This document shows positions 1 through 51,062 of a stretch of DNA of 51,062 nt, one piece after another. The notes beneath the pieces were generated by a model. It worked only from the letters and a program-made list of their open reading frames with translations, did no database searches and had not been told where the DNA came from. Where the stretch lies: the IMG/VR virus record IMGVR_UViG_3300017658_000232, positions 1 through 51,062 of that record. One strand, 5' to 3'. Within the stretch, counting starts at the first letter, position 1, and every line of letters begins with the position of its first letter. This DNA is from a virus. Taxonomy: Duplodnaviria > Caudoviricetes. The translations under genes were made by a program, and so were the position numbers.

Positions 1-108
1 ATGTTTATGTCAGGTTGCGAAAATGGCGGAGGAAACGGCATAAACTTTGCTTTAATTGTTGTTTTATTTATTTTACTAATCATCATTGGTGCATCTTATT
101 TGGGCTGA
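1..108 (+). CDS. YjcZ/SscA-family small sporulation membrane protein (35 aa), host gene
   Basis: Manual translation MFMSGCENGGGNGINFALIVVLFILLIIIGASYLG*; the FALIVVLFILLIIIG motif is the family signature; below the ORF-track size cutoff. Confidence 0.85.
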   Translation: MFMSGCENGGGNGINFALIVVLFILLIIIGASYLG

Positions 109-150
109 AGATACTAATCTATAACAACAATCATTTTTTAATCTTTAACT

Positions 151-176
151 GGAAGCACTAAATTAAAAGTGCTTCC
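151..176. terminator. Intrinsic terminator-like hairpin
   Basis: GGAAGCACT-N8-AGTGCTTCC perfect 9-bp inverted repeat downstream of the yjcZ-like gene. Confidence 0.6.
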
Positions 177-236
177 TTAATAATTTCTCCTTGAACTATT
201 ATTTCTGCAATCAAGCATTAGAATTTCTTTGGCCAT
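177..236 (-). pseudogene. 5' stub of a ParM/StbA-family gene
   Basis: MAKEILMLDCRNN matches MAKEILMLDCGNN of 3936..4796, then diverges and stops after 19 codons. Confidence 0.85.
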
Positions 237-253
237 GTTAATCCCTCCATTGA

Positions 254-313
254 TTTTATTACTACAGTAATAAAATTCGTATCTGCTTGAAGTTTTATTA
301 CCGTTGTAATAAA
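254..313. promoter_or_regulatory. Two palindromes TTTATTAC-N4-GTAATAAA upstream of the parM stub
   Basis: 254-275 and 293-313; the same pair occurs at 4813-4874. Confidence 0.7.
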
Positions 314-437
314 TAGCTATGGTTTCCCAGCACAAAATATTACAATTCATACAAAAATAATTATGCATTTTATCAAAATTAAATTTGGAAAGGATTTAAT
401 AAAAATTAGTGGAATTAGTATTAAAAGGGTGATATGG

Positions 438-638
438 ATGATAATAAGTAAAATTGGAAAAGCAATCGATGAATCTCCTTATAAAAGAGAATACATAAGA
501 AAAGAATTCAAAAAATCTCGTAACACCATCTCAAATTGGTGTACAGGAAAGAGTTATCCCTCTGTACCTGAGTTATTTAAGTTGGCTGCATTACTGGAAA
601 AGAAAATTGAAGATTTATATGAATGGAGCGAAGAGTAA
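438..638 (+). CDS. XRE-family HTH regulator (66 aa)
   Basis: SRNTISNWCTGKSYPS HTH; ATG at 438 follows the RBS AAGGGTGA. Confidence 0.8.
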   Translation: MIISKIGKAIDESPYKREYIRKEFKKSRNTISNWCTGKSYPSVPELFKLAALLEKKIEDLYEWSEE

Positions 639-773
639 ATGAATCGAAAGACACATTTATTCTTGTCGAAAGCTAACTACTTTTGTCGAATCTATAGTAT
701 TTCTTTCATATTTTAGATAACATATAACTTGCTATTTATTTACAGTTATTATCTATATTTTGGGGGAATTTGT

Positions 774-1058
774 ATGGCAAAAGTAAGACTTAAAAACACT
801 GTTGGAGTTGTGAAAGAGTTGAAAGTTGGTTTTTCATGGACAACTTTCTTTTTTGGTGGCTGGGTAGCAATGTTTAGAGGACAATGGGGAGAAGTAGCAA
901 AGTGGTTCTTCTTAAATCCAATAACTCTAGGTATTTGGGGTTTAGCTCAATGTTGGACAACTAATAAAAAAACAGTTATTAGTTACATCGAAAAAGGTTA
1001 TGAACCATCTTCTGAAACAGATAAACAATTATTAGTAACTAGATCTATAATTGCTTAA
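774..1058 (+). CDS. Small membrane protein (DUF2628/HrgC-like)
   Basis: KVGFSWTTFFFGGW..FRG.W motif and hydrophobic segments; RBS GGGGG before ATG 774. Confidence 0.65.
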   Translation: MAKVRLKNTVGVVKELKVGFSWTTFFFGGWVAMFRGQWGEVAKWFFLNPITLGIWGLAQCWTTNKKTVISYIEKGYEPSSETDKQLLVTRSIIA

Positions 1059-1059
1059 A

Positions 1060-1092
1060 CAAAAAGCCCTTCTCAAACGAGTTGGGCTTTTG
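1060..1092. terminator. Bidirectional intrinsic terminator
   Basis: AAAAAGCCC...GGGCTTTTT between convergent genes. Confidence 0.65.
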
Positions 1093-1170
1093 CTATGCAA
1101 AAAATAACCCCACTCCGAAGAGTAGGGAAGTATGGAGCGTATCTATACAACTAGTATTTATCCATCCCGT

Positions 1171-2048
1171 TTATTTTATGCGGATTTTCTGATTTGGATA
1201 GATTAAATTAATGTTCTTAATGCTTGGATTTAACTTCTTAATAGCAGCAACTGTTGTTTTTTCTTTTTTGACAATGCTAGTTACTGTTTCATTCTTTTTA
1301 ACAGTATGGTATTTCACTGTTGATGATTTTACTGCAGTTTTTTTATTTTCAGACGGATTGATCCAGCTGCCGGGCACGCCTTTTACTTTTGTTACGTTGA
1401 TCATATCACCAGACTTATTGAATACATAATAAGAACCTTTTTCCACTGCACCTTTTTGGTTTTTCTTGTTCTTAGCGTCTGCTGCATTGACATAAGCACC
1501 TACTGATTTGACCACTTTATATGTGCTCACCTTAGTTGTTTCAGCTGCTACTTTTGTTTTTTCTGTTTCTGCAACTTTTTCCTCCGCCCAATGACCAGGA
1601 GACTTTTTAATCTCGTTGCGATCAATACTAATGCCAGCTACTTTCACATCATTTTCATATTGATGCATATGAATAAAGTCTGCCACTTTCCCACGGCTCC
1701 ACGCGTATGTTTGCCAGTAGTAATCGGCAATTCCCTTTATTGCGTTAATAGTTGTATAGGAGCCATACACCCCTAATTTATATCCTTCTAATGTTTGCTT
1801 AACTGCTTTGAAATAAGCCATAATAGCTTTAACATGTGAAGATTGAGAATCAAAATCTACCGCGAAATAAATAGCTGTTCCTTTAGGTTGATCAACTGCT
1901 GCTGCATTTTGAATAGCTTTCGTTTCTATTTTATCAAAAGACTTCTAGCTGTTACCTAAGTAACTTGCCACATATACAAAACCTAGAGATTTCATTTCTT
2001 TTGCTTTTTTGCTGTTAATTTAGTCGCACAATCAAATTCTTTTGCCAT
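1171..2048 (-). pseudogene. Endolysin pseudogene: DUF1906-type glycoside hydrolase plus SH3-like and LysM domains
   Basis: Starts MAKEFDCATKLT at 2048, with a frameshift near 2005, an in-frame stop (YLGNS*KSFD) and an apparent internal deletion; then AIYFAVDFD, GVYGSY, YWQTYAWS motifs; C-terminus nearly identical to the 7532..8545 endolysin. Confidence 0.8.
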
Positions 2049-2130
2049 TTTAAACACACTCCTAATAATTTTTATTTTATATAAAAAAAATTCTTCCTAT
2101 AATCGCTATATGGTCTGTCTTTTTCACTCG

Positions 2131-2297
2131 CTGCTCCAATCTTTTTATCGATTCTCCCTCTCTTTTTATCGATTTCGCCATTTTTTTATCGATTCCGGCC
2201 TCTTTTTATCAACTCCCCATTCTCCTCTCCACTGCTCCAATCTTTTTATCGATTCTCCCTCTCTTTTTATCGATTTCGCCATTTTTTTATTGATTCC
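2131..2297. repeat. 21-bp-period TTTTTATCGAT repeats within a 66-bp direct duplication (101-bp offset)
   Basis: 2131-2196 and 2232-2297 differ at one base; TTTTTATC(G/A)A recurs about every 21 bp. Confidence 0.85.
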
Positions 2298-2317
2298 CAC
2301 TCCTTCTCTCCCAAACT

Positions 2318-2348
2318 AAAAAAGCCCTAACGCTAAAGCGCCAGAGCT
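2318..2348 (-). terminator. Intrinsic terminator of the glnA 3' end
   Basis: Minus strand AGCTCTGGCGC-TTTA-GCGTTAGGGCT followed by a T run. Confidence 0.75.
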
Positions 2349-2362
2349 TCTTTCTTTGTATC

Positions 2363-2422
2363 TTAGTACATTTCCATGTATTGATCTCTTTCCCATGGAT
2401 GTACTTGTGTGCGGAACATGTC
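2363..2422 (-). pseudogene. glnA: Displaced 3' end of the glutamine synthetase gene (prophage att junction)
   Basis: Translates DMFRTQVHPWERDQYMEMY*, matching the Bacillus GlnA C-terminus (WDMFRTQVHPWEREQY); similarity stops abruptly at 2422. Confidence 0.9.
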
Positions 2423-2521
2423 TTTTCTTCTTACTTATTATCATAATTTTTATGAATCCCTTGATATACAACAATTTCTAAAATAGAATTTTTCACTTTT
2501 GTTCATACCTTTTCATCAAAA

Positions 2522-2551
2522 GGGGGCAAAAAAGGGGCAAGATTGGGGGCA
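2522..2551. repeat. Putative integrase arm-type sites (3 x GGGGCA, 11-12 bp period)
   Basis: The same motif occurs twice with an 11-bp period at 51030-51046, at the other prophage end. Confidence 0.65.
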
Positions 2552-2561
2552 TGCCTCACAA

Positions 2562-3152
2562 CTAAATATATTGCATTATCTTTTCAATTGGATTTTTTAT
2601 TAACCCTTTACGATAGTCATCGATAAAATTACTATAGGTTATTTCTAATATATTTTCTAATGTAAATTGATGCTCTGGATAAATATCAAGCATGTCTCTT
2701 AAGATAAATTCTCCTTTGAGTGCTTGCTGGTGGGATAGAGTTACTTTTACCTTTTGAAATCCCCTTTGCTCTTCAAATAAAACTCCTCTATAAATTTCCT
2801 CTGTTTGAAATGGCTTTATAATAGAAGGAGAAAGATCTCGTATGGTCAGTTTTTTATAAACTTCATGTAAGTCATTTCTCTTTTTAAAGTGCTCCAAGAA
2901 ATCTTCATACAATATCTTTGCCAGATCTTTTGTTTCGAATTTCCCTTCCAGCTCTTCTGAAATATCTTCGCAAAAAGAAACCGAACGAAGAAATAAATAT
3001 TCTGGCACATAAAAAGTAAATGTGTGCTTTGGATTGCGGGGACAAAAGAAATTATTCGTTATTCTGTCCCAAAATCCTGCCCCCTCTAATCCTTTTCTAT
3101 TTTCTAAAATCCCCTTCTCTTTTCCAATGATATCTAATGCGCTGAAAATCAT
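2562..3152 (-). CDS. Hypothetical protein with two putative ribbon-helix-helix-like segments
   Basis: 196-aa ORF coupled to the upstream gene; strand-helix-helix patterns TFTFYVPEYLF and KVKVTLSHQQAL. Confidence 0.6.
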   Translation of the reverse strand: MIFSALDIIGKEKGILENRKGLEGAGFWDRITNNFFCPRNPKHTFTFYVPEYLFLRSVSFCEDISEELEGKFETKDLAKILYEDFLEHFKKRNDLHEVYKKLTIRDLSPSIIKPFQTEEIYRGVLFEEQRGFQKVKVTLSHQQALKGEFILRDMLDIYPEHQFTLENILEITYSNFIDDYRKGLIKNPIEKIMQYI

Positions 3153-3583
3153 TAAATACCACCCCTATTGTCATGTATTTTAATACCTGATATGCGCTCG
3201 ATATATGTTTTAACAATGCGATGTACCATTTCTCTATAAGTTACGTCCAGTTCATCTGACATCGATTCGATCATTTCAAAAAATACTTTTTCTAACTTCA
3301 CATGCACAAAGCTGCCAGTATTATCATAAAAATGCTTCTTTGTGTATTCATGTGTTTTAGCCAATTCATGTTTAACTAGCATAGCAACAAATGGTGTTAA
3401 CTTTAAATTATGTTTGTGTGCTTCTCTTTTCAGCAGCAGCTTATCCTCGGCGTTTAATTTTATCTTTGTATCTATCTTTCTATCAGAGCGTTCTTTTCGT
3501 ATTTTTTTCGGCGGGGAAGCGTTCATTTTTCTTGGTCGAGCCACAATATCTTTTCTCCCAAAGATCGTGCTGCTGTTATCCAA
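3152..3583 (-). CDS. Hypothetical tandem RHH-like DNA-binding protein
   Basis: 143 aa, strong RBS GAAAGGAG; basic RKERSDRK, then DTKIKLNAEDKLLLKREA and FVHVKLEKVFFEMIESMS RHH-like patterns. Confidence 0.65.
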   Translation of the reverse strand: MDNSSTIFGRKDIVARPRKMNASPPKKIRKERSDRKIDTKIKLNAEDKLLLKREAHKHNLKLTPFVAMLVKHELAKTHEYTKKHFYDNTGSFVHVKLEKVFFEMIESMSDELDVTYREMVHRIVKTYIERISGIKIHDNRGGI

Positions 3584-3629
3584 AGGTCCTCTCTCCTTTC
3601 AAAATTGCCCTCATTTTATAAAATAGCTT

Positions 3630-3661
3630 AGGGTTTTGGGGTCTCAGGGTTTCTGGGTTCA
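3630..3661. repeat. Four tandem 8-bp repeats (nGGGTTTC consensus)
   Basis: AGGGTTTT GGGGTCTC AGGGTTTC TGGGTTCA in the intergenic gap. Confidence 0.7.
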
Positions 3662-3684
3662 ATAGAAAATGAGAAGGAGGGAGG

Positions 3685-3939
3685 CTATATGAAACTAGAA
3701 ATATCCTCTTCCTCTAGTTCCTCCTCTACATGAACAGGATAAGAAGAAGCTGGCATTATGCCTTCCTTATCTCGTTGCAAAAGCCGCTTTAAATGGTGAC
3801 TATGTTTATACTGCCATAAATGCTCCAGCAACCCTAACTCAAAATCATCGGTAAATTTAAAAGATACACTAATTACTATGCGGTCTTTTCCCTGTGCTTT
3901 TTTCTCTTCTATTACTGCAGTTAAATCTTTTTTACTCAT
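3685..3939 (-). CDS. Putative ParR-like adaptor (RHH-like N-terminus, acidic C-terminal tail)
   Basis: 84 aa overlapping the parM stop; ISVSF strand, HLKRLLQRD helix, EEELEEEDISSFI tail. Confidence 0.6.
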   Translation of the reverse strand: MSKKDLTAVIEEKKAQGKDRIVISVSFKFTDDFELGLLEHLWQYKHSHHLKRLLQRDKEGIMPASSYPVHVEEELEEEDISSFI

Positions 3940-4796
3940 TTGTATATCCTCTTTGCCAATTCAAACCCGCCGACTGCATTTGCGTATACCGGATGCAATA
4001 GTGTTATTTTGGCTTTTTGTTTGTATTTAGGGATAAGTATTTTCGCATTTTGATAGTATTCCTTAAATGAACCATCAAACTTTTCCGCAATGCCACCGCA
4101 TACATGCACAGCTGCTTTCCTATCCCATTTAAGCTTTGTTAGATTAACAGCAACCCCGCGAGCTAAGGAATCATAATTATCCTTTTGGCTTATGGTATCC
4201 GTACCAAAATTGAACGTATCCGATGATCTATTAATATGCTTCCTGTCTCTTATCTTAGCTGCATTTACCGTACCACTGCCAATATCAACAATTAAAGCGT
4301 CGTCACCTAGATCTGCTGCCCAAAATGCCATGCTGCCCTCTGCCCCAACTTTAACATCATGGATGAGTATTTCTTTTTGCTCTCCATTAATTCCAAAAAC
4401 ATGTCGGCCACCCAACATATCTTGGATTTTTTCTTTTTCTTCTTTTACATGCCCTTTTATCGGCTGTCCAGTTACTATGTACAATTCCTTTGTTCCTGGG
4501 CAAAACTTTTCTATATATCTATAAGCGCTGATTAATGCACGTATTTTCATATCTCCATGTGCTTTGCTATCTCCATAAATGGAAGATCCGCCAAATTCAT
4601 TCTCATACTCTGCGATTGGTCCTGCAAAACCTCTTTTACCATCAATCTCAAATTCGAGATCATCCTCACTAAATTTTTCATCAATATTCCGTTCGAACCA
4701 GTCACAAATGTTTGTTTTAAAGTAATCATATCCATGCCATCCTACTGTTTTTCCTCCATTATTACCGCAATCGAGCATTAAAATTTCTTTTGCCAT
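3936..4796 (-). CDS. ParM/StbA-family actin-like ATPase
   Basis: Actin-fold motifs LDCGN (phosphate 1), VTGQP, AEG (connect 1), IVDIGSGT (phosphate 2), VCGG (adenosine), YANAVG (connect 2). Confidence 0.88.
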   Translation of the reverse strand: MAKEILMLDCGNNGGKTVGWHGYDYFKTNICDWFERNIDEKFSEDDLEFEIDGKRGFAGPIAEYENEFGGSSIYGDSKAHGDMKIRALISAYRYIEKFCPGTKELYIVTGQPIKGHVKEEKEKIQDMLGGRHVFGINGEQKEILIHDVKVGAEGSMAFWAADLGDDALIVDIGSGTVNAAKIRDRKHINRSSDTFNFGTDTISQKDNYDSLARGVAVNLTKLKWDRKAAVHVCGGIAEKFDGSFKEYYQNAKILIPKYKQKAKITLLHPVYANAVGGFELAKRIYK

Positions 4797-4812
4797 ATTA
4801 ATCCCTCCAATG

Positions 4813-4874
4813 TTTTATTACCACAGTAATAAATCTCGTATCTGTTTTAGTTTTTATTACCGTTGTAATAAAAA
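4813..4874. promoter_or_regulatory. Two palindromes TTTATTAC-N4-GTAATAAA in the parM promoter region
   Basis: 4813-4833 and 4851-4874. Confidence 0.7.
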
Positions 4875-5017
4875 GATATTGAGAAGAAAATAAAAATATT
4901 CGCTATTTACGTTAATATTTATAAAAAAATACGTTATATATGTAATTAGAAAATTAAAAGGAATATATAAATAATTGGTGAATATACATAATAGGTTAAA
5001 GAAAAGGAGTACATAAT

Positions 5018-5218
5018 ATGAAGGCTCGTATTGGAGAAATCAGAAAGAGTAAAGGGTTAATGCAGAAATTTGTAGCCAATCAAGTTGGAATTTCTCAGCA
5101 ACAATTAAGTGATTTTGAAAAAAATAGAGCATTTCCTCGTATTGATAAAGCCTATAAAATAGCCAAAGTACTGGATTGTACAGTTAACGATTTATATGAA
5201 TGGGAAGAAGAAAAATAA
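5018..5218 (+). CDS. XRE-family HTH regulator
   Basis: QKFVANQVGISQQQLSDFE HTH; RBS AAAGGAG. Confidence 0.88.
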   Translation: MKARIGEIRKSKGLMQKFVANQVGISQQQLSDFEKNRAFPRIDKAYKIAKVLDCTVNDLYEWEEEK

Positions 5219-5235
5219 AAAGGAGCATCATTTAA

Positions 5236-5499
5236 ATGAATTGGGAAAGAAAAGCATTAGAAGCTATGATTTTAAAAGCCATTGAAAGGGAACAGACATA
5301 TAAAGAGAAAATATATAAGTTGGAAGATTTAGGAGTAACTTTAGATTTAGGTGATTTTTCTTATGACATACTAAAAGAAGTGATGAATGAATGGCCTGTA
5401 TTTACAGAAAACCTACATGCCCTATTTCATGGAGAATTATCTACGGAAGAATTTCTTGCTACTGGTTTTAAATATATAGAACAAAAATATAGTAAGTAA
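5236..5499 (+). CDS. Hypothetical protein
   Basis: 87-aa ORF with RBS AAGGAG, co-oriented with the HTH gene. Confidence 0.7.
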   Translation: MNWERKALEAMILKAIEREQTYKEKIYKLEDLGVTLDLGDFSYDILKEVMNEWPVFTENLHALFHGELSTEEFLATGFKYIEQKYSK

Positions 5500-5535
5500 T
5501 GCCACTTTCATAATTGACTTTCTACGAAAAATCAC

Positions 5536-5572
5536 AAAAAATCCTCCTCATAAAGAGAAGGACTTCTTTTTT
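5536..5572. terminator. Bidirectional intrinsic terminator
   Basis: AAAAAATCCTCCTC-ATAAA-GAGAAGGACTTCTTTTTT between convergent genes. Confidence 0.55.
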
Positions 5573-5577
5573 ACTTT

Positions 5578-5718
5578 TTATATTCCTTTACCTGGATCGA
5601 ATGTATAACCTCCTGAAAGTAGATCAAAAGAAAAACCTCCACCGCTTGGGTCACTGCTATATCCTGAACCTCCACCCGGGTCTTTATTTATTTTCATACC
5701 TTCGCCTAGATCTGTCAT
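5578..5718 (-). CDS. Unannotated 46-aa peptide of five tandem D-P/L-x-G-G-like units
   Basis: MTDLGEGMKINKDPGGGSGYSSDPSGGGFSFDLLSGGYTFDPGKGI*; RBS AAAGGGATG 7 nt before ATG; terminator downstream. Confidence 0.75.
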   Translation of the reverse strand: MTDLGEGMKINKDPGGGSGYSSDPSGGGFSFDLLSGGYTFDPGKGI

Positions 5719-5817
5719 ATACATTCATCCCTTTCTTTCACAATATATTTCTATTAGACAAGGTAATGTACTTTTATCTGTCTATTATGAGAAAGCATAT
5801 TACTAAGTGTAAAACTT

Positions 5818-6567
5818 TTATATTGTTACTGAATGTCGTTCTTTAATAATTTGATCTGATATGATACAATTTTGTCCCTCTTTGTATACATACTCCCAAG
5901 GACCACCCACTCGATGCGTTCTATCAACCAGTTCATGAGCACTCACTTCTAAATAAGTGAGAACAACATCAGCTACACATTTAGCAGCTTGAAAACTATG
6001 CTCAGAAGACAATACTTTCATTAAAGATGGAGTGATTATCATCTTATCTGCACTTATACTATATTTTGCATCTTCTTTATAATCAATTAAAGATGAACCG
6101 TGTACTTTATATTTATGAAATACACTCTCAACTACAGGTCCATATTTAAAAGCAATTATAGGTTCATTAAACAACTTTTTTCCTGTTCGCAAAAGAAACT
6201 CAGAATATACATAATAAATTAGCTTTTGTAGTTTTAAATGTGAGACAGAAGTAATTGTTAAAATAAACTTAGCAACATCGTACGCCGTCAATTCTTGATC
6301 ATTCGAAATTACCTCTATAAATGCATCCAAATTTTTTGTGATAATCATATCTTTAAAGAACGAATCCTTATCAACAACCGATTCCCATTTAACTGAACCA
6401 GTAGAAAGTTTGTGTATTCCAAATTGGACATCGCCACAGTGTTTTCTTATTTTCTCTAAAGATGCTTCAATAATTTTTTTATCAAGTTTTTCCTCACTGG
6501 CATAATGCCAAGCGAATCTTCTACCTTCCAAAAAATCACTGACTGTGAGAATAAAATGAAATGCCAT
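5818..6567 (-). CDS. Panacea (DUF4065/SocA-like) antitoxin with N-terminal PAD1-like domain
   Basis: SHLKLQKLIYY and AFKYGPVV motifs; ~90-aa N-terminal extension; directly downstream of the SAS gene. Confidence 0.88.
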   Translation of the reverse strand: MAFHFILTVSDFLEGRRFAWHYASEEKLDKKIIEASLEKIRKHCGDVQFGIHKLSTGSVKWESVVDKDSFFKDMIITKNLDAFIEVISNDQELTAYDVAKFILTITSVSHLKLQKLIYYVYSEFLLRTGKKLFNEPIIAFKYGPVVESVFHKYKVHGSSLIDYKEDAKYSISADKMIITPSLMKVLSSEHSFQAAKCVADVVLTYLEVSAHELVDRTHRVGGPWEYVYKEGQNCIISDQIIKERHSVTI

Positions 6568-6579
6568 GAAAACACCTCC

Positions 6580-7260
6580 TTAATAATACTCTTTGGAGTC
6601 TTTATAAATCTTAGCCCACTCTGTGTATTCCTGTTTATGAAGCGAGTGTGATGTATCATTATTTATAGCATCACACCTTTTCCATATTTGCAATTCCCAT
6701 GGGAAAAACTTATTACTTTCTCCAAAAAAGTAAACATGAGTTGCTTTATAATCCCCTTTTGAAGCATCTCTTGCAGTAATCATATTCGGGTAGTTATGTG
6801 TAAGATATTCACAGAGTAAAGTGAAATTTTTATTAGTATGCTCAAAAGTGTCTACAGTTATCCTAAAACCCAGCAAATCATTTAAACACTTTTGTATCGC
6901 CATCTTACCTTCTTCTGTTTTTCCAACCCTATAATATTTAATTTTCCCTACAATAGATGCAGGTTCTTTTATACGAGCTCTGAAATCTAAATCACTGAAG
7001 TCGTATTCTAAGTCTGTTTGAGCAAGAACAAACTTTAATCTTTCTGTATATTTTTTCAATAAATAATAAAAACTATCCGTAATCATAAATAAAGCAGATT
7101 GATTAATAACTTCAGTAACTTCCGTTATATGTCTTATTTGTTTCTTTTTTAAATTTTTTAATTCCACATCTTTTAGTAAACTAAACTCTGTTGAAAAATC
7201 ATTATGCAGTATATATATTTCTTCAATTAATTTTTTTATTCTTTCGTATAAAAGCTCCAT
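6580..7260 (-). CDS. Toxic small alarmone synthetase (RelA/SpoT nucleotidyltransferase, PhRel2/FaRel2-like toxSAS)
   Basis: RIKEPASIVGK (syn1), NDLLGFRI (syn2), GDYKATH (syn3), WELQIW (syn4); paired with a Panacea antitoxin; alternative start 7281. Confidence 0.85.
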   Translation of the reverse strand: MELLYERIKKLIEEIYILHNDFSTEFSLLKDVELKNLKKKQIRHITEVTEVINQSALFMITDSFYYLLKKYTERLKFVLAQTDLEYDFSDLDFRARIKEPASIVGKIKYYRVGKTEEGKMAIQKCLNDLLGFRITVDTFEHTNKNFTLLCEYLTHNYPNMITARDASKGDYKATHVYFFGESNKFFPWELQIWKRCDAINNDTSHSLHKQEYTEWAKIYKDSKEYY

Positions 7261-7531
7261 ATAACAATCCTTGCAACTCACTGTTTTATATTTATTTTAT
7301 ATGTTGTATATAAAATATTCAATACATATGTTCTTATATAAATTTACACATCTTGTTAAGAAACCATCCGGTGATCTATATATTGTGTTTACACATAAAA
7401 ATTCCTATCAAAACATGTATAATTTTCTATATATAGACTTATAAAATATTTTACAAATTTAAAAAACTCATCTCAAAGAGTAGGACTGTGAAAGGTAATA
7501 ATGAACTATATTATTATTTCTCCTCCCCCGT

Positions 7532-8545
7532 TTATTTTATGCGGATTTTTTGTTTAGGGAAGATTAAATCAATATCTTTGATGCTTGGATTCAACTTTTT
7601 AATAGCAGCAACCGTTGTTTTCGCGTCTTTGGCAATGCTTGTTACGGTTTCATTCTTTGCAACAACATGATATGCGGACTTAGCTGCAGACTTTTTGTTC
7701 TCTGCTGGATTGATCCAGCTGCCGGGCACGCCTTTTACTTTTGTTACGTTGATCATATCACCAGACTTATTGAATACATAATAAGAACCTTTTTTCACTT
7801 TACCTTTTTTGTTTCTCTTATTCTTAGCATCTGCTGCATTGACATAAGCGTTTACTGATTTTACTACTTTATATGTGCTCACTTTAGCTTTTTCGGCTGC
7901 TACTTCTGTTTTTGGTGCTTTTACAACCTTTTCTATAGAAACATCGCGATAAGCATAGTTCATATCTACATTTCCTTTTATCCCAGCAACTTTTCCAGAA
8001 TCCGTATATTGCCAAATATCATATTCGCCTCCATACGTACATTTAGCGCCCCATTGAGCTACCCATTTTTTATATTTATCTAGCTTGCTGCTTTTTAATT
8101 GGTTATTTAACCAGCTTAAACTTGCGTACAAACGCACTTCATAACCAGCGTCTTCCATGCTAGATAAAAAGGCTTCACAAATTTCTACTAATACTGCATT
8201 ACTTGGCATACCATGTTTTTTCTTATAGCCATCTGCATCCTCCATATCAAAAGCAATAGGATATGTTGGATTTTTGCCTTTCAGTAATCGTTTAGCATGT
8301 TCTACTTCGCTTTTTGCTTGTCCTACATTAAGAGCATAACTATATATATACGCGCCCCATTCAATTCCTACACGCTCTACTTCTCTTACATTTCGTTCAA
8401 ATTGATCATCATCCTGCGCTTTTATATCACTACCGATTCCCAGTCGCAGCATAGCAAATTTTACTCCGTCTGCTTTCACTTTATCCCACTCAATAAGCTT
8501 ATTATGTTCTGATACGTCAATTCCTTTAATTTCGATTTTTGCCAT
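7532..8545 (-). CDS. Endolysin: GH25 muramidase, SH3-like domain and LysM
   Basis: GIDVSEHN, FDMED, WVAQW, IWQYTDSG..VDMN motifs; C-terminal LysM YHVVAKNET...IFPKQKIRIK. Confidence 0.92.
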   Translation of the reverse strand: MAKIEIKGIDVSEHNKLIEWDKVKADGVKFAMLRLGIGSDIKAQDDDQFERNVREVERVGIEWGAYIYSYALNVGQAKSEVEHAKRLLKGKNPTYPIAFDMEDADGYKKKHGMPSNAVLVEICEAFLSSMEDAGYEVRLYASLSWLNNQLKSSKLDKYKKWVAQWGAKCTYGGEYDIWQYTDSGKVAGIKGNVDMNYAYRDVSIEKVVKAPKTEVAAEKAKVSTYKVVKSVNAYVNAADAKNKRNKKGKVKKGSYYVFNKSGDMINVTKVKGVPGSWINPAENKKSAAKSAYHVVAKNETVTSIAKDAKTTVAAIKKLNPSIKDIDLIFPKQKIRIK

Positions 8546-8610
8546 TTTAAACACTCTCCTAATAATTTTTATTTTTTTATATAGAAAAAGAGCACCTATT
8601 TAGGCACTCT

Positions 8611-8835
8611 TCACTTCGTTAAATTATTTGATTTTAAAACTTCTTTTTGTTTAAGGCCTTTTTTCGAAAGGTAGTTGTTCTTCCAAGCCACATATATAAA
8701 ATAAACACCAGAGCCAACGGCAATGATGTCATTTACTAAATCCTCTGGAATTGTTTGATATCCTAACATGTTTAAAACTGTATTGACTACAGCTACAATA
8801 AGTAATGTAAATCGTGTAACACTTGCTTTATCCAT
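8611..8835 (-). CDS. Holin, SPP1 family
   Basis: MDKASVTRF..LIVAVVN..L and WKNNYLSKKG motifs; upstream of the endolysin. Confidence 0.88.
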   Translation of the reverse strand: MDKASVTRFTLLIVAVVNTVLNMLGYQTIPEDLVNDIIAVGSGVYFIYVAWKNNYLSKKGLKQKEVLKSNNLTK

Positions 8836-8838
8836 GAT

Positions 8839-9207
8839 TTACCCTCCAAATATTTGTGATATTTTATCCCAAAAACTAATGACTGCTGTTAAAATTCCAA
8901 CAAATCCGCCACCGCCTAGTAAAGCTAATGTAATTTCCTTTTTGGAATTAATTTTCAACTTGGAAACTTCGCCCTTCGTCTCTTCTTGTTTTACTGATAT
9001 GCCTAAACTATGTTCAATTAATTTGTTAAGCAAATCCTTTTGATCACCGGCAGTTTTTAATACAACGTTTTGTAATTCTAATTGTCCCTTTTCCATGTTC
9101 CCTATCTTCTCAATTACTTCTCCATAGTTTTTTTCTAGGTCAGCAATCCTTTTTTCATGGTTATCTAACCTTTCAGGCACTGTTCCCGCCTCCATTTCTA
9201 CCGACAT
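8839..9207 (-). CDS. Holin-associated coiled-coil/TM protein (XhlA-like)
   Basis: RLDNHEKRIADLE coiled coil and C-terminal TM; position in the lysis module. Confidence 0.65.
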   Translation of the reverse strand: MSVEMEAGTVPERLDNHEKRIADLEKNYGEVIEKIGNMEKGQLELQNVVLKTAGDQKDLLNKLIEHSLGISVKQEETKGEVSKLKINSKKEITLALLGGGGFVGILTAVISFWDKISQIFGG

Positions 9208-9342
9208 TTTCCCATCCCCCTTTTCTCTCTATATACACGCTGGATCACCTCCTTAAAAGACATAAAAAAAGAGCCCTTGTTTGTGGAAGGACCCCTTTTT
9301 TGGATATTTAGTTGTTGCACAGTAAGTATTATCCTAAACTTC

Positions 9343-9573
9343 TCAATATAAATCCCTTATAACATTACGAATTTGTTCTTCTGTAATTTCATTAGTGTAT
9401 ACAATATTTGTAATTGTTTTACTTCCGCTAGGTTCTGCTTGTACATTAGCTGCTCTATACTTAGAATTAAAAGCCCCTTGAAACCTAATGTTCTCAAATT
9501 CATTATTAAAACTTACAGAGCAAACATTTCTATCATGATATTTAGAATAACCACGAAAAGTAATATCTGGCAT
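9343..9573 (-). CDS. Hypothetical protein (moron-like)
   Basis: RBS GAGGAGG before ATG 9573; lies between the tail and lysis modules. Confidence 0.6.
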   Translation of the reverse strand: MPDITFRGYSKYHDRNVCSVSFNNEFENIRFQGAFNSKYRAANVQAEPSGSKTITNIVYTNEITEEQIRNVIRDLY

Positions 9574-9648
9574 GAACGATTCCTCCTCTCTCAAAAACTT
9601 ATTTTTATCATAACAGAGAGAAGGGAAATATAACTATATAAAATACAC

Positions 9649-9831
9649 CTACTCATTAAGTGATGTATTTTCTTCTGCTTCTGCAGGTGCAGTTGGTTCA
9701 GGCGCCACTTCCTCCACTGGATCCTCAATACCAAGTTTTGCTTTCACCTCATCTAAAAATGCTGGTGGAACATTCTCGATTTTCATAAGACCTAAACGTA
9801 CTGCAGTCACTAACATGTTAAGCATTAGCAT
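9649..9831 (-). CDS. Small tail-associated protein (XkdX/CD1375-like)
   Basis: VRLGLMKIENVPPAFLDEVKAKL motif; position after the tail fibre. Confidence 0.6.
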   Translation of the reverse strand: MLMLNMLVTAVRLGLMKIENVPPAFLDEVKAKLGIEDPVEEVAPEPTAPAEAEENTSLNE

Positions 9832-10066
9832 TTCCTCCTTCTAATAGCGCGACTTTCATTTGTAAGTCTATATTTTGTTGCATAATTAAAGAAAGCACAG
9901 TTGCTGTTGCGTCCATGCTTTCCATTACAACCGTCATTAAATTTGCGATTACTTCTGTACTAGAGTTTTCTTTTAATGCTGCTACTTCTTTTTCAAACTG
10001 TTCTCTTGAAATGCCTAACTTTTTTAAAGTTTGCTCGGTTAATTCTTCTAAAATATCCGGTTGCAT
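9818..10066 (-). CDS. Hypothetical protein (tail-fibre chaperone-like)
   Basis: 82-aa helical ORF coupled to the fibre gene. Confidence 0.6.
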   Translation of the reverse strand: MQPDILEELTEQTLKKLGISREQFEKEVAALKENSSTEVIANLMTVVMESMDATATVLSLIMQQNIDLQMKVALLEGGNANA

Positions 10067-10067
10067 A

Positions 10068-12629
10068 TTACAGACCTCCTGCTTTTATTCTTTTTATTAC
10101 ATCGTAAAGAAGTAAGGTATTAATTGATGATTCTGTTTTTACATCCTCTAATTTTTTCACGGTATCATCCAGTGATGCCCGGATATTGTTCGCGAATGTT
10201 GCCAATACCGAAAGCGCATTTGTTGTGAATTGGTTACGGTCATATACAAGATAAGTTACTGCATACTCTGCTGTTGAATCGTAGTCTGATAACGATATTC
10301 GACATCTATCAAGTCCATAACTATAACCATCCTGCGTGCCTTGCTTTATCCATTTTCCGTCTAATTGGTTGTTTTTATAAACACCTATAATCTTAGAAAT
10401 CCTATTTTTCGTAAGAGATAACGGTAATGAAGTATGGCCTATCTCATAGCGCGTACCACTTATTAATTGAGGTGTCACCCTTTCTCTAACAATAACCCCG
10501 CTACCAACTTCAATTTGTGTTAAACCGTTTACAGAAATTGAGCCTTCCGTTTTTGCTTCAACAAGTTGCGGTGCTGCTAACACATAAGTAATTTTATAAG
10601 GAATATATCCTGGAGCTTTATTCGATGATACATAGGCTAAAGTTTGGGTTGGTGCATCTGTACCGTCTACAATAGATTTCCAAGCTGTCGGCTTCCCGTT
10701 AGCATCAGAAGTTTTTGCTTGCCATCCATAAAAGAATGCTTTTATTTCATCCGCCGTCGGTACTGCACTTTCTGTAAACCCTGTGTCTGTATCGGCTACC
10801 GACATTATTAAATTATAAGAATTATAGTGATATAAATCCCCTTTTGAAAAATCACCGGAAGAGTAAACGCCTTTTAACATATCTCCGTTGTATTTTGTCA
10901 ATACCGCATATGATGCCAAAAGTTTGTTGTTTAAGAAGTTACTCACTTGGAAGTTTTTAAATCCTTGTTTATCCTCTACTAACCATGATAAAGAACCGTC
11001 GATCACTATATCTTTTTCAATTGTTTTACGGACCATCATCTTTCCGTCATTATCGTACAGTAAATCTTTATACGTTCCCAGGGACCCTAATTTTGCTTCC
11101 GCAAATAGGTAGGAAGGGTTTCGTGGTACAAATGGCTTTATGGTATCACCTATATTCATATGCGGGTTACTAAACGAGAATTCGCCCGAAGCCGTATTTG
11201 TTTCTAACCTTATGCGCACTTTTGTTCTATTTCCTACATTGAATGTAAAAGGATTAACGGTAGGTGACGGCGTGAATATTAAAGACCCTCCTGTTTCCTC
11301 CATAATACGTAACCTATGGTTAGGATTTTCTCCAAAATCACATTGTATAGTGTAGTTTTGGTTTGGTATAACAGGTACAATTACATCATTATAAGACCCT
11401 GCAGCGCTTGTCATACTCATTGTTATTTTGTAAGGATTTACTAAAACAGCATATTGACTCAATATCCACTCACTAAAGGGTGGCAATAAGTTTTCTCCCT
11501 CCGCAATAACATAAGGGTTTTGTAAATGTTGAACAGCTTCAACTTGCGGATAACGGCGAATTACTTCATCCTCATTCCATGTAACAAGAATGTTGTCGTA
11601 ATGCTCTTTTGTTACTTCATACAACGGGATTTTCGGTGCTAATAAGGTTACACCTGGTTTTAATTCAATTATTAATTCAATGTAATCGGTGTTAATCGTT
11701 GATGCTGTTACGCCGTCCGATGCATCTGAACATGCGACGTAATGAGCAAATCCGCTAGGATCAATTGTTTCACTCAAAGCCGCTCCGCTATTAACTGTTC
11801 CCGTTAATTTCGTAACGGTATTATTCGTCGTTGAAACGCCTGGTGTATAAGATGAACTAGCAGCAGCGAATCTTGCTAAAATTGCTTTGTTTCCTGCTGG
11901 ACCACTTCCGAACCCATGCCAATTAATTGTTAATGAATTTATATTATCTTTGCACCATTGTATTTTTTCAGCCAATGTATTCCGTGGGATTTTACCTGAA
12001 TTACGCTCTATTTCTTCGATTATATTGAAAGAAAATTCTTGTTGTGCGGTATAACCATTGATAGAATTAGCATAACTTTTGGTCGTCCCATCTAATTTAC
12101 TCCCTTTTTCATAGTCGGATGTTATTAACTCACTCCCGAACGATGCAGGGAAAACCAAAGGAGCGCCTGCCGTTTGTCTGAATGTATGCGGATTTTCTAA
12201 TGTGCTCCCACTAACTTTATTTTCAAAGGTAGCTGTACGGGTAATTGCTTGTACCTTCGCATTTACGCCAGGAAACTTAGCAACCCCCTGTACCGAGAAA
12301 CTATCACTAAATTTTAGTTTCGTTTTCTTATCTGCAAGTACATAATATTTAGCAGCATCTAATTCCGTATTTTGCAATGGAATTAATGTGCGCCCTTCCA
12401 TCTGCAAAGAAACAGGCGCATCTACATCCCCGTTGATGACTTGTACACCGTGAGAAATGTTCACTGTCTGTCTATTGGCACCCTCTAGCTTCTGGTGAGC
12501 AAGCTCAATTCCATCTTCCATATGGTTCAAATTAGAAGCACTGACAGGTGTACCTTCTTCCAAAACTTCTTTCGTCACACTATCTACTATGCGATCTTTC
12601 CATACTTTTTTTGTATAATCTTTTGCCAT
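10068..12629 (-). CDS. Tail fibre / receptor-binding protein
   Basis: 853 aa, beta-rich; N-terminal YTKKVWKD..GTPVSASNLNHMEDGI baseplate-anchor motif; last large tail gene. Confidence 0.75.
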   Translation of the reverse strand: MAKDYTKKVWKDRIVDSVTKEVLEEGTPVSASNLNHMEDGIELAHQKLEGANRQTVNISHGVQVINGDVDAPVSLQMEGRTLIPLQNTELDAAKYYVLADKKTKLKFSDSFSVQGVAKFPGVNAKVQAITRTATFENKVSGSTLENPHTFRQTAGAPLVFPASFGSELITSDYEKGSKLDGTTKSYANSINGYTAQQEFSFNIIEEIERNSGKIPRNTLAEKIQWCKDNINSLTINWHGFGSGPAGNKAILARFAAASSSYTPGVSTTNNTVTKLTGTVNSGAALSETIDPSGFAHYVACSDASDGVTASTINTDYIELIIELKPGVTLLAPKIPLYEVTKEHYDNILVTWNEDEVIRRYPQVEAVQHLQNPYVIAEGENLLPPFSEWILSQYAVLVNPYKITMSMTSAAGSYNDVIVPVIPNQNYTIQCDFGENPNHRLRIMEETGGSLIFTPSPTVNPFTFNVGNRTKVRIRLETNTASGEFSFSNPHMNIGDTIKPFVPRNPSYLFAEAKLGSLGTYKDLLYDNDGKMMVRKTIEKDIVIDGSLSWLVEDKQGFKNFQVSNFLNNKLLASYAVLTKYNGDMLKGVYSSGDFSKGDLYHYNSYNLIMSVADTDTGFTESAVPTADEIKAFFYGWQAKTSDANGKPTAWKSIVDGTDAPTQTLAYVSSNKAPGYIPYKITYVLAAPQLVEAKTEGSISVNGLTQIEVGSGVIVRERVTPQLISGTRYEIGHTSLPLSLTKNRISKIIGVYKNNQLDGKWIKQGTQDGYSYGLDRCRISLSDYDSTAEYAVTYLVYDRNQFTTNALSVLATFANNIRASLDDTVKKLEDVKTESSINTLLLYDVIKRIKAGGL

Positions 12630-12643
12630 CTTTTCTCACTCCT

Positions 12644-12949
12644 TTATACTTTTTTCAAAGAATATCTAAAGGCTACTAAAATACCTTGAATATTTGTTTT
12701 TGTTACACTGTCTGGTGCATCATCAAAAACATCTCCATCTACATCAATTAACTGATATTTTGTAATGGCCCCAGCTATCGAATCATCTAAATAGAGATAA
12801 AAAATAATTTGATCTCCAGTTTCTTTTATGCGATAAATACCAATTGATTTCGTTACACCGCCGATCACATAACGTCCCTCTTTAACTAGGTTTTTAAAGA
12901 AATTTTTTGTTTTTGTATGTGCAGTAGTAGTTAACGCCATCCTGTTCAC
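12644..12949 (-). CDS. Hypothetical baseplate/tail protein
   Basis: 101-aa ORF in the tail operon. Confidence 0.65.
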   Translation of the reverse strand: MNRMALTTTAHTKTKNFFKNLVKEGRYVIGGVTKSIGIYRIKETGDQIIFYLYLDDSIAGAITKYQLIDVDGDVFDDAPDSVTKTNIQGILVAFRYSLKKV

Positions 12950-14382
12950 TCCTCTCCAGCATAAAATTGACCAGCTACTCGATAATTGCTTGCTGTTTTA
13001 TCATTTGAACTACTTGTTTCCATCGATGAATTAGCAGAAACAGTGGACTGTTGTACTTCTTCTTTGGATCCAACGATAAAATTCATTTGCAAGTCTTCTC
13101 TAGCTGCCATGTACTCCACAAACGACATATCTTTTGTCATACCGATTTCCATGCTTTGCAAATACTCTTTTTGAATAATCTCAAAAGCATCTTTACTGCC
13201 CACAAAGAATTGCCCTGTTCTGGACAACTCTTCCTGGATGGAAGTATAAAAATCATTTTCTATCGTTAAATCTGTGCTGGCATTAACCTGTAAAGGCTCC
13301 ATGATCTCGGTGCTACCTGTTCGGAATTTACCAATCATCAAATCGTTATTGGCCATCAAATACTCCACTTTAGAGTAATCTAGTGATGCCTGTTCTATTT
13401 GAAGAATAGAGCCGAATTCTTTTTGAAGGATTTCAACCTCTTCTTTGCTGCCTATAAAAAATTGTCCTGCTCTCATTAGTACTTCTTGAATAGAAATATA
13501 AGAATCATTTTCTATCGTTAAATCTGTACTGGCATTAACCTGTAAAGGCTCCATGATCTCGGTGCTACCTGTTCGGAATTTACCAATCATCAAATCATTA
13601 TTGGCCATCAAATACTCCACTTTAGAATAATCTAGTGGTGCCTGTTCTATTTGAAGAATGGAACTAAATTCCTTCTGAATGACTTCTGGAGCATCGTCAC
13701 TATTTAAGAAAAATCCATTTGCTACTTCGAAAGTAGAAATGCTTGTATCAATGGATTCTGTTTTCAGCTGCAATCCACTATCGATGATCCTTCCTAATGT
13801 AGATGGAGACGGCCATTCTCCGCATTGAAATACTCCAGACATTGGATGAATTTCTATATGCTTATCTACCTCAACAGCTTCTTGAATAATGCCATCGATT
13901 CTATTAAAAAACACACGCTCCAGGCGTGTGCTTTTTCTTTTTACAACATTGACCATCTTAAAAAGAGTGGCAATATCGCCTTCATTTTTTAAATATTCAT
14001 TGGCCACAATTTGAAAATGATACGGATCCCCGTCATATTGGAACCATTCTCGTACTTTTGCATTCGTAAAAAAAGGAGCAATAACATCCTCAACGGCTGC
14101 CACTGTTCCCTTGCTTTTGTGTATCGATTCCGCATTTTCAATAACGGTTCTTTTTTGTGCGATGCTCATATTCACATCATAAAAGTCGGCTGCTTCTTCA
14201 TAGGCAATGTAATCTAGCAAATGATCCGGCACCCCGCCAAACATTTGCACGGAATCTGTTAATTTATAAATCGTTTGAAAAACAGGAGTCAACGCATAAG
14301 CGAGTGCTGCTATGTTTTTGTCCTTTTTCAAGCTATCCGATAGCAAATCGCCAATTTCAAAATTATCCAGTGTCTTAATCAT
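12946..14382 (-). CDS. P2 gpI-like baseplate wedge protein with repetitive C-terminal extension
   Basis: LLDYIA, HKSKGTVAAVE, VREWFQYDGDPYHF, KRKSTRL motifs; follows gpJ. Confidence 0.85.
   Translation of the reverse strand: MIKTLDNFEIGDLLSDSLKKDKNIAALAYALTPVFQTIYKLTDSVQMFGGVPDHLLDYIAYEEAADFYDVNMSIAQKRTVIENAESIHKSKGTVAAVEDVIAPFFTNAKVREWFQYDGDPYHFQIVANEYLKNEGDIATLFKMVNVVKRKSTRLERVFFNRIDGIIQEAVEVDKHIEIHPMSGVFQCGEWPSPSTLGRIIDSGLQLKTESIDTSISTFEVANGFFLNSDDAPEVIQKEFSSILQIEQAPLDYSKVEYLMANNDLMIGKFRTGSTEIMEPLQVNASTDLTIENDSYISIQEVLMRAGQFFIGSKEEVEILQKEFGSILQIEQASLDYSKVEYLMANNDLMIGKFRTGSTEIMEPLQVNASTDLTIENDFYTSIQEELSRTGQFFVGSKDAFEIIQKEYLQSMEIGMTKDMSFVEYMAAREDLQMNFIVGSKEEVQQSTVSANSSMETSSSNDKTASNYRVAGQFYAGEE
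13180..13683. repeat. Intragenic tandem duplication, 252-bp (84-aa) unit
   Basis: 13251-13410 nearly identical to 13503-13662. Confidence 0.9.
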
Positions 14383-15493
14383 CGATTAGACCCCCGTAAT
14401 TGGCTTGTATTGCTTTACTTACGGCAACTTTGGTTTTACTAAGCACGACATATTGAGAAGGGCTACTGGCTGTTACACGTATTCCTCCAGCGTCCTTTAT
14501 CCTTGCGATTAACTCACTGGCATCAATTCCTCGGCCAAGCTTACTCTTTTGCCATAGGATGTAGTCGGAAACAGCTTGATTAACCTGGCTTTTAATAACC
14601 GTTTCTATACTGGCTTGAGAACGGGGAATAAAATAAGAAAACTCAATGTCATATTCCACTTGCTCTGGCAGCTCTACCGAAATATAGTCCGTTAATGGCC
14701 TTATCGTCCGACTATTTAATTTGTCAGAAATGGCACTAATCATTTCACTATCTGGCAGCTCTCCATTTTCCATGAGTGGAATAATCGTTATTCTCCCAGG
14801 TGCAGGAGAATCCACGGTAACATCTACAATTTCAGAACTAACTGACTTAGTATGATAAATATAAGCATCTTCTGGACCAGCTGTACTGTATTGAGAATTA
14901 GATTGACGGATCCTTTCGGCATAAGCGTCATCGTCCTCCCAATCCAATCCACCCTCTGATTTGGTAATATTGTATGCTTTTGTTACCCAAGGTAAATTAT
15001 CATTGTCTACAATATTCGTAATTTGACCAGGCAAATAGCCATTTCCACTTGTTCCTAATGTGGTACATGTCATAGGAATATCAATATATGTAAGATTTGT
15101 GGGCACAAGGAAATCTGCTGTACTCGCAAACTCTAATTCTCCTACTGACATTCGCACCCCGCTTGGAATCGTAAACTCTTGCATTGGATTGATCTCAAAA
15201 CGCACAACGGTTTCTGCAGCTTGTGGCTCCAGCCTAGCTGTATTCTTTTTAACCCCTAAATGATCCAAATAATTATCTACTGCATATGCCAACAGATTCA
15301 TTTTTCCTGTGTAATCGATGTTATTTCCAAGCATCGTGGCAAGATAAACAATAGATTGGATAAATTTACGGCGTGGATCTGTTTCATCTAAAACAGTTCC
15401 TGTCGCATCTTGAAACAAGTTAACCGCTATATTTTCCAATTCCTCGGCATCTACTTCAATAAAATCAATATCCGGAAGATTAAATCTAGCCAT
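14375..15493 (-). CDS. Baseplate J/gp47-family protein
   Basis: GNGYLPGQI, GG..EDDDAYAERI, STAGPEDAY motifs. Confidence 0.92.
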   Translation of the reverse strand: MARFNLPDIDFIEVDAEELENIAVNLFQDATGTVLDETDPRRKFIQSIVYLATMLGNNIDYTGKMNLLAYAVDNYLDHLGVKKNTARLEPQAAETVVRFEINPMQEFTIPSGVRMSVGELEFASTADFLVPTNLTYIDIPMTCTTLGTSGNGYLPGQITNIVDNDNLPWVTKAYNITKSEGGLDWEDDDAYAERIRQSNSQYSTAGPEDAYIYHTKSVSSEIVDVTVDSPAPGRITIIPLMENGELPDSEMISAISDKLNSRTIRPLTDYISVELPEQVEYDIEFSYFIPRSQASIETVIKSQVNQAVSDYILWQKSKLGRGIDASELIARIKDAGGIRVTASSPSQYVVLSKTKVAVSKAIQANYGGLIDD

Positions 15494-15800
15494 CGATAAA
15501 CACCAACTTTACAATCGGATATAAGATGCCTTCCAGAATCTTTGTTTCATCAAACGTCACTTCTTCCACTGAAATTTCTGGAAAATTACTTTCTAACAGT
15601 TCAATCACTTCTGCAGACATTTTGGTTTGGGCAGACTCACTTAAATCATCAACAGGTGGTTCCCAACCAAAATTCCTATCCATGCTGCAGGTGCCCTTCA
15701 TGGTAGCAAGAAGAAAGGAAGCATTTTGCAAAATAGCCTTTTTTCCTGTTGCTCCAAAATCGATGCTGCCAAGTGGCGATATTTGATACATGCTTATCAT
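15486..15800 (-). CDS. Baseplate wedge gpW/gp25-like protein
   Basis: ILQN..LL.T.KG...DRNFG motif; upstream of gpJ. Confidence 0.8.
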   Translation of the reverse strand: MISMYQISPLGSIDFGATGKKAILQNASFLLATMKGTCSMDRNFGWEPPVDDLSESAQTKMSAEVIELLESNFPEISVEEVTFDETKILEGILYPIVKLVFIDG

Positions 15801-16468
15801 CCTTTCTTCAAACTAGTATAGGGATCCTCTGCGCTGCAGTATTTTCCACCGCCGAGATCATACCATTTTACATCGGTTTTCTTTACGCCATACACCGTAA
15901 ACTTTTGGCCTTTTCGTAACACTTTTAGGATTTTCCCCTTTAAGCTTCTGCTCGCACGACAATTAAGCATGCCAACTTTTATGGTAATCGTGCCAAGCTT
16001 TTTCTTTTTGCTGGCAGCTGATTTCTTTTTCGCTTTTGGTTTTGGCTTCTTTTTTGATTGGATGGTAGCCGTTTTGGTATATTCCTTTAAACTAACGGTT
16101 ACTTCTCTTTCGTGAACCCTGCCTTTTCCATCGATCAAAGGATCCTTTTCTTGCAGACTAGCAATATACCAATAATTAGACGATATGGGCTTGCTGCCAA
16201 TGACAAAAATGCCCACTTTCCCATTATCACGAAATGAACGTAAAGTCTTTACAACCGCTTCTGGATCAGCTCCTAGCGAACGTTTCAATGTTAAAACATA
16301 CGAAACGCTTTCTTGTCCTGGTCCTAAAAATTCACTTATTGGCTTTCGATTCATTACATCATGTTCGCTCCAACGGGCATCCCCACTCCTGCTAAAATCA
16401 TTAAATGTAACAATCTTATTAGGCGAAACTTCAAATGTGACACCGCCAAAACTTCCTATCTTACCCAC
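15797..16468 (-). CDS. P2 GpU-like tail protein fused to a C-terminal SH3b-like domain
   Basis: IGSFGGVTF, RWSEH..KP.SEFLGP; Lys-rich linker, then LNCRAS..GKILKVLRKGQKFTV..WYDLG. Confidence 0.78.
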   Translation of the reverse strand: MGKIGSFGGVTFEVSPNKIVTFNDFSRSGDARWSEHDVMNRKPISEFLGPGQESVSYVLTLKRSLGADPEAVVKTLRSFRDNGKVGIFVIGSKPISSNYWYIASLQEKDPLIDGKGRVHEREVTVSLKEYTKTATIQSKKKPKPKAKKKSAASKKKKLGTITIKVGMLNCRASRSLKGKILKVLRKGQKFTVYGVKKTDVKWYDLGGGKYCSAEDPYTSLKKG

Positions 16469-16482
16469 GGTTTCACCGCCTT

Positions 16483-16689
16483 TTAAATTCCTCCTAAAAT
16501 ATATCCATTGCTGTTTCCAGATCTAAAAATACACAAAACATCTTGTCCGACTTTTGGGCACCAATTATCTCCACGGTCTAAAATTAACAGCTCGCCTGTT
16601 ATAGTGCCTAAATCCTCACGCAGCACTTTTGCTGTGTTATTTTCGGGATAAACAGCAGAAATAGTTCCTATTACTACATTTCTAGCCAT
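16483..16689 (-). CDS. Baseplate assembly gpV-like OB-fold protein (short)
   Basis: IGTISAV..AKV, W.PKVGQDVLCIF..GYILG; 68 aa. Confidence 0.75.
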   Translation of the reverse strand: MARNVVIGTISAVYPENNTAKVLREDLGTITGELLILDRGDNWCPKVGQDVLCIFRSGNSNGYILGGI

Positions 16690-17723
16690 TAATAACCCTC
16701 CAAACATTTACGAAAATCAATCGATGTTTCTGAACCAGAGCCTGTATTTCCGTTTAAAGAAGTGATGATATACTTGCCATCTAAGCTTCCAAATCCTTTT
16801 ATTTGGACTGTTTGCCCCGCATAAAGGTTAATTATCCCAGCAAAGGTAATAGAAATAGTGGTTGCTTCTTTATTCGCATCTCTTAATTTTTTCTTGGCCA
16901 ACCGTTTAGCTGCAGCTAAAGAAGTGACTTCCTCATTTACAAATAAAACTCGACCCGTGTTTGGCGGCTTTTTAGGCGAAAAAGTATATTTTAATGTTTG
17001 GGAAACTGTTTTGTTTTTCACTTTTTTCTTCACCGTATAAGCAACTGTACATGCTTTATACGTGCCGCTGCTAGAATCTTTATAGCTGTATCGCTTGACC
17101 AATTGATCGGTTCGATTAATCGTTTGAACAGTTGATTTACGTTCCAAATGCGCTTCATCGATCACACAAACCTTTTTATTCGCAATTTTTAAAGCGAATC
17201 CAGCTTCATTGCATAATCGGTACAAAAAAGCACCGTCTGACTCATACTCTTGGTCTAGACGGTCATAATCGGGATATTCACTACTCTGAAAGTAGGTTCC
17301 TAATCCATTTTTCTTAGCAATATCTTGTACCACTTTTTTAAAAGTAGTATTTTCCCAAGAACGCGACTTTTTTTCTCCTCGAAAAGAACTGCTTTCTGGG
17401 ACAGAAATAGCTTTTATAGATGCCTTATTAGGTGGGCCATCTCCGCTAATTTCATCAATTTCAAAATAACCTAGCTTTCGCTTTGTGGCGGAATTACTGC
17501 CCCATCCAGCTGAAATCAGAAGGGCAACCTCTAAAGAAGCCCCTTTCTTCGGCTTCCAGCTGCCCATCCATTTTCTTTCTTTGTCTGCTATATTGATAGT
17601 GACATCATCTGCAGTGCCCGTCATATTATCAGAAAAAGAAACACTTGTAATGAGTGGAGCAATGTCTGTCGATATGTCACTATTGTTATATTTCACATCA
17701 GTAGATATTTTTCGCACATCCAT
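16689..17723 (-). CDS. Late control gpD-like baseplate hub protein
   Basis: DQEYESDGAFLYRLC, GFGSLDGKYII motifs. Confidence 0.88.
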   Translation of the reverse strand: MDVRKISTDVKYNNSDISTDIAPLITSVSFSDNMTGTADDVTINIADKERKWMGSWKPKKGASLEVALLISAGWGSNSATKRKLGYFEIDEISGDGPPNKASIKAISVPESSSFRGEKKSRSWENTTFKKVVQDIAKKNGLGTYFQSSEYPDYDRLDQEYESDGAFLYRLCNEAGFALKIANKKVCVIDEAHLERKSTVQTINRTDQLVKRYSYKDSSSGTYKACTVAYTVKKKVKNKTVSQTLKYTFSPKKPPNTGRVLFVNEEVTSLAAAKRLAKKKLRDANKEATTISITFAGIINLYAGQTVQIKGFGSLDGKYIITSLNGNTGSGSETSIDFRKCLEGY

Positions 17724-17989
17724 TAGCTCTCCTCCTCAAATCCAAATGCTTCTTCTTCTGCAGTTTCGTCTTCTTCTTCCAGATCCTCCTCGAGCCACTC
17801 TGGTCTTTCCTCATATTCATCCTCTAGCTCCACTTCTGGAATGGTTATTTCTATTCCACTTGAAAATATGAGGACATCCCGATATTGTTGATTGGCTTCT
17901 AACAGCAACGGAAATGAATATTCACTTCCTAATTGATCAAGGGCGATCTTATCAAAAGTATCGCCGCTCACTGTAATATAGGTACTCAT
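17723..17989 (-). CDS. Tail protein X (LysM-like)
   Basis: YITVSGDTFDKIA..LLEAN..IF.SGI.I.IP. Confidence 0.85.
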   Translation of the reverse strand: MSTYITVSGDTFDKIALDQLGSEYSFPLLLEANQQYRDVLIFSSGIEITIPEVELEDEYEERPEWLEEDLEEEDETAEEEAFGFEEES

Positions 17990-20900
17990 TTCAGACTCCT
18001 ACGCTTTTTATCATTATCAATATCATCTAGCAACTTGATTAACAATTGCTTTAATTCACGTTTCAGCTCGCCGCTGGCATATTTAAGAGCTTCCATAACT
18101 TTATCAATCATGCTGCTATCGGTATCATTCCCTAATGTAATATTAGGTGCAAAAGTGATTTGAATAGGTGGCAATCCGCCACCTGCAGTAGCAACAGCAG
18201 GGCTGCTTTCTCCTTTTGCATAGGAAACCATGCCAGTCATCATTTTGTTTAAAATAGATTGGCTATCGCTATTTGAACGAATTTGGGTTCCTGCAGGTAA
18301 TTCCATTAACTCTGGGCCACGCTCACCAACCCAACCAAGTTGAGTATTTGGTACTCTGCCACCTTGATAATATCCTTGGTAGCCGCCGCCTTTTGCCATC
18401 GATGCAATACCAGGTGTCTTAAAAATGGATCCATATCTTGCTTGTGTGTATCGGATCGATGCCACCGCATTGTGAATTGGATTCCAAATATCGTTCATTC
18501 CAGGCATTTTATATGCATTGAATGTAGAATCAATGGTTTGCATTAACCCTTTTGACGGATGGCCCGCTAAAAAATTACTATCCCATAAATTTATAGCTTT
18601 GGGGTTCCCTCCGGATTCTTTCATGGCCATTGTTTGTAATGGGCCCAGCCAGGACATTGGAACACCGGTTATGTTAATAGCAGCCGTTAACCATTTTTGT
18701 ACATCTGCAGGCGCTCCGGCACCGCCGCTCCAGCTGCCAAATCCCTCTAATTTCTCTTTCAAGAAAGTTGTGGATTTTTCTTTGATCAATTTAAGGGATA
18801 CTTTAGCAATATCACCAAAAGGACCCGCTATATTAGGGACAGATACCCCATATTTTTCTAGGACTTTGTTTAGCAGTTTAGATGGATCTTCGATATAACT
18901 AAATACATCTAGTGCCACATCTTTTACTTTGCTTGCGCCAGCTTCCACTACTTCTTTTGCGTTGCCAGCCCCAGATTTTACTGCGTTTATTGCTTGAGAA
19001 CCTGTTTCTTTCACCCAATTAACACCCGTTTTAAAGGCATTTCCTATGACATTCCCACTTTTATAAAAAGGAATAGCTGCTGTATTATTGGTAACTGCAT
19101 CTGTTTGCATGGCATGTTGATTTTGATACTGATTTTGAATAGTACTGATTTCGGAATTTGTATTCCAAGTATTAGTAAGGGCGTTCAATGTTTCTTGTAA
19201 TGGATAGCTTGCTGTACTAACAGCGCTATTACTAGCATTATTGAAAACATTTTTAGCATAACTTTCTTTCTCTTTTATCCAATTAACACCTTTAGTAAGT
19301 GGATTTTGTACATTTCCCTTTGCATAAGCAGGAATGGCAGGGGTATATTCCGTAAGGATCCGTTGTGTTTCCTTGTGAGGAATAACCTGCGTTCCTTTCG
19401 GTAAATTCATTAAGGTATCTGTTCCTGGACTCAAGCCTAATGATCCATTTGGTGTTCTAAATAGCTCTGGACCACCGCCATCTCCTAAAATAGCAAGTCC
19501 ACCTGGATGCCCTTGTGTACCGTGAGCATATTTTGGTACATCCCACTCTTTAAGAGATACCTCCACGCCAACTTTTCCTAAAACCCAGTTAATCCCTTTA
19601 ATTATGCCATTTACAATGTTCCCGACTGCACTTAGCGTCTTACTAGCCATTGATTTGATTCCGTCTACTAATCCATTGATAATGTTTTTCCCTATGTCAA
19701 ATAGCTTAATAGATTTAAAGAAATTAACGATATTATTCATAATCGTTTCAGCAGTTTTTTTTATGTGATTCCAAGCTCCATCCCAATCGCCTTTAAGAAT
19801 AGAAGTAAAAGTTTGGATAACGCCTGTCACGATTGATATAGCATTACTAATCACTAACATAATTAATGGAAAAACAAATTGTACAATGGCTAAAATAGCT
19901 TGGATTGCTGGAATGACAATACTTGTAATAAATAAAGCAACCCCTTGTAACAATACTGTTATGATAGGGATGACAGATTGGATAATCGACAAAATTAATG
20001 GAAACGCCATCTGAACTACTTGAAGTACTAACGGAAGCACTGTTTGTGCAATCATGAGTATAACTGGAATAATCGCCCCAATTAATGAAATCGCTACAGG
20101 AAGAACCGCCTGTATAATCGACAAAATCAATGGGAAAATCATCTGCGTCCCTTGTAATAGAAGTGGCAGAATGGATGTTGCTATTTGAACAATTATAGGA
20201 ATCAAAGTACCAATTAAATTAACAATTAAAGGTAGGCTAGATTGAACAAAAGATAGAATCATAGGGAATATAGTTTGTACCCCACTCAACAACAAAGGCA
20301 ACACTTGTGTTGCAACTGTTGAAGATAAGGTGATCCAAGTCGTAAATAATTGCCCTATTACTGGCATTAAAGATGTGAACCCTTGCGCTATCATTGGAAT
20401 TAACGTAGATGTTATCTGGCCAAATAAACCGATAAAAGTAGAACCTAGTTCAGAAAAAGCAGGTCCAAGTTGTGCAAAAGTAGGTCCTAATTGCACAAAA
20501 CTATCTCGAATAACTTGTCCTGTTTTTTGGAACTCTGGACCTAGTGCAGCAAATGATGTAGCAATTTCTGATACAGCTGGAAGCAACATCGATAGTAAGG
20601 TTTGGCCAGCCAATGCAAATAGCTCCAAGACTGGAGCAAAAGCATTCTGAACGGTATTCCATCCATTTAAAAAGGTTGTTTTTACTTCTTCATTGGTTTT
20701 AATCAGTTTATATAAGAATGCTCCTATCGAAATAACACTGGCTATTACCCATCCAATAGGTCCCGATACGCCTAAAAAGGATAGACCTAATCGAGCAATT
20801 AAAGGCGATAAAGTAGCAAGAGTATTTCCAATTCCTGAAAAAGAGCTTTTTATATAGTTGACTATATCTCCTGCAGGTCCTTTTAAACCATTGAGCCATT

Positions 20901-22779
20901 GAGAAAACTGTGTCATTTTAGTGCCGATAAATCCTATTGACTGACTATATACGCTTTCTACTTTGCTCCAAGCATCTTGTGTACTATTAATAAATCCAGC
21001 CCACAAAACAGGAGCAACAGCAGCAATATATGATACGGTAGATTGAGCTATATTTTTAACGGCAGAAAAGGCTCCATTTACCTTATTCCTAAAGGTATCA
21101 GACATTTTATAGGCTGCATAAAAAGCAACAATTAGTCCTGCAATAGCTGCAGCTACTAATAAGAATGGATTGGCTAACATGGTGCCATTTAAAGCCACCA
21201 TAGCAGCTCTCATTCCGGCTATTACCCCTGTTACTCCTCCGCCATATAAAGCATACGCAATCATGGCAGCACGGTGCGCTCGATAAAGAATAATACTTGC
21301 GCTTTGGATCGCATTGAAAGCTATTTGTGCAGCACCAACTCCGGCTAATGTACCCTTATAGACTAAAATTCCTGTTGCCAGCCCTAAAACAATAGGTGTA
21401 ACAGTCGATAATACATCCCTGGTGGATTTTATTGCTCCTGCAAAATCATCATTGAGATAATTAGCAAAAGCATTTAGATACGGCAACACTTTTTCGCCTA
21501 GTGGGATTATAAGCCCTGTTTCAAATTGCCTGCCGATTCCTTTAATCGCATTGCCTACGGTATCATATTTGATGGCTCCTATTTCTTCCATCGTATTTTT
21601 GGTCATGTCAAAGGCATTTTTTACATTGCCAAGAGACAATACTGTTTTCATTTCCAAATCTTCTGCTTGCGTACCAAATAGAGCAATAGCCATTTGCGAT
21701 TGAGTCATGGGATCGTCAATCTCTTTGATCTTTTGGATGACTTGATTAAAAGCATCTTTTCCCTGGATAGCTCCAGATGACAAATCATTGAGGAATTGTC
21801 CGGCACCGCCCATTGTATATTCAATATCTTTATACGCTTTTTCAGATGCTGCACCTGTTTTATTCAAGTCTTTTACTAAAGCATAAGCATTTTCTCTTCC
21901 TACTTTGCTAGCAAGCTCCATAAATTCTTGAGTTGAGGATCCGCCTTTTTGTAATTTCGCTATATAGTCATCAAAGCCATCGGCTTGAAATAAATAACTA
22001 AGCGCATCTGTTGTGGCTTCGCTACCATCCTTAATACGGATGCCGAACTCTTTCACTAAATCTCCGACTTTATCAAGATTAAAGGCGCCATTTTTTAATC
22101 CAGCACCAAAAACATCAAACATTTCATTAGCGCTAAATCCAAGTGTTTTGAAATACACCGCATATTCATTAGCTGAATCGAGCAACTCGTCCGATTTATT
22201 GAGCCCATCCTGCGCACCTTGAGCCAATAAGTTATAAGAGTTTGCAGCAGTAATACCAAATTGCTTCATCATTGTATCTGTTGCTTTTATAGATTCACTG
22301 ACTTCTTCTCCATAAACATCTCGGTACATAAGCGCATATTTACTGGCTTGCTCCAGAGAATCTTTTGAAAGATCTGTGACCGATTTAACGGTACTAATCG
22401 ATTCACCAAGATCCTTCCAATCCTCCCCTAGATTTTTGTTATACAGATTTTTGGAAATGTCTTTCATTTCTTCCATTTGATCTGCACTTAATCCAGTGGC
22501 AGCCTGCATCTGTTTCATCGATTCATTATATTCATCAGTGGCATTTAAAGCAGCCCCTATTCCTGCTCCTATTCCTGTTATGGAAACACCTGCAGCAACA
22601 GCAGCCTTTGAGATCATGTTAAAACTTTTAGTTAACCCACTTGTTTGTTGACTTAACGCTATTGTTTCTTGTCCAACATTTTCAATAGCTGCAGAAGCAT
22701 CATTAAAAGCCCGACGCATGGATGAATCCACGGTTGCGCCGAGCTTAAATGCAATCTCAAACATTCTAGCACTACTCAT
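17986..22779 (-). CDS. Tape measure protein with C-terminal lytic transglycosylase (SLT) domain
   Basis: 1597 aa, long amphipathic repeats; ESGGNPKAINLWDSN..GHPSKGLMQ motif. Confidence 0.92.
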   Translation of the reverse strand: MSSARMFEIAFKLGATVDSSMRRAFNDASAAIENVGQETIALSQQTSGLTKSFNMISKAAVAAGVSITGIGAGIGAALNATDEYNESMKQMQAATGLSADQMEEMKDISKNLYNKNLGEDWKDLGESISTVKSVTDLSKDSLEQASKYALMYRDVYGEEVSESIKATDTMMKQFGITAANSYNLLAQGAQDGLNKSDELLDSANEYAVYFKTLGFSANEMFDVFGAGLKNGAFNLDKVGDLVKEFGIRIKDGSEATTDALSYLFQADGFDDYIAKLQKGGSSTQEFMELASKVGRENAYALVKDLNKTGAASEKAYKDIEYTMGGAGQFLNDLSSGAIQGKDAFNQVIQKIKEIDDPMTQSQMAIALFGTQAEDLEMKTVLSLGNVKNAFDMTKNTMEEIGAIKYDTVGNAIKGIGRQFETGLIIPLGEKVLPYLNAFANYLNDDFAGAIKSTRDVLSTVTPIVLGLATGILVYKGTLAGVGAAQIAFNAIQSASIILYRAHRAAMIAYALYGGGVTGVIAGMRAAMVALNGTMLANPFLLVAAAIAGLIVAFYAAYKMSDTFRNKVNGAFSAVKNIAQSTVSYIAAVAPVLWAGFINSTQDAWSKVESVYSQSIGFIGTKMTQFSQWLNGLKGPAGDIVNYIKSSFSGIGNTLATLSPLIARLGLSFLGVSGPIGWVIASVISIGAFLYKLIKTNEEVKTTFLNGWNTVQNAFAPVLELFALAGQTLLSMLLPAVSEIATSFAALGPEFQKTGQVIRDSFVQLGPTFAQLGPAFSELGSTFIGLFGQITSTLIPMIAQGFTSLMPVIGQLFTTWITLSSTVATQVLPLLLSGVQTIFPMILSFVQSSLPLIVNLIGTLIPIIVQIATSILPLLLQGTQMIFPLILSIIQAVLPVAISLIGAIIPVILMIAQTVLPLVLQVVQMAFPLILSIIQSVIPIITVLLQGVALFITSIVIPAIQAILAIVQFVFPLIMLVISNAISIVTGVIQTFTSILKGDWDGAWNHIKKTAETIMNNIVNFFKSIKLFDIGKNIINGLVDGIKSMASKTLSAVGNIVNGIIKGINWVLGKVGVEVSLKEWDVPKYAHGTQGHPGGLAILGDGGGPELFRTPNGSLGLSPGTDTLMNLPKGTQVIPHKETQRILTEYTPAIPAYAKGNVQNPLTKGVNWIKEKESYAKNVFNNASNSAVSTASYPLQETLNALTNTWNTNSEISTIQNQYQNQHAMQTDAVTNNTAAIPFYKSGNVIGNAFKTGVNWVKETGSQAINAVKSGAGNAKEVVEAGASKVKDVALDVFSYIEDPSKLLNKVLEKYGVSVPNIAGPFGDIAKVSLKLIKEKSTTFLKEKLEGFGSWSGGAGAPADVQKWLTAAINITGVPMSWLGPLQTMAMKESGGNPKAINLWDSNFLAGHPSKGLMQTIDSTFNAYKMPGMNDIWNPIHNAVASIRYTQARYGSIFKTPGIASMAKGGGYQGYYQGGRVPNTQLGWVGERGPELMELPAGTQIRSNSDSQSILNKMMTGMVSYAKGESSPAVATAGGGLPPIQITFAPNITLGNDTDSSMIDKVMEALKYASGELKRELKQLLIKLLDDIDNDKKRRSLK

Positions 22780-22973
22780 TTTTCATTTTGCACCGCCCTT
22801 ACATCTTCTATCGTTTCAGCTAATAGCCGTGGAGATAACTCTAGAAAATGACTCATAGGCGTTTTGGTTGCAAGGGAAACTCGAATACAAGCTTTCCTTA
22901 AATCCCTTTTAGTAAATTGCATCTTATACTTGCCATCTTGCTTGGTGATTACTCCGCTGAGTTCAAAAAATTT
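22776..22973 (-). CDS. -1 frameshift extension of the tail assembly chaperone (gpE'/gpGT-like)
   Basis: Slippery A AAT TTT (TTG) at 22973-22964; the -1 frame is open (FELSGVITK...LRKACIRVSLATKTPMSHFLEL...QNEK*) up to the TMP start. Confidence 0.75.
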   Translation of the reverse strand, partial: KFFELSGVITKQDGKYKMQFTKRDLRKACIRVSLATKTPMSHFLELSPRLLAETIEDVRAVQNEK

Positions 22974-23284
22974 GCCACCTTACGCTTTACTTTTATTCCT
23001 TCTGTACCTGGCAGCGAATTGAAAAACTCTTGTGGTTGATTTGTAGCTTTAGCTGCAATGACCATTAAATATGGGAAAGAAATTTCCGGCACCATTACCA
23101 TTTTTCCTGTTTTAGCCAAAAGGTCTTCTGCTTCGATTAATTCAGCCGTTGTTAGGTTTTCTACTCCGCTTAAATCAATTTCATTATATGTTTTTCCTTC
23201 AAAAGTATAAGGATTAGCGAATTTCACTAATCCCTCGTTTGTTTCTTCTGTTACTGCAGTAGTTTTTTCTAATGTGTTTGGCAT
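22949..23284 (-). CDS. Tail assembly chaperone (P2 gpE/Mu gp41-like)
   Basis: PYTFEGKTYNEIDL motif; between the tube and TMP genes. Confidence 0.85.
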   Translation of the reverse strand: MPNTLEKTTAVTEETNEGLVKFANPYTFEGKTYNEIDLSGVENLTTAELIEAEDLLAKTGKMVMVPEISFPYLMVIAAKATNQPQEFFNSLPGTEGIKVKRKVANFLNSAE

Positions 23285-23300
23285 GATTTTTCCTCTTTTC

Positions 23301-23807
23301 TTAGATTAATTTTTTAATAGCTGATAATTGATCTTTTCCGTTTACTTTAAATACATAATTTAATTTGTCTAATTCCAACGTTGTTTTTCCGTTGATTTCG
23401 ACTTTGATATAAAAAACTTCTAATGTATTTTTGGATTCCATTTGAGCATTTTGAGCAAGTTTCCCCATATCCAATGCTTTAGGCATCCATTTCAATGTAA
23501 TTTTGACCCCAATTTGATCTACTTTTCCATTATTAATTCTTTGAATAGCCCCTCTTAGAATCAATGCTTCGCCGCTGTATGTTAATAAATTAAACGTTTT
23601 ATCTAAGAGAACTTTCCATGTTAATTCCACCGTGGTGCTACCAAAGTGGCCAATATTGACCGTTTCCAATTCACCAAGGATGCCAGTTCCACTTACAGTA
23701 GAAGTTAATGCTTCTAAACTAGGTAAAGTAACTTCTCCAGTGATACCTACCAATTTTGTATTATTTGTATAAACATTAAAATCCGTGACTTTATCAGGCA
23801 TTATCAT
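23301..23807 (-). CDS. Major tail tube protein (P2 FII-like)
   Basis: EVTLP..GTGILGE, ELDKLNYVFKVNGKD motifs. Confidence 0.88.
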   Translation of the reverse strand: MIMPDKVTDFNVYTNNTKLVGITGEVTLPSLEALTSTVSGTGILGELETVNIGHFGSTTVELTWKVLLDKTFNLLTYSGEALILRGAIQRINNGKVDQIGVKITLKWMPKALDMGKLAQNAQMESKNTLEVFYIKVEINGKTTLELDKLNYVFKVNGKDQLSAIKKLI

Positions 23808-25273
23808 TATTCTTCACCTCCACCAAAAAGAGACCCAATCATAAAGGTTGGATCAAACTCTAAAGTATTTACAATATTTTCAGCTGGCGTAAACCCACCA
23901 ATTTTTGTAATAAACTTGATTGACCCATTCAAAATTTCTGTTTGGGGGTTCATATCTTCTCTAAATTCAATAGATGCTCCGGCAATATAACCAGCTGCGA
24001 CATATCCATTTGCACGAATATTTTCGCTATCGACAATATTTTCAATAAGTCTTGTATCTGTTAAGCTATCTACTTCATCAAAGAAAGTGACAACAAAACT
24101 ATTCCCCCACCAATCCATTAATCGGCGTAAATTGATAAAACGATCTTTAGGATCTGTTACCGTCGGATAAGCAGCTGTATTATTCCCCCAAGTTCTCCAG
24201 CCGCCCCAATTTAAAGCAGTGATAATACCTAAACCATTCAAATAGTTTGCTTGTGTAATATCTAAATAGACTTCGGTTCCATCTGGAAGAACAGCTCCAC
24301 TGATTGCTATAACTCTATTAGACGGAGATTTTGCTGGTACATCTTCTGTTTCTTCATCCATTGTTTTTATTTCTGCAGCATAAGCAGCACTATACCAAAG
24401 GATTTTCGTACCAACCTTAACTTTTGGCCATAAAACCATACTTTTTTCGCTTGTATAGCCATTGTCATTTTTCCAAGTGCCAACATTTTCATACTTGGTG
24501 GCCACGCTGCTATCGACATCTGCAATTACTTCTGCGTTAAAGCAGCCGTTAATTTTCTTTGCTTTTGCTACTAAAACTGCGTATACGTCTGGATATTGTG
24601 ACCAACCAGGAGCAAGAATTAATCCTGGAATTACGCTAAGTGTTGGATATACTTTTTGGATTAGCTCGGCACCTTTATAGTTGCCTGTTGCACTATCATA
24701 GCCCCCAACAATATCCGATTTTGTCACTTTAGAAGGATCCACTTTGTCATAACTAGTCTTTAATGCTGTTGTATTAGCTGGAATTGTTCCACTCGTCAAA
24801 ATGGTTACAACCGGCTTTCCGTCAGCATTAAAACTTAATGTATAATCCGTATTTCGGACATACGTTTTAGTGCCATCTGAACTTTTTAGAACCACCTTAC
24901 TTAGCAAAACACCCTCGTCATTAATAACACCTACGCCTTTTGTAAGCGTAAGGGCTTGATCTGTCACAGCAGTTTTATGAGTAGTAGGATCCAATACGTT
25001 AATAAACACAACAGGTCCCACTTGCTTAAATTGAAAAGAAGCATACATGGACTCACAAAGCGTGTATTTACCGAATGACTCGCTATATCCTAATGCCTTT
25101 TTCGCATCTGCAAAGGTATTGGCTAAAACAAGCTTGTTTGTAGCATTAAATGGATCATCTGCTAAATGAACCGGCGCAGTACCGACAACAATTTGAACGC
25201 CCCCTGTATTTTGAGCAGGAGGCGTTAAGGATGTATCGTTTTCTAATATATTTATGCCATGTTCATACGCCAT
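23807..25273 (-). CDS. Tail sheath protein
   Basis: YEHGI, VVGTAPVH, WGNNTAAYP..DPKDRFI..RR motifs. Confidence 0.92.
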   Translation of the reverse strand: MAYEHGINILENDTSLTPPAQNTGGVQIVVGTAPVHLADDPFNATNKLVLANTFADAKKALGYSESFGKYTLCESMYASFQFKQVGPVVFINVLDPTTHKTAVTDQALTLTKGVGVINDEGVLLSKVVLKSSDGTKTYVRNTDYTLSFNADGKPVVTILTSGTIPANTTALKTSYDKVDPSKVTKSDIVGGYDSATGNYKGAELIQKVYPTLSVIPGLILAPGWSQYPDVYAVLVAKAKKINGCFNAEVIADVDSSVATKYENVGTWKNDNGYTSEKSMVLWPKVKVGTKILWYSAAYAAEIKTMDEETEDVPAKSPSNRVIAISGAVLPDGTEVYLDITQANYLNGLGIITALNWGGWRTWGNNTAAYPTVTDPKDRFINLRRLMDWWGNSFVVTFFDEVDSLTDTRLIENIVDSENIRANGYVAAGYIAGASIEFREDMNPQTEILNGSIKFITKIGGFTPAENIVNTLEFDPTFMIGSLFGGGEE

Positions 25274-25635
25274 TAATTTTCACCTCTTACATACTTAGAA
25301 ATTTGTTCAAACATAATCTGATCTTTTGTTCCTGGCACCCCAAGATTTGCTGATACTTCTGCAAGTCGGCTAACCGGCACTAATAATTCTTTAATGGCTG
25401 CACACTTCTCCATATGTTCTTGCACATATGGCGGCAGTTCATTAGTGAAAATGGCATGCTGTACAAGGGAGTTATTTGGCAAATTCGGTCCTAAATAAAT
25501 TTGACTTGTAATTTCTTCTGATTTTCTAATTTCATCTACTGTTTTCTTGGAAGCAGCTTTCGTTTTGGCCACTTTCGTTTCTTTAACAGTCGCTGTTTCT
25601 TCTGAAGCAACATCTTGATCTTTTTTTGTACTCAT
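25273..25635 (-). CDS. Hypothetical virion protein
   Basis: IYLGPNLP motif of the pre-sheath gene in Firmicute myoviruses. Confidence 0.7.
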   Translation of the reverse strand: MSTKKDQDVASEETATVKETKVAKTKAASKKTVDEIRKSEEITSQIYLGPNLPNNSLVQHAIFTNELPPYVQEHMEKCAAIKELLVPVSRLAEVSANLGVPGTKDQIMFEQISKYVRGEN

Positions 25636-26093
25636 ATTAAGTGACTCACATCCTTACGTTCTATTTGTAATCCTGCTTGGAAGGTTAATTCAATTCCAGC
25701 AAAATAATAGGGGTGGACATCTTCATCATGAATTGCCCATTTTGGTTCTTCTGCAAGACTATATTGTCTTGTCATGGTTGGATATTCAGCAAAATTCGTC
25801 GTGATTTTTTGAATAATAGTTGATAAATCGCGATACCCTGTCCTATCTGAACTTTCATTGAAAATCCCGATAATTAGAGTAATCGCTACTTTTTGATTAA
25901 ATCCTTGTTGCAGCTGCACAATGACACAAGGATATAAGGAGGAATTATCATCTTTACTTGCCTTTTTTATAGGCAAATGCTGCTCATATACCTTTAAATT
26001 TGTTCTATTTCCCCTTGGATCATCAAATAAATGGCCCTCAAACAATTTTTCCAGACGTTTTTTGATCTCGTCTTGTAAAAAAACAGGTATCAT
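25632..26093 (-). CDS. Putative tail terminator/completion protein
   Basis: Position; YPCVIVQ and PYYFAGI motifs. Confidence 0.65.
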   Translation of the reverse strand: MIPVFLQDEIKKRLEKLFEGHLFDDPRGNRTNLKVYEQHLPIKKASKDDNSSLYPCVIVQLQQGFNQKVAITLIIGIFNESSDRTGYRDLSTIIQKITTNFAEYPTMTRQYSLAEEPKWAIHDEDVHPYYFAGIELTFQAGLQIERKDVSHLI

Positions 26094-26659
26094 GATGCTT
26101 CTTGCCCCCTGTTTAAAATTCGATTGATTTCATGGTCTAAATATCTGTTAAATGTATCTAAACCTTCTGCATTAATTTTTGCTCGTACTTCCTCATTGCC
26201 CACCATTTGTGGAACAGATGGACCAAATATTCTATTAATGGGAAGTCTTTTCTTCCCTTCTCGCTTAAATACTTTTATGCCGTTAATATCTGCTACAAAT
26301 GCCCCTAAAGACTCCCTTAAACTCCCCTTTTTAACAGCAATTTTTATAGGTTTTTTCCTTTTAGGCTGTACTTTTTTAGGAGATATTTTAAATCGATCAA
26401 TAGGTATTGGGCGACCTTTAGAAGCAACAATACCGGACATACTCGATCTAGATGCCCGTACTTTCCGTAATGTTTCTTTAATGTCAGAAGACTTGATAAT
26501 GTATTCTTTTCTCGTTTCTTTGCTGACATTAGCCGCAACATTAGTAATGGCCCGGTTAAGCGCGCTGGCAATAGCATTAGGTGCCTTCTTTGAATATTCT
26601 CCTAATTGTTCTCTGACTTCATTTAACAACCGGTTATCGACATCGACAGTTACATTCAT
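26090..26659 (-). CDS. Minor tail protein Z-like
   Basis: ALNRA, RLPI..GPSVPQM motifs. Confidence 0.8.
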   Translation of the reverse strand: MNVTVDVDNRLLNEVREQLGEYSKKAPNAIASALNRAITNVAANVSKETRKEYIIKSSDIKETLRKVRASRSSMSGIVASKGRPIPIDRFKISPKKVQPKRKKPIKIAVKKGSLRESLGAFVADINGIKVFKREGKKRLPINRIFGPSVPQMVGNEEVRAKINAEGLDTFNRYLDHEINRILNRGQEAS

Positions 26660-26973
26660 GTGTGATACCTCGTTACCGTTACGACATACATATCATTATC
26701 TTCTGAACAAGTTAAAACACTATAGCTATAATCATTGATCGTTATACTATCGCCTATATCAATGCGATAAGAAATGGCATTTGTTGGCACATAAAAAAGA
26801 AGCTCTGCATCCGCAAGCCCCTCTCCGCCACTGCTTAATTGTTTTTTTTCCAATAATTCTGGATCCATAACAACAGTAATTGATTGTCCTTCAATAACAA
26901 CCTTATCTGCAAATTCATTTTCATTAAAAAATGTCTGCATATCCTGCGCTAAGAAATCTTTAAACATGCTCAT
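26656..26973 (-). CDS. Head-tail joining protein (gpFII-like)
   Basis: FKDFL..D...FFN.NEFA motif; position. Confidence 0.7.
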   Translation of the reverse strand: MSMFKDFLAQDMQTFFNENEFADKVVIEGQSITVVMDPELLEKKQLSSGGEGLADAELLFYVPTNAISYRIDIGDSITINDYSYSVLTCSEDNDMYVVTVTRYHT

Positions 26974-27347
26974 TACTGCTCACCAGCATGAGCAAGTACC
27001 TCTTCTGCTTTGTTTTCTTCTATAATCAGTTCGATTAATGGACCTTTATTAATTTTAAAAGAAGGAATAACAATTTCTTCTTCCATTGCAACCTCTTTCA
27101 ATTCATCTAAAGTGAACTTTTTATCTAGTAATTTGTAAAAATCCACCTCATCACTATCTGCTTCTTTACTTGGAGGATCGCCTTTTGGAGCTCCATTTGC
27201 TTCTAATATCTCTTTTTTTTCAATAAAAAAAGCAGCTCCGCTATTTACTAATCGCTTTGCTACATCTTCCGGAATATTCGCTTGTTGGCCTGGCATAAAC
27301 CGTTTCCCGTTATATCGACTTCTTAATGTAAATTCAATAATCATCAT
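26973..27347 (-). CDS. Hypothetical head-associated protein
   Basis: YNGKRFMPGQ..A.RLV..GAA N-terminal motif; follows the capsid gene. Confidence 0.65.
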   Translation of the reverse strand: MMIIEFTLRSRYNGKRFMPGQQANIPEDVAKRLVNSGAAFFIEKKEILEANGAPKGDPPSKEADSDEVDFYKLLDKKFTLDELKEVAMEEEIVIPSFKINKGPLIELIIEENKAEEVLAHAGEQ

Positions 27348-28390
27348 TACACCACCTGTGCTACGAACCATTCGTCCGCATCATTTGGTTTTGGCACTGG
27401 GCGACTAGATAAACGCAGCATTCTTGTTTCTGCATTCATATCTTCCCAAGAACGTGGAATAATTTTGCCATCATACGTAATAAATTGACCGGATTTCTCC
27501 ATTTGAGTGATAGCTCCGTATAAAGTTTCTCCTAAATTGGATTTTGCAAGAATGACTGTATTAGCCGGAATATATGGTTTTAAAATGCCATCATCATCTA
27601 CAAACCAAGAATCATACGTATAAATATCTAAGTTTAATTCTGCGATCCTACCAATATAACTAAGCCCATCGCCTTTATATGCTGGTTTGTATTCAATTAG
27701 GTTCATATTTCTAATATCCATGTACTTTTGGATTTTTTCATCGTTTCTAAATGCCTTTAAAGCATCCCTTCCAAAAATAGCCATATCAACCATTGCATCT
27801 GTTTTTTCAGTGACCTGCAGTTTCCAATTTTCTAGATCCTCATAAATGTCCCCGCCTTGCCCCCAGCGATCTGTACCTTCTAATATTTCTTTATTGGTAA
27901 AATTAAAGTCTAGTTCTTGTTCTACATAATTGTTATCACTTTTATCAACAAACCCTTTCATGATAACTTTTCCATTAAGCAATGCTTGAGCAGACATCCA
28001 TTCTTGTCTTCTTACTATGCGGGCAGTTAAGTCTTTAAGGTCCTTTGCTAAAAGTTCGATTTGTCTTTGTTCGGGAGTTTTGCTACTAAATACATTCTCC
28101 CCTAAGCCGCGAATGACAAGATCATCGATAGTAATAGCACGTTGTGGAGCTATTTTGGGAGCAAGATATTTTTCTGTTTTATATCCTTCTCTATCTACTG
28201 TAATACCACCCACTCTAGGAGCTACAAATGGGGCCATTTTCTTTTTCCCTTTTGTATAATCTAATAATACTTCTTCCGTTACAAATGTTGCTGCATCGGG
28301 AAAAAAGGTGTTCTTTAAAAATGAAGTTGGAGCAACCATTTTTTGAATTGCTGGAAGCATCGTTGTTGTTCTATAAAGATTTAAGTTCAC
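27347..28390 (-). CDS. Major capsid protein (lambda gpE family)
   Basis: FLKNTFFP, MAPFVAP, RRQEWM.AQAL..GK, SRPVP motifs. Confidence 0.92.
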   Translation of the reverse strand: MNLNLYRTTTMLPAIQKMVAPTSFLKNTFFPDAATFVTEEVLLDYTKGKKKMAPFVAPRVGGITVDREGYKTEKYLAPKIAPQRAITIDDLVIRGLGENVFSSKTPEQRQIELLAKDLKDLTARIVRRQEWMSAQALLNGKVIMKGFVDKSDNNYVEQELDFNFTNKEILEGTDRWGQGGDIYEDLENWKLQVTEKTDAMVDMAIFGRDALKAFRNDEKIQKYMDIRNMNLIEYKPAYKGDGLSYIGRIAELNLDIYTYDSWFVDDDGILKPYIPANTVILAKSNLGETLYGAITQMEKSGQFITYDGKIIPRSWEDMNAETRMLRLSSRPVPKPNDADEWFVAQVV

Positions 28391-28401
28391 TCTATTTCCT
28401 C

Positions 28402-28770
28402 CTATTCTAGATTATCTTTCAATAAAATCCCTAATGTTCTAAGTGTTCTCTCATGTTTGTCAGCAGTATCAGTTCCGCCAAAAATTAAAGCTTTTCGGTT
28501 AAACAATCCAGATACATAACCTGTTGTAACCACTTCTGCAGTAGTGTCTACATCATCTGTTAAAATACAATCTGCAGACTCGCTTCCATCCGTTGCCGTG
28601 CTATTTACCTTAACAGCAAGTCCAGAAGCTGTGATTATTCCTACAACCGTCCCTCTAAGAAGTACTCCTTGACCACTTTTCAATCGAATAGACTTTGTTT
28701 CAACAGGAATAGAAGCTCCTGCAAACAAATTATCATAGCCAATTTCACCAACATCTCCATTTAGTTTCAT
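28402..28770 (-). CDS. Head decoration protein (lambda gpD-like)
   Basis: GQGVLLRGTVVG, DGSE.ADCIL, G.FN..ALIF motifs. Confidence 0.85.
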   Translation of the reverse strand: MKLNGDVGEIGYDNLFAGASIPVETKSIRLKSGQGVLLRGTVVGIITASGLAVKVNSTATDGSESADCILTDDVDTTAEVVTTGYVSGLFNRKALIFGGTDTADKHERTLRTLGILLKDNLE

Positions 28771-28771
28771 C

Positions 28772-29899
28772 TTAAAGCGCCTCCCCTAATGCATTGCTCA
28801 ACGCATTATCTTCTTCTGTTTGTGCACCATTTAAAGCATTAGTTAAAGCGTTAATCTCATTAGACTGGTTGTTTTTAGATGATCCAGGCGCATCACCACC
28901 AGGAACTTTATTCATAATTTGAGCATCATTATTTACATTGTTTAAATAGTTTGCTCCTCTTGCTTTTTCGGCTTTGATGATTTCAACAGCTAATGCACTA
29001 GCCTCGATTTTATCTTCAAATTTTGCTTTATTAATTAACTCTTCATTACCGGGCATCTGTAAATCTTCAATGTCCTTGATTCGAGCATTTTCTGCTGTCA
29101 CTCCCTCTTCATAACCAAGATTTTTCACTTGATTAAATAGTTCAGGATGATCATTTTTGAACATTTCTAAATCCATAGCTTTTGGTTCCTCCTTTTGTTG
29201 TGTTTGATTGGCTACTACAGGTACAGCAACTTGGTTGGTTATTTGAGCCGGTGCTCCTTCTCCAGAAATATTCATTCCCATCATTTCGCTTCTAAACTTA
29301 TCAATAACCTGTTGCGGCAGCATTCCCTCGCTATTTGTATGAGCATTTGCCACAATAGCCAATTCACCGTTATCAAACATAATTTCGTCAATCAAACCTA
29401 CTTCTTTTGCTTGTTGAGCAGTTAACCATTTTTCTTCGTCCATCATGGATAATAACTCCTCATGTGACTTTCCCGTTTTTAATTTATAGGCATTTGCGAT
29501 AGCTATATTAGTATTTTTTAAGATATTAGATGCTAAATCCATATCTCTATAATCTCCACTAGCTACCGCAGAAGCATTATGAATCATTATTTGACCAGTA
29601 GGAGCCATAAGAACTTTATTAGCTCCCAATGCAATATAGGATGCCGCGCTTGCTGCAAGACCTAAAATTTTAGAAACGACATTATTCGGATGATCTTTTA
29701 AAAGTGTATATATTTCTGATGCTGCATACACCGATCCACCGCCGCTATTTATTTCTACTATGATATCTTCTTTGTTATCTGGTGCGATGCTATCTAGAAT
29801 ATCACTCACCTTTTTCGGACTAGTAGCATCAATCCCAAACCAATCATAAATCCACTGATCATTGCTTGATATGATTGGTCCTCTTACACTTATTTTCAT
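28772..29899 (-). CDS. Head maturation protease, ClpP-related, with scaffold C-terminus
   Basis: INSGGGSV, GLAASAAS, MIHN, E.WLTAQQA..GLID motifs. Confidence 0.92.
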   Translation of the reverse strand: MKISVRGPIISSNDQWIYDWFGIDATSPKKVSDILDSIAPDNKEDIIVEINSGGGSVYAASEIYTLLKDHPNNVVSKILGLAASAASYIALGANKVLMAPTGQIMIHNASAVASGDYRDMDLASNILKNTNIAIANAYKLKTGKSHEELLSMMDEEKWLTAQQAKEVGLIDEIMFDNGELAIVANAHTNSEGMLPQQVIDKFRSEMMGMNISGEGAPAQITNQVAVPVVANQTQQKEEPKAMDLEMFKNDHPELFNQVKNLGYEEGVTAENARIKDIEDLQMPGNEELINKAKFEDKIEASALAVEIIKAEKARGANYLNNVNNDAQIMNKVPGGDAPGSSKNNQSNEINALTNALNGAQTEEDNALSNALGEAL

Positions 29900-31476
29900 T
29901 CTTTCACCTCCTCCTCATCTTCTTTTTCTCCTGGATTGGTTTGAGTTGTAGTAGCTGCCTTTTCTGAAACTAACCCAGCTTCTTTTCTTGCTTTTTCCTC
30001 CAAAGTACGCAATCGATTATTTTGAAAGAAATCTCCATTCCCCATAGCCACCGTTTCCTGTGAACGTGTAGAAAATCCATTTTCCACCCGTTTTTCTGCT
30101 GCGTTCACCTCCTTCAAAGGATCTAATTGTCCTTGAGAAGGGCCATTCCATTCCGCTCCACAATAAGCTTTTCTAGCCATAGGATCTGTGAAAAAACCTG
30201 GTGCATAAATACGCCCTTTTGCTATGGCTTCTGCTAAAAATTCTTCGTATATGGGTTGGCAAAAATCATTTGCCATCCAATCACGACGCATTTTAAACAT
30301 TTTCCAAGCTTCTAAAAGAGCTCCTCTAGAAGCAGAATAAGAAGCTGTAAAATGTTTTAATAATAATTCATAGGGGATTTCCAATGCTGTTCCTATTTGT
30401 CTGCAAATAGAAGTAACAAAACCATCGAAATTTGGATTCGGTCTGCCAGGATTGGATTCTTGAATTTTTTCATTTTCCCCTAAAAAATGGACGGTCCCAC
30501 TACCCAATTCAATAGTGGAATCGTCCTCGTCATCTATCAAGTCTTCATCATCAATGCTATTAAAATCACTATTTCCTTGTGCTGTTTCTGTTGTAACAAA
30601 AACAGAATACATGCCATTTATTACAGCAGCCATTAATTCTGCTTCTGAATATCTGGCCAATTGTTTCATACTCTCAATTACTGGAGCAAGAACAGGAACA
30701 CCACGGCGTTGCTCCGGTCTTTCACTTTCCATCAGATGAATAACATTCATTCTTCCAGAAGTTGCACCAAATTTAGGAATTCTTGTCCATTTATTTATCG
30801 ATGCTATCGAAGAATTGGGATGCTTATCGGCAATATAATAGGCGACTACTTCTCCCATTTGGTTAATTTCTACACCATTTATGATTTTGTCATCCTTAGT
30901 TATAGCATTATATGGAGTGCATACCCTATCAGCTTCAATAATTTTCACTCTTATATCATAGGGCATTCCCATTCTTGGCATAACTGGAAGCAATACCACA
31001 CAATCCCCACTCATTAACCAGGAAAGAAAGGCTAATTGCTGCAATTCATAAAAGTTATTCATCCTTTGAGCGTCACAATTAATAGAATCTGCCCATAAGG
31101 AAAACTCTCTTTCTACTTTTGTTTCCCATGCATCTGCTTCTTCTGTAGACATATTTAAATAATCTGCATCGATTTGAGCATTTAATCGTAATCCTGCCCC
31201 CACTACATTGGTTCGCATGGTTTTTAATGCCCCTGTTGCTAATGGAGCTCCCATATATAAATCTCTAGAACGCTCTCTAAGAGTGGGAATATTATATTCA
31301 ATATCCTCCAAAACGGAGCCAGAACTCGTTAACCATCCTTGCATGCTTTTCTTTTTAGCGCTTGCTCCATGATTATCATAACCACTGTTTATGATTTCCA
31401 ATTTCTTCTTAGCATGCACTCGATTTAACGCAGCAGCAGGACTAAAAAAAGCAACTGCTTTATCTATTAAATTCAT
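29896..31476 (-). CDS. Portal protein, lambda family
   Basis: LRERSRDL, NVVG.GL, YSASRGALLE, DPLKEV.A motifs. Confidence 0.93.
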   Translation of the reverse strand: MNLIDKAVAFFSPAAALNRVHAKKKLEIINSGYDNHGASAKKKSMQGWLTSSGSVLEDIEYNIPTLRERSRDLYMGAPLATGALKTMRTNVVGAGLRLNAQIDADYLNMSTEEADAWETKVEREFSLWADSINCDAQRMNNFYELQQLAFLSWLMSGDCVVLLPVMPRMGMPYDIRVKIIEADRVCTPYNAITKDDKIINGVEINQMGEVVAYYIADKHPNSSIASINKWTRIPKFGATSGRMNVIHLMESERPEQRRGVPVLAPVIESMKQLARYSEAELMAAVINGMYSVFVTTETAQGNSDFNSIDDEDLIDDEDDSTIELGSGTVHFLGENEKIQESNPGRPNPNFDGFVTSICRQIGTALEIPYELLLKHFTASYSASRGALLEAWKMFKMRRDWMANDFCQPIYEEFLAEAIAKGRIYAPGFFTDPMARKAYCGAEWNGPSQGQLDPLKEVNAAEKRVENGFSTRSQETVAMGNGDFFQNNRLRTLEEKARKEAGLVSEKAATTTQTNPGEKEDEEEVKE

Positions 31477-31489
31477 AAGCTATCACCCT

Positions 31490-31711
31490 TTATAAATCTC
31501 TTGGCATAAAACGTTTCGCCCTTCGTCCCTTACCTTCTAATCTAGAAATTTCATTTCGCCAAAATATGATCTGTTTATTTATTTCAGATAAATTTGCTCT
31601 AGTAAGTGACCGTGAGCCCAGACTGTAACTTTGTCCTGTAGAAACAGCCAATTCAGCATTCAACCATGCTTCTAAATGCCTCTTAGCTCTTTCTAAATCA
31701 ATTAAACTCAT
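31490..31711 (-). CDS. Head completion protein (gpW/DUF6148-like)
   Basis: AELAV.TGQSY.LG.RSLTRANL motif. Confidence 0.85.
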   Translation of the reverse strand: MSLIDLERAKRHLEAWLNAELAVSTGQSYSLGSRSLTRANLSEINKQIIFWRNEISRLEGKGRRAKRFMPRDL

Positions 31712-34704
31712 TACTTAACCCCTTTCGAAGCCGTTCTTCTTCTTCTCTTCTTACTTTTATTAGTTGACTTCACATATTCCTTTTCAAGATTTGGACTCGC
31801 GATTTCAAGAGCAGCGATATTATATACACGTAAATCTAAAGGTTCATTTCGAGCTCTTACTTTCTTCCATACCTGATAAGGAATCCCTTGTTCATATCTT
31901 GTCACTAACTTTTCTGCTGTTAGTCCTTTGAAATACTCTTCGTTATATCCTCTTCCTTTTGGAAAATGACAATAGTTCGGACCAAAATCTTCTATTTGCA
32001 AACTGGACATCAATCTAGACTTGCCTTCATTAACGCCTAAATGTACCAGAAGTGTTTTTGTTGGCTTAGGTCTACTTGTACCAGCAATTAAAGGATCATA
32101 CTCTCCTTTTCCTGTAGATTTACCTTTGATAGCATAAATTCTTCTCGCTTCTCTTGGCTTAGTAAATTTATAAACTTCTTGGGTAAAATGTCCTCCACTA
32201 TCCATACAGGTACACATAATTCCGAACTTTTTACCATCTGCTTTGCTCCAAGTTTTGGAAAGAAAAGCATCTAGTTCATCCCATACTATTTGTTCTTTCA
32301 AATCTCCATAAATAACATGGTATTGTATTCCCCATGATTCTTTTCCTTCTCCCCAGCCAACCACTTCAATTTCAAATCGATCATCTTGAGTATCAACAGC
32401 AGCCGTTAGAATTTTCACACCATCTGGAACCTCTGCGTCATTTTCATAGTTTTCGGTACGGCTCATTAAATCGCCATCCTCTAACTGTTTTCCTTCTTCT
32501 TCCCATGTTTCACCTAAGCTTGTATTTACCCAAACTTTCATTGCTTCTGGACCTTTTTTCTTTGCATCTAAAAAATCAGAAACAATTTCTCTCCATTTTC
32601 TCCACGGACTTATCAATTCGTTTAAATGAAATCCTCTATATGCAGCTTCTGGATTAGCAGCAATCCAATGTCCCTTTTGTTTCTTCCACTCATATTCTGT
32701 ATGCATGGCTCCGCATTCTTTACATGCATGATAAATGGTTTCATTTAAATCCTCTTTATTAAAAGTTATTTGTGCCCAACTTAATGGCTGCAATCCTTCA
32801 CAAGATGGACAAGGTAAGTGGTAATATTCTTTTGTACTAAGCTCAAACTCCGCTTCAATTCTGGAAGTTCCTTTATTAGTTGGTGTAGAAACAAAAACCT
32901 TTTTGCGATTATAGAAGTTATTTGTTCGCTTCTCGGCAAGAGACAAAGGGTCTCCTTCGGTACCAGCTGAAACAGGAAAGCGATCTACTTCATCTGCCAG
33001 TAAAATTCGAATGGAACGACCAGCTAAATTACTAGGTGCATTCGCTCCAACTAATGCTATATATCCACCTGGAAAGGACTTTTCTAAAGTGGTGTTACCG
33101 CCATTTCTAGTTTTTACATCGGCCACTTTTCCTCTTATTGTTGGTGTATCGCGAATCATCGGCGCTAACCTTTGCTTTGAAAAACTTTTCGCTAATTGTT
33201 CTGTCGGCTGCATTAATAATATTGGTGCTGGATCTTGAGCCATATGATAGCCTGCCATATTTAAAAGAAATTCCGTATTATGCGTTGGTATCATCATTTC
33301 ACCAGCTAAATATAAATGAGAAGGAGAGTTTACAGTAATACATCTTACTGGTCTACTTTCTACTGGATTAATCCCAATAATCCTTCTATTTTCTGTCTCA
33401 GTTGTTCTAGCTCCAACTCTACTGACTTGCCTTTCAAGTTTTCTCAATAACTTAAATACAGGCATATCATCATATACTAAAAATGAGAACCGTTCACATT
33501 CTCCGTATATTTTTTTCCCTTTATAAGTACAGACTGTAACCTTCTTTTTTCTTGTATGTTTTATTCCAAGACCGCTTAATAGATCTTGGAATCCATCGGC
33601 CAAGGATTTACTAACCGTTGAATATTCACATCTTCCTCTTTTGGTAATATGTCCATCGGAGTCCATCAGTCCTTGCAATAATGCTAATCTTTGTTCTTTA
33701 GATGAACGTAAATATTGGATTGGAATATGCTTATTTTTCAAAAGATTAAGCTCCGCTAATTTATTGTGCATAGTAGGAACCGTATGGATTACTGGATCTA
33801 GTCTACTATCATCTTTGTATTTATGTTTCATCGCATATTGTCTATGACATTCTGCACAGTAACCATGCTTAGAAAGCCCTAAAACATCTGTATTATGACC
33901 TCTAGTACAGGTATTTCCTCGTTTATAAGGATCTAATTTCACGCGCCAAGTAGATTGATTAGGATTAATAATTTCTGTTTTACTTCCTAATGCTGAAATA
34001 TATTCTAATATTTCTCTATCCTTCTCATGAATCGTAATTTGGGCAGAATAAGAATTCCCATCCCCTAACCAAACACCTAATATATATGGCGGAATTAGTA
34101 ACTCCCTTTCCTTTAATTGCAAAGAATATGCAACAGGAATAGCATATTTATTCCTATCCCCTTGTTTATAATCATGCAGCATATCTACGGTTTTTAGAGT
34201 TTTTCTTTCATACTTACTACCGTATTTGTAACTATCTACAGTCCATTGATGATCTGCATCTGCAATAATTTTAGAACCATCGGAGAAAACTACTTCATAA
34301 CATGTATGATTGTGCATGAGATTCGTTACATATTGGACTTCGCACACTTCCCCTTTTTCATCAAACAACTTATCTCCAACTTTTATATCTCCCATAGTGG
34401 TCCAACCATTAGGTGTTGGTAATTTTGTATTAATATCTAATGCTTTCCCTACCTGTGCCGACGACATAATAACCACCTTCTCACAATCTGGATCATTTAT
34501 TGAGTCCATAATACCACGTTGATAAGGTGCCCTATCCGTTCTCCATTGCCCTGGTTCTGCAGATCCTTCACTAGACAATTTTCTATGCTGGTCTGCCCAT
34601 TCACTTACCGTTAAATCTGGAGGAGGTTCAAGAATATCAACTGCTAGCTTCTGAAATAAAGCGAGCGTCTTTTTATAATCTGAGCTTGTTGTCACTGACA
34701 TCAC
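31711..34704 (-). CDS. Terminase large subunit (GpA family) containing an intein
   Basis: SSAQVGK/TE Walker A split by the insert; LLADEVDR Walker B; STPT, AVDTQDDR, RNEPLD motifs. Confidence 0.95.
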   Translation of the reverse strand: MMSVTTSSDYKKTLALFQKLAVDILEPPPDLTVSEWADQHRKLSSEGSAEPGQWRTDRAPYQRGIMDSINDPDCEKVVIMSSAQVGKALDINTKLPTPNGWTTMGDIKVGDKLFDEKGEVCEVQYVTNLMHNHTCYEVVFSDGSKIIADADHQWTVDSYKYGSKYERKTLKTVDMLHDYKQGDRNKYAIPVAYSLQLKERELLIPPYILGVWLGDGNSYSAQITIHEKDREILEYISALGSKTEIINPNQSTWRVKLDPYKRGNTCTRGHNTDVLGLSKHGYCAECHRQYAMKHKYKDDSRLDPVIHTVPTMHNKLAELNLLKNKHIPIQYLRSSKEQRLALLQGLMDSDGHITKRGRCEYSTVSKSLADGFQDLLSGLGIKHTRKKKVTVCTYKGKKIYGECERFSFLVYDDMPVFKLLRKLERQVSRVGARTTETENRRIIGINPVESRPVRCITVNSPSHLYLAGEMMIPTHNTEFLLNMAGYHMAQDPAPILLMQPTEQLAKSFSKQRLAPMIRDTPTIRGKVADVKTRNGGNTTLEKSFPGGYIALVGANAPSNLAGRSIRILLADEVDRFPVSAGTEGDPLSLAEKRTNNFYNRKKVFVSTPTNKGTSRIEAEFELSTKEYYHLPCPSCEGLQPLSWAQITFNKEDLNETIYHACKECGAMHTEYEWKKQKGHWIAANPEAAYRGFHLNELISPWRKWREIVSDFLDAKKKGPEAMKVWVNTSLGETWEEEGKQLEDGDLMSRTENYENDAEVPDGVKILTAAVDTQDDRFEIEVVGWGEGKESWGIQYHVIYGDLKEQIVWDELDAFLSKTWSKADGKKFGIMCTCMDSGGHFTQEVYKFTKPREARRIYAIKGKSTGKGEYDPLIAGTSRPKPTKTLLVHLGVNEGKSRLMSSLQIEDFGPNYCHFPKGRGYNEEYFKGLTAEKLVTRYEQGIPYQVWKKVRARNEPLDLRVYNIAALEIASPNLEKEYVKSTNKSKKRRRRTASKGVK
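33277..34443 (-). mobile_element. Class 3 intein (389 aa) with LAGLIDADG homing endonuclease
   Basis: Starts Ala (ALDINTKLPTPNGW), ends THN/T; WCT triad (DHQW, VRCITV, PTHN); ILGVWLGDG and LLQGLMDSDG motifs. Confidence 0.9.
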
Positions 34705-35245
34705 TCATTTCTTCTTCTGCTTCCTCCTCATTCAAGAACATTTTATCTTTACTAATTTCATAGAAAACGGCAGGATCATAATCTTTTAATTCATTAAGCA
34801 ATTCAATTACACCAATTTTTAAAGTGTCTTTAATGACTTGAATATCTTCTATCATCACGACTTGTGGTGCTAATTTTGAAGGAAGAGAAAGTGTTCTTTG
34901 TCTGAAAGCCATCAACATATCATTCATGACTCTCTTAACATCTTCTGATCGATGCAGCTCGCCTTTTATAATCTGTACTTCTAATTCCGTTTTTTCTCTT
35001 CGGGCTTTTGTCCATAAGGCTGTCTCGATTGCATTATCCAGTTCTTCGTCTGGCATAGCCTTCTCGATCTGATACTCAATGTACTTTTTTATAGATTGAG
35101 ATAAATCATACTGTCCTCTTCCTACTCTGACTAAGGCATTATCATCTGCTAATTGCTGTATCCTTCGTGTTGAAACACCTAGTATTTCGCTAAATTTCTT
35201 TGTACTGATGATATTGCTGTCATCGATTGAATCCTTGCGTACCAA
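34673..35245 (-). CDS. Terminase small subunit (Nu1-like)
   Basis: Winged HTH LGVSTRRIQQL..RGQYDL; TTG start after RBS AAGGAGG. Confidence 0.88.
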   Translation of the reverse strand: MVRKDSIDDSNIISTKKFSEILGVSTRRIQQLADDNALVRVGRGQYDLSQSIKKYIEYQIEKAMPDEELDNAIETALWTKARREKTELEVQIIKGELHRSEDVKRVMNDMLMAFRQRTLSLPSKLAPQVVMIEDIQVIKDTLKIGVIELLNELKDYDPAVFYEISKDKMFLNEEEAEEEMSDVSDNKLRL

Positions 35246-35337
35246 AGGTTTTCTCCTCCTTTCAAAATTATTTCCCAAGATTTCATACCGCGAAAGCGAA
35301 ATGGCCTTTTTCGCCCAGAAACTGAGCAGAAAAAATG

Positions 35338-35379
35338 CTCGCCAGCACCCGCTAGACTTTTCAAAGTCTGAAAGAACCT
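35338..35379 (-). other. Putative cos site (cosQ-like plus cosN-like)
   Basis: AGGTTCT-23 nt-GGTGCTGGCGAG parallels lambda GGGTCCT-23 nt-GGGCGGCGACCT; just upstream of terS. Confidence 0.6.
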
Positions 35380-35482
35380 AAAATATTTTTTAGTTTTAAA
35401 ACAAAATAAAAAACACTCTTTCAAATGCTTTCTTTTGGTCCATTTATACTAAATAATAAGTGAATGATCTTAGTTTTATAGA

Positions 35483-35611
35483 TTACTTGGTGATTTTCTT
35501 TGAGATAAATAAAATACTAAATAAATACATTATAAATAATCCCCATATCCACCGATATTCAATTAAATGTTGCACCGGTGTTAAATTCACAAAATCTCTG
35601 AAAAACTGCAT
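35483..35611 (-). CDS. Small membrane peptide (42 aa)
   Basis: MQFFRDFVNLTPVQHLIEYRWIWGLFIMYLFSILFISKKITK*; RBS AAGGAGG. Confidence 0.45.
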   Translation of the reverse strand: MQFFRDFVNLTPVQHLIEYRWIWGLFIMYLFSILFISKKITK

Positions 35612-35699
35612 AGAACTTCACTTCCTCCTTAAGAAGGTTATTCCTTTAATCTTTACATCATCCTTCTTTATCCAAAATAAAAAGCACCTAAAACAGGTG

Positions 35700-36083
35700 C
35701 TATCTAAGTTTATAACGTTCATGTGCCTGATCCATATTACTAAAGCTTAATACCCTTGGTTTATCTGTTAACGGGCAATAAAATACCGGATTATTACGAT
35801 TATTAAATCCTTCTATTGTTACCCACAATCCATGAAGTTTTTTAGGCACTTTAGAATCTCTAGAGTATTTTATCTTCACTCTATAATCTCTTTTAATACT
35901 GACCCAAATAGATTTCTTATAACACTCATCACATTTTTCATCCTGCCAAGAATGCTCATAACCTTCTATTTCTGCATTACATTGTTTGCAATAATATTTC
36001 TTATTTAATTTTTCTATTTCTTCGTCACTTAAAGGCATCATAAATCCGGGTCTCACGCCTGGGTCAAAAAACATCATTATCAT
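35700..36083 (-). CDS. Hypothetical protein with CxxC...CxxC zinc ribbon
   Basis: 127 aa; RBS AAAGGAGG; CKQC and CDEC. Confidence 0.7.
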   Translation of the reverse strand: MIMMFFDPGVRPGFMMPLSDEEIEKLNKKYYCKQCNAEIEGYEHSWQDEKCDECYKKSIWVSIKRDYRVKIKYSRDSKVPKKLHGLWVTIEGFNNRNNPVFYCPLTDKPRVLSFSNMDQAHERYKLR

Positions 36084-36227
36084 TCCTCCTTTCTCCTAAT
36101 TATCAAAGAAAGGAAATAAATGGACAAATACTATCGTTCGACAAATTACGACACTTAATGACCAGAAAGAATATTTCATAATCAAATAGCTAATAATATA
36201 AATAACTCTAAAAATGGCGGTGTTTAT

Positions 36228-36371
36228 ATGTGGCATTTACTTTTTGAAGTTATAGGTGTATTAAGTACTATATTTTCACTAATTAATAACGGAATAAAAA
36301 TTTACGAATTTATAGTTAACAAAATAAAAAAAAGTTTATTTGTAAAAATAAATTATATGCAATATGCATAA
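36228..36371 (+). CDS. Possible small hydrophobic peptide (47 aa)
   Basis: MWHLLFEVIGVLSTIFSLINNGIKIYEFIVNKIKK...; RBS GGCGGTG. Confidence 0.4.
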   Translation: MWHLLFEVIGVLSTIFSLINNGIKIYEFIVNKIKKSLFVKINYMQYA

Positions 36372-36372
36372 A

Positions 36373-36528
36373 TTACCTTCTCTTCTTAGCCCCACCATGC
36401 CCACGCCTTAGAGTTTGCATATTCAAATTCATTAGTTCTTCAACTTCTCGCCTACTCATTTTATCTTTCTTCCCCATCTTTTCAAGCTGTCTTAAATGTT
36501 CTGTTTTCAGATGATCGTGCACCTTCAT
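36373..36528 (-). CDS. Small basic phage protein (51 aa)
   Basis: MKVHDHLKTEHLRQLEKMGKKDKMSRREVEELMNLNMQTLRRGHGGAKKRR*; RBS GGTGATG. Confidence 0.7.
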   Translation of the reverse strand: MKVHDHLKTEHLRQLEKMGKKDKMSRREVEELMNLNMQTLRRGHGGAKKRR

Positions 36529-36598
36529 ATCATCACCAACCTATATCCGTTCAATTGTTTTCTCATATATAGGTGGCAAAGGTTGCCCTAAATCCTGC

Positions 36599-36716
36599 GA
36601 ATCTTTCTTATCTAGTAATTCTGTAAGATTCACAAAAGGGCTGTGAAGCCTTGACACATAAGCATTTTAAAAATATTTATATACGAATCATATACCTGTA
36701 CATTTATGAAATATTC
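36599..36716. other. Two 32-33-bp imperfect palindromes, putative res-type recombination site
   Basis: GAATCTTTC...GTAAGATTC (36599-36631) and GAATCATA...AAATATTC (36685-36716) just downstream of the small recombinase. Confidence 0.45.
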
Positions 36717-36777
36717 AACGGTTCAGCAGCCATCTTTTCAGTCCCTTTTTCGAAGAAAAAAACATAAAAAAATAATG

Positions 36778-37320
36778 CTAAATTTTTATCTTTAGCATTA
36801 AATCGTCTAAATGATCCTGGTCCACACCAATATATCTTAGTGTTGTAGAATCGTCTCTATGATTAAATAATTTTCTTAACGCAACTACATCATGCGTCTG
36901 TCTATAAAACATATATCCAAACGTTTTCCTCATCGTATGTGTACCAAATTCTTCAATGCCAACTGCAGCTGCCGCTTTCTTTAATAAGCTGTAAGCAGAC
37001 TCTCTTCTTATTGGTTTATTTCTTCCCTTCCTGCTTCTAAACAAATATTCATGAGCTTTCATCTTGGCAATATAATCCTTTAATACCTTTTTCAAAACAG
37101 GTCGAATAACTACCCTTTTTGCTTTTCCAGTTTTCTTCTCTCTAATGCTAATAAAATCGCCGCGAACATCTTTCACCTTTAACTTTAAAATATCCGATAT
37201 CCTTAGCCCTGTATTTATTCCCAGCATAAACATGACATAATCCCGTTCATTTCCCGCTTTTAAATATTTCTTCAGCTCTTCTAACAGCTCTGGGTCCCTA
37301 ATTGGTTGAACATACTCCAT
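36778..37320 (-). CDS. Small tyrosine recombinase (catalytic domain only)
   Basis: TGLRISD, EKKTGK, HTMRKT, FNH, TLRYIG: full R-K-H-R-H-Y set. Confidence 0.92.
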   Translation of the reverse strand: MEYVQPIRDPELLEELKKYLKAGNERDYVMFMLGINTGLRISDILKLKVKDVRGDFISIREKKTGKAKRVVIRPVLKKVLKDYIAKMKAHEYLFRSRKGRNKPIRRESAYSLLKKAAAAVGIEEFGTHTMRKTFGYMFYRQTHDVVALRKLFNHRDDSTTLRYIGVDQDHLDDLMLKIKI

Positions 37321-37321
37321 A

Positions 37322-37906
37322 TTAGTTCCCCCCTACTAACAATAATTTCTCTTCTATTTTTTTCTCCGCACGCTTTAATGTGCGAGAAACAACGGACTTT
37401 ACTATACCTCGTTCATCTGCAATTTTACTTAAAGAAAGAGCATATCCCTTTTTCATTAAATAAATTTCTCTTTCACTTTCCGTTAATACAGATAATAAAT
37501 CATCAATATGTACACGCTCAGAATAAGAAGCAGCATATTCCTTTTCTTCCCTATCCCATTCATAGCAATTTTCTGTACTTCTGAAATAACGCTGCATAAG
37601 CACTGGATCAACAGGCTTTGTATTCTGATAAACAGACCTTCGTTCAATAGCCCTTCTATTTCCCGGATTTTTCCCTGTCTTCATCCACTCAATTGCAAAC
37701 AATAAATCACTTTCCATACCAGCATAAATAATATCTTCCGCTTCTAATAGCTGCTTCTCTTCCTTGGCCAACAATCTATCCTTTTTCTTATTCCGCTTAT
37801 CTTTTATAACCTCTTGAAGACAATTAATCTGCTCTTTAAATTGCTCCCGCTTCTTCTTAATGCCTTTTAATGATAATTTGTATTGTTTTAATAAATCTTC
37901 CATCAT
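37322..37906 (-). CDS. Xpf-like phage sigma factor / late positive control factor
   Basis: DL.FAIEWM.TG..PG.RRAIERRS motif and sigma region-4 HTH (LTESEREIYLM..SLSKIA). Confidence 0.85.
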   Translation of the reverse strand: MMEDLLKQYKLSLKGIKKKREQFKEQINCLQEVIKDKRNKKKDRLLAKEEKQLLEAEDIIYAGMESDLLFAIEWMKTGKNPGNRRAIERRSVYQNTKPVDPVLMQRYFRSTENCYEWDREEKEYAASYSERVHIDDLLSVLTESEREIYLMKKGYALSLSKIADERGIVKSVVSRTLKRAEKKIEEKLLLVGGN

Positions 37907-37959
37907 GATTTCGACCCCTTTTCTAAACAAAATGGCTTCATTTCAACAATTCAATAGAC

Positions 37960-38035
37960 AAAAAAACGGACACCGATAAAACAACATAAAAATGCTGTTT
38001 GTATCAGTGTCCGCACGCTTTCGGTCTTGGACTTA
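37960..38035 (-). terminator. Long-stem terminator with overlapping possible antiterminator upstream of the xpf-like gene
   Basis: CGGACACTGATA...TATCGGTGTCCG-T7; upstream GTCC could pair with GGAC of the stem. Confidence 0.7.
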
Positions 38036-38440
38036 TTTAGTTACCTTTATTTTACCCTATTTGGCTCTAATTCGCTTTATTTTTGAACAGTTCAACTTAA
38101 ATATTATTGAATGCGTAAAATTATTTTACCAAAATCGTAAACCTGCATTATTCAATCCTACTCAAACAATTTACTACCTGATTACTTTAACACCACCATT
38201 TTTTATATTTACTTGTTAATGAATAGCTATCCTTGACTAATTAAATATGCTCCGATTATCCTCCTCTTCCTTCTCTAGGTTCTAATGAATTTACCGAATC
38301 AATTAGAATCGTGAAAAAAACTCATTTTTTTATTTGTTCATAACTTTTTCATTTAATACATCGATGTACGATAATTACTGTATATATTCAGCTTGTTTAG
38401 AGAAGATAAAAATACAGTATATTTTAGGAGGTGCAATATT

Positions 38441-38605
38441 ATGAACAAGGATAATCCTCTTTTAGGATTTGGTATATTGACAGTTCTTTTAACAACAGTG
38501 TATACAGCTATCTTAGCTTCACAACTCATGGCAACTAAACATAAGGTAGATTACCTTTACTTTAAAGATAAATTTAGTAACAAAAATTCAAATCACCCAT
38601 CCTAA
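38441..38605 (+). CDS. Small single-TM protein (moron)
   Basis: 54 aa; RBS AGGAGGTG; antisense to the early operon. Confidence 0.65.
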   Translation: MNKDNPLLGFGILTVLLTTVYTAILASQLMATKHKVDYLYFKDKFSNKNSNHPS

Positions 38606-38715
38606 AAACATTTTTTAAGTAAATTGAATTTTTATTTTCCTTTATCCTTTCTACTGCAAAGTTTTTTATTTGGAGTTCATACAATGACAAGGTATTGTAA
38701 GTTACAAGTGTCAGA

Positions 38716-38948
38716 TTGTTGTCTACTCAACACTGACACTTGTATCAACCATCCCCTACAATCCGTACAAGCTTTTATTTATAATTTATCCCATAGATTT
38801 AGCAGCCTAAATAAGCTAACTTTCCCTAAAGTGAATGCGGCGGCTTTGTCCGTTAACCGTCTGGATCACTGTTTCGCCATGGTTTACTGCTTCACAAGAT
38901 GAAGCAGTGCCTTTGTTTCCGTTCTGGGCTAGAATCTTTATTTTTCCT
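38716..38948 (-). pseudogene. Degenerate duplicate of the xtrA 3' part plus downstream non-coding sequence
   Basis: Aligns with 41272-41502; lacks the 5' end and has a GAG>TAG stop. Confidence 0.85.
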
Positions 38949-39017
38949 ATTTGGCTTTAATTGGCATTATTTATGAAAAGTTTAATCTAATTATTTTGGA
39001 TGCGTAGAATTTAATAG

Positions 39018-39437
39018 TTAGAATGGCAAATCATCATCTTTTAAATCCATCTGCCCACTATTCGCAAATGGATCTTCATCCATTCTCCTATACTCTTGAT
39101 TATTGGACTGCTGATTATTTTTTGGCTCCAAAAACTGGACTGATTCCACAAGTACTTCTGTTACATAGACCCGTTTGCCATCTTGTCCCTCATAAGAACG
39201 TGTTTGTATTCTTCCATCCACTCCAGCAAGACTTCCTTTATGTAAAAAATTCGCTACATTTTCTGCTGGCTTCCTCCAGATTACACAATTAATAAAATCA
39301 GCTTCCCTTTCCCCTCTCTGATTGGTAAATGTTCTATTCACTGCAAGAGTAAAACTTGCTACTGCTACTCCATTTGGTGTATATCTTAATTCTGGTTCCT
39401 TTGTTAAACGGCCAACTAAAACGACTCGGTTCATCAT
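39018..39437 (-). CDS. ssb: Single-stranded DNA-binding protein
   Basis: [19 protein letters not shown]...DDDLPF. Confidence 0.96.
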
Positions 39438-39991
39438 AAATCTATCTCTCCTTTTAGCTAATACAATTTTTATCTGACAAGCACATTTATTTACAGTTTT
39501 AAACACTTATGGTATTTTTATATTGTCGAAACACATTGTGTCCAATGGAATTGGCTTACCATTGCTGATGATGACTGGCTTCTTGATTATTTTATTTTTT
39601 CTTATTTCCTTTTTCTTTGATTTTCGGGGAGTGAAGCTTATGGAAAATTTAAGTATGTTTTTAAATTCTGTATATTCTACTATTGCTAGCATCATCTCAA
39701 TAAAAGTAGCCCTTTCTTCTTATAGGTTTAACCTACTGATGATCTTGTGAAATCCAAGTGAAAAGAAGAATGTATATTAAACAATAATTAATAATCAATT
39801 TTCCTGCCAAGGTTGGGTTCAAATCCTGAACTCTCCTCCCATATATTAAGAAACTGGTCCTTTACTGTATTAGTTTCTGCTTTAATATCTGCAAACATTG
39901 CAAATCTTTTAAATTTGCTTGTTTTATCAAAGGTGTTGTGGTTAATGATTAATATCATTCCTGTTTTACTGATTGTAATATTATTGATAAT

Positions 39992-40095
39992 GGGCTCTGC
40001 GGGCCATCAAAGGATGGAGAGTTAGTGTAGTGGTTGCACGGGCAGCAGTGCCCGCAGAGCAGTTATCCATGAAAAGCGCATATAGCGCTTTTTTT
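39992..40095 (+). ncRNA. Candidate structured small RNA with own terminator
   Basis: GC-rich island; 11-bp closing stem GCTCTGCGGGC/GCCCGCAGAGC, internal hairpins, TATTAT -10-like box upstream, AAAAGCGC-ATATA-GCGCTTTTTTT terminator. Confidence 0.5.
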
Positions 40096-40211
40096 GTTAT
40101 ATCATTCCTTTTCCTTCCTTCTTTTCTATTACATAATTGTTACCGGTTATCCAATCTTTACTAGGACTTAATCCACAAACTTTAAGAAGTCGACAATTTC
40201 AAGAAAATCCC

Positions 40212-40445
40212 CTATTTAATCCCCATTACTACATATCCGTCTTGCTGAGCAAAATCAGTTATATACGTGATCTTCCTATCTAGAACTCTTCCAGTAAATC
40301 CTTTGTTCGGTATAAACTCTTGAAGTAGCAGCAGATCCCCAACTTGATAATCACGATCATTTTTTCTTATTTCAAAATTCTTTCTTCCATCTGCAACAGC
40401 AGCAAAATATTCTGGCCATAATTTTAACTTGTGGATATTAGACAA
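40212..40445 (-). CDS. ASCH/DUF3850-domain protein
   Basis: HKLK.WPEYF.AV..G.K.FEIRKNDRDYQVGD.L.L.E motif. Confidence 0.88.
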   Translation of the reverse strand: MSNIHKLKLWPEYFAAVADGRKNFEIRKNDRDYQVGDLLLLQEFIPNKGFTGRVLDRKITYITDFAQQDGYVVMGIK

Positions 40446-40569
40446 TTGGTTCTCCTCCTTACGATTGGATACTGGGCTTTTTCTTACCCTCTTTTTATTC
40501 ACTTAGGGCCACTACAGTGACAAGCCATTATAGATTACTAGCGTCACCGTTGTTTCGACTATGAAACAA

Positions 40570-40764
40570 TTATTTAATCAAATCTAATATTTCATAAGAT
40601 TGGATTGCTCTTTCATCACCGTTGCAATCAATACAAAAACTTTTAATGTTTTCAACATTAACCATTGCTGTGTAGGCTAATCCCATAGCTTCTTTTTGTT
40701 CATCCGTCCAATTTGCCCAAGCTAACCCAGTCTTAATGATCTCTTTCGCTTCTTTAATTTCCAT
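40570..40764 (-). CDS. Hypothetical protein
   Basis: 64 aa; RBS AAGGAGG. Confidence 0.65.
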   Translation of the reverse strand: MEIKEAKEIIKTGLAWANWTDEQKEAMGLAYTAMVNVENIKSFCIDCNGDERAIQSYEILDLIK

Positions 40765-40799
40765 AGTCGCCCCTCCTTCGCAATATTTTGTATGGTGCA

Positions 40800-41252
40800 T
40801 TACTTCATAAAGACTAACCAATGTGTTTTACTTCTCTTATTTCCAAACAGTGGTTTTTGGCCAAAACATTTTAATACTTCTCTTAATGGTATTTGGTCTT
40901 CATTCCACTTGAAAATAAGCGTTCCATTTGGCTTTAAAACTCTCATACATTCATCAAATCCAGCAGCAATATCTTTTGACCAATTTTCATCTAACTTCCC
41001 ATATTTTTTGGACAACCAAGAATCTTCCCCGGCCTTTAATAAATGTGGTGGATCAAAGACAACTAAGTAAAAACTTTCATCATCAAATGGCATATTGCGG
41101 AAATCTCCTACGACATCTAGTTTAATTATTAATTTTCGCCCATCGCATAATTTTGTTTCTAATTCTCGTTTATCCATGAAAATGGTGTCTTCATTTTCTT
41201 TATCAAACCAAAACATCTTGCTCCCACAACATGCATCTAAAATCTTGGCCAA
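40800..41252 (-). CDS. Class I SAM-dependent methyltransferase (probable DNA amino-MTase)
   Basis: ILDACCGS SAM motif and VFDPPH catalytic motif. Confidence 0.88.
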   Translation of the reverse strand: MAKILDACCGSKMFWFDKENEDTIFMDKRELETKLCDGRKLIIKLDVVGDFRNMPFDDESFYLVVFDPPHLLKAGEDSWLSKKYGKLDENWSKDIAAGFDECMRVLKPNGTLIFKWNEDQIPLREVLKCFGQKPLFGNKRSKTHWLVFMK

Positions 41253-41360
41253 CTTTATTCCTCCTTCGTAGTTGTTGTCTACTCAGCATTTACTCGTACC
41301 AACCATCCCCTACAATCGGTACAAGCTTTTATTTATAATTTATTTTATAGATTCAGCTGC

Positions 41361-41573
41361 CTAAATAAGCTCGCTTTCCCTAAAGTGAATGCGGCGGCTT
41401 TGCCCGTTAACCGTCTCAATCACTGTTTCGCCGTGGTTTACTGCTTCACAAGATGCGGCAGTGCCTTTGTTTCCGTCCAGGACAAGAATTTTTATTTTTC
41501 CTGGTTCTATCATTTCTTGAATGGACATATCTTGGTTAATGATAATTTCTTTTGTTCTTTTCACATTGAACAC
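41361..41573 (-). CDS. xtrA: XtrA/YqaO-family protein
   Basis: IEPGKIKILVLDGNKG...HGETVIET..G...RI.F.E motif. Confidence 0.8.
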   Translation of the reverse strand: MFNVKRTKEIIINQDMSIQEMIEPGKIKILVLDGNKGTAASCEAVNHGETVIETVNGQSRRIHFRESELI

Positions 41574-41583
41574 TCCAATTTTG

Positions 41584-41904
41584 TTATAATGATGGTATGT
41601 TCAAATCGCTGTTTGGCCGGGCTTCCGTATGCTCGGTCTTTTTTCTGTCGATTAAATTTGGATAATGCGTTTCCCAGCGCCTTTTCCATTCAGTTTGTGC
41701 TTTTTTGCTGCCTTTTGCACAGCTTTTGTATAGATCGTAAAGTGACATTGTTTGATAGTTTGGTAGGCAGCATGCTGCACTCTTCTCACCCTCCTCTTGA
41801 AAAAGATCATGTGCCTTTTCGCATACTTCTGAGCAAAATAAGTAGTCATCACTAGCTGCTAAAGTAAATGTTTCACCGCAACAGCTGCACTGGCTGTACA
41901 ACAT
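41584..41904 (-). CDS. Hypothetical protein with N-terminal CxxC/FCSxxC zinc finger
   Basis: CSCCGETF..LFCSEVC; RBS AGGAGG. Confidence 0.7.
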   Translation of the reverse strand: MLYSQCSCCGETFTLAASDDYLFCSEVCEKAHDLFQEEGEKSAACCLPNYQTMSLYDLYKSCAKGSKKAQTEWKRRWETHYPNLIDRKKTEHTEARPNSDLNIPSL

Positions 41905-41997
41905 GATTTAACCTCCTACAAATTTCAGCAAGGGCTTCATAACGGTGTTCGTTTGAATATCTTGCTAAATAATAGAGTTGACCAAGCGTTAATCCTT

Positions 41998-42186
41998 TCA
42001 TCGTACTTGCTCCATCACCACTTTTCTGGCCTGCTTCACCTGCTGTTGTATGTATAGCCGCTCCAGTTCTCCTAGCTTCGCTTCATACAGCTGTCTGCCA
42101 TCGGCTAATTTGGTAATGCCGAAGTAAATTAACTCACTGATAACAAAATCTTTCCGCTCCTCAACAATCGATTCTCTATTGGCCAT
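41998..42186 (-). CDS. FbpA (Fur-regulated basic protein A)-family protein
   Basis: RKDFVISELI..G..K..DGRQLYE..L.ELE motif. Confidence 0.75.
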   Translation of the reverse strand: MANRESIVEERKDFVISELIYFGITKLADGRQLYEAKLGELERLYIQQQVKQARKVVMEQVR

Positions 42187-42188
42187 TG

Positions 42189-43253
42189 TTAGCTTCTTAA
42201 CCCCTTTATCATTTCTTCTAGTTCTTGCTTTTCTTCTTCAAAATTCTTTACTGGCTGCTCCTGCGGTAATGTTTCATAATTAGGCATATTAAAATAATCC
42301 GGTATTTTTTCCGTCCGAATTGCTTTTCTTTGCTGAGGAACAACCTGCTTCTTCGAGCGCTGTTCTCTGTACTGCGCAGTTAAAGCTTCTGCCTGCTCCA
42401 CTGTTTGAATTTTTTTATCTGCCCAGTTACGCAATATCGTTTCTACATACACGAAGTTTTTAGCTCCTCGTTCTACAGCCATCTCCATTGCTTTCACTAC
42501 AAGCTCGTCACTAAGATCTTGACACCACATATCAATCTTTTCGTCGATATGACCTCCAATTGTGCCAAAGCCATTTTGTTCGAAAAATTTAAATGGATTT
42601 ACTTTTGCACATGGCGCGCCTTCTTCTACTTCTTCTTCTAAGATCTCTGAAGTAATCTCTGTAGTAATCTCTGGTATTGCTCTTTCTTTTTCGCCCTTTC
42701 TAGCTTCCTTTTCGACCGTTCTATTTTCTTTTTCGCCCTTTGTATTTTCTTTTTCACCGTTCGAGTTTTCTTTAGGAAAATTCGTATTTTCCTTTTCGTC
42801 AAGAACAACCGGCAATGGATAGCCGTCTAAGTTGTAGCCTAATTTATTCAAATCCAGTTGAATTTTAAGGATGTTCACACGATACTGCAGCGTGCGATCC
42901 ATCTTTAATTTTGGATTACGTCTTTCATCCAGCCAGCCATTGGCAACAAGCACCTTTAAATATTCGCGCATCGCTTTAGGCTTCACATTAATCATCGTTT
43001 CAGCAGCTAAATCCTCTGCTTTTTTATAAATCCAGCCATGGCTTTCTAGTAGATTGACAGACAGCACCTCTGCATCTCTAGCGTTATCTGCATACTTTTG
43101 TAGACGCTCCACCTCTTCTTGCACAAAGCTTTCTACATCCTCTTTACGTTCAGACCAATAAATCATTTGATTCAAAACAATCGCAAGCTTAAAATCACCC
43201 GTTAGCTCCACTAGTTCTTCTTTGATGATGACCCTTTTTGTTTTGGTTGCCAC
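42189..43253 (-). CDS. Phage replication initiator with C-terminal DnaD domain
   Basis: N-terminal wHTH-like region; NPFKFFEQN, AMEMAV..YVETILRNW DnaD/DnaB_2 motif; GTG start after RBS GAGGAG. Confidence 0.88.
   Translation of the reverse strand: MATKTKRVIIKEELVELTGDFKLAIVLNQMIYWSERKEDVESFVQEEVERLQKYADNARDAEVLSVNLLESHGWIYKKAEDLAAETMINVKPKAMREYLKVLVANGWLDERRNPKLKMDRTLQYRVNILKIQLDLNKLGYNLDGYPLPVVLDEKENTNFPKENSNGEKENTKGEKENRTVEKEARKGEKERAIPEITTEITSEILEEEVEEGAPCAKVNPFKFFEQNGFGTIGGHIDEKIDMWCQDLSDELVVKAMEMAVERGAKNFVYVETILRNWADKKIQTVEQAEALTAQYREQRSKKQVVPQQRKAIRTEKIPDYFNMPNYETLPQEQPVKNFEEEKQELEEMIKGLRS
42680..42800. repeat. Six 21-bp iterons inside the initiator gene (putative phage origin)
   Basis: TTC(T/C)TTTTCG-like units at 42684, 42705, 42726, 42747, 42768, 42789. 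Confidence 0.75.
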
Positions 43254-43428
43254 TAGTTTCTCTCCTCTCGAATACTTCACATATCGCCAATCCATTTTCT
43301 ACCGCAATTACTTTATAACCGTCATAACGTTTCATATACGCTTGTACTTTTTCCGCAAAATTTGATTGCCCCTCTGCCTCCAGAATATCTGCTGGTAAAA
43401 CGACTTTAGATTGTTTTACCTTTAACAA
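43195..43428 (-). CDS. Hypothetical protein
   Basis: 77-aa ORF in the early operon. Confidence 0.65.
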   Translation of the reverse strand: MLKVKQSKVVLPADILEAEGQSNFAEKVQAYMKRYDGYKVIAVENGLAICEVFERRETSGNQNKKGHHQRRTSGANG

Positions 43429-43601
43429 GCAGGATCACCAATAAAAACATGAATTTTTTGTTTTATGCCTTCTAATACCTCTGCTTTTATTTCTTCCGCC
43501 TCTGCCTTCGCTTCTGTAAGGCTCATAGCAAAAATAAAAGCTTGATAGATATCTTGATAGGCTCCCTTTACCCTAATAGCAAAATCTACTTGATAAAGCA
43601 T
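43422..43601 (-). CDS. Hypothetical protein (59 aa)
   Basis: Manual translation MLYQVDFAIRVKGAYQDIYQAFIFAMSLTEAK...GDPAC*; fills the operon gap. Confidence 0.7.
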   Translation of the reverse strand: MLYQVDFAIRVKGAYQDIYQAFIFAMSLTEAKAEAEEIKAEVLEGIKQKIHVFIGDPAC

Positions 43602-43615
43602 GTTTCCACCTACCT

Positions 43616-43990
43616 TTAAGAGACTTGTTCCTTCTTTTTCCTACGCAATTGCTTGATCTTTAAACTTACAGAACTTAAAGAACGATTCAATCTATTCGCT
43701 AAATGCGTAAGCGAATATAAGTCCATATGATGCAACAAATAAAACTCTTCTTCCGGTGTAAATCTGCCTTTATGAAATTTTTTTATTGGCTGCTCTTTTG
43801 CTGGCTGTGCCTTTTCTTCTTCCTTTGTTTCTATCTTTGCTTGCAGCTGCTGCATATTTTTACCGAATGTACAAAACCGGTGACACATGCTATTGAACTG
43901 ATTATCTTTTCGATACATGCAATTGCCACATTCCTCATTCAAAATTTGAATAATCTGCAGGCGGATTTTCCGCTTCTCCTTGCGATCCAA
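43616..43990 (-). CDS. Zinc-finger protein with C-terminal Myb/HTH-like segment
   Basis: CGNC...CHRFC.FGK; GRFTPEEEFYL..LANRLNRS; TTG start after AAAGGAGG. Confidence 0.7.
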   Translation of the reverse strand: MDRKEKRKIRLQIIQILNEECGNCMYRKDNQFNSMCHRFCTFGKNMQQLQAKIETKEEEKAQPAKEQPIKKFHKGRFTPEEEFYLLHHMDLYSLTHLANRLNRSLSSVSLKIKQLRRKKKEQVS

Positions 43991-44130
43991 GGTGATACCT
44001 CCTTTTGTGTAATCGGTGCGCACCGTAATGGCTAGGAAAGAATAATTCCTAACCATTACGACAAGCCCGATTAAGCACTTGCCGTCCACTATAATTCGTG
44101 GTATTTTTTATATAGGCGTATAAGGATTTG

Positions 44131-44481
44131 TTAAGCAGTTAATGTTCCCGCATTAGCTGCTTTTTCCTTTTTCACTTTAGGCCCATTTTCCATTTGAAAT
44201 TTAATTCGAATGATTTCAATTCCCTCAGCTGCTGCACGGTATAATTTGGACTTTTCTATTTCCTCTCGTTTGGACAGGTACTTTGCATATTTGTTCATAG
44301 ACTGTGCGAGATAAATCATTTCCATGCCATCCAGTTCCACTACATGATCCATCTGGTTCACTTTGTTAAAGGCAATATCAAATAACTTTTTGTTCATCCC
44401 CTGCAATGTAGAACGCTTGAATTGCATGGCTGTTTTAATCATTTCTTGTTGTCCAGAAGAAAGAACAATTGGCTGCTTCAT
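44131..44481 (-). CDS. Hypothetical protein
   Basis: 116-aa ORF in the early operon. Confidence 0.7.
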   Translation of the reverse strand: MKQPIVLSSGQQEMIKTAMQFKRSTLQGMNKKLFDIAFNKVNQMDHVVELDGMEMIYLAQSMNKYAKYLSKREEIEKSKLYRAAAEGIEIIRIKFQMENGPKVKKEKAANAGTLTA

Positions 44482-44831
44482 TTTACTGACTCCTCTTTCG
44501 GTATACTTTTTAAATAAAACTGTTTTAACCGGGAAAAATGCTTCATTTGAAACTCTGATACTCCTGCATGATATTTAATAGAGTTACAGATAATGTCATC
44601 TACTGTTCCTTCAAAATAATCAAACTCTCTATAAGTAAAGCAACTCATACTATCTCCAAGGTCCACACTGAACAAAAGTGCTACCCTTGTTATTGCATTT
44701 CCTGTAATATGAAAAGCTACTAATTTAATGCTTCCATCTTCTTTTAATAACGTATTTACTTTTGCTAATACCTTTCCATCACCAACTAATTCCAACGCGC
44801 TTATATCAGAAGCTAAATAATAGTTCATCAT
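44478..44831 (-). CDS. Hypothetical protein
   Basis: Coupled to neighbours; RBS AAGGGG. Confidence 0.65.
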   Translation of the reverse strand: MMNYYLASDISALELVGDGKVLAKVNTLLKEDGSIKLVAFHITGNAITRVALLFSVDLGDSMSCFTYREFDYFEGTVDDIICNSIKYHAGVSEFQMKHFSRLKQFYLKSIPKEESVK

Positions 44832-45103
44832 ATTCCCCTTTCTAATAACCACTTTAGTAAAAATGCTTTTGCCTCTTCTGCAGGAAAATACCATTTATTG
44901 CCCACTTTATATTTTGGAAATCGTGGATCAAAGAAAAACTCTTTTTGAATCGTATTCCAGCACATGCAAGTTCTTCTTTTTAATTCATTGGCATCCCAAA
45001 AGACCAATTCAGCATCGACTTCTGATATTTTTTCTTTCAGCTTTTCTATATACAGTTGTTTTACTTCTTCTTTATCAATTTGAATACTTAGCATTTCTTC
45101 CAC
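44828..45103 (-). CDS. Excisionase/AlpA-like winged-helix protein
   Basis: WDANELKRRTCM.W.TI...FF.DPRFPK.KVG.KWYFP motif. Confidence 0.65.
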   Translation of the reverse strand: MEEMLSIQIDKEEVKQLYIEKLKEKISEVDAELVFWDANELKRRTCMCWNTIQKEFFFDPRFPKYKVGNKWYFPAEEAKAFLLKWLLERGI

Positions 45104-45107
45104 CTCT

Positions 45108-45620
45108 CTACTTATTGAATTTTCGTATTTTCATCGATACATTCCATGCCCGAAAAATATCTTTCATCGAAAATCTGTATTCCTTGCAAATGCATGCCAC
45201 TAAATTAATCATGCTGGCTGCTGCATCTAACACTTCCATCAGAACTTTTTTCATTTCTTCTCGTTCATCAGCAGTTCGGACATTTGCCGGCTTCACCCAG
45301 CAGACGGTATTCAATTGTTCCAAAGCTTCGGCGGTTTCTTTTCTAACTAAGTAATGCATACTGGCTGGGTGCTGATCTATGTACTCACCGTCAAAGTAAG
45401 GAATACTAACCACCCCACTAACTGCTTCCCATGTTTCAAAATAGAATTGTGGATCATCAACAGATTGCGTTACTTCTTGATAAAGTTCCTTTGGCATTTT
45501 TCTTGCTCCTGTTTCATATTTGGCAATCGCTTCACGGCTGTAATTTACATCGGCTGCTAAATCCTCCTGCGTCATGCCCTGGCGTTTCCTCGCTTTTGAT
45601 AATAAGTCGCCAATGGCCAT
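45108..45620 (-). CDS. XRE-family HTH protein
   Basis: MTQEDLAADVNYSREAIAKYETG. Confidence 0.85.
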   Translation of the reverse strand: MAIGDLLSKARKRQGMTQEDLAADVNYSREAIAKYETGARKMPKELYQEVTQSVDDPQFYFETWEAVSGVVSIPYFDGEYIDQHPASMHYLVRKETAEALEQLNTVCWVKPANVRTADEREEMKKVLMEVLDAAASMINLVACICKEYRFSMKDIFRAWNVSMKIRKFNK

Positions 45621-45631
45621 CCCATTTCCCC

Positions 45632-45790
45632 CTATTCGTTAAAACCATGTTTATCTAAAAACTCAACTAATTCTTTACTGGCCTCTTGCTTAGAGTATTT
45701 TTCATCTGTCAAAAGATTGTAGGCAATAGATAATATGTCTGTTTTAATCTCTGCTTTATGAAGCATTTCTTGGATTTCTATTTCATTCAA
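45632..45790 (-). CDS. Hypothetical protein (52 aa)
   Basis: Manual translation MNEIEIQEMLHKAEIKTDILSIAYNLL...HGFNE*; RBS GAGGTG. Confidence 0.55.
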   Translation of the reverse strand: MNEIEIQEMLHKAEIKTDILSIAYNLLTDEKYSKQEASKELVEFLDKHGFNE

Positions 45791-45886
45791 TCTCTTCACC
45801 TCTTTATTCTTTTTGTTTGCTTTTATAGGATTATTTCCCTAAACTCAAATAAGTTATCAAATAATTCAAGGAGGAGAATTCTAGTC

Positions 45887-46513
45887 ATGAATTTAGACCT
45901 TATAGTCAGAATAACAACTGTAGTAGTTTCTTTTACCGCTCTTATTGTTTCAATTATTGTTGCTTGGAGTAATCGAAAATCACTACATGTAGAAATAGAT
46001 AAAAATCTTCATGTATTGGATAATGGGGATACATTCTTGTTAGATAAAGATGATTGCTATATACCGTTCGATCAAGGAGTCCTTTCAACTATTGAAGTAG
46101 TAAACCCTTCCCCTAAGGACATTGCATTTTTTGATTTAAGAGCCTTTAATCCAGAAACAAACATCAATATTCACCTAATAACCAAAAGGACCTTGCCATT
46201 AAAGCACAGAGAATCTTCTATATTTAGAAAAGTTAATTTTCCAATGGAAGAAGAAAATATAACTGAATTATCAATACCTGATACAAACTATGGTGTTTTT
46301 AAAGCAAACTCTTTTACTAGATTTCATATAATTATGTTCCCTCCTCACGATTTAAAAGAATTAAACTTAGCTATAAAAGTTGCCATTCGAGCAAAAGTTA
46401 AAGACCAATTTGCTGTAACCGAAAGAAAGAAATTTAAATTTTATGGAGTTACATATGATATTAGTTCCTGGACTGAAGTAATAAAACAACAGCAACAATC
46501 AATGAAAGAATAG
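45887..46513 (+). CDS. N-terminally membrane-anchored hypothetical protein (moron)
   Basis: 208 aa; RBS AAGGAGG; one TM then a beta-rich domain; antisense to the early operon. Confidence 0.7.
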   Translation: MNLDLIVRITTVVVSFTALIVSIIVAWSNRKSLHVEIDKNLHVLDNGDTFLLDKDDCYIPFDQGVLSTIEVVNPSPKDIAFFDLRAFNPETNINIHLITKRTLPLKHRESSIFRKVNFPMEEENITELSIPDTNYGVFKANSFTRFHIIMFPPHDLKELNLAIKVAIRAKVKDQFAVTERKKFKFYGVTYDISSWTEVIKQQQQSMKE

Positions 46514-46665
46514 ATATAAGAAGAATAATAATATTTAGAAAATCCAATTAATTCACCTCGTTTATCTTAAGAAAGTCAATTCCACAGTGAGTTGGCTTTT
46601 TTTAATGTCACAATTTCCTTTTAGAAATGTGACTTAATAGAAAATATACTTATTCCATAACAACG

Positions 46666-46908
46666 TTATCCTTCATTACCTTTTGGTAATTCATTTTCAC
46701 AAGTAAAAACCTGCTCAAAAGTTAAGGTTGTAAAATTTTTTAGTACTCCAGCTATAAATTTACTTCCGGGATTTCTTTTTCCATTAAAAATTCTATTTAC
46801 TGTGCTGTGAGAAACTCCAATTATTTCAGCAAATTCACTCTCTGATAATTCATTTTCTTTTAAATGTTTTCGTAAAAAATCAACTTTTACATATATGTCT
46901 GTGTACAT
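46666..46908 (-). CDS. Cro-like XRE regulator
   Basis: SESEFAEIIGVSHSTVNRIFNG; first gene of the lytic early operon. Confidence 0.88.
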   Translation of the reverse strand: MYTDIYVKVDFLRKHLKENELSESEFAEIIGVSHSTVNRIFNGKRNPGSKFIAGVLKNFTTLTFEQVFTCENELPKGNEG

Positions 46909-46928
46909 TTTAAAATATCACCTCATTT

Positions 46929-47030
46929 TTTACCTTTTGGTAATTACCTTATGGGAATAATATAGCACCTCATTTACCAAATGGCAATACTTTTTGTTAA
47001 ATTCTCCATTTTTTATTTCCTTTTGGTAAT
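46929..47030. promoter_or_regulatory. Immunity-switch operators, consensus ATTACC-N4-GGTAAT
   Basis: Four copies at 46929, 46943, 46973 and 47015; a perfect fifth copy at 46675-46690. Confidence 0.8.
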
Positions 47031-47084
47031 AGTTAGTTTTAATATAAAAGTATTGATAAATATCTATTGATTGGATTGATTTTT

Positions 47085-47522
47085 ATGAGCGAATTTGGTG
47101 CTTTTATAAAACAAATAAGAGAATCAAAAAGTTTAACACTTAACCAAGTTGCTCTGTACTCCGAAATTAGTGCAGCTCAATTGTCACGAATTGAAACCGG
47201 GAAACGTGGTATTCCTAAACCACCGACAATAAAAAAAATTTCCGATGCACTCAAGTATGATTATGATGAATTAATGAGAGTTGCTGGTTATATTAGCAGT
47301 GAGGATACAGTGAATGTTGCAGGACAAGATATTAACTTGACACCAGAAGAATTAAAAATATTTAAAGAACTAAGAAAATATCCAATACTCTTCCATGATC
47401 TTGCTAAAGATCCAGAGAAAAAAATAAAAGAACTTATTCGTCTACAGAAAATCAAAGATATGATTTTAGATGAAGAAGATGATAAAAACCGTGGAGATGG
47501 ATTTGGAGAATTAGAAGACTAA
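47085..47522 (+). CDS. CI/ImmR-like repressor
   Basis: LTLNQVALYSEISAAQLSRIETG HTH; divergent from cro, upstream of immA. Confidence 0.9.
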   Translation: MSEFGAFIKQIRESKSLTLNQVALYSEISAAQLSRIETGKRGIPKPPTIKKISDALKYDYDELMRVAGYISSEDTVNVAGQDINLTPEELKIFKELRKYPILFHDLAKDPEKKIKELIRLQKIKDMILDEEDDKNRGDGFGELED

Positions 47523-47667
47523 CACGATCTATAAGTAAATGATCGTGTTAATTTTTAACCTACACATGGTAATAAATAACTATTAAATTAACTTTTTATG
47601 GACAATCGTTCTTTTATAAGAATCTTATGTTCAGCATAAAAAATTAACAACATGTACGTCTGGGGTA

Positions 47668-48252
47668 ATGATGATGCAAATTTTAGAGAAGAAAATAGAT
47701 GATTGGGAGCAACGGGCAAATACAGTACTTTCTCATTTTAATTATCAACATGCAGATGAAATTGATTTATATGATATCTGTTGGAGATACGGTATTGTCA
47801 TTAAACCCCTAGATCAAAACTATTTTGCAGACATCGAAGAATATACATCTATTAAACATTTAAAATCATACTCTATCCCAAAACAAAACGGTCGTCGCGG
47901 CACAATCTACATTGTCCCTGACCTAGATCCAGTTGAAAAAAGAATGCTATTAGCAGAAGAATTTTGCCATATCTACTCCCATTACTCTTCCCAGCTAATG
48001 ACGGACAAGCTTACATTAGATAAGCAAGAAAGCCAAGCAAAACGGATGTCAGCATACCTGCTTATGCCCCACCACTTCCTAAAAGATATTTATGCAGCTA
48101 CAGTCAATGAGCCAATATTAATAAACGATATTGCTGATCACTTTCTGGTGACAAAAGAATTTGCGCATTACCGGCTGGAGTTGATTTACAAACATAGGGT
48201 GGATGGGTTTGTGCAGATTAGGGAGAGATTGTGGAGTTTGGAGATTTATTAA
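47668..48252 (+). CDS. ImmA/IrrE-family metallopeptidase (antirepressor)
   Basis: LAEEFCH (HExxH variant) and ESQAKRMSAYLLMP. Confidence 0.85.
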   Translation: MMMQILEKKIDDWEQRANTVLSHFNYQHADEIDLYDICWRYGIVIKPLDQNYFADIEEYTSIKHLKSYSIPKQNGRRGTIYIVPDLDPVEKRMLLAEEFCHIYSHYSSQLMTDKLTLDKQESQAKRMSAYLLMPHHFLKDIYAATVNEPILINDIADHFLVTKEFAHYRLELIYKHRVDGFVQIRERLWSLEIY

Positions 48253-48281
48253 TTAATAATTTATTCAAGGAGATAAGGAAA

Positions 48282-49169
48282 ATGCATAAAAGAACGTTCT
48301 ACGCAGCTAAGATTAATGTACATGAGAATATATTTAGTTTAGATTTAAATGAAATTATAAATGTTCATATTCCTAGAGTCATTATAGAATCCAAACCAAT
48401 AAAAATTAATTCATGGAATTGGTCTTTTACTGATGTATCAAAGATTCCTAACAACAATGAAACTATAATAATTGGCAATGTCACAAAATCAAAATTCAAA
48501 AATCAAAAAGTTAAGATTGGCGACAAAACTGTACAAAGAACAACTGATTATGAGTTAGCACACACTGCTTTCTTTGTTTATGATCCTCAATCTGAAATCC
48601 TAGCACATGAAAGTACTGGTTCTATTAGTGCTCAAGAGTTCAGAGAATTATTCACAAAATTATTAAGCAGCGATACTATGGTTGGTGATGTTGTTATCAA
48701 TCCTATACCAGTTCCACAACATATTAGAAGCCAATTACTTACAATTGATAATATAACTCATGTAGGATTTTATTTAATACATCCTAACCCAGGTAAAGAA
48801 GAATTTAATTCCTATCAAGATATTATAAATGATGCAGGATTAAAGGAATTAATTATTCAAATGGAGAATAAAGATGGTTTTAAGGTACTTTCTGACAAAA
48901 CAAGCGATGAAAAGCCAGAGTTTATTAATTCCATTGAGAATGGTATTAGCTTAGTTGAATCTGGTTATGGTACTATTGACGTAAAAGGATATAACGAAGT
49001 AGTTGTAAAAGGAAAAAGAAAAGATAGAATTGAAAAGTCTAAAAAGAAATTTTCCTCCAGAAAATCAGTAAGACATATTATTTTACATGAGATCGACAAT
49101 TTAAGTCTCGTTAGTAAATTATGTTCATTTATTAAGTTATCTAAAAATAAAGTTAATAGTGGTGATTAA
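48282..49169 (+). CDS. DUF4747-like protein (RexA-like exclusion component)
   Basis: 295 aa; FFVYDP..EILA.E, HPNP and ESGYG..DVKG patterns recalled from DUF4747. Confidence 0.6.
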   Translation: MHKRTFYAAKINVHENIFSLDLNEIINVHIPRVIIESKPIKINSWNWSFTDVSKIPNNNETIIIGNVTKSKFKNQKVKIGDKTVQRTTDYELAHTAFFVYDPQSEILAHESTGSISAQEFRELFTKLLSSDTMVGDVVINPIPVPQHIRSQLLTIDNITHVGFYLIHPNPGKEEFNSYQDIINDAGLKELIIQMENKDGFKVLSDKTSDEKPEFINSIENGISLVESGYGTIDVKGYNEVVVKGKRKDRIEKSKKKFSSRKSVRHIILHEIDNLSLVSKLCSFIKLSKNKVNSGD

Positions 49170-49707
49170 TTTGGTAAATAAAAGAAAAAACAAGTTGCAG
49201 TATAATGACACTACTTATTTAGGGTTATTTAAAACAAAAGGGATTAAGTTTTACATAAATTGGTCCCTTTTCTGGGCTTTCTTAATAACAGGTTCAATCG
49301 GTTACTTTCTATGGAAAACCGGCGATTTTAGTAAACAAGTTAATGATATTGGGTTCGCTATTAATGAACCACTAATTGGTGCTTCAGCCTCCATATTTGG
49401 AATAGTAATAGCATCCCTAACTTTAACAATTACTTTATTTCATCAGTCTTTACTTCCTATCATGCTAGAAAAAAAACTATTACACAAGTTTCTCTTTCCG
49501 TTTTGGAAAGCAGTAAGTCTATGGGGAATTAGCATTTTATTATGCCTTTTATTAATCGTTTGTGAGAACGCTATTATATTAGCTCCTTTCACTAATTATT
49601 TTACTTTTTTAGAGATATTTATTTTTTTATATTCCACCTTTTACACTGTAAGTTTGACAGGATTAGTTATTCAATTAGCACTTCAAAGAGCTCAAATGAA
49701 AGATTAA
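49159..49707 (+). CDS. Four-TM membrane protein (RexB-like effector)
   Basis: Four hydrophobic segments; overlaps the upstream gene. Confidence 0.7.
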   Translation: MVINLVNKRKNKLQYNDTTYLGLFKTKGIKFYINWSLFWAFLITGSIGYFLWKTGDFSKQVNDIGFAINEPLIGASASIFGIVIASLTLTITLFHQSLLPIMLEKKLLHKFLFPFWKAVSLWGISILLCLLLIVCENAIILAPFTNYFTFLEIFIFLYSTFYTVSLTGLVIQLALQRAQMKD

Positions 49708-49730
49708 TACTCTATGATGTGCTTTTTTTA

Positions 49731-49760
49731 TTGACAAAAAAAGAACATACGTGCTAATTT
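49731..49760 (+). promoter_or_regulatory. SigA-type promoter with overlapping LexA/DinR-like box upstream of the integrase
   Basis: TTGACA-18 nt-TAATTT with extended TG; spacer contains AGAAC-ATAC-GTGCT. Confidence 0.55.
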
Positions 49761-49874
49761 GTTGTATATTCACAAGAAGAGCTTTAGTTCTATAATTACA
49801 TTGTACCTTGTAATAACTATTTTTGTTCCCTAATTCCCTATAGGATATAAGCAAAAAATAAAGGAGGGAATATA

Positions 49875-51062
49875 ATGGCTAGTTTCAAAAGAATATCCCC
49901 TGGCAATTGGTCATTCCGGTACAAATACAAAGACAAAATAACCGGGAAGCAACGGGAAGTAAAACGACAAGGTTTTCAGTCGAAACCTCTTGCAGAAAAA
50001 GCTTATGAAGAAATAAAACGTAGTATACAGCTGGGCTTCGACTCAGCTTCTAATGAAACGCTTGCTGAATTTCTAGAGTTTTGGTTGAGGGAATATAAAG
50101 AAGGCAAAATTGCTAAAAATACGTATCGAATACATGAGCGAAACATCAAAAATCATATTGTCCCCTACTTCCAGAACATCCAGCTTGATGATCTAAGCTA
50201 TAAATTGTATCAGAAGTTCATTAATCATTTAATTGAAAACAACTACAGCAAAAGAACGGTGGAAATCGTTCATGGCACGATGTATGGGGCCATACAAAAG
50301 GCAAAAATATTGAGGAAGATACATGATAATCCCTGCACCGATGTTTCCATTTACTCTGCCAAAGAAAAAAGGGAAAAAGAAAATAAGGCAGCAATCAAAT
50401 TTATTCCTTACGACAAAATTGAACCATTCCTAGATGCTGCTCTTGCTGACAATTATACTTACTATATATTCTTCCGTTTTTTAATTGAAACAGGAGTCCG
50501 CAAAGGCGAAGCCCTTGCCCTGCAATGGAGTAATGTAGATCTCTCTTCTAACCGTATACGTATAGAACAATCCTTAGATTATGAAGCAGCTTCAGACGAT
50601 GAGTTATTCAGCGATACAAAGACTTATCACTCTGTAAGGGAAATACCTATCACCAATCGTTTAGCGATGGATTTGCGCTCACACAAGGTCAGACAGAACG
50701 ATAATATCTTTCGCTTAAAGAAAGCCTATAAAAGTGATTTGGATTTGGTCTTTTGCAGAGAGAATGGATCGCCGCTGCCGAAATCCACTTTATTTAATGC
50801 TTTTCGCAGAATACTAGAAAAGGCTGGCTTGCCCTCTCTCAGCATCCATACATTACGTCATACACATGCAGTGCTATTATTGGAATCAAATGTGGAGATG
50901 AAATATATCCAGGAAGCTTTGGGGCATGGATCGATGCAGATTACTTCAGATATTTACACACATGTCAGCAAAAAGATCGAAACGGATTCTATTGAGCGTT
51001 TTGAGAACCATACGAAAAAAATTATTTTGGGGGCAGAATTGGGGCATAAATCAAATGGCTAG
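49875..51062 (+). CDS. Prophage tyrosine integrase
   Basis: N-terminal arm-binding domain; TGVRKGE, HTLRHT, LGH..ITSDIYTH. Confidence 0.96.
   Translation: MASFKRISPGNWSFRYKYKDKITGKQREVKRQGFQSKPLAEKAYEEIKRSIQLGFDSASNETLAEFLEFWLREYKEGKIAKNTYRIHERNIKNHIVPYFQNIQLDDLSYKLYQKFINHLIENNYSKRTVEIVHGTMYGAIQKAKILRKIHDNPCTDVSIYSAKEKREKENKAAIKFIPYDKIEPFLDAALADNYTYYIFFRFLIETGVRKGEALALQWSNVDLSSNRIRIEQSLDYEAASDDELFSDTKTYHSVREIPITNRLAMDLRSHKVRQNDNIFRLKKAYKSDLDLVFCRENGSPLPKSTLFNAFRRILEKAGLPSLSIHTLRHTHAVLLLESNVEMKYIQEALGHGSMQITSDIYTHVSKKIETDSIERFENHTKKIILGAELGHKSNG

What the first reader, a model, noticed from the sequence alone, without database searches (positions are those of the whole stretch)
5578..5718. 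Hidden 46-aa ORF of five tandem DPGGG-like units with no signal peptide: possible signalling-peptide mimic
Seen: MT-DLGEG-MKINK-DPGGGSG-YSS-DPSGGG-FSF-DLLSGG-YTF-DPGKGI*, with a good RBS and downstream terminator. The 9-11-aa units are conserved in protein but diverged in DNA, which suggests selection on the peptide. It lies ~100 bp after the Panacea antitoxin on the same strand. From recall (unverified), x-D/E-P-G-G-G ends resemble mature arbitrium/RRNPP peptides of some Bacillus phages. No AimR/Rap TPR receptor is in the window and there is no secretion signal. Inference: a cytoplasmic multi-specific decoy that binds receptors of incoming phages and pushes them to lysogeny. Alternatives are a third TA component or a Gly-rich spore peptide.
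Basis: partly seen in the sequence, partly recalled or inferred. Interest (0 to 1): 0.75.

Follow-up and report, generated by a model that had tools for sequence, protein, structure and literature searches.

The report
Leaderless string of arbitrium-like peptides
A tiny but real prophage gene joins five look-alikes of the short "go dormant" signal peptides of Bacillus-type phages end to end, with no export signal and no receptor, which suggests a tool for deceiving rival phages.

Summary
A 46-aa ORF lies on the minus strand at 5578-5718. It has an AAAGGGA ribosome-binding site 9 nt upstream and a strong terminator, and starts 99 nt after the Panacea antitoxin gene. It parses into five D-[PL]-x-x-G units and has no DNA-level repeat.

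It is a gene family, not chance. I found 14 further ORFs of the same build, with 3 to 6 units each, in Niallia and other Bacillales prophages and in metagenomes. None has a hydrophobic leader.

The units resemble real arbitrium signals. The 13 AimP pro-peptides I extracted beside AimR genes in the same bacterial family end in DPGGGGH, DPGGGGS, DPPMGG, DPKPGG, DLPRGG, DPGTGGH or DPGGVGH. Five of six non-trivial AimP cores occur exactly as units in the leaderless ORFs (post hoc null mean 0.86, P about 1e-4).

The window has no AimR, TPR_12 or RNPP_C match. The gene is not tied to the toxSAS-PanA pair.

Best reading (about 0.5): a receptor-less concatemer of arbitrium-type peptides that, once cut up, acts on the AimR receptors of other phages. 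Expression, processing and binding are untested. None of the window's own five units exactly matches an AimP I saw.

This scan noted similar leaderless tandem arbitrium mini-genes before, on other DNA. I found no paper that describes them.

The parts
5578..5718 (-). 46-aa ORF (stop codon included) made of five D-[PL]-x-x-G units: DLGEGM, DPGGGSGY, DPSGGGF, DLLSGGY, DPGKGI
   Evidence: Searches give the ORF. No Pfam, PHROG or NCBIfam family matches.
5728..5734 (-). Shine-Dalgarno sequence AAAGGGA, 9 nt before the ATG at 5718
   Evidence: Read. The equivalent AAAGGGAG / AAAGGAGG is conserved in L001, L007 and L050.
5536..5568 (-). Intrinsic terminator hairpin with T run. It can also end the convergent plus-strand genes 5018-5499.
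   Evidence: 14 pairs. It is nearly identical in L001 and L007 and analogous in L050.
5784..5813 (-). Promoter-like site TTTACA-18-CATAAT between the PanA stop and the ORF. This is weak evidence and the site is not conserved in relatives.
   Evidence: 10 of 12 matches. The upstream DNA is unalignable with L001 beyond about 45 nt.
5745..5756 (-). Short upstream element containing TAGAAAT, shared with the relatives. It may be a -10-like box; its function is not shown.
   Evidence: Read.

Best explanation
The ORF is a real, translated phage gene. Its product is nothing but a string of arbitrium-type (AimP-like, 'DPG class') signal peptide units, with no Sec leader and no cognate AimR receptor. 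Proposed mechanism (inferred, not shown): the peptide is made in the cytoplasm of the lysogen or of the lytically infected cell. Peptidases cut it into 6-9-residue units, either inside the cell or after release by lysis, in which case the pieces would be re-imported through the oligopeptide permease as ordinary AimP is. The freed units then occupy the AimR receptors of other, rival arbitrium phages. Those rivals read a false 'many infections have happened' signal and go or stay dormant, which spares the carrier prophage's host or removes competition. Carrying several different units would let one gene address several rival 'dialects'. The gain, loss and swapping of units between close relatives would then reflect an arms race.
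For: (1) It is a gene. The Shine-Dalgarno site, the start and the terminator are conserved, while the interior changes only in whole codons or whole units. There are five close relatives: L001 (= P0003), P0004, P0023, L007 in Niallia sp. NCCP-28 and L050. There are nine more distant ORFs of the same build (L051, L052 x2, L053, L055, L056, L057, L060, L061). The genome hit rates were 2 of 18 in the genus, 9 of 269 in the family (E<=0.1, one of them broken by a stop) and 3 of 401 in an order sample (E<=0.01). (2) It is phage-borne. The window is a provirus rated 100% complete. In L052, L054 and L057 the ORF follows a roughly 155-aa HTH regulator; L057 and L056 also carry a terminase small subunit downstream, and L053 and L055 lie beside YolD-like and LysM-lysin genes. 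(3) It resembles true signals. Of 21 AimR loci from the same bacterial family, 13 have a leader-bearing AimP ending in ...DPGGGGH (twice), DPGGGGS, DPGGGGR..., DPPMGG, DPKPGG (twice), DLPRGG..., DPGTGGH, DPGTGT..., DPGGVGH (two copies in one AimP), IPGGGGGIGGG or SPGGGGIGGD. Among 61 units in the 15 leaderless ORFs, DPGGGG occurs 11 times, and 5 of 6 non-trivial AimP cores (DPPMGG, DPKPGG, DLPRGG, DPGTGG, DPGGVG) occur exactly. A position-independent null gives a mean of 0.86 and P about 1e-4. The window's KDPGGG is shared with the L034 AimP end VKDPGGGGH. (4) No leader: the highest hydropathy is -0.69 to 0.86 in all 15 ORFs, against 2.12-3.32 in the 13 AimPs. (5) No receptor. There is no AimR, TPR_12 or RNPP_C match in the window. 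None of the 9 family-level carriers is among the 20 AimR genomes, and only sub-threshold or partial hits appeared in them. (6) Where a carrier element does have its own arbitrium system (G296), the AimR lies about 6 kb from the ORF, its own AimP ends ...TVPTGG, and the leaderless ORF holds different units. (7) Published work shows that arbitrium cross-talk pushes the receiving phage into early lysogeny and raises the emitter's fitness (bioRxiv 10.1101/2025.10.13.681967, abstract and passages; Cell 2026, PMC13220667, abstract and passages). (8) A bona fide AimR (291 bits, L029) is followed by a leaderless mini-ORF MRDPGTVIGN instead of a leader-bearing AimP, so leaderless forms of this signal class do occur next to a receptor.
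Against: There is no evidence of transcription, translation, processing or binding for this ORF. None of the window's five units is an exact copy of an AimP that I saw. The exact matches come from other family members. The units are short and Gly-rich, and my unit test was designed after seeing the data. In the one solved clade (SPbeta), AimR grips both free ends of the hexapeptide (PMC6458997, passages). Each internal unit would therefore need two precise cuts by unknown peptidases; only the C-terminal unit DPGKGI has a natural free carboxylate. Targets look scarce in the host genus: AimR scored over the cut-off in 1 of 18 Niallia species genomes, and that AimP ends ...YIPGGGGGIGGG, without a DP. 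Residues before the units (K, S, F, T) differ from the mostly Ala, Val or Leu before the DP of true AimPs. Carriers do not visibly co-occur with AimR within the family (0 of 9), which a forced-lysogeny function might have predicted, although the expected count was only about 0.7.
Confidence: 0.5

Rival explanations
1. It is the phage's own communication signal, read by a receptor that is not of the AimR/RRNPP type and that I did not recognise. The leaderless peptide would be released when cells lyse and would report past lysis to kin.
For: In L052, L054 and L057 the ORF sits just after an HTH regulator, and in L056 and L057 upstream of the terminase small subunit, which fits production during lytic growth. 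A leaderless MRDPGTVIGN mini-ORF sits in the aimP position next to a true AimR in L029, so a leaderless self-signal is conceivable.
Against: No candidate receptor co-varies with the peptide. The neighbouring 66-aa HTH is 98% identical between the window and L007, while the peptides differ in length and units (46 aa with 5 units against 31 aa with 3 units). There is no TPR or RNPP domain in the window. Several different units in one product are hard to explain for a single self-signal.
Confidence: 0.15
2. It is a small disordered Gly/Pro/Asp-rich protein with a role unrelated to arbitrium. It could be a ribosome-stalling leader (DPP, PPP and PPG runs depend on EF-P, from general knowledge), or a decoy or binding partner for some host or defence protein. 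The likeness to AimP would then be convergence on a DPG turn motif.
For: Its composition is low in complexity (G+P+D fraction 0.35-0.65). L057 and L050 are rich in DPP and DPPP. In L056 and L057 the ORF lies upstream of the terminase small-subunit gene. The complex job reported the partner's own fold as uncertain, which I cite only for disorder.
Against: In the window, L001, L007 and L050 the ORF is followed at once by a terminator, with nothing downstream to regulate. Exact reuse of specific and unusual AimP cores such as DLPRGG, DPKPGG and DPPMGG is not expected from a mere turn motif.
Confidence: 0.22
3. It is a third component of the toxSAS-Panacea toxin-antitoxin module that lies just upstream.
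For: It lies 99 nt downstream of PanA on the same strand, with no strong terminator between them.
Against: Relatives sit after other genes: a small membrane protein in L001, an opposite-strand 317-aa gene in L007, a 110-aa gene near pgi in L050, and HTH regulators upstream, terminase small-subunit genes downstream, or YolD-like genes alongside elsewhere. Three of the three PanA-bearing phages that I opened (GBSV1, Bloom, Callan) have no such ORF.
Confidence: 0.02
4. It is not translated. The conserved block would be a small RNA or merely the approach to a bidirectional terminator.
For: There are no expression data. Two weak Rfam matches lie far below their gathering scores (25 bits against 55-60). 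An antisense frame is also open in the window.
Against: Strong Shine-Dalgarno sites stand at the right spacing in all members. The frame is kept open through indels of whole units. The D-P-G pattern is kept while the DNA diverges. The antisense frame is not conserved in extent.
Confidence: 0.04

Closest known systems
AimP, the arbitrium pro-peptide, in its 'DPG' classes: B83 ...MADPGGSVG, RBClin15 and LambdaBa01 ...VDPGGGGW, mature DPPVGM in the extended-arbitrium preprint, and the 13 AimPs found here beside AimR
   Same: The unit sequences are alike: D-P followed by 2-5 mostly Gly or Pro residues, then G and H, W, S, F, Y, I or M. Several family units are identical to AimP cores. Both are phage-borne and occur in the same bacterial family.
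   Different: There is no Sec signal peptide. The gene is not downstream of aimR, and the window has no AimR at all. The product holds 3-6 different units with 2-4-residue spacers, instead of one unit (rarely two) at the C-terminus. It stands as its own unit with its own ribosome-binding site and terminator.
Arbitrium cross-talk and manipulation between phages (Manley et al., bioRxiv 10.1101/2025.10.13.681967; 'Phages communicate across species', Cell 2026, PMC13220667)
   Same: The proposed effect is the same: a non-cognate but similar peptide makes the receiving phage lysogenise early or stay uninduced, to the emitter's benefit (abstracts and passages read).
   Different: In those studies the emitters are ordinary arbitrium phages using their own secreted AimP. 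Here there would be a dedicated gene, without receptor or leader, that carries several dialects. Neither text mentions such genes in the passages I searched.
Multi-copy RRNPP pro-peptides. Seen here: the L040 AimP with two DPGGVGH copies, and L086 and L091 with two DPVEPP... copies. Multi-repeat Phr pre-peptides are recalled only, not checked.
   Same: More than one mature unit is encoded in one precursor.
   Different: Those precursors have leaders, repeat the same unit and sit beside their receptor.
Leaderless communication peptides such as SIP of the RopB system in Streptococcus pyogenes (recalled, not checked here), and the leaderless mini-ORF MRDPGTVIGN beside AimR in L029
   Same: A signalling peptide made without any export leader.
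   Different: Those are single peptides paired with an adjacent receptor.
Earlier notes of this scan: leaderless tandem mini-genes built of SPbeta-type or Wbeta-type arbitrium peptides, and one DPG-hexapeptide mini-gene cassette
   Same: The same architecture and the same proposed role.
   Different: They concern other peptide classes, hosts and phages, and mostly phages that have their own arbitrium system. These are unchecked AI notes, not independent evidence.

Membership tests
AimP (arbitrium pro-peptide) | A mature-peptide motif of an arbitrium clade at the C-terminus | tested here: inconclusive
   The C-terminal DPGKGI fits the D-P-x-x-G-hydrophobic format of DPPVGM (10.1101/2025.11.23.689978, passage). 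The internal KDPGGG equals part of the L034 AimP end. No AimP that I saw ends in DPGKGI. One pattern scan of viral contigs gave only a chance hit.
AimP (arbitrium pro-peptide) | An N-terminal Sec signal peptide that directs secretion | tested here: not met
   The highest 12-aa hydropathy is 0.67, against 2.12-3.32 in 13 AimPs. A TGA stop lies directly upstream of the first ATG.
AimP (arbitrium pro-peptide) | Encoded directly downstream of aimR | tested here: not met
   PF22871 finds nothing in the window or in the Niallia sp. NCCP-28 genome. The upstream gene is PanA.
AimP (arbitrium pro-peptide) | A match to a curated AimP family model | tested here: inconclusive
   There is no NCBIfam, Pfam or PHROG hit. 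The genuine Wbeta AimP also gets no NCBIfam hit, so the test has no power for these clades.
AimP (arbitrium pro-peptide) | The processed peptide binds AimR and shifts the lysis-lysogeny decision | not testable with these tools
   This needs peptides, AimR proteins, reporter strains and phage assays.
toxSAS-PanA toxin-antitoxin module (as a third component) | Constant genetic linkage with the toxin-antitoxin pair | tested here: not met
   None of the 14 relatives that I examined with context lies beside PanA. No DPG ORF exists in GBSV1, Bloom or Callan, which do carry PanA.
Rap-Phr / RRNPP cassette | An adjacent TPR receptor | tested here: not met
   There is no TPR_12 or RNPP_C match anywhere in the window.
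New family proposed here: leaderless tandem DPG-unit peptides of Bacillales prophages | A 28-58-aa ORF with a Shine-Dalgarno site, M-[KRTI] followed by 3-6 D-[PL]-x(2-5)-G units, and no hydrophobic segment | tested here: met

The most novel reading that the evidence does not exclude
Temperate phages of Bacillales carry a class of 'signal-forging' genes: leaderless, receptor-less concatemers of rival phages' arbitrium peptides. They would be made in the cytoplasm and freed by peptidases or by lysis, and they would force competing arbitrium phages into dormancy. Their unit content would turn over fast, as in an arms race. The window's gene would be a DPG-class member carried by a phage that has no arbitrium system of its own.
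Probability: 0.45. Interest if true: 0.9.

Novelty: new variant of a known kind. Interest (0 to 1): 0.8.

Why it matters
Arbitrium is the model for communication between viruses. Until 2025 each phage was thought to hear only its own signal. Recent work shows that cross-talk exists and benefits the emitter. A dedicated gene that emits several foreign signals without listening to any would be the first evolved deception tool in this system. It would explain why arbitrium peptides and receptors diversify so fast. It would also give a directly testable handle: short synthetic peptides, reporter strains and one small deletion. In addition it shows that unannotated 30-60-aa ORFs at prophage ends and at the head of late operons can carry social functions.

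Tried and rejected
Searches that found nothing:
- Megablast of the locus and of 22 kb of structural genes against the phage collection gave no match. tblastn of the peptide there gave no match either.
- Back-translated scans of viral contigs and genome contigs with the first alignment gave no confirmed relative.
- Pfam, PHROGs and NCBIfam gave no family for the peptide. Rfam gave only two matches far below their gathering scores.

The exhaustive profile search listed 19 proteins at E<=0.001. Three are the small family members P0002, P0003 and P0004. The other 16 are long (114-4191 aa). I read four of them (P0005, P0008, P0015, P0016) and set them aside as unrelated repeat proteins. I did not read the other 12.

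The complex prediction of the AimR from L034 with the window peptide gave no verdict (score 0.02). It is neither support nor evidence against binding.

Sequencing runs: two metatranscriptome runs hold contigs over PanA (5856-6434) but none over the small ORF. These are contigs, so this says nothing about its expression. DNA contigs of run X3 share the terminator but carry other units (loose ends read as ...PELDPPAGW* and ..CDPPIG..). I use this only as a hint of natural variation.

A pattern scan for D-P-G-K-G-I followed by a stop found one chance match inside a primase-like gene.

The weak AimR-like hit in G009 (L028) is a generic 334-aa TPR protein with no peptide gene beside it. I dropped it as a receptor candidate.

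Rejected readings: third toxin-antitoxin component (see rival explanations), and Gly-rich spore peptide (no family hit and always phage-borne).

Literature searches for a prior description were (badly chosen terms, mostly irrelevant hits). None returned a paper on leaderless or tandem arbitrium peptide genes. Stokar-Avihail et al. 2019 (PMC6986904) is not held. Supplementary tables were closed, including Supplementary Table 1 of PMC12700828 and the AimP lists of Erez 2017 and Stokar-Avihail 2019. They may hold AimPs that match the window's units.

Full report
**What is there.**
The finding's ORF lies on the minus strand at 5578-5718 and reads MTDLGEGMKINKDPGGGSGYSSDPSGGGFSFDLLSGGYTFDPGKGI. A Shine-Dalgarno sequence AAAGGGA (5734-5728) stands 9 nt before the ATG at 5718. 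An in-frame ATG at 5724 is only 3 nt from it, and a TGA stop directly precedes that ATG, so no longer N-terminus exists. A hairpin of 14 pairs with a T run (5568-5536) follows the stop. It faces the convergent plus-strand genes, an XRE-type HTH at 5018-5218 and an 87-aa ORF at 5236-5499.

Upstream on the same strand lie, in order:
- a holin (8611-8835),
- a GH25-LysM lysin (7532-8554),
- a RelA/SpoT-like toxSAS (6580-7281; Pfam 26.1 bits, just under the 27-bit cut-off; PHROG 4012 at 3.8e-58),
- a Panacea-domain antitoxin (5818-6567).

The window is a provirus record rated 100% complete. The five units show no DNA-level repeat.

**It is a conserved gene.**
Word-indexed searches of 5.8 billion proteins and an exhaustive profile search of 1.84 billion representatives found three small relatives besides the window's own entry: P0003, P0004 and P0023. 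The other 16 hits are long proteins. I read four of them and judged them unrelated repeat proteins.

P0003 is encoded on a 1634-base metagenome contig, L001. Its database form of 80 aa reads through a TGA. Under table 11 the ORF is 45-47 aa.

A search with the neighbouring HTH protein led to Niallia sp. NCCP-28 (L007; HTH 98% identical). That locus has the same actin-like segregation cassette and a 31-aa relative. Profile searches of genomes then found:
- L050, in a second species of that genus (2 of 18 genomes),
- seven more loci in the family (9 of 269 genomes at E<=0.1; one ORF is broken by a stop; L052 has two consecutive ORFs),
- two loci in an order-wide sample (3 of 401 genomes at E<=0.01, G001 included).

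All have a strong Shine-Dalgarno site. Among the close relatives the ribosome-binding region and the terminator are nearly identical, while the interior differs by whole units. For example, L001 has an extra 24-nt unit and a different C-terminal unit. This pattern is what a translated, fast-evolving cassette gives.

**Where the family sits.**
The gene is not tied to the toxin-antitoxin pair. L001 has a small membrane protein upstream. In L007 an opposite-strand 317-aa gene separates the ORF from the lysis genes. In L050 it lies about 1.3 kb from pgi. Three PanA-bearing phages (GBSV1, Bloom, Callan) lack any such ORF.

In L052, L054 and L057 the ORF directly follows a roughly 155-aa HTH regulator; L054 and L057 give weak GerE-type hits, L052 gives no Pfam hit. 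A terminase small-subunit gene lies downstream of the ORF in L056 (Terminase_2, 3e-43) and, judged only by similarity to the L056 protein, in L057. This position could be the head of a late operon; that is inference, as the regulator's role is unknown. L053 and L055 lie beside YolD-like and LysM-lysin genes. The family is thus phage-borne, and it sits either near the terminase genes or in the variable region at the prophage end.

**Likeness to arbitrium signals.**
- the B83 AimP pro-peptide ends ...YYMADPGGSVG (PMC6669507, passage),
- the RBClin15 AimP ends ...MMVDPGGGGW (PMC11526630, passage),
- a mature peptide DPPVGM is used in bioRxiv 10.1101/2025.11.23.689978 (passage),

I then collected real AimPs from the host's own bacterial family. 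PF22871 (AimR) hits 20 of 269 genomes. Of the 21 loci, 13 carry a leader-bearing small ORF just downstream whose end is one of DPGGGGH (twice), DPGGGGS, DPGGGGR..., DPPMGG, DPKPGG (twice), DLPRGG..., DPGTGGH, DPGTGT..., DPGGVGH (two copies in one AimP), IPGGGGGIGGG (the Niallia one) or SPGGGGIGGD.

The 15 leaderless ORFs hold 61 D/N-[PL]-xxxx units. DPGGGG occurs 11 times. Five of the six non-trivial AimP cores (DPPMGG, DPKPGG, DLPRGG, DPGTGG, DPGGVG, but not DPGTGT) occur exactly. A position-independent resampling of the same units gives a mean of 0.86 matches, with P about 1e-4. I designed that test after seeing the data.

Hydropathy separates the two sets cleanly: -0.69 to 0.86 for the leaderless ORFs against 2.12-3.32 for the AimPs. 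For the window's own peptide the closest match is KDPGGG, shared with the L034 AimP end VKDPGGGGH. None of its five units is an exact copy of an AimP core that I saw.

**Receptors.**
The window has no AimR, TPR_12 or RNPP_C match. The NCCP-28 genome has no AimR. None of the nine family-level carriers is among the 20 AimR genomes. More permissive searches of them gave only a partial 29-bit hit with a stop on another contig (G222) and two sub-threshold hits.

The two order-level carriers, G296 and G341, do have several AimR-family genes. In G296 one lies about 6 kb from the ORF. It has its own canonical AimP ending ...TVPTGG, while the leaderless ORF holds other units. The neighbouring HTH cannot be a cognate receptor: it is 98% identical between the window and L007, although their peptides differ greatly.

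**Mechanism: what is shown and what is inferred.**
Shown:
- a conserved, Shine-Dalgarno-preceded, terminator-bounded, leaderless ORF family in prophages,
- units that mirror natural AimP ends of the same bacterial family,
- no receptor in the window.

Established elsewhere:
- AimP is secreted, processed and re-imported, and it binds AimR to favour lysogeny (papers cited above),
- non-cognate but similar peptides push the receiving phage into early lysogeny and raise the emitter's fitness (10.1101/2025.10.13.681967 and PMC13220667, abstracts and passages),
- in the SPbeta AimR complex both free ends of the hexapeptide are gripped, and this closes the receptor (PMC6458997, passages).

Inferred:
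- the concatemer must be cut into units, in the cytoplasm or after lysis followed by uptake,
- the units then act on the AimR of other phages.

The route, the peptidases, the timing of expression and the actual targets are unknown. No terminator-like site lies between the lysin gene and the ORF except a weak one inside PanA. The ORF could therefore be read both from the toxin-antitoxin or its own promoter-like sites and by late read-through. That too is inference.

**Rivals.**
The rival readings are a self-signal with an unrecognised receptor (0.15), an unrelated role for a disordered Gly/Pro-rich peptide such as ribosome stalling (0.22), a third toxin-antitoxin component (0.02) and a non-coding element (0.04). 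Their evidence is set out in the rival explanations.

**Novelty.**
Seven literature searches, and passages of the two cross-talk papers and one review, gave no description of leaderless, receptor-less or tandem arbitrium peptide genes.

After I had reached my reading, I found that this scan's own notes report the same architecture for SPbeta-type and Wbeta-type peptides in other Bacillus phages, plus one un-followed DPG-hexapeptide mini-gene cassette. These are unchecked AI notes that agree with my reading. They are not independent evidence.

I class the finding as a new variant of a known kind: an arbitrium-type peptide gene with a new architecture and probably a new social role.

Noticed in passing
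L029 (G040:C1:709022-712951), about 110 nt after the AimR stop: This locus has the best-scoring AimR of the family (291 bits). It has no leader-bearing AimP. Instead, a Shine-Dalgarno-preceded mini-ORF MRDPGTVIGN (10 aa, or 12 from an upstream ATG) is followed by a terminator. It looks like a leaderless arbitrium peptide sitting beside its receptor.
   Followed up: partly
L052:1292-1635 (minus strand): Two consecutive, overlapping leaderless DPG-unit ORFs (56 and 58 aa, 6 and 5 units) sit between an HTH regulator and downstream phage genes.
   Followed up: partly
L040, L086, L091 (AimP ORFs beside AimR): These are true, leader-bearing AimP pro-peptides that hold two copies of their mature unit (DPGGVGH twice; DPVEPPIK or DPVEPPLP twice).
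   Followed up: no
window 1171-1821 (-) and 2562-4796 (-); L007 1587-5777: Left of the small ORF lie a second, truncated LysM/glycoside-hydrolase-like lysin ORF and an actin-like (ALP_N) segregation cassette. Both are conserved in Niallia sp. NCCP-28. ParM-like genes also lie near the DPG ORF in L050 and L093. The element may be, or may have been, a phage-plasmid, or two elements may abut here.
   Followed up: partly
L001:196-438 / protein P0003: The public 80-aa form of this relative reads through a TGA, as if TGA coded for Trp. Under table 11 the ORF is 45-47 aa with its own Shine-Dalgarno site.
   Followed up: yes
window 5856-6434: Contigs of two rhizosphere metatranscriptome runs (X8, X12; different studies) cover parts of the PanA antitoxin gene at 99% or more identity. 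They may reflect transcription or carried-over DNA.
   Followed up: partly
window 5536-5663, contigs of run X3: Soil and rhizosphere DNA contigs share the terminator and part of the ORF, then diverge into other units. Read from the loose ends, these are ...PELDPPAGW* and ..CDPPIG... This hints at further natural alleles of the cassette.
   Followed up: partly
window 48231-49707 (+): A 312-aa protein with no Pfam family and a 182-aa multi-pass membrane protein lie between the ImmA-like protease gene and the integrase gene. Their function is unknown; they may be a defence or exclusion pair.
   Followed up: no
L093 (G296:C3:11500-23000): This element has its own AimR (401 aa), a canonical AimP (...TVPTGG), a ParM-like gene and, about 6 kb from the AimR, a leaderless four-unit DPG ORF with different units.
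   Followed up: partly
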